Part shown: one piece after another, positions 1 to 64,000 of the stretch
Position numbering within the stretch: the stretch's first letter is position 1
Layout: each line of letters opens with the position of its first letter
NCBI GenBank assembly: GCA_000165425.1
Contig: CT868046.1
Coordinates: 62,001 to 126,000, forward strand
Direction: 5' to 3'
Origin: Paramecium tetraurelia
Lineage: Eukaryota
DNA: 64,000 nucleotides
Notes under the pieces: model-generated
The model's input: only the letters and a program-made list of their open reading frames with translations
Databases searched by the model: none
What the model was told of the DNA's origin: nothing
Program-made: the position numbers and the translations under genes

Positions 1-1049
1 TGACAATCTTGCAATAACTTGGCTAGAATCTTACAATGATGATTATGATTTTATTAACAAATTCCTATATAGAACATGAATGTTAATTATTATTGGCAAT
101 CATTCATTGTAGATAACTAATTTATTTTTTATTGGGTTTCCTCAAATATGAAATCTTTGATTTCTGGCTTCTTTTTGTTAAATATCAAAGGATTTGCTTA
201 TTTAACAAATTCTAAAATTGTTGAATGATTAATTTTCAATAATAATCTGAAACTTTCAAATTACAATGGATGATCTTCATTTAAAAATTTAAATACTAAA
301 TCTCTTAATTAGGTAAAATATATTGAGTACATCTTCTCGTTTTACTTCAGAAGTGCTTATTCAGTGAATTCCTTTACTAACTCTATCAAAGAGACTCTAA
401 ATTAAGGAACAGAGTTTATTAGTTTCTCAGTTATATTTTAAGTACTTAAATTAGACATCAAAAATGAAATTTTTTATTTAATCAACATACAAAATGTATC
501 TAAATAATAATCATATCTTTTTTGATAATTCTATTCGATTTCTTTATAAAGAATACTCAAAAAGATATCTATTATTGATTGGATATCACAATTTGGTTCT
601 TAAAATTAAATATTCAGACTTTATATAATCAGTTATCTATCTATTTATTAGATTTCATCACTTTAAATTTAGTTTTACTTTTGATCATAGTATTGTTTCA
701 AGAATTATTTGATTTCATTCAAGGAATTAAACTTGATATTCTGATCTCTATTGGATATTATTTAGATCTCATTTTCCTTAATGTTTCGTTCCTCCTGTTT
801 AAAATCAAAAGAATTGAAATTTTGGATAGCATCAATTGAATCATAGACTTAATATATTTTCACTTTTTTTAATTTGATTTCTTCGGGCAATTTCTCCTCT
901 ATTTATTATTTTTAACTTTCCATTTCCTGAGATGTTAAGTAAAAATAAAGGTTAGCTCTTTCGGCCTCACTCAGAGCAAATTCACTTGAAATAGCAGGGA
1001 TTTAGAATTCTTTCAAATACTTGATAATCTCCTTTACTTTTTATTTCAT
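1..1049 (-). CDS. Hypothetical helical protein, 3'-truncated by window edge
   Basis: ATG at 1049. Ciliate-code frame MKQKVKEIIKYLKEFQIPAISSEFALSEAERANLYFYL... stays open without TGA to position 1. No family recognised. Confidence 0.7.
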
Positions 1050-1075
1050 AATTATTTATGATTATTAATTATAAA

Positions 1076-2569
1076 TCATTCTCTCTTTTTCTTACTTATA
1101 TTCTTCTTCTAAAACTATTATAATTCTTATGACCCAATTTTCTTAAAATCATCCTTACTCATAATCTTCTCAGCCTCCTTCTCATTCTCAACTCCGTCCA
1201 ATAAATCTTTCATAGTTTAATCATCCTAATTTGAAACTGTACTTTCCTAATCATTTTTTTTTGAATCAATAGTATAATTATGATTATCATAGTATCTACA
1301 TAAGTCAACTAATTCATATGCTCTTTATTCAACTAATTACATTAATGTGATCTCTGAATTTGGGTCGTATTTAATCTATTATTTATTTGCTATTTCTAAT
1401 AATTCCTTCTCATATTCTTTGATCTCATTTTCAGCCTATTGAATTTCTTTATCCAACTTCTCACTTCTTTCTAATTGTTAAGCAAATTTAAATTTTTCAT
1501 CTTCAAATTCATTATCTTCCTTCTATTAATTTTTAGTGTATTAAGAGATCTATCTTTACAATTCTTCTATTTATTTTTCTTCTAAATCAATTTAATCACT
1601 TAAAACATTTGCCTTTTTGAACAACTCATTATTTGTTTCTTCAATTGTCCTAAATGTATGAATAATTTCTTCAATGGAGTTTAGTCCTGTTTCTTTTTTT
1701 AATTTCTCAAACATCAATTCGTAATTCGTTACATCTTCAACATCCTTCTGCATTTATATCTATTATTTAGGTTATTAGGATTCTTTTATTTATTAGGATT
1801 TACTCTCTTACTTAGTTTATTATTATTGCTATTATTAATTTTTTGGAGATTATTCCTCTGTCTCATCTAATCTATTGGTTTTTAGTATCTGTGTATATTC
1901 CTATTTATTAGATTCGACAACTTAAGTAGCTTATCTAATTAGAATTACATATTCAATTACTCTTTCATCTTATCAAATTATTCCTAACACTGATTTAATT
2001 CGTGTTCTATTTACTTTCTAATCAATAATTATTTTTTAAATTCTTCCTCTTTAGCTCGAATATCGCTTTCCAGTTTCTTAAACACATTGCTGTAAATGAC
2101 TCTCTCCCTTCTTGCTGTATTTATTTACTCCATTAATTGATTGATTTCTGCTAATGATTCATTATGTTTTAGTTTAATTTATTCTAACTAACTAAATATG
2201 TAAGAAGCTGATACCTCTCCAGTGTTTTTTATTTCTTTATTAGACTTGGCAGCTATATTCCATCTGAATTACTCATTTTTTTTCTGTGATCTTGCAACTA
2301 TTATTCAGCATTCTAAATTAGCTGTTCTAAGTCTCGCTTTTATTAAATTCTAGTTTACTTGTTTTTTGCTCTCAACTTCTATTTTTTTTGCATATGATGC
2401 ACATTCTTCTTGTAATGAATTCATCTTTTCAAAATCATTATTTTTCGAGTCTTATTATAAATCTTCTTGCAATGTTTGATTTTGCTATTTCATTTGATTA
2501 ATATGTTCTCTATTATAGAAGGACTGGTTACATATTTGCTGCTAATTAATCTTTAGATTTTCCTTTCAT
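1076..2569 (-). CDS. Outer dynein arm docking complex coiled-coil subunit (ODA1/DC2, CCDC114/CCDC63 family)
   Basis: After removing several 22-23 nt introns: KTLESQLEQIKLKHNESLAEINQLMEQINTARRERVIYSNVFKKLESDI, matching the ODA1 'LENRL..KYNE.L..N..LR..I..LRRER..F....KKLE' block. Ends ...KKKRE-TGA at 1076-1078. Confidence 0.8.
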
Positions 2570-3414
2570 TAATTTTTATATTCTTTAAAAAATATCATTA
2601 TTAATTTACAATTATTTTGAGACAAATTATTAAACATTTCTTTTAATATTTCCAAGTCATTTATCACTAAAATTCTATCATATAATACATATATAAAATA
2701 AAATCCTAAAAATAATGAAGAACAAATAATTTATATGTTTCAACTCTCAATTATTGGAGAATAAATTTGAAAAAATCAATTATTGTCGCTAACGTTTTTC
2801 TGTAATTGCTACATTTCACTTTGATTTGATTAGAGTTATTTCAAAATATGTTTTGAAAAATTCTATCCTATAACTAAGATTTACACTAAACAGATACTCC
2901 TGATTCCTACTAGTAAAAGTTGAAATTATTCCTGTTTAGATAGATTTTTTGTTAAAATTAATAGACAAGGTATGTTTTTTCAATATAAACTATTATATCT
3001 ATTATTTACACCATTTTTAATAAATTTATATACTCTCAATATATAAACCGCTTGTAGTCACGAACTTAAAGCACTTAGAAACCAAATATAATCTACAAAG
3101 CATATTTTAACAAAATTATAAAATTACTTAATAATTGAAAAAAATATTTTTTTAGATTACTTTATACTTCCTATATTACCAAACAATCTAATCTAATAGA
3201 ATACACATTTCTTCGAATACTTGTAAGAGATTTGCACTATTTCATGTGATACATTTGAAAAATCATGTATATTTTTTTTAAATTAGATTAGTATATTTGT
3301 AATAATTAGAATGGCAATTTTGATAACATGCATACAGCAAATATCATATGGAATGAAAGGCAGTTGATATCTTCTATAATAAATTAATTTGTTTTATATA
3401 ATTATCATAAACAC

Positions 3415-3954
3415 ATGATAAGCGAAATAACTCGTAATTTAGGATTATACAAAGCACTTTTTTTAGTAATAGGAGTAGTGCTTATTGTGTTTTGCTTCTT
3501 TTTTAATGTGGCTGAATTATTGTCAACAGGAAGCGGATCGTATTACCTCACCTTCTCAGGAAAAACTCATTCATCAATAAACTCTATGGATTGTTATATG
3601 AATATACCTGACTGCAATGGCGATGCTTTATGCAAAACCGTCAAAACAACGCCTTATTTAGGTGGATTTGCATTGGGATTTGCCGGATTAGTTCTCTTGT
3701 TTTCATTAGGGGAATCCCTCATTAGTAGAGTACTTAAACAATTTCATATTTGGTTAATCCAAATGATATCACTCTTCTTTTGTTGGGCATTATTGTTGAT
3801 TATTCCTATTTTGTATTTGACAGCAGGAAGTAGAATTTGGGATGTAAGTTGGCTTCCATTATTCTTTGAATTTGCCGCCTTATTTTCAACAACCATTTCA
3901 GCCTTTCTTTATTATAAAAGTAAGGAAGGCAAAGGCCTGGGAATATTATCATGA
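3415..3954 (+). CDS. Small four-transmembrane protein (claudin/PMP22-like topology), 179 aa
   Basis: Intronless ATG..TGA ORF with four hydrophobic segments, a Cys-containing first loop and a short basic C-tail. Confidence 0.75.
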   Translation: MISEITRNLGLYKALFLVIGVVLIVFCFFFNVAELLSTGSGSYYLTFSGKTHSSINSMDCYMNIPDCNGDALCKTVKTTPYLGGFALGFAGLVLLFSLGESLISRVLKQFHIWLIQMISLFFCWALLLIIPILYLTAGSRIWDVSWLPLFFEFAALFSTTISAFLYYKSKEGKGLGILS

Positions 3955-4417
3955 TAATGTTATAAACCAATATTTAGATATTTTATAAATAAATCCATAA
4001 AAATTGACCTTTGGTTTGAGCAGAATTAAATTTCCTTCTTGATAACCTCTTAAATTAAGAAAGGACATAAATTTAGAAAGGAACGAGATGATAATGGATT
4101 TAAATCTATATAAAGATATTTTAAATATTTAATTAAATAAAATTATTGTAATCATAGTAGTTTATTAATTTATGATATATTAGAGTGAGAACAAGAAATA
4201 AAATATGAAGAATTATGGTCATCATGAGAAAAAGTATCTTATTTAAAGAGACTGAAATATATCTTTTTTCTGGTTGGTAACTGACAGAAATCAACATAAA
4301 TATAATATTAAATAAATAATATATACATTTGAATGCTATCTTAAATACGATAATTTATTTTTGATTAATAATTATAATAGAGATTTATAAAACATAGTAT
4401 TATTATTATTTTTCTTT

Positions 4418-6842
4418 TCATAAATTTTACAAATAAAGTATAATTATATCATAGAGCACCTGTAAGAATTATATGTAAGGCTTATTTGATATAATTAGCT
4501 CATTTAAAATTATTTCATTATTTGGCCAATTCATAAATATTTCGATATATTATGCACTCTGTCCATTAGAATCAAATTAGAACATACATTCAAAATTCTC
4601 GATGTTGGATATCATAAATTTTTGTTGTTGCAAAAGTGCAAAAAGTAACTAAAACCTTTCTTTGTTGTAATCATCTAAGTAAATGTAATAATGAGTTCTA
4701 AAATCTTTAGGAATATTAATAACTTTCAGTTGATATTGAATATTCGCATTCAAAGAACAATTTAAATAAATAGTATAATTCGAATTAATGGTGACTTCTA
4801 GAGAGCAACTAATCAAATCTAAAAGAGAAATGGATTTATTCCTCATTAAATTGCACTCTATTTTATGCTTACGAGCTGTAAATTAATGTTAAACTAGGAT
4901 GTCAGATTACTTGATATCCAATTAATATTATTAAAATTTATTATGGATTGTCAATACATAATTGATCTTTTCTTCTTCTTGATTGATAGAGACTTCATAC
5001 TGGATATTGAAGTTTTCATCAAGATACAGGGTTTGTTTTTTAAAGAATAATGTTTTCAACAAGCTCTCTATTTCTGGGTTGGTCAGATTATACTAATTTC
5101 TGAAATTAATAATCTTTGTAATATCTTTGGAGATTGCGAACTGCTGTGATAATTGAGGCATCCTATTTTATTAGACATTATCATAATTAGTAGTATTGAG
5201 AGTCTTCAACTGATAATACCCATTTTCCCAATTGTTGATAACTTCTTAGAAGTCGTTATCAAAAATATTAATTAATCTCTGAGTAATCTTAAGTTGAAAC
5301 TTATCCTTATCATAAAGGAGACTCTAATATTGATCTATAATTTTCCTTAGCGTTTAAAGAGTGTGATCCTAGAAATGTTATCCATATAAAAACTTCTTCC
5401 CCTTCTCTAATTTATGGGAATGTTATGCTTGATACTTAGTAATTGCAATTGTTTCTTTGTTGTAGAGATCTAAAATTTAGGTTTACTTTTCATTAAAAAG
5501 AATCTTTTTAATTTTTTATAAATCTTTCACAGTTTTCAGGTAATTAACAACACTTAAATCTTCCATTATAATAGTCTAAGACTGTATATAGGTCTTAATA
5601 TTCTAAATGCCTTGTTTTGTGAAGAATAGTAGGAAGGATTTCATATTAGGAATTAGAATATTTTCCTAAGAGAATTTATTCTTAATAATTTCATTGAGAG
5701 ATTTACAATTTCTGTCATAAGCAACAAAATTATAATGAACCTTAAACAACTTCAACCACAATTACTCATATGCATAAATTGACATAAACAATGCTCCTAT
5801 GGTATACAGGGATCCAAATATTCCCCCTACATAAGCCAAGAAGTCCCCGATACTTACATAATTACGTTTTGTATACAAGGAATACTAACTAGTTCTAAAG
5901 AATAACTTGGCTATTTCTTAATTTTTAGATATATCATACTCATGATAATTCTATTTTTCTGAAGTCTCTTATTTCTCCAACACTACATAGTTTTAATAAT
6001 CATAATCAGTTCCATCATCAATAATTGATGGATTGGTGTAAACATCCCAATTACGAAGGAACATGTCCACAGATCCGAATTATTTTAATGGATTCAATAA
6101 CATGTAATAATCTCTATCTAGGAATCCAGTATAACTATTAGTTTAAGCTGTGTTGACATTTACGTTAGTGATCATCAAATTGATGTTAAGTTCTCCGTCA
6201 ATAGAGTTGATGTAATCTATAGTCTCTTCAGTACTTGGACATTAATAATCATAATCATATTGTCCAGGCTTACAAGGAATGGCAGAAATTTTCAAATATT
6301 GAAACAATTTGGATCCAAATTTGCCTTGTAAGGCATACGTTATGTTTCCGAATTAGGGACATACCCAATCTGTATAGTTGTTGAAAACCAACTATTCAAA
6401 CATATCCACATTATAAAAATATAGATTTTCAAAATCTTTAATAGTGCATTTTGTAAAAGGAACAGTTTAAGTGGTTTTATTGAATCCATCTGTTACAGAG
6501 ATGTGTTCTAATTTAAATGTAAAGTAAGGTTTCTTTTAATAATGATTAATTTGATACATTAATATAGTCAGATTATCTAATTTATAATGCAAACATGAAA
6601 TTTTATGAATTTAACTCAATTAATGATGGAGTATCACTAAATATAGTATTTGTAGTTACTAGCAATTTGTTTTTAGATATTAACGAAACAAATTGTAGGA
6701 TGATGTTGTAAGTGAGCCAACCGACCAAAGCCAAACTTACCAATCCTCCTAGTTTTGTTTAATATTTTAGACGATTAAATCCAATTAATGTTATCGGAAC
6801 TCCGAATATGTCTAATCTTCTCAAAATAGTTGATAATTTCAT
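4418..6842 (-). CDS. Ciliate two-TM membrane protein with large Cys-containing ectodomain (DEG/ENaC-like topology); 3' end approximate
   Basis: MKLSTILRRLDIFGVPITLIGFNRLKYQTKLGGLVSLALVGWLTYNIILQF (TM1), then an ectodomain with WVCP..YALQGKFGS..FQYLKISAIPCK, then RNYVSIGDFLAYVGGIFGSLYTIGALF (TM2) and a long cytoplasmic tail. Confidence 0.75.
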
Positions 6843-6919
6843 TAATGACTATATTTAATATTATGTTTATGGTATTAATCTCAAAAAAGGAATTTGAATT
6901 ATTAAAATTATAAGTATTA
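6843..6919. promoter_or_regulatory. 77-bp bidirectional intergenic region
   Basis: AT-rich spacer between divergent ATGs at 6842 (-) and 6920 (+). Confidence 0.5.
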
Positions 6920-8107
6920 ATGTTGGTTCTATTCACAATATTTACCATCACATATGCCCGATTACTCCAAAGAGGACCCCCTCCTAGGAATGACGATAAT
7001 AGGAGATAGCACAATAGCACAATCAATGAATTATTTGAGAATTTAGCTAAGAACCTAGATTAGGATTAAAAGGATGAATTATCATTTATCAACAGCTATA
7101 TATTTGATTAAGGATATCAATATTACATGAAATAAAATCAAGAAAGAAAAGAAAAAATTCTGGTTGCCTTCTTAGGTATGGCCGAAGAATTAGATAAATA
7201 AACAGAATAAGAAAATAAGAGAATTGAAAATGATATTGAATATTTTAGTTCTCTCAATAATACAGATAAAGATATCGTATTAACCAAGATTTCCAAAGAA
7301 TTAGAAAGAAATTTAAATGATACTACAAAACAGTTCACTAGCAAGTAGGTTTTGAACATTATCCAAAAACAAATTGAAGATTTTAAGGCTAAACCTGATA
7401 GATCAATTTTATCAACATGGGATACAACAAGTTCTATTTAAAAGTAAAAGAAAGAGGAATAAGAATTAGAAGAGATTGAATATCAAATTTAAGAGTTCTT
7501 AGATTAAGGCTTATCTGATGAAGAAGTAAAAAAGAATATTACTTTATTTATTAATCAATACTTTAATGGAACTCAAAACCTGCCAGGTGATATAAAAAAT
7601 ATAGATTAGATTATCAAAGATATGTCTCAACAAGAGAAATAAAAGAATTCTACTGAAACATTCAGAAACATTAGACAAGAAATAAGATAAATTATAAGAG
7701 ACTCACTTAGAGAAGGGAAATCAGAAGATGAAATCAAGGAAACAATTCAAGAATTTCTGAATTAAAAAGGCTTCTAGAACCTCAATTAAAATTAAAAAGA
7801 ATAGATTCAATCAATGATTTCAAATGAGTTCATCAGATTTAAAAGATAAGAAGACTATAAAAATAAAGTATCTTAAAATTCTACTTAATCAGAAGACGAC
7901 AACGAAGATGATGATCCTATTGATACAACTACAAATGGTAACTCAGAAGAATAACATACCTTAATTTATGTTGGAGTATTCGGTGCACTTATATTTGTGA
8001 TGATTCTACTTTTTGTAATTAGAAGGTACAAGATGAAGTAAAACTAAAGTAAACAAATTAGATTCAAAATCCAAGAGAGTTAATAAGAAGTAGAATAAAT
8101 GGAATGA
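6920..8107 (+). CDS. Type I membrane protein (signal peptide, helical acidic ectodomain, C-terminal TM), 395 aa
   Basis: MLVLFTIFTITYARLLQRGPPP... ; C-terminal TM LIYVGVFGALIFVMILLFVI followed by RRYK. Span of 1188 nt, a multiple of 3. Confidence 0.8.
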
Positions 8108-8191
8108 ATTCATTACAATATAACCGATATTAATTTGTTTCATCTCATTCTATTATTATAATAATATCATCGAATATATAAATAGAAGGAA

Positions 8192-8849
8192 ATGACTGAT
8201 CTGAGAGATTTTGATATCAAACAGTTACATAACAATATCTAAAGTTGCTTCTAATATTTAGACAAGTAGATATATAGAGCAATGAATGTAGCACCAATTA
8301 ATAATACTATAATTATTGAAAAACCTAATACAGCAATGTATTTATAAGATGATTTCAAGAGCTCATGAATATAAAGAATTGTAACATCATGTGAAATAAC
8401 TATAAGTAAAATATGATGAGGTTTGTTACAAGTACATGTAACTTTTAACGAAATACCAAAAACTAAAGATTACACTAAAATTCTAACAAGAAGAAATAGA
8501 TCATTAATGCGAATTAATCAAGGAAATGAAATTAACGCAACTTCAAAGACCTGAAGTTATATAGATACCAGTGTATGAATATTTGAGGGAGTTTACTAAA
8601 AATAATCATAGTCAATTAAGTAATTTTTTATAAATATTGATTCATACAAAAAAGATGGATCTCTCAATGATAGAGTTGCTTTAGAATATTGAGAAGTATT
8701 ATAGACCTTAAAATAAAATGCTATTTTAAGACAAATATGTCTATCCAAAGGTGCCATTGAGGAAAATAAGGGAACGAATATTAAAGACATTGCCTGATCA
8801 GGTAGTTTCATAAAATATAGTGCCTGAAAGATCAATATCCTTTTAATGA
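8192..8849 (+). CDS. Hypothetical coiled-coil protein, ~211 aa
   Basis: MTDLRDFDIKQLHNNIQSCF...; removing one 22-nt intron (gtatttataagatgatttcaag) gives an open frame to TGA at 8847-8849. Confidence 0.7.
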
Positions 8850-8899
8850 AATTTTTGGTTATTTTTTATAACAATTGATTATTTATTTATTTTATTTTA

Positions 8900-11800
8900 A
8901 TGTCAGAGGAAGGGAAGAATCTGACAGACAAGTCATTGGAATCCAACAATTAAAATTCTCTATATCGATTGATATATTTGATGGTTCGGGATTCAAATTA
9001 ATCGATTATAGTGCACAGCTTAGCCATGTTAATCACTCTGATGTAAATTCATTATTTCAAATTCCATCATATGGTATAATCATTATTGTATAGAGATTGT
9101 ATCAGTATGGTAGGACAGTAATGCAGACACATTGACTTAAATCTTTGGATATTTTAATTTTACCCATTATTTGTTAAACTAGGATTATAGTGCAGTATAA
9201 ATATTAATTTATGTTTCTATTGCATTATTATGTTTTTGGGTGTTCTTATTTTTAATATCAATCATATTTATAGTCAACTAGAAAGATCCAGTATAATTAT
9301 TAATCAACGTATTAAAATACCTGACCTTTGTGTTTAGTACTATACTGTATATACCTATGTTATTCCTATTCACAGTAATACTTTATTAAGATTATGTAGT
9401 TTTCAATCAGTTGTACAAATGGGTATATGGATGACTTTTCAAATCAAAAATGTTGGTAAGGATTGTTAGTCATAGATCAAATAATATCAATTATTGGATT
9501 AATAATTCTATCCATCATGTGCTCAGCAGTTAATTATTTATTTTTTGATGGTTCTTTTGATCAGGAGAAGGCATTATCAAAGAGAAATGGAAGGTGTACA
9601 ACCTTAACCTCAACTCATTTCGGCATTGTTGTGTTGCTATCTATGTTACCACACAATAGTAATTCATAAGTGTTTTTTGAAGTCTATTAATTAATTGGAT
9701 CAGTGGTTTGCTTTTTATATGCAAAGAGAAATGATGCATATAATAACAGGTTAATGTAGAAGCTGTGTTTGACATTTCTTACTTTAGAAATGTGGGCATC
9801 TCTTATGTTGTGTATATCTAATTTAGTGGAGAAGAGAATAATGGTTGGATCTTTATATACTTGGTTATTTTGCCTGCCTTTTGTATTCATGATATAGCTG
9901 TTGCAATAATAGAAGAGGGAATAGTGTTTGATGATTTATGTGAATAAGTTTGATAATCCTGTTTAATTGGTGAATCATGTACATGAAGTCATCAAATTAG
10001 TAGAATATGATAAAAAAAGATTGCCATAAGGGTAGTTGTTAAATGGTTACATTGAATTTCACAATTAAACTTGTCCAAATCCTTTATGTCCATTAAAAAA
10101 GGTGAAATTCTCTTTGAATATGTTCAAAGTAAAAAATGAAATAGTCAGTAAAACAGACAAAAGACATTAATTAATCTATGATACTATGACAAGGCTGTTC
10201 ATTATGGGAATCGGGAAATTTCCAACTGATGTATTCATTCGAATAGAATACTCACTGTTTACATTGAGGATATTGAAATCCAAACCTTAAGCTTTGGAAG
10301 AATTAAGCAATATTGAAAAACTAAAGACATCTTTTGATGAAAAATATATAGTTTTCTATATTAAAAGTGTGATTGAGGCTGAGATATCCGAGTTAAGTGG
10401 GGAAGGATAGGATTTCACGGAATAAAGAGACTTTGATGAGAAGTTTGGATCCTTTAAATAAGCTATGGAAAGAAGTGTAAGTTTACTGATGGAGTTCTGG
10501 TCTTAATTTGCTGATGAGAAACCTGATTTGGTTAAGCTGTATGAGATTGGATCAAAATTGTTTCCGATTAGGATGTATGTTGATACGACTTGGAAAAGAC
10601 TTTAAAGAATCTAAAATCAATAACTACCATAAGCATTGAGATTATATTCTAAATATTTAATTGAAATATTCAATGATCGGATATCAGGATTTGATTTACT
10701 TGAATAAGCTAGAAAAATAGAGAGTTCGTTTGCTCAAAGAAAAGCTTTTAAATTAGGAATGACTTCAAATTTGAATGTTGATGGACAAGAAGATGGTTGT
10801 GTTTTTATTTCATTGGAAGAGGAGAAGTTTGGTTAAATCTATGCTATTAATATGGCTGCTGCTTCATTATTGGGATTTGATAAAAATGAACTTATGAATA
10901 AGAAAGTCAATAATATTATGCCTTCATTATACGCAAAGCATCACGATGACTTTTTAAGAAGATTCTTGGATACAAATGAAGCCACTCTATTGAATAAAGA
11001 AAGGTTGTTACTAGGGAAGCATAAGAACGGATATTTGTAAGGGATAAATGTGTTATTGAGACCTGTTTATCATGTTTTAAAAGAAGGAGTAGAGTTTGTA
11101 GGTACATTCAAAAAGGAAAAGAGAATCAAGGATGTAGCATATTTAGTTTGTAATAAGGAGTACGTGGTAGAAGATATTTCAGGAGGTTGTATAAATTTAT
11201 TGGGGTTGGATATAAAGTCTTTACAAATTTAAGAAATCCATCTTTTTGATTTGTTTCCAGAGATTAAGGAATGTTATGGTGATTTTAAATTGAAATAAGG
11301 AAAATCGGTTGATTTCATATTGCCAAAAATCTTAGATGATCATATTGCATTTGGAGCATCAGATACATCTATTAAATTAAGTGTGTCCATTTTGGATATT
11401 AACTTTCTAATAATGAAAAATTCAGAAAATGAATAAGGTTTGGCTGGATATTAAGTAAGGGTCGAAAGACAAATTGATTTGTCGACTTCAAATATCAAAT
11501 AATTTCAGTAGAAAACTTTTAAGAATCAAAATTTTTCATTTAGATTATAATTTCAACAAACTGGAATGCATTTCTATGGAGAATTTACTGATGCTAATTA
11601 CAGTGAAATGATCACTCATATCCAAGATTAGAGTATGTTCACTAATTAAGAGTATGATCTGAAAAGTAAAGAAGTTGAGAAGAATGAGGATGTCGTTGAT
11701 TACTCTTAAGGTATCAGGGTAATGAGATTGTTTGAGGGTGTGATCTATGATATAGAAAAGTTTTAATCGGATGCAGATATGGAAAGTTTCGAGGAAATTC

Positions 11801-13699
11801 AAATCAAGAAGGAGGAATAACTGAATCAAGAGAGTGATGAGCCAAATGAATCTGGATATTTTAGATCATCTAAAGAATTATAGGAGACTTTAAATGCATA
11901 AAGTGAGAGTAGAACAATCAGATGGTTATATTACATATCATTTCTACTTACTGTTCTACTGAGTATCTTATGCATATTGAACAATGTCTTTGAGAGAGAA
12001 GAAATCAACAATTAGAATTCTGATTGGAACATGATTATCAAACAATCTGATATGATAATATATCTCAATGAAATCGTATTATATTCAAGAGAATTAATGT
12101 TATTGAATATTGGATTCTCTAATTACAAAGAAGACAAACTACTATCTAATTTGAATAAAAGTATTTAGCAATTTGATTCTATGAGTAAGGACATCTTTAT
12201 GAAGATTTCCTTCAATTCTGATGTAATGATGAATACTCAATCAGGTGAAGAAACAAGTACTTTAGAATAGGCCAGTCAGCAAATTGTAAGTAAATCCCTT
12301 AACATTCAATAAGTATACTCACAATTAAATGAAAATTAAATCGACTATTACTATGTGATCTACAATTCATTAAATGATTTCATTCGTGCTTTATTAGACA
12401 TGTATATGAATACCATAGATTTATCCTACGATCAAACCAACAAATTATATAGTGACATTTTAGTGATTCTCGTATTATCCGCCTGTTTAACATTCATTTC
12501 TTCTATTATCTTGACTTGCATTCTAACAAGCACTCTAGATAAAAGGTAAGAAATCTTAAGCATTTTTTTGGATATCCCAGAAAAGACAGCTAAATTATTT
12601 TATTCGAAATGTGAAAACTTTCTATCCTAAATATCTTCAAATGAAGATGATGAAGTATTAAGTGAAATTGATATCGTTGAGGAAAAAGGGAATGATGAAC
12701 CTGTGTCTCTTTTGGGTAGAAAGAGGAAGAGGTTCAAGAATAATGAGAATAAGCATATGGGATTTTTTGTTAAGATGATATTATTAGCTTCTGTTATAGA
12801 GTCTTACTTTATCATGATCTATTTCTTAGATTAGAACAATGCTGATCAAAAATTAAATATCTTAAACGAATTCAACCAAACATCCTTAAGTTCCAGTTAT
12901 TATTCTATTCTGGTCAATACACTCAAATAATACATTTACAATGACAAGCTCAATTTATTGAATTAAGATAGCAACACTACTATGGTTTAGCTGATTAATA
13001 ATGTCTATGAGATTGATACTCTCTATCAGAAATTACATGCTGTCAATGTGGAACACAATGATATTTCTTATATTGATTATTACAACTCTATTATGTTTGA
13101 TAATCTATGTACAACAATTACATTACAAGAGATCACATGTGAAACCTTTGCTAATGGAATTTTAGATCATGGATTAATGACAGCAGTGTCTAGGCATTTT
13201 CAAAATATCCGAAAACTATACAACTCCTATTAGAATCTCAACCAAAACGCAACCTTAGATTTTCCTTGGTCGAACTTTACTCTTTTAGATCTGTCTGCTG
13301 ATCCAAAGAGAAATAAACTACTCAATTTGCTCAACACTCCAGAAAGTTATGAAATAAGTAATTTAATATTTGTACTCTAGACAATATGTAATTCTATGTA
13401 ATTAAAGATGCATTTACATTGTTAAAGAACAAGTACTTGGATATCACAACGTCTGATCAAGAAAATTACATTGTTCAGCAGCTAATATTAATGATTTTCT
13501 TCTTGTTAACATTGATACTGGCTTTGCTGTTTTGTTGGAACCCCTTCCTAAGAAAATTAAACAGAGAAGTAATTTCTTATCCATAAGGTAGATTTGGTCA
13601 ACCAAGTGCTTGCTGACCTTCATCCCCATCGATGAAATAGCTAAAATTAGAACTATAAATAATTATATTAGGACTGTAATATTGGAATAAAACATTTGA
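8900..13699 (+). CDS. TmcB/TmcC-like multi-TM protein with PAS domain
   Basis: N-terminal multi-TM region, then EFWSQFADEKPDLVKLYEIGSKL and YSKYLIEIFND helical segments, a PAS domain (INMAAASLLGFDKNELMNKKVNNIMPSLYAKHHDDFLRRFL...GKHKNGYL) and further C-terminal TMs. Several small introns. Confidence 0.85.
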
Positions 13700-13725
13700 A
13701 ATATTAATATTTTATATAAATTATA

Positions 13726-14387
13726 TCAATCTTAAGCATCGTTATCAGAATATTGAGGAGTGTACAATGCATCCCATCCTAATAAAAAAGGCAAAGAAAA
13801 CTAGAATTTCATCATTATATAAATTTTACATTGATTAATTCTAATGCTGTTACATATTCTGCTTGAGTCAAATTAATCTTAAATGGATTGAATTGTTTTT
13901 CTTATTCGTCCTCTTAAGAAATTGAAAGGTAGATGTCTTATGCAGTTTTATTGATCTTTAAAAGTTTCTTATCATTTGCTTGTGCTTGATATGCTTATTT
14001 GTAATAATTTAAGGAATACTGATAAGGAAATTCGAAGCTTCATCATATGCTTTATTTTTTGTGACCAACAATTATCCGATCTATTTAACACCTAAACTAT
14101 AATGTTTCTTTTTGTCCCATTCCAAGTGATGATTACCTTCCTTTTAACGAATCACTGGGACCAACTCAAAGAGGATCCAACCAGGTTTTTGAATTGCAAA
14201 GTAATTATTTTTCTCAACATAGGTAGCTTTGATCGGAGTCATCGAAAACATTAAATTTTCATTCCACACAGTGAATGCTTTTAAGATCACAGGTTTTTCA
14301 CAATTAATTTCTATGGTGAATATGTATATTAGCGATACTTCTAGTTTCAAAGCTGAAACAATGCTTTAATATTTTTGAGAATTACAT
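13726..14387 (-). CDS. Whirly-like ssDNA/RNA-binding protein, 192 aa, probable mitochondrial presequence
   Basis: Introns at 14311-14338, 13994-14019 and 13801-13829 give 579 nt (193 codons). Protein contains KAFTVWNENLMFSMTP..KPGWILFELVP..LEWDKKKHYSLGVKQIGQLL..KKLLKI..INLTQAEYVTALELINFSLPFLLGWDAL, collinear with the plant Whirly domain. Confidence 0.75.
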
Positions 14388-14400
14388 AATATTAATTATA

Positions 14401-16461
14401 ATGAGTACAGATCAATCATCGAATTCATCAACTTAAAAAGGCAAATCACTCTCTTCCATAGATACCACCAGATCTAAATATGCATAGGAGTTAGGAATTC
14501 ATTAGCTCTTACAAAATGCTTTCCAAGACATGGGTACCCAGTGTCCTTATCTAGTTTAGATGATGAAAATACAGATATGAAAACTTTGCTACCCATTTCA
14601 ATCTTATTGGAAGAGATGAAGAGCGATCATTCAAGCACAAGAACATACTGTTTGCAGAACCTCTCAACCATTGCCTTGGTATTGGGTCCTGCCAGAGCAA
14701 AAGGCTTGTTGGGCGGATTTATTTCAAATTTACTTAAGGATCAAGAAAAGGCTGGTTTAAAAATTAACTTAATATTTTAGTCGAGGATGTTCCAGAAGAA
14801 TTATAAGTAATGCTTACATTACTAGAATCCATGCCAAAATTAATAAATCTGATTGGAGGTCCAGAAAACAGTTTAGTGTTGTTAAAACCATTACTCGAAA
14901 CCATCGGAGATAGAACAAAGGAAGAAACAAAAAACATGTACATTAAAATCATGAGGGATATTGGAAAGAGATTATTGAAATAATAACACTTATTTGAGGA
15001 ATGTGTTACTTAGAGAATAATAGAAGCGAAGGATGGTGATATAGATGAATAATGTGCTGCTGTTACATTAATTGCTAATCTCTATAATCTAGTTTCTTAG
15101 TAGATATTATAAGAATGGATGGAGTACTTTAACACTTTAATGTTGAGTAATGAATAAAATGTCAGAAAGAGAGTAGTTCTAAGTATAAAAGAATTTGCAT
15201 AATGGGCAAGTAATCCTGAAGAGCATAAGTTTTGTATTGAATTAGCTGATAATGTCTTTACAAATGGGAAGGATTTTAAATCAAATTTATTCTATAGTGT
15301 CCCAGCTTTAATCAAATTTCAAGGTTATCAAGATTACTTAGGCAAATTATTTAAGATGGATAATATTAATGCTTATAATTGCTTTTTAGAAATATGCATT
15401 GAGTCTCTATAAGTATTATAAAATACTGCTGATAGCAAAATATTTATTGAAAATTTTATTAAACTATTTTCTAAAACAGAATTAGAGTTGAAATAAAAGT
15501 TATCAGTATATTGTGGAAAACTAGTGGTCTTTATTAAAGATTCAAAGACGATTTACAAAGGAGTAATTTTAATAATTAATCTTAGTATCTTGTCCAAATT
15601 CAGTAATATATGACATAGTTAGAATAGGAAAAGAATTTCATGATAAAATAGAATTTGGTAGAGTCTGTCATCCTGATATTGAACCAAGCAACTGATAGAA
15701 GAATATATTACCAATAAGAAGAAATCTAGTACTTCTTAAGATTTCTAATGAATCAATTGATGAGTGGTGACACAGATCTCAAATTTAAATTTGTATCTAA
15801 ACAGAAATCCTTTAACATCATTTTGTAGTTCATTTCGGATAATGCTTTTGCTTAAAATGAATCAATACAAATAGTTAAGAATTTACTACAAGTCATAATC
15901 AATATTGAATAATGTAAGAATTGGAGAATGAGACAATAATGTTTGATGTCATTGTAAATGGTAATCTTATAATCCTATACAATAGTTCCTGACAAACCTA
16001 TAATAATTTTAAATTTTCAAGACTTTCCAATCAGATGATCTAGAAGTTCAATTAATTAAAAGACTAGTATAAGATAGAATTTCTGCAGTTCGAGAAGAAG
16101 CAAGCAAAGTATGAATATATGAATTATCTAGACTCTGTTGCAATTGTTTAGATAATTAAAGGAGAACGATATGTTTGAAAAAGGAAAGAGAGTAATAGAT
16201 TAATTAAGTGATTTACTAAAACATCCAAACTATTTGGTTAGAGTGAACTTTGTATTGGGATTGGGGAATGCATTCTTTTTGGGAGAACATACATATAATT
16301 TGTTGAGGTAATTAAAGAATGAAGTTCCAAATGTAAAATTGGCTTTATTGGAAGTCCTATATAATAATAAAAAATGCAAACAATTAGATTTAATTCCTAT
16401 TAACGATTTGGATTAGGATGTAAGAGATGTTGCATAAATTATATATTAATAATTCAAATGA
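14401..16461 (+). CDS. Divergent PP2A scaffold (A/PR65)-like HEAT-repeat protein
   Basis: LLPISILLEEMKSD..TRTYCLQNLSTIALVLGPARA (PR65 N-terminal repeat), WRMRQQ, DRISAVREEA, HPNYLVRV, EVPNVKLAL and C-terminal DQDVRDVA. Multiple tiny introns; start codon uncertain. Confidence 0.8.
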
Positions 16462-16692
16462 TCAATTTTGGACAACACATTTCTCTTTCTTAATTGACCT
16501 ATGAATATTCGGTTCTAGTTTTACTTACATAAATTCTTCATCCTCCTCATTAGTCTCAATTAGGAGAGACAGATAAAACTGATTCAGATTGTATAAATTT
16601 AAGTAGTTATTGGTAGCCACAATAGGTGCACTAAATCTTATGGGTCGAATGATATGTCTCATCATCTTGATTGTTCTGAATATTTAATACAT
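16462..16692 (-). CDS. Putative small protein (~76 aa) with Arg-rich N-terminus
   Basis: MYQIFRTIKMMRHIIRPIRFSAPIV...EEDEEF...CVVQN-TGA; 231-nt open frame. Confidence 0.4.
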
Positions 16693-17370
16693 ATTATATT
16701 AATAAAAATATTGTTTAATTATGGTTTTGTTTTATTAATATCCACACATTCTCTTAACCATATACCCTTTTATATCTCATTTTGAGTAATCTTAATACTT
16801 GCAAATAATAAATAAATCAATTTATATCTTAAATGATACGATGAGAATTTCATATCCAATGCTTGCTACTAGAATAAAATATCTTCAAATATTATCATTT
16901 TGACGACTGTTATTACTTCTGTAAATTATTTAAGCTTCATATTATTATAATAAACTATTTCAATTGTCTAAACATTTAATTTATTTTAATAATATTATTA
17001 TTATCAATTCCTTATATGTTCTTTCACATGTACACTCAGGGATTCAAGAGTAATAATTATGCATTATCATTTTCAATAAGAATTTAGTGCAATTATTGAG
17101 TTATACATACTCTGAAATGGAGACTAAATAGGATTCCCTTATTTTCTCTGTAATTAACTATATTTTCATACATAGACAGACAATACTAATATGCATTTAA
17201 GTGGAATAATTATTTAAATGTAATTGCAATAATAAATTTATTAATAAATTATCACTTCCGAGAGATACGGAACTCCATTAATATTTTTATATATTATTCA
17301 ATATTTTTTATCACTAAAACCAATGAATTTAATAATGATGGTAAATAAATCAATTAATATAAATTACATT

Positions 17371-18207
17371 ATGATAAAAACATAATTAATTGACCTTCTA
17401 AAATTAACAGAAGAGGATCTCAAAAAGACTGTGATTGTCAAACAACATCCTTAGTATGAACAAATCTTCTTCATGATTTTAAATCAAAAAGCCAATACCT
17501 TTACACATAAGTTTGTGAGAGAAATTCACGAGGCATTGACTTCAATTGAATAGCATGAAGGACACACAGCTTTAATTACGACATCCTTCCATCCCACAGT
17601 GTTTAGTGGAGGCTTAGATCTCAATGTTACAGGAGTAAATATCTATACATAATATAGAATATGAATATATTCGATAGAAATAATTTTGTTCTTGAATTTA
17701 TAAGGTTATTGGGGAGATTATTAAGATATCCAGTCCCAACTATAGCTTTAGTAAATGGTCACGCAGTGGCTGGCGGATGCATGTTCATGTTCGCTCATGA
17801 TTGGAGAATAGCAAGAGCAGAGCCTAAAAAAGCACATTGTTCATTGCCAGAAATAGAGATCGGTTTTAATTGTATCACTATTCTTAGGTATGTATCTACC
17901 TCCAGGAATGAATGCAGTTTGTCAATGCAAGCTAACACCTAGTGTCCATAGAGATTTATGCTTATTAGCCAGAAGATATGATCTTGGATCTGAAGGTTTA
18001 CAGTATTAAATGGTGGATGGGTTAGCAACAGAAGATAAAATTGTTGAAGCCTCAATCTAAAAAGCCCTGGCTGTAGCTAAATATGGATAGGATAAAGAAA
18101 ACTTTACAAAAATAAAGGAAGAAATGCACAGAGATGCCATTAAGGCTTGCTTCAGTAGATAAATGGCTCCAGGTAATGCCTACGATCTTGGATTGCCAAG
18201 ATTATGA
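17371..18207 (+). CDS. Enoyl-CoA delta isomerase (crotonase superfamily), probably peroxisomal
   Basis: FSGGLDL, PTIALVNGHAVAGGCMFMFAHDWR and LPEIEIG crotonase motifs. Two introns. C-terminal -PRL is a PTS1-like tripeptide. Confidence 0.9.
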
Positions 18208-18244
18208 TAATTGTTCATTTATTGATATTAGAAATAAAATCAAC

Positions 18245-20950
18245 TCATTTTTTTCTAAATCTTCTTACTGTGTATCCAACTACTACAGCTAAAAGCATCA
18301 ACCATAGATAACTCTTCTTGCCAGTCTTACTTTGCTAAGTTAATTCTTCAGGCTACTATTAAACTTCAGGAACATTTTCTTAATTCTCAAAGTTCTATCC
18401 TCTTAATTCTAGATCAGCATCCTCCATTCCTCCTTCTCCTTAAGGGAATTTGTCTTGTTCATTATCGTTAGCTGCTTCTACGGAATCCACTTCTTTTTAT
18501 TTCACTATTTCTTCATTGATTTCTTGTTATTTTTGATTTTCTTTATCCTATTTCTGTGGTTACTCTACTTTTTCCACTAAGAATGGCTTATTTTCTTCAA
18601 CAAAGTTCTCATTATTTTAATTTACCTTTTATTCGATTTATGATAGGTCTTCAATACTTTATTCCTTTTCCTGTTAAGGTACAGGATCTTATTCCACTAA
18701 TTATTTTTGTTACTCTTGTTCTTTTAGATTTTAAACTTATTTATTATCTTCAATTTCTTCTCTTAAGTTTTCAATCTAAACAGTTGATTCTATTTTCTCA
18801 ATTTCAACTGGTTCATCTAAAATAATGTTCTAGGATTAACTATGAAATTCATCTAATTTAGGTTATTTAAATAAAACTAATTCTTCATTATCTATCGGCA
18901 TCTTTTAAATAACTTCTTCATCATCAATTACTGGATATGAGTGTATTTGGTTAAGTTATTCAGGTTGGTTATTTAAATCCTCTTCTTTGTTTTCATTCTA
19001 CTAGATTATTTCTGGCTCATCGGAATTTTGCAACTCAGGCTTTTATTCTATTTATGCTTGAGGTAAATCTGTATTATCAGCCTAGCTTGCTTCTTGTATT
19101 TATTCAAGTTAAGATTCAAATTATACAGGAACATTTTCAACTTCTTAAATTTCCTAAATCTCTTCTTACTTATTGGAATTATCTTATTCTATTTAATTTT
19201 CCTATTCCAAATTTTCAACAATCTGTTGTTCTTCCTATTAATTTGTAGTGCAGAGTTAATCTACTTGATCATCATCTTAATTTATTTAGTTTCCTTATAA
19301 TTATTCTTCTTATTGATTTTTTTCTACTTAGTCTGTATTTTCTTAAGCCTCTTTTGTAATGTCAGCTAAAATATTTGTCATTTATCCTAAACTAATATGC
19401 TTTGGTTAAGCTTCATCCTATTTATCATTTTATTGTTCTTAGTTTGGTTATTCTTCATGCGCATTGTTTTTAGGTACTTACTCTTCTTATACTTCCTGTA
19501 TCTACTCATCTTCATCCTCTTGATTTTAAGGAACTTCAATCTACTAGTTTTTAAGATCGTCTACATCTTATGGTTCTTCGATTTATTCTATAATTTAAGG
19601 AGATGCTTCAAAGTCATTTTTTGATGAATCATTTTAATTTAAAACATCTGAATTTGAACCTATAATTTAGGCGGATTTAATTTCTTATGCTGATTGAATT
19701 TCTTAAGTTGAACTCATTTTATCTTATTCGGATTCTTAATCTTATTCTGATAATTAATTACTGTCTTCATGTTTTGCTCCATCTTCAGAATGATCCTACG
19801 CATGAGATTTCTTTAGTTCATTTATATGTTATGCATTTGAGACTACTTGAGCAAATCCCTTTATACTTTTGATGCCTTTAACTATTTTAGCAGTAGTAGA
19901 CTTAAGTTTAGAGGCCAACTCAGTAAACTTATGTACATTGTTCACTAAATAATCTTACAAGGAAGTCAAATCAGATTCTTTTGCATTTGTAAGATCTAAT
20001 TAACCTTAAGCTATTTGTTTGGCAACATTAAGAGTGGCATGCACTTTGATCTCTTCACTCTTTTGCTCTTCCGTCAAATCATGTTATTGAGATTTATCTA
20101 TTTGTTTCAACAAGTCTTGACTTATAAGCTAGATTTAGCCAAATTCGTGTTGTGCATCTTGAAATTTCACCTAGGCTTAACTAATAAATGCTTATTGAAC
20201 AGAGTTGATGATCATCTAATAAATATCTTGTGCATTATGAGTTGGTTAAATTTGACGGTTCTCCATAACAACAGTTTTACCTTTCTCCACCAAGAAGAGA
20301 CTATTCGCAATAACACTGTTTTATGGTTTTTTGGATGTTATAGTATAGAAGACAGGAAGATTTATTAAAATCATTTCTCCACTTACAAGTAGTCGTTTTC
20401 GAATTTCCCAAAAGATGTGTTCAAATTCCTATTGAATTTACTAAAAACTTTTGGTATTCGATCTTGTGATTTAGAATAAAGGTGGACAAGTTGGATCGTG
20501 ATTGTGGATCATGCTTCTTAAGGTATTGCTAATTGAATTCGGAAATTAGTCTCCAACAGCCACACTGATAAATTAGATTAAGTATTTGTGTCTCATCCTT
20601 TCTATAAGCACCAACAATTTATCCAAATCAAATTCTTCCTTCCCGTCACTAATGAAAACTAATGTTATATTTTTTGGAATTTTTGCCTTCTCACTCAGCA
20701 GCATTTGAAACATGTTTGTCAAAGTATTTGTAATATTTCCTGATCCTGCCTATTTGAAAGGCTCCAGAGGGTACAGATCCTTGGCCCATTAATATTCTAA
20801 TTTTTTCTTTCCCAATTCATTGAAGACTGTCTTATATGCATTTATAGCACGAGGATATTCTTTATGCATAGACCCAGTCCCATCCAACAATGTGATGGGA
20901 AATGATTGCACCTTCTAAGCTTCAGGAGCACGGTAAATGTAAAAACTCAT
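18245..20950 (-). CDS. vWA-domain protein with long Q/E/K-rich linker and C-terminal tail anchor, ~900 aa
   Basis: N-terminal ITLLDGTGSM (MIDAS-like) and ITLVFISDG. Low-complexity middle. C-terminus KSYLWLMLLAVVVGYTVRRFRKK-TGA. Confidence 0.8.
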
Positions 20951-21465
20951 TAGAAACTATTATTTTACTTATAAATTTATCTTAGGTTTCAATATCCTTA
21001 TATAATCAAAAGACTGATTAAGAACTATTGCTTAAAATACACATATAAAAATTACAAATTATTAATTTTTATCAAAAATTTTAATTTTCCTTACTGATAT
21101 GTTAATAAGGAACCCTCCTAATTTAACTCAGAATTTATATCATTAGCATAGAGGAAATAAGGAAAAACAATAAATCCATTGAGTATATATATTAATAATA
21201 GGAATAGAGATGGAGAATACAACTCTTTAGTGAATTAAATGGAAATTAGCATTCTGATTATTCTCAAATTTACAGAATAATCATTAAATGGAAATAATAT
21301 TGATTTTAAAATTAAATAATGTATGCTCAAAATTAAACACTTGATTCTCTCCCTCTCTTTGATCATGTTCATATGGTCATTCTTCCTTTCTTGTTACTAC
21401 TTATCATAATATTACAAGGAATTAATTAATGTGCTCATTTAATATTAATTTTTAAATAAATAGAT

Positions 21466-28521
<7,056 letters not shown>

Positions 28522-28547
28522 TTATCATCATTATTATTATTGATAAA

Positions 28548-29690
28548 TCAAAATACTTCTTCTCTGACTTGGAGGAATTCGGAAGCAGCACTTAATTTTT
28601 AGGTTAAGACTTCTTATAATCTCTCAACGACTTCCAATTATTATTCTCTTTCGAAGGTTTATGCTTCATATTATGATTCTTATTCAGCAGCCCATCTTTC
28701 TTGGATAGCCAATGAGTCTTCAGCATCTTCAAGGAATAACTAACATAATGGTGACTGAATACAGTTTAGTCTTCCAAATCTTCAACGGCCTCTTGGATGG
28801 TCACTTTGAATTGAACAATAGAGTTTTCTAAGAAAGCCTTTCTTTCGACTAATCTCTTGTGTTCTTCTGACAAATGAGAACTTTGGACTTCCCAGTTAGC
28901 AGCTTATCTTTCTTCGGTGGCAAGGAGGGAAGCTCTGCTGGCAACCAATTATTATCTGATTTAAGCTAAGAGTTCTAAGATCTTGATGATGCTCTTGTTA
29001 TCAACCTTGGAGGCTAATTAAGTCAAGGCATTGATGAGTGGCTAGTTATTAATAGTAAATAGAAAATACCTTGAAAAGTGCGTGTTTGCTTTCCATCAAT
29101 TTAGCTTAGACTTTTTCGAATCTACTCTTTAATTGAGCAAATGCAACACCAGCTTATAAATGTTGAACGATCTTTGATGCTTCATCGATGGCTTCCATTT
29201 AATCAACATGTTCAGCATCCTTTCTAACCCATGTATCGTGTTGGGATTGTCTGGTGGCTGATTCGTCAGCGAAGCTCTTTTCGTTATTGGCAATATCTGA
29301 TGTTACGACTCTGACTTCAACTTCAGCTTCACCCAAAGCTTCGGTGGTGGAATCTCTCAAGTTGGACAAGGCAACAATTTGGGTTTAGTGATAAGCAATT
29401 TCTTATTCTAAGTCAGCAATGATTTTCTCAAATGCAACTGTGTCACTTTCATGAACTTTGTCAGCTTTCTTTTAATCTCCATTCAATTATGAGGCAATGT
29501 TGTTCAAAAGGATTTAGATCTCACCGACTGGTCCTCCTGTGGCCAATTGAAGTTGGAGAACTGAAAGGATTGAATTACCAAAGGAATCCTTATTAACTTA
29601 AGCCAAAATCTCTTTTGGACTTTCGCTCTTTGTCACTCTAGCTGTGGCAACTGCAAACACAATAGCCAATATTGTTAATGATCTAGCCAT
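28548..29690 (-). CDS. T4: Trichocyst matrix protein T4 precursor, 363 aa
   Basis: MARSLTILAIVFAVATARVTKSESPKEILAQVNKDSFGNSILSVLQLQLATGGPVGEIQILL...SEFLQVREEVF, recognised as the Paramecium TMP T4 family. Two introns (28 and 23 nt) give 364 codons. Confidence 0.95.
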
Positions 29691-30272
29691 TTTTATTATT
29701 ATTAATCAACAACTCAACCATTCTCAAGCGATTTACACTTATTACCCGTTTTTCATAATACTATACACTAGCATATTTATAATACGTTTTTAATTTAATC
29801 ATTTTTTTTTTACATAGAATAATTCTTTTCCCTCCAATTCCAACTCCATTTCATCCACGGCTATTCCACCCTTTTATCAATCCAACATCAATTACTCTGT
29901 ACTCTTCATACTTTGTTCACTGCTCTTTTATAATAGTTTCAAATAGACTCATAAAAATTAGAATAGTCAATTGGTCATTCCATTTTTCTTCAATCCTTCC
30001 TTCTGTTGCTCAAGAATCATGTTTAATTTTTAAATTCTTCATTTTATATAAATTCTATATCTTAAAAATTCCTATTTGATTGATTTAATGCATTTTCTCG
30101 AGCTCTCTTTGAAGATATCAGTTGGTTCGTATGCTTGTGTGATGTTGATGGTTCCCTTCTCCTCCATACTATATGGGTTAAGATAATATATATATATACA
30201 TTTTTTAAAATAAAAATTAATGAACTCATGCAATAACCCTTAAATAAACAAAAATCTTTATTTAATTTTTAT

Positions 30273-33200
30273 ATGAGTTCAGAAGAAGAGGAAGATAAAC
30301 AATATAATATCGATTAACTCCTTCTTTAGATTACATAAGTATTATTTATTTTATCCTTAAGATTGAGAGCACTCGATAAGTCAATCCGCAATTCAGAAAA
30401 GTCCAAGAGCCAGAATTTAATCTGGTTTTTAATCTCAAACGTCCTCCAGTAGAAGACTTGTCATTGGAAGAGGCTCAACTCTGCTATTTGGAAAACAAGA
30501 GGTAGCAAGGTTAGTTGTCTCAATATAATAAAATTAGTTTTCCAGAGGAAGACTAATGAGGTGAAAGACAAGAAATATGCCTATGCAGCGAACAATCAGA
30601 GCAAGATATAAAATAAATTACTAATGTTCTTTTCCAAAGTATTCCGAGATCAACCAAACATGGTTGAAAAATTTTTGTATGATAAATACAGCCACAAATA
30701 AGAAACAATATTGGAATAGTAAATACACATTGGAATCGTAATTATAATCACTTATTTAGTCATCGCAATAATTTGAGCCAGCTTTTCAATCAAATAAATT
30801 GCCTTAGCTTGGGTACAATTTTGAAGATGCATTCAAAATTTAGTATACAGATTCCAGAATGGGAAAAGCAAATATAAAAAAGTAAAGAAAAGTAAAACTT
30901 ATCATCAATCTTAGCTTAAAAACGATTGCCAGGCTTCAACTTAGAATGACTATTTTAACACAATTATCCAATAAGAATTATATGAAGATCCTATCGAAAT
31001 TGGAGATTGGAAGAAAAGTTGGGCCATCGTTGTGAGGAATGCAGTCAAAATTAGTAAATTCAAAGCCAAATTCAGATAAGATTTAAGAGAATTTTTTAAA
31101 AGAATAGCCTATTTTGCTGCCAAAGAGGCAAGAAGAAGGAATTAAAAATGTTAAAAATATTAAAAAGAATTTATGTTAAGAGCCAAGAAATTATCATAGG
31201 GAGGCTCAATCATATTGGAGAAAGAGAGATAAGGAATTGATTGAAATCAAGAAAAGAAAAGAAAAATTAGAATAAGAGAGAAAGAAAAAGGAGGAAGAAG
31301 AGAGAGAATAATTATTACAATAAAAAAGATTAGAATTTTTAATGAAGTAATCAGATATTTATGCACACTTTATGGCTAAGAAACTAGGAATCACTTTAGA
31401 TAATCAAATTTCATTAAATACAGATGAGATTGATGAAGAATAAGCACTTGAAAATGTCTAGAAAGTAATCAATGATAATAGAAAATAATTGCAATAATTT
31501 GATGGAAAAAAATAAGAAAACGTTTAAATATAAGAATTAAAATTAGATCACAATGATTAAGATAGAGATTTCTCATTGATAGCACCTCCTTCAACTTTTA
31601 AAGGAGACTTAAAAGAGTATTAATTAAAAGGGCTCAGATGGTTGGATAACCTATATGATTAGGGTATTAATGGCATATTGGCAGATGAAATGGGATTGGG
31701 AAAGACTATATAAGCTATAGCATTGTTGTCCCATATAAGTTCCTTTAAATCAATATGGGGTCCCTTTCTAGTGATTGCTCCTTCCTCAACTTTACATAAT
31801 TGGTAATAGGAAATTAAAAAATTTTGTCCTACTTTAAAAGTCTTACCATATTGGGGGTAAGCTTAATAAAGAAAAACAATAAGAAAATATTTTTAATAAA
31901 AAAATTTTGGTTAAAGAGAATCTCTCTTTCACATAGTAGTTACCTCATATAATTTAGTAGTTTCAGATAATAAAATATTTAATCGAGTAAGATGGCAATA
32001 TATGATTTTGGATTGAAGCTTAGGCAATCAAAAATATTAATTCTTAAAGATGGTAGATCCTGTTATCATTTAATGCAAGAAATAGATTATTATTGACAGG
32101 AACACCAATATAAAATACAATGGGAGAATTATGGGCATTATTGCATTTCATAATGCCAAGATTCTTCGATAGTTTTGATTAATTCTAGGAATGGTTTTCA
32201 AAAGACATAGAAGCACATTCCTAAGATTAAAAGACTTTGAATTAGCATCAATTATAAAGATTACATGCAATTTTGAAGCCATTCATGTTAAGAAGGTTAA
32301 AGAAAGATGTGGAGAATGAGATAGGATAGAAGAAGGAAGTCTAGATTGTTTGTGAGATGACCAGTCGATAGGCTGTATTGTACAGGAATGTGAAATCTAA
32401 ATTATCAATAAAAGAGTTCTTTAGGATGTTGGATTCAAAATAGAAGGTGGATAATTTAATGAACTTGGTTATGTAGTTTCGTAAGATATGTAATCATCCT
32501 GAATTATTTGAAAGAAAACCTTACAAAAGTCCTTGCGTATTTTAGGATAGATAGAATGTTGAGGTTTATTAGAAGAACCCAATTGTCTAGGTGACCAAAA
32601 GAAATCCAATTAGCTTCATTATTCCTAAATTGGTGTATGATAATCTAATTAAAAATACGAAATGCTTATTCACAGCACATTACATATACAACTCATTAAA
32701 GAATGGAGAGTCTACATTTTCATATTTATTATTCAAACATCTACCTTTGAGTTTGTTTGAGAAGAATGTGTTTGATTTAATTGACCTCTTATGTCATAAG
32801 TAGGATTCATCGAGTTTAGTGAATTATTCTTTTTCAAAGTAATTACAATTTTACATTCCTCCAGTTCAAAGTTAGATTGTGTCATTTGAATGCAGATCAC
32901 AATCATTTTATTATTAAATTCAACAGAGTTTATATAATAGATAGGCACTTTCATTTATCAAAGAATCCCCTGCCTCTTTCATTCTACCTAATAGTCCTGA
33001 ATCTTTGATAGCCTCTTCCTCTAAATTGTTACAATTGGATAAATTACTTAAAGAACTCAAATAGAAATAATGGCGAGTGTTGATTTTCTGTTAGATGACA
33101 AGAATGTTGGATATACTGGAAGAATATATGTTACATAAAGGGTACACTTACTTTAGAATGGATGGACAATGCTAAATCAATGATAGAAGAGATGTATTAT

Positions 33201-33785
33201 ATAGTATTATATTTAGATGGTTAATGAGTTCTAATAAAATGATAAGATTTTTGCATTTCTTCTATCTACAAGAGCAGGTGGTTTAGGAATTACATTAACA
33301 TAAGCTGATGCTGTTATATTTTATGACAATGATTGGAATCCAACTATGGATGCTTAAGCTACTGATAGAGCTCATAGAATAGGTAGAACCAAAGATGTCT
33401 ATGTTTATCGATTGATCACCAAAGGCACTATAGAGGAGAGAATTGTCAAGAGAGCACAATAAAAATAGAATGTTCAATCAACTGTTTATTCTGGTGGATT
33501 TCAAGGGGATAAGTTCAAACCTTAAGAAGTATCTAATTTGTTTATTAGGTATTTGAACTACTGTTTGGAGAATAAGAAATGGATGAGACTGTGGCTAACA
33601 AGTTTATGGCTAAAGGACAAAAGAAAAAGAAGAAGCCTGTGAAAGTAGAATAGAAGGACACATAGAAGGATGCTTAGAAGGAAGTAGTAAAAGAATAGAA
33701 GGACTAATAGGAGGAGGAAGACATTATAGAAGTTGATCTCAGAGAATTAGAGATGAATGAAAAGGATTGTGAAGATGCTGATTGA
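30273..33785 (+). CDS. INO80: INO80 chromatin-remodelling ATPase; two apparent +1 frameshifts (31197, 32013)
   Basis: DBINO domain ([18 protein letters not shown]), [32 protein letters not shown][E][47 protein letters not shown] and [18 protein letters not shown]. Confidence 0.93.
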
Positions 33786-33842
33786 TTATTTAATAATAAT
33801 AATATATAATTCTAATGGGCAATTTTAAATAAAAGCTAATAC

Positions 33843-35300
33843 TCATTTGAAGAATGGAGCAATTATATTTAGAAATCCCATCATTGCACCTATGAGCATT
33901 ATCATATAATAGAAAATGAATCTAGTTTGCTTATTTAATTTCTTCTTAAGCGCTAAATGGTCTAAGCACTTTAAATCCAGTTCCTCAAATATCGATTCAT
34001 CTGGATTCTCAAGGTACTCTTTTGAATCATTAATCAACCCAATCCTATTGTCATTGACTTTCTTTTTAGCATAAAGACAGGTCATATGTAATTATATTGG
34101 AATCAAATAAATTTAGAAAAATCCAACCACAGCTCCTGATAAACTCAAAATCAACGACACACTTATATTGAGACATTAAAATAGCAGAGTAGTGAAGGCA
34201 ACTATTGATGTGTAAAACACAAACCACTTCTAAGGAGGTTATTCCAATTTATATATTAATGCGAAAAATTGGGATCTGGTGATAAATGCTAACAACGGGA
34301 ATACAGTAGTAAGTTGAAACAATTATAGAACTTAAATTCCATAGGAATATATGTTCTAATCTAAATAGTCTAAGACGGTAGACCCATCACCTGAGGGATT
34401 TATAGCTTTTCCTTGTATTGCAATGGCTCCAAACGTACCTACCAAAGCATAAAGAATCCAAGTCCAACCAAAACTTATTGCAATGTCTCTCAAATTATTT
34501 TCTTATTGTAAATTATTTTTCATAATTGGCACTATGCAAGAATGTACCATGAAAGCAACTGAGAATACTCCACTTAGAGTTACCACATCTAAAGTCAAAA
34601 GGTTGACATTCTCTATTTCTGGCATATTTATACTGCCATAAATTACAATATAGAAAATCAATGCTACGATTGAAATGACGCCGTATTGAACTAACTTGAT
34701 AATTAGAGTAAGATTCTTTTACAACATAATAAGGAATAGCAAACACATATAAAAGATACCACACCATTAATATGATAATTTACTTAACACAAAATCTGTT
34801 TTAGGAGCATAATCCATCTCTAATTCCTTACATAATAATTAAACTAGTGAGTATAACATACTGCATTACAAAATAAAAAAGACTACACCAGCAAAGTATA
34901 AAATTATGATATTCGTAATATTAAAAATTAAATTATACTTCTACCCAAGTATTCTCACAATAGTTTGCGGTAAATCTAATTCTTCAGGTTTATTGTGTAC
35001 CACTTATAATTGACACGTTTTGCAAGATATTAAACAAAATACTAATGCCACAATCAATGAACTGAGTATGCCTGATTGCTAAAACAACACAGGTATCACT
35101 AACAATGAGGATCCCACCATTGTATTACTTACACTTAAAACTGTTTAGAATGAGCTATTTTTTGGAGCATTTGCTACACTAGCTTTTAAGATTGATTTCC
35201 TTAATGATTTCTTTTGAGCAAATGATAGATGGGGATTTTGAATGACTTATTAATCAATTTCTTATTATAACAAAGCATCATTTGCTAATGCATTTGCCAT
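33843..35300 (-). CDS. Amino-acid transporter, SLC38A9-like (Aa_trans/AAAP family)
   Basis: NSSFQTVLSVSNTMVGSSLLVIPVLFQQSG and LFQLTTVFPLLAFITRSQ resemble SLC38A9 TM1 and TM8. About 11 TMs; several introns. Confidence 0.85.
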
Positions 35301-35351
35301 TTATAATTTTATAAAAATAAAAATTTAGTTCGAAACTAAATTCAAAGTGAC

Positions 35352-36037
35352 ATGCAATATCGAAGAATTTTGGAAGCATTTGAGCATCGTTGGATGGAAC
35401 GCTATGAACAGAACAATAAGTTAAGAACAAAAAAATTAATATTAGACCCACCAGACTAAGTATCGGATAAAGAAGTATTATTAAGTCTCATAATTATTAG
35501 AACTTACCATTATCAAAGGTATAATAAACAAATCAAACAAAGGAGTAGGCTAGAAAAATTAGATTAAAATAATAATTGCAGGAAGAATGTCCTATTTGCA
35601 TGATGAACTTGGATGAACTATAAAATGTCTGTGAAATTGATGTCTGCTAACATTAGATATGTCTGACTTGCATAAAGGAATGGGCAGAGAAATATAAGAC
35701 TTAATGTCCTTATTGCAGAGCCACATTCAAGAAAATATACCCTATAGAAAATGGTAAAAGAAGGAAGACGCCAATCAAATTAAATCTGAAGTAACAAAAA
35801 TGGAAACCAGAACAAGATCAATTTTATAATTCCCAAGATTAACAGGAGGAAAATCAAAAGTGTTAACTTTGCGGATGTTCTCACTCCTAGTATTTAATGT
35901 TGGTGTGTGATAAATGCAATGATTAAATGTGCCACACATTTTGTGATCCAGGGTTTTTAGAGTTTTTCATACCTGAAAAGAATTGGTACTGCTTGGATTG
36001 TCGTAAATCTAAATTAATTTATCACAAACCTAAATGA
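35352..36037 (+). CDS. RING + PHD finger protein (PHRF1-like architecture), 219 aa
   Basis: RING: CPIC..CQHQICLTCIKEW..CPYCR. PHD: CQLCG..LVCDKCNDQMCHTFC..WYCLDC. One 26-nt intron. Confidence 0.9.
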
Positions 36038-36118
36038 TACTTATTATACATTGAGAATTGCTATATATTCTATTGCATAATATAATTCAGTTCGAATTGC
36101 AAATTAATATATATAAGT

Positions 36119-37801
36119 TCATAATATTAAATATTTTTTCAATTATTCTACATTTATGGTTGCATTAGTATTCTTTGAATATTTCTTAATAGAGCTCATT
36201 CTTTTTGGTTAGATATTCCTTTGTGGAAAATACTTTATAACATTAAAATTATTGTTAAACTATTCTAATCTAAACACAAATGAATTGTCTATTTCAAAAA
36301 TAGATGATGCTCTATGTTCTGATTTACTCATTACCTTTGATATTCTTAACTTAGGTAAAATCTATTGTTTTTATTTAACATCCTCGTCCTACCTAATAGT
36401 TGAAGGTTTCTGATTTTATTAATCTAAAAATCGATATTGCTGAGATTTCTTTTTCACAATTACACCCTTTACAATGTCTTACTCACATTCACTTTCTGAT
36501 TCGCAACTCTCATTTAGACATTCTATAATAGGCATTTAGATTAAATCGAAGTCATCCTCATTAAATTGCTCTATTTAATTATATATTTATTCGGCTATCT
36601 CTGAAAAGTCCTGATTATTAAACTTTCCTTTATGTAATCCTTATTAGGATCCAAACAAACTGACCTCAATAGTCATCGAATATTAGATATTATAGTCAAG
36701 CCAGAATGTCTATCTGGCAGTGCATTTTCGATCACTCTGAGTTGCAAAAGAGCAATCCTTTAAACTGAAATGCTTGCAATTTTGAAATTACTTTACAAAA
36801 TGCTTCATTTTTATATTACAATTTGAGTTAGTTGAACATCCGTAAATAAAGTAATTTTACTTTGTGGAATGCCCATGTAAATCAATCATAAATTTAATCC
36901 TTGATTAATATTTCGTCAACGATTATTTAATATAAAAGATTTCTGGTTCCTCTTGCAGAGATGGATTAATCCACCTTCTATTTAAATCAATCCCATTTTT
37001 ATTACATCTACTATTCCCAAGAAATACACCATCAGGATTTACCATAGGATAAATTATGTATCGATATTTCTGGGAATTTATTATCTTTATCAGTTCTTCT
37101 GCTATAAACGATCCACTTGTTTCACAGGGATGCTATCTTGCTAGGATTACTACGTATTTTTTGGCCTTTCCCTTTTTAATTCTGATAATTGGATTGTTTA
37201 ACTGCGTATATCCAATTACTGTGTAATCTCTCAACTAAAGAGCTCGACTCAATGGATAAGGTTCAGCATAAGCGAAGGTGATGAATTCTTTATCAGTGAA
37301 AGTGTATTTAAATTCCAAAGTGTAGAAGGAGGTGGCTTTTTAATATTAAGCTATGTTAACGTCCTCGTTTGCATAAAAAGGATGATTAACATTGGTTTTG
37401 TAATAGTGAATATCGAAACATCTGTTTTTTGAAGTGAATAAATTACACGACGTTAGCAACTGATTGCTTCTTCTATTATTTAATATTTTAAATTTTATAG
37501 TTACAACAGGTTTTAATGCTTAAATCTAAAAATTAAACCATTGTGTGCATCCATTAGTATTTGAGTCACTATTTAATAATATGTTAATGCCATCTTGATC
37601 GAGTGTCACAAAAAATAAATTGGAAGAATCATAATGAGAATATACCTATATATCATCTCCAAACTATTCCAATTTTCCACCTTGCTAATTGATTTAGGGC
37701 TGAATCACTGTGTTTTCTAGACCCAATTTCTTTTAAAAAACTTTGAGGTAGTTTATCAACGAGTAATTGTGAATTGTGATTAATTGTAATTTTTTATTCA
37801 T
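36119..37801 (-). CDS. Cytosolic carboxypeptidase (CCP/AGBL, M14D; tubulin deglutamylase family)
   Basis: YDSSNL, TQWFNF, FAYAEPY, ARQHPCETSGSF, PMVNPDGVFLGNSRC..GIDLNRRW, DLHGHS and TIEVS motifs. Span of 1683 nt, a multiple of 3. Confidence 0.9.
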
Positions 37802-38008
37802 ACATAATTTATTATTCATTATAAACTTTTATAAACATTTTAATGAGTTTGGTTTTAAAAGAAGTTGGCAACAAAAGATAAGTCGCATTTCATATTATAT
37901 CCCAATTACAAATCAAATGCACAAGATCGAGAATTCTAATCAAATATATTCTTTGATCAATATATTAGGATGTTTCTTAATAATTAAATATATTTAAATA
38001 ATTCTTCA

Positions 38009-38959
38009 TCATTAGATCAGTTATAAAATAATGTTAGACCATTTGGCGACTAATTCATTATATTGATCTTCACTTCTTGGATTAAAATAATCAAAACAAA
38101 ATAGTTCTTTGTTGCTGATTTCTGATTTCTCTTTTTCTTTGTGTTGTAGGAATTCAGCAAAATTACTATCTGGTTCCTTCCTTTAATTTTGCTTTTCATA
38201 CTCAAAAATCTCAAGAGTATAAGACCTCTTGACTTTCGCCATTCCATAGGCATAATCCATTGAATTGCCTGAGGCTGTATATCCTATCTATGTAGCAGCA
38301 CCTCCTATTAAACAATCTACACATTCATTTTTTACTCCTCTCAGATTATGATGATGAGAAAAAACGACATCTTCCTTCTTAAAAGCCCAAGGATGAAGGA
38401 TTGCTAATGTACCTGAATGCACAGTTATAAAGGTTTTTGGTTTGAATGAGGAGAGGATATCTCTGACAGTTTATGTTTCAACCTCTGAGAAAGGTTCTGG
38501 GCCAGAAGAATCTTAAACGAAATGATTTTCTTTGAATTTCCACTCAAAACCATAATTTCTATTCAGATCAACACCATTGAGATTTTCCCTAAGACAATAA
38601 TGTCCTCTTTCCACATACCTCCTTGAAGTTGGATTCATATTAATGATGATTTTCAATTTGAAATCCAGAGGAGTATGACATATTTAGTTGAGAAGGTGCA
38701 ATCCAGTTTCAACACTAATTAATTCTCTTGCATGTTCTCCAAAGATAAGAAAGGCTTTATTTTTATTTTCATGATCCAATTTAGGCTTTAATGTTATAGA
38801 ATCGACAATGCCGTATTTCTTTTGGGTGGCCTTCATTTAACAATTCTTTAGGATGTTTTTGACTTCAGCTTCAACTTCATCAGTCGTATGATAGAAGGGG
38901 GGTAGTGAAGTACCAGCAAATGCAAGTTTTATTAATATTAAAATTACAAATATTTTCAT
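38009..38959 (-). CDS. Secreted M14 zinc carboxypeptidase, 316 aa
   Basis: Signal peptide MKIFVILILIKLAFA; GEHARELIS (HxxE), RENLNGVDLNRNYGFEW, GPEPFSEVET and TVHSG. Confidence 0.9.
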
Positions 38960-39272
38960 TTTATTTTTAATAGGAATCCGTTTCCAAAAACTTAAATATT
39001 CAATTATAAATATTTCATTTTCTGTAAAATTTGATCAAATTTTTGTATCTCTAAAAATATAGAGCATTATTAGAATTGTCTAATTTGAGAGTCTTATCAG
39101 GTCATTATATATAGGATTGAAATCTAATAAAATAATTTAAAGTAGTAATTTTGAAATTTAATGAAGTTCATTAAAAAGAAATTCGTTGTTTGAATGTTAA
39201 AATGATTCATTCAGGGATATCTTGAAAGAATATTCAAGTTTTAAGTGTAATTTATATATTTAATTTAAAATA

Positions 39273-42200
39273 ATGAAAGTAGTGATAATAGTAATTTTGA
39301 TAATTGTTGTTAGTAGTATTGATGTATGTGTGTAATAGACAACATACGATGGATGTATAAATTTAACAGATTAGTAATGCGAATGGAAGGGGTAGTATTG
39401 TCAGAAGTCAAACAATTATTTGATGGGATGTGATCCTAATTTGAGTTAGAGACTTTGTGTGAAGTAATTTGGAAATATGGATGGAACAACATCTGAATGC
39501 ATATTCGATACGTTTTGCCACACTATTTATGATAAGCACATAACGAGATGCAGCAGCAAATTATCAAAATCTGGTTGCTTAGCAATTACTAATCCTGATG
39601 AACTTTGTAAATGGGAGAATGGTCAATGCTAGAACTTGAGTGTTGAGGAGATCAACAATATTAATCAGATATTTTAGGATTTGGAATTGAGTGCTTCAGT
39701 ATGCAGTCGAATTTCAGGATATTTAATTATCCACAGCACTCTCCTTTGGGATTTATTGTCTTATAAGCCTGATCTCTTCACAGAGGCACAGAACTTGGTG
39801 AAAGTGGAGGCTGGGATATCAGTGGACACGACTAAAACATATGATGATGAGAAGTTGGGAGACAATTATGTCGACAACAATGGGGATTACAAATGGTATT
39901 TATTGCCAACTTAATTGAGCATTACGAATCGTATAAGATATTGATAATATTAGTTAAAATAAATGATTATTCAAGATATGGGTGTATAGCATAGGAGATT
40001 TTAAACGAGAGTAGACTCCTTACTCTTTTAAGTCTGAGTGGTATAATAAGAGGAGTCAATCACATTTATTGCAATTACTTAAGCAAACATCCTACAAATC
40101 CAGTAAAGACAGTGTTTACGAGTTATGAATGCTAGCCAATAACAGAGAGTCAATTGCAAGATTAATAATACATCGATCAGAACTAAATAGTATGTTCGAG
40201 TATGAGTGGTTTGGTATGTTAGAGGTATTTGAATATCAAACAGAAATGTCAGATCAATTATTCTAAAGAATACGAATGCTTCAACATAGCAGCTATCTAA
40301 GTGTAATAGTAGTGTAATTCTAAGACAGGTTTGGCAACGCATTTTGATTGTGCATAGGTGAAAGGGACTGCTTGCTATTTGGATTCCTCAACCTCGAAGG
40401 CAGAATGTAGTTAGGCCTGTGTTTAATATAAGTCATAAGTGAACTGCGAAAATGATACTCGCTGTGTTTGGTTGGGGAGCAATCTCTTTGACATCACTGA
40501 TTCATCAGGTTCCATATTCATAGTTTGTGCTCCTACAAATAAATGTGACTAGTTGGGTTTAAATTAAGATTATTGTCAATAAATGGCAACACCTTGTTAT
40601 TGGGATGCCAATGTGGGAAAATGTACAACAATCACAACTATTGAATAAATGAAATGCGAAAGATGCAATACAATTTATTGTTGTACTTCCATTATAATGT
40701 TTGATCAATTCTGCATCTGGCATCAAAATAGTTGTTTGAATGTTAAAGATCAAAAGTTATATTCACATTACTTGTCATTTCCAGAAGCTACACTTATGAA
40801 CTATAATTTATGTACCTCGCAATCAGGAAAGTACTTCTATTACAACATAGCCAAACAAAGATGTGAAAGTTCAACGGTTAATTTATATTCACCATGTGTT
40901 GATTTTGATGACGAAAATTATGATGTGGATGACTTTGAATGCAATAATGGAGTGAATAGCAGAATCAACAAAGAATATTGTCTGAATCTAATTAATTCCA
41001 ATACCAGATGGGATTACTTCAAATCAAAATGTTTGCATGTGACCAATATTCATAAATCTTGTGATCAAATGAAATTGGTCAATTCAAATTTATGTAAAGG
41101 AGCTCAAGTTGCAACTCACAAATAATGTCTCTATGATTCCTAGAGTTCTAGTTGCTACTCCAAGGATGCTTCTGTTTTACATTGTGATACTAAGGGCATC
41201 AATTAAGACTAATGTTTGAGTATAACAAATGAGTACTGTTCATGGGTCGATAACTAGTGTGGATATTTGCAACCTTCCAAAATTAATTACTATAATTGCT
41301 ACGAATTGCAAAAGGTCAGTCCAAGTGTCTGCAGGATGTCTGTTAATTAATCACTTTAATGTAAGTATGACTAAGATTCCCAGAGCTGTTTCGTTGTCTA
41401 TCTTAACCTTTCTGATTGTGATCAATATGCCAATAGGTATGCCTGTAGAATGTCATCATCTCTATGCTATTTCAACAATGTGAGCAATCAGTGCTAAGAT
41501 TCAACTCCTTTCTTAGATCGATTTAATTGTAATACTGAATTCATAAGTCAGTCAACATGCTTAGGAATCACGAAGGCTGGACAATATTGTTTCTGGGGAT
41601 CAGTCAATAGTGATGCAACTGTCAGATGCAGGAATCATGAATAAGGCTTTTACTCCAATTGCAGTTCCTTCGATGGCTCATCAAATGCAAACATATGTGT
41701 TAACCTAACCACCAACATAGCACTCAATCTGTCTGATCAATAATATTGTGAAGTTATTAATTCAGTATGCTCAAGCCAGGTAAGTGATATTAACGATGCT
41801 GATTGTGGTTACACAAGGTAGATGAATGTCTATCGTTGTATGGGATACACTACTCAATATTGTTATTTCAAGAACCAAAAATGTATAATTTTAGATGGAC
41901 CTCAGGAATACAAAGAACTAATCTTAAATTAGCTTTTATGTCAAAATAGTAACATGCACATTTGTACTTCAATTACAACACCTGGTTAGGTATGTTATAA
42001 ATAAAATGCACATAAATGCATTTCAATGTATCTATCCTTTGGAGACAGCTGCTCGAATTTAGGTGCTTATGATATGAGTATATACAACCCCTAATTATGT
42101 ATACGTAGTACAGATGCATGTTATTTTGATAAGTAAACTAACTAGTGTAAGGCTCCTTAAGCCAATGATGTTTTTCATTGTGATTAAATTGGAGCTTCAT

Positions 42201-45200
42201 AAATATTGTGTTTATTGCACACCAGAGGACCTTGTGTATTCATTAACAATAAGTGTTCTAAATTAACTGACTTATCCATTTCTTGTGATTATAGAAATAA
42301 GATGGCTTGTACCTATGGAGCATTGAATTGTATTTGGGATCAAACCAACACTTAGTGTAAATTATCAACAGAATTATGTCCACAAGCTTATGACAATGTG
42401 AAGTCATGGAGAGTTTGTGGAATAAGTAGTGGTGTTTGTTTTGCAGGCCGTAAAGGTTGTTCAAATGTCGAAGTAACAGTACCTTGTTGGTTATCTTTGA
42501 GATATGATTTGTGTATGTCCTAACCTGGCTTTTGTTAATGGGTAGATGATAGATGCACAGATAAAGAGTATGATTGTGAGGATTCTAAGACAGTTCAAGA
42601 ATGTATCTACCATAAATCTAAGGCTTGTGTTTACGATAATGGTAAATGCTTTGAGATAGATAATTTCGGAATTCATGATTGCAATGATTTTTAATACACT
42701 ACTTTAAATTTCTGTTGGAATTATTACCCTTTATGTGTTTACAAGGATGACACTTGTCAAATGATTAATTATAATGCCAAGAGCGATATGACAGATGAAG
42801 ATTTCTCTCAGTATCAATGTTCCAGTTTAACAAATTCTCAATATGGATGTGCATTGTAAAGGGCCATCAAATGTCGATTCGAAGATCGAATCTGGTATCA
42901 AGCATGTTCAGAAGTTCAATCTTTTGAATTAGACACTTGTGATTACTTCGATACAGTTTAGGTTAGATCGTTCTTGGCTTGTGAATCTATATAGAACTGT
43001 GGATTTAAGATGACAGTGAAAGGGGAAATATTCTGTCACACAATTCCATTACAATGTGAAACAATAACTCCTTTTTGCGTTAAGGATATTCCAGGGATCA
43101 ATTGCTATCTTGATAATGATACTTGCTTAACATACACTGGAGATTTGACATGTTCAGCAGTAGCTTCATATTAAGTGAATCGTCAATTGTGCTTATCTAT
43201 TATGCAAAATGAATTAAACACTGAGGAATGTTATTATCAAGAATCCACAAGTAAATGTAAATTAAGGAATACTATTGAGATCAGTGATTGTACTTAATAT
43301 ACTGAGTTATATTAGTGTACATTTGTGGAAGAGAGTTGTTTAATTGTGTTAGATTTAACTGGAGTATTTTAGTAATGCAATTAATCACAAAATGACACTT
43401 ATAATATCAATTTGAATTATTTCGGTTGTATTTCCTTAACAGGTAGTTTGTATTACTTTGATTTGAATTCCCAGACTTGTTTGATCTATCAAGAATCCAA
43501 ATATGAAAGCATTTATATTTGTAATCAATTAAATCAAAAATCTTGTGTTGAAATAATCAATGACTTAAAATGTGTGTGGGTGGATGAGAAATGCTAAGAG
43601 TACAAGTAATCTTATGAAACAGTAGATTGCGAATTCAAAAATAGATTGGCTTGTCTAAATTCGATTAAATCCTCTTGTATTTGGATAGGTGACAATTCAG
43701 AATGTGATATTAGTGATAATGTTGGTAATCAATGTGATGATGGAACCTATTTAAAATGTGAATATAGTGAAAACTATTGCAAATCTATATCTAAATTGTG
43801 GAATGGTGAAACATGTTTTGACTATTTGTTCAATTTACCCTATTCACTCTTAAGATGCAGCAAATTAGGTTTATCAAGGAGTCTCTGTCTTGAAAACACA
43901 GCAGAATTAACATGTTTTTGGGATGGTTTAACCTGCTAAGAGGCTAATTTAAAAACAATCAATTGCACAGATGATGTCTCCTATAACACATGCGAATAAA
44001 TATTAACATATAAGCAGATTTGTAAATGGGATAGTGGTACTTGTGTCAATAAGTATAACTCTTAAAATTGCAATGATTACATTACTTTGACCTATTGTAA
44101 ATAGGCTTTGGTTCCATGCTCATTCAATTTAGGTGCCAACACTTGTGATTCATTAACTGAGGTGGATTAATCTTGTTCAGATACATTGAGTTATTCGGCA
44201 TGTCAATAGGTAACCAATTAGTACTGTTCTTGGATTAACAATACGTGCCAGAAATGGTATAGAAGTAAATACTCATGTGAGAACGTGGTGAATCAATGGG
44301 GTTGCTTAAACACATCCATGTTTTGTAAATGGAATGGTCGATGTGAGAACATAGGCAAAGAATTTTAAAAAGTCTCTTGCTAAGATATTCCCTCTGGAGT
44401 AAGAAATAATTATATCCTTCTTAGTTTAACAAAGTCTCTTGTTCCAAGTATTCAATGCAGCCTTGTAAATATGATGAGGTTACTTAGAAGTGCAACATCA
44501 AATTAACCAGTGAATATACCAACTCTATGGAAACTGATTAAAGTAACTTCGTTTAAATAAGATTAATCAAAGAATGTACTTTCTTTCAACAAAAAGAGGA
44601 TTGCATAGGCAGTCGAATAGGCTATTGTTCATGGTAAAATAACTTATGTATTGATTGTTCAACAAGTAGTCAGTGTAATACTAATGATTGCATTGATAAA
44701 AGTATTAAATAATGTTTAGTAATTTCTAATGTGTCATGTGCATGGAGAAATGACTAATGTGTTGATTGGTAATCAGCTGAAAATGTTAGTTAAACTTAAT
44801 TATCCTTAGTGACAGAGATTTGTTGCACAACTTTGAATATGGCTATTAAGTATGACCAATTACTCTCATCTTGTGTACCTTTGGATCTTTCTTCAGACAA
44901 TTGTAACTCCAAAGGACTATCAAAATATGTATGAATAACAATGATTTCATTAGGCCTGTCTTAAATTAACCAGTGCTGCCTGCATCTACTAAAATAATGG
45001 ATGTTCTGTTTATCAACAATTGATCAAATCTAATTGTTCTGATTACAAAGATGTAACTCAATCAGTTTGTCAATTGATACCTCATCTGAGTTGTAAGTAT
45101 GATGCAAAAACCAATGCTTGCAAAGATATCAATACTAGCTCAGACACCTGTGCTACTATTGGGTTATCTTTGATTGGTTGTACAAATATTAAAACAGAAG

Positions 45201-46702
45201 CATGTTACTGGAATAGTACTTCAAAGAGTTGTTAAAGCTTTGTGGTTTAGAAAGATATTAATCAATGTGACAATTCCACATAAGTAAATAGTTTAAGTTG
45301 CTCATAATTAAATTATCATAATAATGTTTGCTCTTATAATGTATAAAATAGAACTTGTTAAGAAAGGGTCAATAAATATTTTAATTGCTCATATCCTGGA
45401 TTGAATAAAATGGCATGTGTCTCTCTGATTTTAGAGTCATGTCAATATGTGGATAGCAAATGTCAAAAAGTAACTAATCTTAAGAAAAGTTGTTTGGAAT
45501 TATCAGATGTTAACGAAATGGCTTGTAAAATGAACACCTTAGATAACTGCGCCTATGATCCAATTTCTAATAATTGCTATTTTACATTGCAATCATTGCC
45601 TTGTAGCTATTATGGTCTAAATTATAATAATTGCATCCATTAAACAAATTGCAAATGGTCCTATGATGTCACTTAATGCATTTGTTCTGTTCAACAACCT
45701 AAAACATAATGCCAATTGAGTGAAGCCAATTGCAAATCAAACATAAATTGTGTTTATGATTATGATATCTACTCTTGTAGACTCAAGAATTGTAATGATC
45801 TGACTGATTGTACTGGATCTATTAATGGTAAAATGTGTTATAAGGATGCTTAATCATAATGTTTAAATGCTTCAACATGTGAAGACATAGTTAACTTAAA
45901 TAATCAATAGAAATGCAGTGATTTCCTATTTAACTCATCTAATTGTATTTAAATTTTGAATCATTGCATAAGTGCTTCAAACCTTAAAGAACTATGTCCC
46001 AATAGTGATTGCTCAAATACTGCCTGCAAATTCGACAACTTTTAATGCCGTCCTTTAGAATGTGTAGACAGAAGTGAAGAGGATTGTTTCAATTTCTCTA
46101 ATTGTATATATTTGGATGGTAAATGTCAAGAGATCTCAGCTTGTTCAACAATAACTGATTCTTCAACTTGTGTCTAAACTACTATAAACTAATTCAAATG
46201 CTCTTGGGAAATGTACGGAGTCTATGAGAACACCTATCATTGCACAAATACCTACTGCCATTTATACAACGCATCCCCGACTCTTTGTAATGGCAATGAA
46301 ATAAATAATTATTCCTGCATCATGGATTAATTTTTATAATGCAGAATTTGTGAAGCAATTAAAGATGAATGTACTTGTAGAAATAGTAATGGAGCTTGCT
46401 TATATTCAAATGGAAAATGTAATTCAATCTTATGTGAATAATTCTTAACAGAAACCACATGCACGGAGAGTAATAAATGTTATTGGAGCTCTTAGGATAA
46501 GGCTTGTAGGAAATTTTGTAAACAGCTTATTTTGTAATAAGATTGTGAAGCATTAGATTATGAATGTCATTGGAATTCATATCAATATAAATGTGAATAA
46601 GGTGTGGCTGTAATACCTGATCTGAGTGTGAAAATTAATGTCCAAGATATTCAAGGAGAACTAATTTCTTGTCTTATGTTGATATTGATATTAATAATTT
46701 GA
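39273..46702 (+). CDS. Large cysteine-rich, probably GPI-anchored surface protein (~2,400 aa; surface-antigen-like)
   Basis: Signal peptide MKVVIIVILIIVVSS. Many periodic Cys modules with CxW/CxY(x3-6)C (CEWKGQYC, CVWVDEKC, CFWDGLTC, CKWDSGTC). Hydrophobic C-terminus LISCLMLILILII-TGA. At least three tiny introns. Confidence 0.88.
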
Positions 46703-47011
46703 TAAACCCAATGGAATTTCATAATTTAATCATATTCTTAAAAAAAGATGATTCAGATAAATTTAAATTCATTACAAACAGCTAGAAAATGGTCTTCCAT
46801 TACTTTTTATTTTTAAAATTAATTAAAATATGTTATTGTCTCTATTGTTTTAATGTTTAATCCCTGTTTGGATTTATCTTTGCATAAATTCTTAATTATA
46901 ATATTTTTATTTAATTTTAGCAATAATTTAATTTAAATTAGTTTTATGATTAGGTAATAGATAATCTCATGATTATAATTCTATATGTATGATTTATGAT
47001 ATATAATTATC

Positions 47012-49053
47012 TCAATTTAATATTATAGCTTTCACCTCCTCAATTCCATACTTAGCTCTACAGACAGGACAAGCTCTATTTCGATTTTTTTAATTGTCGT
47101 CAATGCAAGGTTTACAGAACATATGCAAGCATTTCATCAAAATAACTTATTTTACTCTTTTTTTACATTATTGGCAATCTACCATCATTTTTAAGGATGT
47201 CAATAATTCATTATCAGTATCTTTTGATTCTCTATAAAAATGAGATAATATTAATACAATTTCATTTGTAACTTCAAATACTTTAATTTACTCTTAGATT
47301 TTTCTGCTTTTTTAATAAATTTAAGATTAATCGACTCACTCAGTTTTTCTCTTTCTTATATAATCTTATTTTCCTCTAAAATTTTACCAACATCCCATTC
47401 TTTTTATAACAATTTTTATTAACTTTCCCCATCAGACTTTTACAAATTTCTAATAGATTCCTTATAAATCATTCTTTCATTATCAAACAGATTTAGTAAT
47501 TTCTTTTATTAATCATTCTGTGATTATAATTATTTAATAGTCTCGTCAGCCGTTTGTATTTTTTATTAAAATTACTATGTTTTAAGTGGTACATCATACT
47601 TGTCTTTCTGTTTCGAATTTTATGCGTTCATCCACCTTCTCTTGCATAGCTCTGCTCAGATTCTTTTAGGTTTCATTTACAAGTTTACTTAGATTCTTAT
47701 TGGTTTCATTGATCGAATTAAATGAATTTGAATTATAATCCAATTCGTCAATTAATTATTGTATTTACTGAATTTTATAATAATATTTATTTACTTTCTT
47801 GATATTGTTGCAATCATTGATCTTTGCTTCCAATTACTGTTCTAATCCCTTGACCTTTTCATCTCTCATCTTGACATACCCAACAAATTCTCTAAATCTT
47901 TAAATGAATTCATTAGACTTCGTATTTGCATACTCTTGCTCAATTTCATACAACAATTATTTGTGTTTCTCGTATCTGAGAGTCACTTGCTCGATCTTCT
48001 CATCCTTAGATAGTATCTTATGAACACTAATATATTATTTCAATTCGTTATTTTAATTCAATAATGTTTGTTTTTAATTTATTATCTCACCCAACTGATT
48101 ATGTGCTTCTTTATTACGTTCTCTGCATTATTACAATTCAATCTTTAGATCCTCAATCATTTTGGATGAATGTTCTACTTAGGATTTCAATTCTTCAATC
48201 AAAGTATTCTGTGTCTAATCATCATTCTATTTAACTTCTATTTTTATTATATCTTGCTAAGAAAACAATTCTCTTATTTTCTACTCGCATTCCAGTTGAC
48301 ACTATTAGATCTGCTGTTGACTTTTCTCTAATAAATCTTTATTGGCCAATTAGACCTAGATTTACAATGGAAATTACCTGTATCAATTATTCTTCAATGT
48401 TGAACAGAGTTGTGGTCAAGTAGTTATTCTATTATACCAATTCTGCAAATAACTGAGTCTAAAAGAATTGTTCCTCAGGCAACTTCTATTGCAACTTCAA
48501 CTCTTCGATCTAATGCAGTAATTGGGCCTTCTCCTCTGAGGATTCCTAAATCAATTTCTTTATATAATCTCTAATTATCTAGGTATGTTTTACTTCTGAT
48601 TCGATTGAGTTTATTAGTTATTTTCTTCTGGCTGTTGGATCTCTTGTTATTATTATTACAATATTTATGGATGACCATTTACAAGGAAATATTTAATAGA
48701 ATCAATCTAATTAGCACCACAAAGACATTCAAATTTCTCATCTTGGATATCCTCTTAGGCTACTTTTTTTTGGATGGCCTCCTCATTGTAAGCCATAATG
48801 ATCCGTATTCTCCTTGAAAGTTAATTACTCAGTTTTTTGTAATGTAATAATTCCTCCGATTAAATCAGCTCTATCTCTGTCTATTCTGGCAACTAGAAAC
48901 TAGATATATTGGGTTGTTGTATACAGATTTCATATTTTATATTTCCTTCTTTAATTGATCAATTTTAGCAGCCAACATAGTATTTTAAGTTTTCAAAATG
49001 TGTTCCCCCAACTCAGTAACTCTTTACGATTCATTCTTCTTCTTAGTTTTCAT
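47012..49053 (-). CDS. BRE1/HUB1-like E3 ubiquitin ligase (coiled coil + C-terminal RING)
   Basis: Long Q/E/K coiled coil, then the terminal RING CQQCKKRVKQVILMKCLHMFCKPCIDDNQKNRNRACPVCRAKYG, with BRE1 spacing and the 'R.R.CP.C...FG' pattern. Confidence 0.82.
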
Positions 49054-49296
49054 ATTTAAAATTTTTAATATTATTTATATACTTTTTCATATATTGGTTA
49101 TAATCCAAATGTTTTGGAGGAAAATTTGTGTTTCATAAATATTACAATTTGCATATCGAATCATTCGTGAATCACTCCCGCCAATCCAAAAAGCAACATC
49201 CCCATTCTCTCCTATTATAATACTCGAACGGGTCTCTTCCTATTGAAGGACCCTATTACATTTTTAATATTTAAATTAAATAAACTACTAAAATAA

Positions 49297-49557
49297 ATGA
49301 ATGCCTTTGGTATTAAAAACAATAGATTCCAATAAAAGGCTGCACATAAAAAGCTATTGTCAAAGGAAAAACTAAATAATCATGAAATTCAACAACTAAA
49401 ACAGTTTCCCTAACAAATATCAAATGAATCTGATAGATTGCAAAATAGAAAAGAATCAGTCACAGTCGTTAGTCCCGCAACTCCAATATCAAAATTTCAC
49501 GTACCCATTTTCTAACCAGCAAAATTTATTTATGATATTACACATAAAACATAATGA
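49297..49557 (+). CDS. Putative small basic protein, 86 aa
   Basis: Open ATG..TGA frame MNAFGIKNNRFQQKAAHKK...VVSPATPISKFHVPIF. No homology recognised. Confidence 0.4.
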
Positions 49558-50551
49558 ATAACGAATTTATTATATAAATTAAATTCTTATTCTAACCAAA
49601 GTATAAGCAGAAGGTCATAAATTTCAATTTCATTTCTAAAGCTTAACTTATATCATTCCAATCTGTTGTATTTATAAACTTAATTTAACCTTAATATACA
49701 ATTGCTATAGGCCAGAGAGACGAAATGAATATATCAAATAGTGAAAATAACAAAACAAGTAATTATTTATTGTGAAATAGATTCCCTCTCTTTTCAAATA
49801 AATTATTGACAACTATTCTCTACAGTAAACTTTCATATCCATTAAAAATAATTTCCATTTTTGGAAAACAAAAAGTAATTTTATAAGTAATAATGTAAAA
49901 TATATTGTTGATTAGTAAACTACAAAACATGTATTATTTAATTTAAATAATACATGATATGTAATATGTTCCTATCTTCAAATAAGTCTATTTAAGATAA
50001 TTACTAATAATAATACGATTATAATAGTTATGAATTGAATATAACTCTTAAAACAAAATAGAAGAGAACTGCAGAGATTGATGATATGATTTAAGTTAAT
50101 AACATATTATACTTAAATTTAGTTTACGTTATCTAGTTATTATTTAATAGATGAATAAAAGTATCTATTAATTTAAAATTTATAAAGTGTTGAACATTTC
50201 TAAAAATTTTTGATTGAAAATATCTTCAAATTTAAGATTTTATAAAATTGTTATTTTTATACTGATTCATAATCAAAGATATTTCTCAACTCGATTTATA
50301 TTAAATAGTCTTAAACTTTAAAAATGAATAACATATAATTCATAAATAAATTATTTCACAATGAAAATAGAAAAATACTGGATACCTGGATATATATTCC
50401 TCTTAAAATCTCAAATGATCATATTTTTTGTATGAAAATAGCTTAAAGCATCATATGTTTTAATGTAGCTGTTTTAAAATAAACATCTTCTTTTAGGATA
50501 GTTCTTTTATTTAAATAGATAAACTTCAATTGTTTTAATTAAAGAAATTTA

Positions 50552-52625
50552 ATGTTTGGCAAAACAATAAAAATTTAAGGATCTGTTTATTTAAAAGGAA
50601 AGGATAAAGATAACTTTGAGACTACACTAAGGAAATAATTTGATGCACTAACAGTCAAAAAGATCTTTGAGGATTCTGAATAATGTATGTAAGAGAAACT
50701 AGTTGGATCAAAGATGGTCATTTATCATACAGATGAATATCCTGCCTTTGTTGATGGCACAGGAAAGGAGGATTATGTTCCATCATGTAAATATTTATCG
50801 AGATGTTTGATTAGTGTTTGTTGTTGCTGAGTATCCTAGATTAATTGGTACATTGATATTAAAAGACGGAATTGATGAAGCAGCAGTACTTAAGGCAGGA
50901 AAAGTCTTATGGACTTAAATAAGTAAATTAAGAGAAATTGGGTGAATTCAAGAAGGATGCTATTAAGAAGTTGATAAATCATGAAAAGAAGTAATTACAA
51001 TAGAATATCTAGATTATTGGCAATTATAGCTATTGGTTGTGATTCTATAGATTTAAAGAAAGAATAGGAGAAGGGAATAGCTGGATATATTTTGCATAAA
51101 CAAGGGGATAAATTATGGGAGCATGGTCCAAAGGAATTGTGTCAACCAATTGAACCAGAAAACTTTGATGAAGTCTAAGAAATGAAAACATAAAACTATG
51201 AGGAATACTCAGATGATGATATTGATTTGAATATGATTGCACCTGGAGCTAAGAAACCAGCAGCAAAAAAAGAATAGAAAAAAGCAACCAAAGCCAAACC
51301 AGTTTAATAATAACAATAACAGTAATAGCAATAATAAGTTAAACAATAATTCTCAGATGATAGTGATGATGACAATAAACACAAAAAAGGCGCTTAAAAT
51401 AAGTAATAATAATAGAAACAATAACAATAATAATAATAAGTTGGAGGTGTTCCAACAAAAGTAATGGATGAATACATAAAGGAATCCCTTTTAAATGCTT
51501 GTAAGATTGGAATTAATGATAAATAATTACCTTTAGAAGGTTAAGTATTCTATGAGAAGTATATGCTTGCATTTAAGAAACTAGGAATTGAATTAGATCT
51601 AAAGAATTAATGATATTAAAAGATCGGAAAGTAAATGCTTATATATATATTTTGATAGATTTTTGTAGACTATGTAAAAGGATGGTTTGATTGAATACAA
51701 GGAAGTCAAAAAGGGAGGATAACCTTCAATAACTAAAATTGATAGATAACATGAATAAATTACTGATTGGGAGCCAACCGTATTAAAGGCAGCAAAGAAA
51801 GGTGATGAAGAGAAGGAAGAAAAGAATCAAGTTGCTTAATATAAATAGAATATCGAGGTCACTGATCTCTTTCTGCCGGTTGGTCCTTTGGTGAAATTAT
51901 TCGCTAAGGAAGGGGATGACAATTAAAAAGTTGAACCATTAACAAGAGAATAATATATTTCATTATTGAATTAATACATAAAGAAGAATTTGAAGTAGGA
52001 GAAGAAAATGATAGTGTTAACAGAAGATTTGGTTAATGAACTAGGAATAAAAGAACATTAATCTGATAGTGAAGATGAATAATAAGAAGAATAAGATAAG
52101 GAAAAAGAGAAAGAAAAAGAAAAAGAGAAGGAATAGAAAAAAAAATAACCATAAAATTAGATTACTTTAGAAAGATTATACAAGAGGATTGAGGAACTTA
52201 TGTAGAGGAGTTACAGAATTAAAAATTTGAGATTAAACTAAAGTGAAGTTAAATAAGGCGAATTCAAGGGGTTGCAATTAATAGCTGAGAAATAACATAA
52301 TCAATAAATAAATAGAGTAGTAGGTTTGGAATATTTCGGATTTGATCATTAAGGAAAGAATGAAGATATGTATAGTTTTGCATATGTGGTTAAGCAAATG
52401 CAGGAAACATTCCATTGTGGTATTAGCATCCATGATGGAGCGGGTAAAAATGCCGGAAAAGTACAATTTATATAATAATAAAAGGAAATACTTTTACAGA
52501 AAAATGTATTTGACTAATTGCCTGATTATTGTGCCAACATCCTGAAGATAGATAGTAAATATATCCATGAGTAAAATAAGTTGGGAGGAAACAAGAAAAA
52601 GTAAGAAGGAATGACCAGGTAGTGA
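50552..52625 (+). pseudogene. EIF2D: eIF2D/ligatin homologue with a frameshift (~50925) and in-frame TGA (51611-51613); pseudogene or sequence error
   Basis: MFGKTIKIQGSVYLKGKDK N-terminus, PUA-region KGIAGYILHKQGDKLWEHG, ELDLKNQ*YQKIGKFLQTMQKDGLI and a C-terminal SUI1-like segment (INRVVGLEYFGF). Confidence 0.7.
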
Positions 52626-52707
52626 AGTCATTAATTTATTTAAGTGAAGTCATCATAATATAATATAAATTTATTAATAAGCTCATCAATTATTATAAAC
52701 TTATTCC

Positions 52708-53810
52708 ATGCAATACAAAATACTATTAGTGTTATTGGCAACCGCCAGTTGCTTCAATTACCTTCCTGAAGTAGAAATAGATTTGAGCGCCCCTCCTAGA
52801 CAAAGATGGAAGGAGTCAGTCAGAACAGTATTGACGTTATATGGATATGAAAATTCCTTTGGACCAGTGTTCCAGTTTCACAACGAAAATACTTTCAATA
52901 TCTTGGCTCCTGAAGATTATACTACTATAGCAAAAGCAATAAGAAGGAATTTCCCAGAATATTCAATAGAATTAGAAGGAATCGTCGAAGAATTCAATAG
53001 ACCAGAAGTTACATTTGAGTATTTGGCTGCTTGGGCATACTTCCATGAAATCGGTCACATTACAAGCAGGTACTACTGAATGCACATGGAGTGTTATTAT
53101 CCTATGGAGATCAAATATTTCATGGGAGAAATATGGATTAATATCCAGGTTAAGCAAGAAATATCGTATTACATTTGAAAATTAAGAAAGACGGAAAGTA
53201 TATAGGAGAATCAGTTGATTGGTATTGGTTCAAAGTTGGATTTGTTACATTGTTGAAATATAATGTCGCCTCTCTTGAGGAGAATTGGAGATTTGGTGAT
53301 CCCTTGAGCAAAGATCAACTCTTGACTTTCATCCAACAAGGTGTACCTTCATTGGCATGGGCATATAGAGAAGTATTGGTGAATGATAAACTAAATACTT
53401 TCGATTCTGTTGTATCACATCTTGAATAAAACAAAGTTGCATGTGCTCTTTACAACATTATTGGAGGAACTGCAAAAGATTAAGGAGTGATTATTTCAAG
53501 AGATCCATTTGAGACTTATCCAACAATATCATTAAGTAATATACCTTAAGGTTAGAACGGATACAAGTACTTGGTTTAGACAAATTATGACCATTGGTTA
53601 CCAGATCCTTAAGATGATCAAAGAAGAACCATTGCAGAAAATTTGTTAGCAAATATGCAAAATAATCTATTCAATGAATTTGGAGTCTACTCTGTTATGG
53701 ACACTTATCCTATCCACAATGAAGGAACATTCTATACAGTGGTCATGAATGCCAAATACAATAGATTAATAGCTTTTGGATAACCAAGTATCACATTAAC
53801 TGATGAATGA
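52708..53810 (+). CDS. NAAA/acid ceramidase-like Ntn hydrolase, copy 1 (two apparent +1 frameshifts around catalytic Cys)
   Basis: Signal peptide, EIDLSAPPRQRW, E|CTG..FHGRNMD, GVIISRD and YLVQTNYDHW..DP.DD.RR. Confidence 0.85.
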
Positions 53811-53894
53811 GATAATAATATAAAAGTGATGAAGTCATCATCGATAATAATATAAAATTACTTATATTTAAATATGTTATTTATAACTAATAAT

Positions 53895-55026
53895 ATGAAG
53901 CTTGCAGTAATCCTGTTGATATTAGCGACAACATACGCTTACACAATAGTTCCAACACTAGATATAGACCTAGATGGCCCAGCAAAATAGAGATTCTAAC
54001 CAGCTGTTCAATTAGTCTTGAACACCTATGGATATGATGCTTCTTTTGGTGCTTTCTTTTCTTATCACAATGAAACTACCTTCAAACATTTAACATCTAA
54101 GGACTATGCTATATTAGCTACTTCCGTAAGAACTTATTGGCCTTAATATGCTTAAGAACTTGAAGGAATCGTGGAAGCTTTCAATAGATCTGATGTCACA
54201 TTTGAGTATATGGCTGCTTGGGCTTATTTCCATGAAATCGGTCACTCCTTATCAGTCAATATTAAAGAATGCACCGCCATATTATTATAGACTAAAGATG
54301 GTATTATTCATGGAAGAAACATGGACCAGTCTCCAGATGCCGGTAGATTACTCGTCATTCATTTCAAATTTATAAAAAATGGTCAATATATTGGTGAATC
54401 TGTTGATTAATATTGGTTCAAGACAGGTTTTGTTACCATGTTCAAATATGGAGTTGTTTCCTTGTAAGAAAACTGGAGATATGGACACTATTTGCCATTA
54501 TTTATGTTATTGAAGAAAATCTCAGCAGGAACAACATCACTAGGATGGACATTTAGACATGTAAATATTTTTAAAATATATTTAGATCCTTGATTCTGAC
54601 ATTAATAATTTCGATTAAGCAGTTACATATTTAGAAAATGTGATTGTAGCATGCTCACAATACAATATTGTTGCCGGTACCAAATTCAATTAAGGCGCTA
54701 TTATTTCTAGAGATCCAATCTCAACTTTTCCAACCTTATTCTTCAATAACACTGGATTAGGAAACGATCAATTCTAATATATGGTTTAGACTAATTATGA
54801 CCATTGGCACAAAGACCCTAAAGGTGATTAAAGAAGAACAATTGCATAAAATTTATTGGCTAATTTAACTAGCACTATGCAAAATGAATTGGGAGTTTAT
54901 AGTGTTATAAACACATATCCAATTCATAATGAAGGTACCTTTTACACAGCAATTATGAATGTTGCTACAGGCAGATTTAATTACTTTGGATAAGAAGGAA
55001 TTACTCCATTTAATGATCTAGAGTGA
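53895..55026 (+). CDS. NAAA/acid ceramidase-like Ntn hydrolase, copy 2 (intact)
   Basis: MKLAVILLILATTYA, DIDLDGPAKQRF, KE|CTAILLQTKDGIIHGRNMD and MVQTNYDHWHKDP. Intron at 54561-54585. Tandem paralogue of copy 1. Confidence 0.9.
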
Positions 55027-55059
55027 TTCTTTATTAAATCATAATAAAATCAATAATCA

Positions 55060-58000
55060 TCATTCTGGGGCTATCTATTTTTTGTTTATTTTTTTCCTGG
55101 CTTACTTCCTAAATTTCAATATATCTTTATATGCATTCATTTAAGTAGCAAAAGACACAGGTTTAACTTCCAATATTGTTGGATCTTTATTCTTATATTT
55201 CTTGATAAATTCTGCAGGATAGAGAAAATATTTAATGTAAAGAGTCATATTGCTTAAAAATTTAGGATGGTACTTAGTTGATATTTATAAATTGGCTAAA
55301 TTGTTATGAGGTTAATAGAATTTAAAATTTTTCTTGTTTTCGAAATTTTCTACTTCTTAAAAATTGTTGTTTAATTAATTATTAAGTTCTAAAACTAATA
55401 AATCTAATTTAGTTTAATCCTAAAAAGTTAAGACATTACTTTTTCTTTGTATTCTTTATTAAATTAAATTAAGATTTTATTTTTGAACTACCATGGTCTG
55501 AAACTTCGGTTGAATTCGTGGTTTTTCAACTTCTTTGGAAAACTTCAGTTGTTTTAATCTTTTTATAAAAGAAAAAGCTTGTTAAAATTTCACTTTTACC
55601 TTTTTAGCCTTATCCTCTTATTCATGATTATCAATAGTATTATTGTTATTGTTATTGTTATTGCTATCATTATTGTTATTATCATTTAATTTTTTTAATG
55701 CTGATTTCATAAAGTTCTATTTCATAGGACTAATCGCTGATTTTAAAGGATCAGATTATTAATTTGTTACTTAAAGTGCAGTTTCCTTAATAATTTCTGA
55801 ATCTTAAGATTATGCCTTTTCGTTAGAATTTTATGCATTTGTTTTAGGTGAATTAGACAAACTAGTAATTGATAATTTAGGTTATTATTAGTGTTCGATT
55901 AAATACGAAGAAGAAGATTTTCTGGGAATCATAGGAGAAATACTGGATTTTCTTGCTGACAGTTTTTTCATTTGATTCATTTCTAATAGTCTGGTAGTTC
56001 TTGTTTATCTAGGACCCTTTGATGAGGATATCAGTGATGGTCTCTATAATTCCTAAACAATCTCATCCTTTTCGTCATCAGAACTAGATGAATGTTAAGG
56101 AGATCCTTAAGCACCACTATTGAAATTTGGACTAGTTGCATTATTTTCGATATCTAAATCATATAGCTAAGTTTCTTGCCAAAAATCATCCTAGATGTAT
56201 TCAGCTGTTTCTTTGAGCAATTTGTAATCCAATAAAGCATTATTATATATGTAACGATTTTCATTTTTGTTTGCATGTTTTCGAACAGTCCATTCTCGAA
56301 CTTATTCTTTAACAAAGTTATAAGATTTAATAATTCTCTCTTTATCTGGACAAAAGTGAAGTAAGGGGCAATCTTTCGAACGATGCTCTCTCGACTAGCA
56401 AACATAACATGAAATATCTAAACTTTTTAGGGATAGCTTGGAGAAATTGTATAATAGATTATCTCTAATCTAACAAAACTTTTCCCTGTCTTCTTGGAAC
56501 TCTTTTAGGATCTTTAAGAACGCTAATCTGGGTAAAATGAGTAATTTAGTGAAGCCAACACTCTTATACACTTCTTTTTACTCTTAACCAGTAATAAATT
56601 CATATAATCCAAAGATACATCCAGGAGTCAGTTTGTGGAATGTTGTGCCAGGAGAAAATATCTGATCAGATAACTGAACTTCAACTTCACCTGATTCAAT
56701 AAATGTAGGCATAATTATTCTAATAGGAGTCAGGTTCTAAGGAGTAATCAATTATGTTTTCTGGTTGGATGGAAACAGTTCTGATCTTCTTAACTAGAGC
56801 CTTTTTGAATTCATGAGAAAAGTTTTTCTTAAAGAGAGAGCAGTTATTGAGAACAACAGAATTGGCTTCAACCATTAATTCTTCTCTTAATTATTCTGAC
56901 AATTAGTCAATAATCGCTTATTCTTCATTGGATTATTGAGTATTTTCCATTTCCCAGTAATAATTTAAGTATTCTCTAATTTAAGATTGTAATTAGAAAC
57001 TGATTTTCTTTTTAGTCATATAAGTGTTAATAATTCTTAATTTCTAGAGCTTCTATTCGCTATATTTGGAAATCTCATCAATAATGGCTCCCACAGTATT
57101 AACACTATAAGGCAACTGAATACTAAATATCATTATAAAGATAATGCAAATAGTATATTCTAGGTTGGCTGAAATTAGATGAATTATTACATTAAGGGGT
57201 TAAATCGCCATATCCAACAGTAAACATGGTAACAGTACAAAAGTAGAAGGATCTTAAATATCTTTCAGCCCAATTATTATCTTCTAAGTGATATTTGTCT
57301 ATCCAACTTGATCCTAGATATTATAGACCGTAATTGCCTACCTAAGTATATATTTGATATCATACTCCATACCAAATGCAAGTTGCAACATGTAAAATAA
57401 AGATTAAAAATATTATCAATTTTACTAACTCTAAAATTGAGGCAGTAACCTTTGTCAAATTTAATACTTCCTCACTCAATCTAATTAATTTAGTAATGTT
57501 TTGGTACTAACCAACAAATGTTAATAAACCAACCAAAATATATTGCTTTTCATTTCTATATTCATCCCAATCTAAAAACATTAACACAAATAAGTATATG
57601 ACTGATATGGCATCACAACCATATGCTTTACTTATGACGTGATTAAAGATCTTAGATCTTTCATTTACAATAAGTCCAAATTAGTAATAGGCAGTGTTCA
57701 AATTGAGTAGAATATCCAGCATCAACAGTATTGTCATGATGACTGTTAGGATGAACAATTCATTTGAGTATAAAAATTCTTGCTCAAAAGATATATCCAT
57801 AGGAATCAAAATGATGAAATATATACGAGAGAATGATAAACAACTGTCCCATAAAATCTTTTTTCTCTCTTCAGGCTAAAATATTCTGATATTTTAATCC
57901 CAATATTCAACTTTTTATTTAATTGTTTAACCTATTCTATTTATCACTTTTTCAACATTCTAACTAATTGAGGGCACCTTTGGTAGATTCATATTTTTAA

Positions 58001-58508
58001 TCATTCCCAAAGGCCTGAAATTAAATTATCTCTGACCAAATATTTTTGGATCATAATTAGAAGCAGAGTCATTTAGAATATCTAAATGATGTTTCTGTAA
58101 TCTACTAAAAAGATGCATGGAACGCATAAACCTATTAAAGAATCTTCTTATCTATAGATATCTCATCATGTCTTCCCCCACCGTTGATTATGAATTTCTC
58201 AATTTTGAAAAATTAGTTTAAAACGAGGTTTGAGTACCACCGCTTGGATTAGCCTTAGCAATCAATATTTCATTGGTGTTGCAACCTTCAAAACTTGGTG
58301 ACATTATTGGACTCATATTAAAACTAATTTGTTTATCTTTAGAATTAGGTGGAGGCATTGCATCCTCATATTGTCTTTTTAATTCGGGCACTGGAAAGCC
58401 GTGCTCTGATAAAGACTTTTGACTCAGGAAATCGACATATTCATCTTTTGGAAAATCATTTATGATGAAGTTATTAACTCCTAATTCTGTTTCTAAAGTT
58501 AGATGCAT
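55060..58508 (-). CDS. Six-TM K+ channel with cyclic-nucleotide-binding homology domain (EAG/HCN/CNG-like)
   Basis: Pore YLRSFYFCTVTMFTVGYGDLTP, S6 FAYSVNTVGAII, a C-linker, a CNBD-like region and a long low-complexity tail. Confidence 0.92.
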
Positions 58509-60179
58509 AAAGAAAATTAAATTGAAAGCAATTAATTAATATTTTATTTTACCAAATCAAATACTTAGCATTGTATTACACTTATACTGATAAACTTAAC
58601 ACATCTCAATAAGGAAATATCGAAAAAGATGATTCAATTTAATATTTTTACATTTAAATTAAAAAACTGCATTCTTTCTCCATTATCGCTTAAGTATACC
58701 ATTATTGAAACTCTTATTATTATTATCCTATCTGACTGACTTTTAACGATTTTTAATTTTAGGTCTGTTAAATTTCTGTTAATCTCATTTTGAAATTTCT
58801 CCCATAATTTCTCAAAGCTTCATTGAAATATGGCTCAAAAATGCAATTGTTTGGATTTAAAATCTTGAATCCAATAAATTATTTCTCCTTTTAATTCAAA
58901 TCCTTTTTTGGATAACTATCAAAAAAACAATTTTAATTTTATAAGAAGTATTTATCATATTTGATCATTTTTTAAATATGAAATATTATTTTAGAAATCG
59001 CTAATATTTCTTGATTAATCTATATTATGTTATATTAAGTAAAATAAAGATTATACACACATAATGTTTTCGAAATATATTAGGAATAATAATTTTCAAT
59101 TTTATTCAATTTATATCAGACTGAAACTTTATATAGTATGAATTTCGAAATACATTGGAATCCAAAAATAATAAATGCATCTTAAATAATTGAGTATTTT
59201 TCGTTTTTGTTTTACTGAATATTTTTGCTAGAATTATTAAAGTCTTAGATATCTAAGACCGATGCAATACCTATTTAGATAAAAATGAAAACATTTTGAT
59301 AACCTAGGAGATAGTAATTTAAATTTATAATTAGATCCTTTTATGATACTTTCGTTTACAAATCCAAAAATTCTTAAGTAATTTGTTAGCAATAAAAATA
59401 AATTCAAGATCAGATAGTATACAATCAACGGTGTAAAATGATATGAAAAATTAAATATATTCTTATCGAAAAATTCTAATTATTAATGGTCATATGTAAA
59501 AATTCAAATGTATTAGATTTTTTATGGATTATATGAAACTTCGTGTTACTATTAAGTATATCAACAATTTAAAGGAAGATTTAAATCAGAGTAATAATAA
59601 ATAATTAGATTGAATGATCATTTTTATAATATAAAAAACTGATTTGCATTGGAATATCAATATTTTTTTGGTAAAGACTTTTTAACATTTCACTATAAAT
59701 AATTCTTCTAAATCAATTCATAATAGCCTTATGTCTTATTACCTAAGCTAGATGAAGCTGATAATAGGAGTATTCGAAAATAAAATTTTTATATTTAGCT
59801 CTGAAATGAAAAGTTAAAATAATTGTACAATGTTATTATATTGGATTGTATTAGAATAAAAAATTGAATTCAATAAGTGTTGAAATTATAATCTATTTAA
59901 TGAGAATATTATTTATACTAAAGATTTTTAACAGAAATTATAAATCTATGGCATACATATATATATTTTTTTTGAGTATGTTTCGAGTAATAATATTCTT
60001 ATTTTAATAATGAGATTATTATATTTTATTAGTTGTTATCAAATAATTTAAAAATAAAAATGAAAATAATTTAGCTCATTATTTGTTTGTTCTGCACTTC
60101 TCTAGGACTCTTACAATCCTATAATTATAAATAATATTGGGATATTTGTTGAAATTATAATAAAAATATTAAATCTCTT

Positions 60180-61185
60180 ATGTCATTCCACCCCAATGTG
60201 AGTGAAATAAGATTAACTAATTAATCTCCCAATAGAAACTTTAATCCTATGAATTCCTCTATGCAATTCATACCAGATCTTAATCTTGACAACTAACCTG
60301 ATGACTAAATTTCTCCTAGAAAGGAAATAATCAAGAAAGGAATTTTGAAGACTTTTTATTATTAGGTATTATGATATATAGATGTAGGATGTGAAAAGAA
60401 GAAAGCTGATTGGATGTAATATATATGTGAATGAAATGAATGAATAGTAATTATAATTATCTAAAAGAGGATGTATATTTTATTACAATAACTAAAGTGA
60501 CTTGCAGGATATGCATGAATGAGGAAGAAACTTCAAGATTTATTATGCCTTGTGCATGCAAAGGAAGCCTGTAATATATACATGAAGAGTGTTTAAAACT
60601 TTGGATCCTTTAGAAAAATGGCATAGAAGATGTATTTAAAGACAGAGTACTTATTAAAATTAACGAATTAGATTAAATGTGAATTATGTTCACAAAAATT
60701 TCGTATGCGAATGCAATTACACAATCACTTTGAGAAATCTCGATTTTGGGAAGTACCAAAACACTAAAAGATATGTTGGCTTATTTAACTTTTCTTTATT
60801 TTTGCTATAATTAGTTCTATTGCTGGTACGAAATATATACTATGTAGTATTATTTACTAATTTTGGGCTATCTAACATAGGAGTAGATGCTGTCATGACT
60901 TTGTTGATAGTGCTGTGTTTAATTTTAATAGTATATCTTGCTGCAAGTGTTATTGCATTTCATTAAGTAGAAATGATTGAGAATTGGACAATAAGTAATT
61001 ATCGACCAAGAAGAGATACGAAATAGGGTAGCTTTTTTTAATTATAATCTTAAATGGGATAAAGTGTAACTGGTAGTCCTATAGTTCGGAAAAAGACAGC
61101 ATCGGTTCATCCGAATGGACTAAATAACTTATAAGTCATTTAAGTCAACTAACTCATGACTAGTACAAATATCTCTGAATAATGA
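60180..61185 (+). CDS. RING-CH (MARCH-type) membrane E3 ligase, copy 1
   Basis: CRICMNEEETSRFIMPCACKGSLQYIHEECLKLWI...KCELC followed by two TM helices. Several introns. Confidence 0.9.
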
Positions 61186-61230
61186 TTTATTTATATTATT
61201 AAATTGCACAATACTTTTGAATTTTGATTA

Positions 61231-62054
61231 ATGGCTGATGATAGGAATGATGCAACTTCTTAGAATAATAATTTCATCTTTTTGAATACTTCTGAGTAGG
61301 GAATTAACGAAAATGTTGAAAATTAGAAATTCAGAAAAAAAATATTAAAGACTATTTATTTGAAAGTAAAATAGTGAATTAGTCTAGAGGATTTGATTAG
61401 GAAAAAAACAGTTGGTTGTAGAATATATACAAATGAGTTAAATGGACTATTTCCATAAGAAATAAGTATGAATTTAATTAATTAGATAAAATTTGCAGAA
61501 TATGTATCTAAGATGATTAATCCTCTCAATTCATTTCACCATGTAAATGTAAAGGTTCAACAGAATTTGTACATGAAGAATGCTTAAAAATGTGGATTTT
61601 ATAATAATTCGGTGTGAATAAGATATTAAATCGAGAAGTAGTATTTTAATAAATATATTTTTAGTTATACTGTGAAATTTGTAAATATAAATTAGAATAC
61701 AGAGTAAAATTTGTTAATCGATTTGACTTTTTTCAATTCAGAAATTAAAAATTGGCAACAAAACTGTGCTGGGTCATTCAGTTTATCATTATGGCATTAT
61801 GCATTTACGCTTAAATTACAATTATCTAAAGATTTGGAATCAATTCTTTATCAACTATCTCAATATTTATAGCAATCTGTTTGGTGGTTCTTGTGATAAT
61901 TATACAATTTTCCTTTAGTTTTTTGTCAGCTATTAAAATAGAAATGATGGAAAAATGGGAATTTCATAATTATAAGCCTTCTTGTAGAATTTTGGATGGT
62001 CAACTTGAAATGCCTGGCAATTTTTTGAAGGTCAATTTGATTCACTGTCTTTGA
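61231..62054 (+). CDS. RING-CH (MARCH-type) membrane E3 ligase, copy 2
   Basis: CRICIQDDQSSQFISPCKCKGSTEFVHEECLKMWI...YCEIC and two TMs. Includes a 20-nt intron at 61466-61485. Confidence 0.9.
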
Positions 62055-62112
62055 GTATAGATTCTTCTAATATTGCGCTTAAAATATATAATATTAAATA
62101 AATTATTAATTT

Positions 62113-62706
62113 ATGTCGAAATAGTAATGGACACTATTGACTACAGACACTTAAAAACTATAATTATTTGGTATGCAAGCCAAAGTCACAACAAATTATG
62201 GTGATGTATTTCAAGGCCTCATATATTATTGCGATGAATCAATCATTATTTTAAGTATGATTGAAATAGGAATATAATAGAAAATGAAGAGGACTTCTTT
62301 TTAATCAATCAACAATAAATATAAGATTTGCAAACTATTGATATTCAAGATCCTAAAGTATACGTTCCAATAAGCGTAGTAAACGTTATCAAATTTATTG
62401 GCAATCGATTTGGCAGCTATGGCATAAGAGATGATAAAAAAGGAGATGAAAGAACCTCATTAACAATTATTCGATCATCTATAAAAATTGTATAGAGATG
62501 TTGATTGGAAAGATTAGGAGATCATTATTCCATCTATTTCGATAAGGATTTCACCGCCTTATAAATCAGGTAATATTATTAGTGATTTTACTCATAGATA
62601 ATATCTCAGGGGATAATAAATTGGGAGTTGAAAGACTAAGGAAAATTGTAAAGTATATAATAATGAACTTTTTATTTAGGTTGATAAATATGCCAAAAAT
62701 TTTTGA
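62113..62706 (+). CDS. LSM12: LSM12-like protein (Lsm domain + C-terminal AD domain)
   Basis: After four introns: GMQAKVTTNYGDVFQGLIYYCD (Lsm) and QQLFDHLQKLYRDVDWKDQEIII..IRISPPYK..GVERLRKIVDKY, matching the LSM12 AD domain. Confidence 0.78.
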
Positions 62707-62772
62707 ATATAGTTAAACATTATATAGATAAATATAATATTTTTACATTGCAATTTTGCAATATTTAATTTT

Positions 62773-63325
62773 ATGAATAATCGAGAAGAGGAGAAACAGA
62801 CCCAATAAGGAGACGATACGTAAATATTTAATTTAAGTAAGAGCTAATAATAACGATGAGGAATAGAGAAAATAATATTTATAGGATTTGTAAAAACGAG
62901 TAAAAGAATCTAGAAAACAACCTGATTGCTTTGAATGCTGTTTTGCATATTGGTTATTTATCTTATTAGGATTTGTGTTTAGACAACTCTTCTAAAAAAA
63001 AGTAGATGAAACACCTGAGGGCTGCGATTTCATTGGATTAATTATATCAATACTTTTGATTGTGTTTTCATTGTCTGCTTTTTGCAGATTTATAGATGGC
63101 TTTTGCATTTTAATACCTTGCAAAAATACTAGTTGCTTTCATTTATCTTTAAGATTCCACGATCTCAACAACCTTATCAATTTTTAGACATGCAAATGGG
63201 GTTTAATTATATTGACCATCATATGGCTACTCAATTATAGCTGCATTGTATTTTGGCCGATGTTTATCTTCCTATTGATAACTTGGATATTGGTATTAGT
63301 ATGGAAGGCAATGGAAAATGAATGA
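62773..63325 (+). CDS. Small Cys-rich multi-TM hypothetical protein
   Basis: CFECCFAYWLFILLGFVF, CDFIGLIISILLIVFSLSAFC and WGLIILTIIWLLNYSCIVFWPMFIFLLITWILVLVW hydrophobic segments; TGA at 63323. Confidence 0.7.
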
Positions 63326-63393
63326 TAGATTTATTGAATAATAATTTTAAAACCAAAAAGAAGCAAAAACGATTTTTAATAATAATATAAATT

Positions 63394-63859
63394 ATGATTA
63401 AGGCAATTCTCATCTGTGTCTTATTATTATCAGTAACTGCAGGACATGTAAGAAAAAGTCACAAAGCAGTCCATAATAAAAAAGCAAGGACCTTTAATAG
63501 TGCATTCATTGAATTTGAAAATTTGGGAGATAAAGATTACCATTTGAGCGCAAAAGAAGCATGTAATTACTTAATTCTCTATATTCTTATTAGAACATTG
63601 GGCTCAAATTACATCAGACGTAGAGACTTAAACCAAAAAGCACACCTCATTCACAGAAACTCATGCTGAATATGTTCCAGGAGTTGTTGGAGAAGTACTC
63701 GATCTTTCAAACAATGCTGGAGTTATTTCCTACACAGCAACCGACATCAATGGAAATATTCTTGAATCTGAGACAGGAAGTGATTTGGCAAGTAAATTGA
63801 ATGCTGCCTATCTTGAAACGACCTCAAAAATTTAGGATTCAACCGCAGAATCTCTTTGA
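63394..63859 (+). CDS. Small secreted (pre-pro) protein, ~144 aa
   Basis: Signal peptide MIKAILICVLLLSVTA, a basic pro-region and one 31-nt intron. Continues QHWAQITSDVETQ...YVPGVVGEVLDLSNNAG...STAESL-TGA. Confidence 0.78.
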
Positions 63860-64000
63860 GATTTATTATATAAACATAAACAAATATCATAATTAAAATC
63901 TTTAGAATTTATAGCCTTTTCTTTAAAATATCGATTCGTAAGAGCTCAAATACAAATACAGTTTAATTTAATCTATAAATTTTCACTGTTATGTGTAGTA

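What the first reader, a model, noticed from the sequence alone, without database searches (positions are those of the whole stretch)
13726..14387. Whirly-like ssDNA-binding protein in a ciliate, probably mitochondrial
Seen: three clean GT..AG introns and the ciliate code give a 192-aa protein, of which the ORF track shows only a fragment. Knowledge: it aligns block by block with the plant Whirly domain as I recall it. 'KAFTVW' corresponds to 'GYSIY', 'KPGWILFELVP' to 'REG.V.LQFAP', 'LEWDKKKHYSLGVKQIGQLL' to 'YDWSRKQVFSLSVTEIGSII', 'KKLLKI' to 'RKVLKV', and 'INLTQAEYVTALELINFSLPFLLGW' to 'IPVTKAEFAVL.SAFNF.MPYLLGW'. Whirly proteins are usually described as plant organellar ssDNA-binding and repair factors; trypanosome MRP1/2 share the fold. 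The plant KGKAAL DNA-binding motif is replaced here by NENLMF. Inference: the N-terminus MQFSKILKHCFSFETRKIN looks like a mitochondrial presequence, so this could be an undescribed nucleoid or RNA-binding system for the linear ciliate mitochondrial genome.
Basis: partly seen in the sequence, partly recalled or inferred. Interest (0 to 1): 0.85.

Follow-up and report, generated by a model that had tools for sequence, protein, structure and literature searches.

The report
Paramecium TIF1-like Whirly ssDNA-binding gene
This is a real, expressed Paramecium gene for a small Whirly-type single-stranded-DNA-binding protein, but ciliates already have a studied relative (Tetrahymena TIF1), so it is a new member of a known family and not a new system.

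Summary
On the minus strand, 13726..14387, four exons and three introns of 26-29 nt give a 192-aa protein under the ciliate code. A 192-aa Paramecium pentaurelia protein (P0004) is identical at 184 of 192 positions and has the same junction residues. Poly-A RNA reads show minus-strand transcription, and 9 reads give the exact intron-2 junction. Introns 1 and 3 have only indirect support.

It is a Whirly protein:
- Exon 2 alone scores 28.2 bits on Pfam PF08536 (cut-off 23), and P0004 scores 39.7.
- Plant WHY1/2/3 and PBF-2 are the only significant solved-structure hits.
- The predicted fold matches AtWHY2 (Foldseek E 1e-10, TM 0.82).
- A homotetramer is predicted.

The "undescribed system" claim fails. 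The nearest characterised relative is Tetrahymena thermophila "rDNA origin-binding protein", which I recall as TIF1 (E 1e-16). A 2008 paper already calls TIF1 a distant Whirly homologue.

Mitochondrial targeting remains plausible but untested. Many protist relatives carry presequence-like N-termini, while the one here is short and weak. Interest is low.

The parts
14339..14387 (-). Exon 1: ATG at 14387..14385, 16 codons plus the first base of codon 17. It encodes the start of the N-terminal extension.
   Evidence: The same N-terminus is annotated in P0004 and P0005. No RNA reads were laid here, so this exon rests on annotation of relatives and on reading-frame logic.
14311..14338 (-). Intron 1, 28 nt, GTA..TAG
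   Evidence: Read depth is 0 in the bin 14313..14343 and coverage stops in the bin that ends at 14312. Without splicing, the ATG frame ends after 37 codons (ORF 14298..14411).
14020..14310 (-). Exon 2: the rest of the N-terminal extension and the first half of the Whirly domain (first beta-sheet and helix).
   Evidence: P0001. Pfam Whirly 28.2 bits against a cut-off of 23, profile positions 8-69 of 136. RNA depth is 2-23.
13994..14019 (-). Intron 2, 26 nt, GTA..AAG
   Evidence: The exact junction 14020|13993 is shown by 6 + 3 reads of run X20 whose loose ends equal the sequence across the intron (checked).
13830..13993 (-). Exon 3: second beta-sheet and the start of the C-terminal helix.
   Evidence: P0002. 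Weak colinear Pfam Whirly match, 12.7 bits, profile positions 87-131. RNA depth is 5-19 over most of it.
13801..13829 (-). Intron 3, 29 nt, GTA..TAG
   Evidence: The junction lies within the conserved ..FSLP.L.GW motif shared with TIF1 and plant Whirly. The depth bins fit one read per run ending at 13800 (my arithmetic, no junction read listed).
13726..13800 (-). Exon 4: end of the helix-loop-helix, the acidic C-terminal tail (residues 181-192, 13764..13729) and the TGA stop (13728..13726).
   Evidence: P0003. The tail aligns with the acidic tails of TIF1, Cyclidium and Pseudomicrothorax.

Best explanation
This is a nuclear (macronuclear) gene of a Paramecium of the aurelia group. It is spliced from four exons and encodes a 192-aa member of the Whirly family (PF08536). 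The protein belongs to the ciliate branch of that family, which also holds Tetrahymena TIF1, the rDNA origin-binding protein.

**Most likely mechanism (inferred).**
- Four subunits join through the two long helices (about residues 91-106 and 157-181) into a whirligig tetramer.
- The beta-sheet blades of the tetramer bind single-stranded DNA without strict sequence need.
- By coating ssDNA exposed at origins, stalled forks and breaks, the protein would time or restrain replication initiation and suppress error-prone repair. This is what is reported for TIF1 in the ciliate nuclei and for plant Whirlies in organelles.
- The acidic C-terminal tail probably modulates DNA binding or recruits partners.

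**Compartment.** This is not settled. I lean to a nuclear, TIF1-like role (about 0.55), with mitochondrial or dual targeting a live alternative (about 0.4).

**Shown here:** the gene model, transcription, family membership and predicted fold. **Inferred:** tetramer formation, ssDNA binding, role and location.
For: **Gene and expression**
- Gene model.
- Annotated 192-aa orthologues have the same junctions.
- Minus-strand poly-A RNA and the exact intron-2 junction.

**Family**
- Pfam Whirly: 28.2 bits on the window's own exon 2, and 39.7 bits on P0004, which is 96% identical to the window's protein (cut-off 23).
- phmmer against solved structures: AtWHY1 2e-8, WHY3 1.5e-7, WHY2 3.5e-7, PBF-2 1.7e-6, StWhy2 about 3e-6. 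The other 3 of 9 rows have E near 1.

**Fold**
- AlphaFold2 model of P0004 with an 18-row alignment: pLDDT 76.1, pTM 0.71.
- Foldseek top 13 listed rows are all plant Whirly structures, E 1e-10 to 1.2e-9, with TM up to 0.82 normalised to the target.

**Tetramer**
- Score 0.89, best of 3 controls 0.00.
- The mark was reached by 21 of 30 proteins solved as pairs of one chain and 0 of 23 solved as single chains. On eukaryotes it was 17 of 29 and 0 of 30.
- The runs agree in at least 85% of contacts, and the partner's pLDDT is at least 81.
- The interface lies on the helices.
- Plant Whirly tetramers are solved, so this pass may come from memory and shows likeness only.

**Link to TIF1**
- In an exhaustive phmmer of 1.84 billion representatives, 48 proteins had E <= 1e-3.
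- The best named hits are ciliates: Cyclidium 1.7e-23, Pseudomicrothorax 1.2e-22, T. thermophila 'rDNA origin-binding protein' AAL09694.1 1e-16, Pseudocohnilembus 9.6e-16.
- BLASTP of P0004 against the Tetrahymena protein: 27% identity over residues 29-192, E 9e-24, colinear to the acidic tail.
- That protein itself passes Pfam Whirly (26 bits).
- In a 43-row ML tree, all named ciliate rows, including the window's protein and TIF1, fall in one clade of 31 rows (support 96/88). Plant WHY1, a foraminifer, a euglenid and a rhizarian fall outside it.
- TIF1's role: PMC2377264 (passages), PMC4287346 (passage), PMC9967165 (passage).
Against: - **Orthology to TIF1 is not resolved.** Inside the 31-row clade, the Paramecium group (100/99) sits in a polytomy with the 19-row group that holds TIF1 (86/94). 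Identity to TIF1 is only 27%.
- **P. bursaria protein unplaced.** A 169-aa protein (P0016, E 4.4e-10, long branch) could be the bursaria orthologue or a second paralogue. A word-indexed search found no kin for it.
- **No whole-genome paralogue search.** No whole genome was held, so paralogues in this genome or in Tetrahymena could not be searched exhaustively.
- **KGKAAL is absent.** This motif of plant Whirlies is missing, so higher-order assembly may differ.
- **Models used a proxy.** The structure and complex models were made on P0004 (184/192 identical), not on the window's own spliced protein.
- **The relatives' N-termini argue against a purely nuclear role.** Of 24 family rows with a Met and an N-terminal extension of at least 15 aa, 12 carry an R-x-[FYL]-[SA] motif after an acid-poor stretch. 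TIF1 itself has 24 acid-free, lysine-rich N-terminal residues.
- **TIF1 papers unread.** The primary TIF1 papers could not be read. TIF1's tetramer state, ssDNA binding and S-phase nuclear localisation are recalled, not seen.
Confidence: 0.75

Rival explanations
1. It is a mitochondrial Whirly. The N-terminal extension is a cleavable presequence, and the tetramer coats ssDNA of the linear ciliate mitochondrial genome (nucleoid, replication and repair), like plant Why2. It has no role in the nuclei, or only a minor one.
For: - The first 13 residues are basic, hydrophobic and hydroxylated with no acidic residue. They are predicted helical and of low confidence, so they lie outside the fold.
- Across the family, extensions are acid-poor: 3.2% D+E in the first 20 aa against 12.0% in the domain.
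- 12 of 24 usable rows carry R-x-[FYL]-[SA], at 1.39 per 100 aa in the extensions against 0.05 in the domains. These rows include the ciliates Pseudomicrothorax and Furgasonia and non-photosynthetic protists.
- AtWHY2 is named mitochondrial in its PDB entry, and AtWhy2 is mtDNA-associated (PMC2377264, title and abstract).
Against: - The presequence-like stretch here is short. E14 and E21 interrupt it, and none of the 4 aurelia-group rows has the motif.
- The heuristic is my own, not a trained predictor.
- Exon 1 has no read support.
- The only characterised ciliate member is described as acting on nuclear rDNA replication, chromosome transmission and the S-phase checkpoint.
Confidence: 0.3
2. 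It is an RNA-binding protein of the MRP1/MRP2 or PUR-alpha type that uses the Whirly-like fold to anneal or chaperone RNAs, for example in mitochondria.
For: Foldseek also finds MRP1/MRP2 (2gje_D, E 8.5e-4, TM 0.50 and 0.63 normalised to query and target) and PUR-alpha (E about 3e-3).
Against: - These matches are 6-7 orders of magnitude weaker than those to plant Whirly, with rmsd 6-8 A.
- No MRP or PUR sequence appears among the solved-structure hits or the Pfam hits.
- The sequence passes the Whirly gathering score.
Confidence: 0.04
3. The 192-aa reading is an artefact, either a chance ORF or a decaying gene copy, and makes no functional protein.
For: A 122-aa P. sonneborni protein (P0008) looks like a frame-shifted copy of the same gene. 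This shows that duplicates of this gene do decay in the aurelia group.
Against: - The frame is intact with a single terminal TGA.
- There is strand-specific poly-A RNA and a spliced junction.
- Copies in two other species are 84-96% identical, including both copies in P. pentaurelia.
- The profile and fold matches are significant.
Confidence: 0.02

Closest known systems
Tetrahymena thermophila TIF1 ('rDNA origin-binding protein', AAL09694.1 / Q23DA9; P0012)
   Same: - Closest characterised relative: E 1e-16; 27% identity over residues 29-192, E 9e-24.
- Similar size (212 against 192 aa).
- Same order of parts: an N-terminal extension, one Whirly domain, the ..FSLP..GW helix motif and an acidic tail.
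- Both pass PF08536.
- Both fall in the same ciliate clade, support 96/88.
- Both lack KGKAAL.
   Different: - The sister relation is unresolved.
- TIF1 has a longer, lysine-rich extension with a KKKK cluster just before the domain, which is absent here.
- Binding to rDNA type I elements and checkpoint roles are known only for TIF1 (details recalled). Nothing is known for Paramecium: the searches 'Whirly'+'Paramecium' and 'TIF1'+'Paramecium' gave 1 and 7 papers, none on this protein judging from their titles and abstract openings.
Plant Whirly proteins (StWhy1 = p24/PBF-2, AtWHY1/2/3, StWhy2; PF08536)
   Same: - Same Pfam family, above the gathering score.
- Same fold (TM up to 0.82).
- Same conserved blocks.
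- Predicted tetramer through the same helices.
   Different: - About 17-20% identity in the structural alignments.
- KGKAAL is replaced by NENLMF.
- There are no long transit peptides: 26 aa precede the domain here, against 94-100 aa in the plant-like rows P0043 and P0049.
- The host is not photosynthetic.
[quoted passage not shown]
   Same: A Whirly-like fold is found by Foldseek (E 8.5e-4 to 4.5e-3).
   Different: - No detectable sequence relation.
- The structural match is much weaker (rmsd 6-7.5 A).
- MRP1/2 is a heterotetramer that binds RNA (entry titles; the rest is recalled).

Membership tests
Whirly (Pfam PF08536) | Sequence matches the family profile above Pfam's gathering score | tested here: met
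   The window's own exon 2 scores 28.2 bits (cut-off 23, E 1.9e-6). Exon 3 adds a colinear 12.7 bits. The full-length proxy P0004 scores 39.7 bits, profile positions 8-130 of 136.
Whirly (Pfam PF08536) | Whirly fold: two antiparallel beta-sheets followed by a helix-loop-helix | tested here: met
   The AF2 model of P0004 (96% identical proxy) has pLDDT 76.1 and the strand and helix order expected. The Foldseek top 13 listed rows are all plant Whirly structures, E 1e-10 to 1.2e-9.
Whirly (Pfam PF08536) | Homotetramer held by the C-terminal helices | tested here: met
   This is a prediction only. Score 0.89, best of 3 controls 0.00. The mark was reached by 21 of 30 solved one-chain pairs and 0 of 23 single chains. 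Contacts agree in at least 85%, and the partner's pLDDT is at least 81. The interface lies at residues 91-106 and 157-184. Like complexes are solved, so the pass may come from memory.
Whirly (Pfam PF08536) | KGKAAL motif in the first strand (plant Whirlies; listed as their motif in PMC7209962) | tested here: not met
   HMMER aligns NENLMF opposite KGKAAL of AtWHY2. TIF1 and the other ciliate rows also lack the motif. It is therefore a feature of plant members, not of the whole Pfam family.
Whirly (Pfam PF08536) | Binds single-stranded DNA | not testable with these tools
   Needs EMSA or a similar assay with recombinant protein.
Ciliate TIF1 lineage | Groups with Tetrahymena TIF1 to the exclusion of plant and other protist Whirlies | tested here: met
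   A 31-row clade with support 96/88 holds all named ciliate rows, including TIF1 and the window's protein. Canna WHY1, Nonionella, Ploeotia and Lapot fall outside it. 8 of 50 candidate rows were dropped for length before the tree was built.
Ciliate TIF1 lineage | Strict one-to-one orthology with TIF1 | tested here: inconclusive
   There is a polytomy inside the ciliate clade. The P. bursaria protein P0016 is unplaced. No whole genomes were available for a paralogue search. TIF1 is the only Tetrahymena cluster seen among the 30 of 48 hits whose names were looked up.
Ciliate TIF1 lineage | Binds rDNA origin type I elements; needed for S-phase progression and the checkpoint | not testable with these tools
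   Known for TIF1 only (PMC2377264 passage; PMC4287346 passage).
Mitochondrial matrix proteins with a cleavable presequence | N-terminal acid-free amphipathic stretch with an arginine cleavage motif | tested here: inconclusive
   There are 13 acid-free residues, then E14, and no R-x-[FYL]-[SA] motif. 12 of 24 usable family rows have the motif, but none of the 4 aurelia-group rows does. This is a heuristic; no trained predictor was on hand.
MRP1/MRP2 (kinetoplastid gRNA-binding) | Sequence or close structural relation to MRP1/2 | tested here: not met
   There are no sequence hits. Foldseek gives only E 8.5e-4 with rmsd 6.2 A.

The most novel reading that the evidence does not exclude
The whole ciliate TIF1/Whirly lineage, including this Paramecium protein, is ancestrally a mitochondrial ssDNA-binding protein, imported alone or dually with the nuclei as in plants. 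It guards the linear ciliate mitochondrial genome. On this reading the studied nuclear role of Tetrahymena TIF1 is only half of its biology. The lead is the presequence-like N-termini of many protist relatives (12 of 24 usable rows) and the acid-free 24-residue N-terminus of TIF1 itself.
Probability: 0.3. Interest if true: 0.5.

Novelty: new member of a known kind. Interest (0 to 1): 0.2.

Why it matters
The finding corrects the idea that Whirly proteins in ciliates are unknown. The family has had a characterised ciliate member, TIF1, since 2001 (reference list seen). Orthologues of this gene already carry the Pfam Whirly label in public databases.

Two modest open points remain:
- No one appears to have studied the Paramecium copies.
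- The N-termini of many protist Whirly homologues look like mitochondrial presequences. This makes a cheap test worthwhile: is the ciliate TIF1 lineage dually targeted, as plant Whirlies are?

Tried and rejected
**Searches that failed or gave little**
- **Whole-genome search:** no genome is held for this window, so paralogues in the same genome could not be counted.
- **Profile search with alignment A1:** the word-indexed collection returned only 5 proteins, none new, and did not even return TIF1. It added nothing.
- **Word-indexed search with P. bursaria P0016:** it found only P0016 itself, so that protein's status as orthologue or paralogue stays open.
- **Primary TIF1 papers:** PMC1142411, PMC1679683 and PMID 17005912 are not held.
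- **Search for the TIF1 accessions or its database name in papers:** 0 papers.
- **Search for 'Tif1p':** 1 paper, with nothing on localisation in the passage read.
- **Andalucia mitochondrial proteome paper:** no mention of Whirly.
- **Two plant reviews:** their only 'protist' hits are the journal name in references.
- **Earlier findings of this scan:** nothing.

**Sequencing runs and reads**
- **Sequencing-run index:** no RNA holder was listed. The RNA evidence comes from laying raw-read runs of the same species label.
- **Contig runs X3 and X4:** they cover only the neighbour gene from 14391 and 14394 onward, and say nothing about this gene.
- **Junction reads for introns 1 and 3:** none were listed.

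**Other**
- **Low-complexity hits:** P0011 (1732 aa, 13 matched stretches, no Pfam family) and P0050 (421 aa, scattered sub-threshold families) look like low-complexity matches. They were left out of the tree.
- **Neighbour ORFs:** Pfam on them gave nothing that bears on the finding.
Full report
**1. What is in the sequence**

The gene lies on the minus strand. I read it base by base and translated each exon with the ciliate nuclear code.

| Part | Coordinates | Note |
|---|---|---|
| Exon 1 | 14387..14339 | ATG at 14387..14385 |
| Intron 1 | 14338..14311 | 28 nt, GTA..TAG |
| Exon 2 | 14310..14020 | |
| Intron 2 | 14019..13994 | 26 nt, GTA..AAG |
| Exon 3 | 13993..13830 | |
| Intron 3 | 13829..13801 | 29 nt, GTA..TAG |
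| Exon 4 | 13800..13726 | TGA stop at 13728..13726 |

A script that joined the exons by coordinates gave 579 nt and 192 aa. There are 7 TAA and 1 TAG in frame, and the only TGA is at the end. G+C is about 24-34% along the window. The tiny AT-rich introns and the TAA/TAG = Q code fit Paramecium.

**2. Independent support for the gene model**

- A search with the exon-2 reading frame found three annotated 192-aa proteins: two from P. pentaurelia and one from P. sonneborni.
- They have the same residues across all three exon junctions.
- Their identity to the window's protein is 184, 161 and 164 of 192.
- No hit was fully identical, so the window's own protein was not among them. The species is therefore likely a close sibling of P. 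pentaurelia. That is my inference.

**3. RNA evidence**

No run in the index is on record as RNA. I therefore laid two oligo-dT raw-read RNA runs of the same species label, X19 and X20. They gave 97 and 120 laid reads of 58 nt.

- From 13724 to 14312, reads lie only in the "first mate on +" orientation.
- Over the neighbouring plus-strand gene, from 14406 onward, they lie only in the opposite orientation. The Whirly gene is therefore transcribed from the minus strand.
- In X20, 6 reads that end at 14020 carry a 10-base loose end equal to 13984..13993. Another 3 reads that end at 13993 carry a 9-base loose end equal to 14020..14028 (checked). This is the exact intron-2 junction.
- Depth is 0 across intron 1. 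It is also 0 across the 49-nt exon 1, where 58-nt reads cannot be placed without splitting.
- On exon 4 each run has about one read. The bin depths (0.26, 1.0 and 0.48 of 31-base bins) fit a read from about 13747 to 13800, the exon edge. This is my arithmetic, not a listed junction.
- Intron 2 is therefore shown directly. Introns 1 and 3 rest on the annotated relatives, on the conserved motif that spans junction 3, and on the premature stop that follows if intron 1 is kept (ORF 14298..14411).

**4. Family**

- *Profile:* the window's own exon 2 passes Pfam's gathering score for Whirly, PF08536 (28.2 bits, cut-off 23, E 1.9e-6). Exon 3 adds a colinear weak match. The 96%-identical full-length stand-in P0004 scores 39.7 bits over profile positions 8-130 of 136.
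- *Solved structures:* 9 rows had E <= 10. The 6 significant ones are all plant Whirlies: AtWHY1 2e-8, WHY3, WHY2, PBF-2 and two StWhy2 forms. The other 3 have E near 1.
- *Fold:* an AlphaFold2 model of P0004 with an 18-sequence alignment has mean pLDDT 76.1 and pTM 0.71, with residues 1-20 below 50. Foldseek ranks plant Whirly structures first (E 1e-10 to 1.2e-9; TM 0.82 to AtWHY2). MRP1/MRP2 (8.5e-4) and PUR-alpha (about 3e-3) come far behind.
- *Tetramer:* four copies of residues 24-192 gave a score of 0.89, against a best of 3 controls at 0.00.
  - The mark was reached by 21 of 30 proteins solved as pairs of one chain and by 0 of 23 solved as single chains.
  - On eukaryotes the figures were 17 of 29 and 0 of 30.
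  - The runs agree in at least 85% of contacts, and the partner's pLDDT is at least 81.
  - The interface uses residues 91-106 and 157-184.
  - Whirly tetramers are solved, so this pass may be from memory. It shows likeness, not binding.

**5. Relatives and what is already known**

- An exhaustive phmmer of P0004 against 1.84 billion cluster representatives gave 48 proteins at E <= 1e-3 and 9 at E <= 1e-10.
- I looked up names for 30 of the 48.
- The best named hits are ciliates:
  - Cyclidium porcatum;
  - Pseudomicrothorax dubius;
  - Tetrahymena thermophila "rDNA origin-binding protein (macronuclear)", AAL09694.1 / Q23DA9, with orthologues in two other Tetrahymena species;
  - Pseudocohnilembus persalinus "ssDNA-binding transcriptional regulator";
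  - Furgasonia blochmanni;
  - a P. bursaria hypothetical protein.
- Further out are Canna indica WHY1, the foraminifer Nonionella, the euglenid Ploeotia and the rhizarian Lapot.
- From memory, the Tetrahymena entry is TIF1 of Saha, Nicholson and Kapler (2001). That reference appears in the reference list seen.
[quoted passage not shown] It says TIF1 is implicated in DNA replication, in faithful transmission of genetic information and in activation of the intra-S-phase checkpoint.
- PMC4287346 and PMC9967165 (passages) call it a checkpoint activator whose loss destabilises the micronucleus.
- The TIF1 papers themselves were not held. TIF1's tetramer state, its binding of type I element strands and its S-phase entry into both nuclei are therefore recalled.

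**6. Is this gene the TIF1 orthologue?**

- BLASTP of P0004 against the Tetrahymena protein gives 27% identity over residues 29-192 (E 9e-24). The alignment is colinear to the acidic C-terminal tail.
- The tree had 43 rows: the window's protein plus 42 of 50 candidates. The other 8 were dropped because they were under 150 or over 400 aa.
  - All named ciliate rows fall in one clade of 31 rows (support 96/88).
  - Inside it, the Paramecium aurelia group (100/99) forms a polytomy with the 19-row group that holds TIF1 (86/94), with a 5-row group, and with three long single rows including P. bursaria P0016.
- No second Tetrahymena or aurelia-group cluster appeared among the names looked up. P0016 has no detectable close kin in the word-indexed search.
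- The simplest reading is one ciliate Whirly lineage, with the two P. pentaurelia copies (P0004 and P0006) as duplicates. Strict orthology is not proven.

**7. Where does it act?**

In the model, the 26 residues before the domain lie outside the fold.
- The first 13 residues have no acidic residue. E14 and E21 follow, and there is a single arginine.
- I aligned the 43 rows and examined the stretch before the domain:
  - 19 rows had no usable extension (under 15 aa or no Met). Of the 24 that did, 4 are the near-identical aurelia-group rows.
  - 12 of the 24 have an R-x-[FYL]-[SA] motif in the extension. The density is 1.39 per 100 aa in 1009 aa of extensions, against 0.05 per 100 aa in 7489 aa of domains.
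  - Acidic residues make up 3.2% of the first 20 residues, against 12.0% of the domains.
  - Rows with the motif include the ciliates Pseudomicrothorax and Furgasonia and several non-photosynthetic protists.
  - None of the 4 aurelia-group rows has the motif, and neither does TIF1. TIF1 does have 24 acid-free, lysine-rich residues.
- This is a hand-made heuristic, not a trained predictor. It says that much of the protist Whirly family looks mitochondrial, and that the Paramecium protein is a weak case.
- Against a purely mitochondrial role stands the experimental record of nuclear functions for TIF1.
- I put a nuclear TIF1-like role at about 0.55 and any mitochondrial import, sole or dual, at about 0.4. 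These two are not mutually exclusive.

**8. Mechanism**

- *Shown:* a spliced, expressed gene; Whirly family membership; the predicted Whirly fold.
- *Predicted:* a homotetramer through the helix pair.
- *Inferred from the family:* the blades bind ssDNA. The protein shields ssDNA at origins, forks and breaks, and so restrains untimely initiation and error-prone repair.
- *KGKAAL:* from memory, the second lysine of this plant motif is needed for assembly of tetramers into 24-mers. StWhy2 K67A entries do appear. Its absence predicts that the ciliate proteins stop at tetramers.
- *C-terminal tail:* the conserved acidic tail may regulate DNA binding or recruit partners, as acidic tails do in other SSBs. 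This is an inference.

**9. Verdict**

The novelty claim fails. This is a new, unstudied member of the known ciliate TIF1/Whirly lineage, and its relatives are already labelled with the Pfam domain in public data. No paper on the Paramecium protein was found: "Whirly"+"Paramecium" gave 1 paper and "TIF1"+"Paramecium" gave 7, none on this protein judging from their titles and abstract openings. The one modestly interesting open question is whether the lineage is dually targeted.

Noticed in passing
window 14387..14403 and 14391..14500: The gene sits head to head with a plus-strand gene. That gene's ATG is at 14401, only 13 bases from the Whirly ATG at 14387. Contigs of runs X3 and X4 begin at 14391 and 14394, and opposite-orientation RNA reads start near 14406. 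The two 5' ends must abut or overlap, so they probably share a very compact bidirectional promoter. From memory, the neighbour's N-terminus resembles a PP2A scaffold (HEAT) subunit. Pfam on two fragments gave nothing.
   Followed up: partly
window 9325..13494 (+): A long open frame of 1389 aa under the ciliate code converges on the Whirly gene. It has a TmcB-type TPR region (74.9 bits) and a PAS_9 domain (29.4 bits), plus hydrophobic stretches. It is probably a large membrane sensor protein and unrelated to the finding.
   Followed up: partly
P0008 (P. sonneborni, 122 aa): This annotated protein starts inside the Whirly domain. It then runs in frames that correspond to out-of-frame and intron-retaining readings of the window gene. 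It looks like a frame-shifted, decaying duplicate of the Whirly gene in P. sonneborni.
   Followed up: no
window 13817..13878: RNA depth falls from 7-18 to about 0.9 to the left of about 13848, some 19 bases before the end of exon 3. In run X20, 8 reads begin exactly at 13849. No loose ends were listed there. Duplicate reads or thin coverage near the 3' end are the likely cause, but an alternative 5' splice site (a GTA at 13853..13851) was not excluded.
   Followed up: no
P0011 (1732 aa) and P0050 (421 aa), hits: Two long proteins matched the query in 13 and 6 separate short stretches. P0011 has no Pfam family, and P0050 has only scattered matches with no single stretch passing. They are probably low-complexity K/E/Q-rich matches and not Whirly repeats.
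   Followed up: partly
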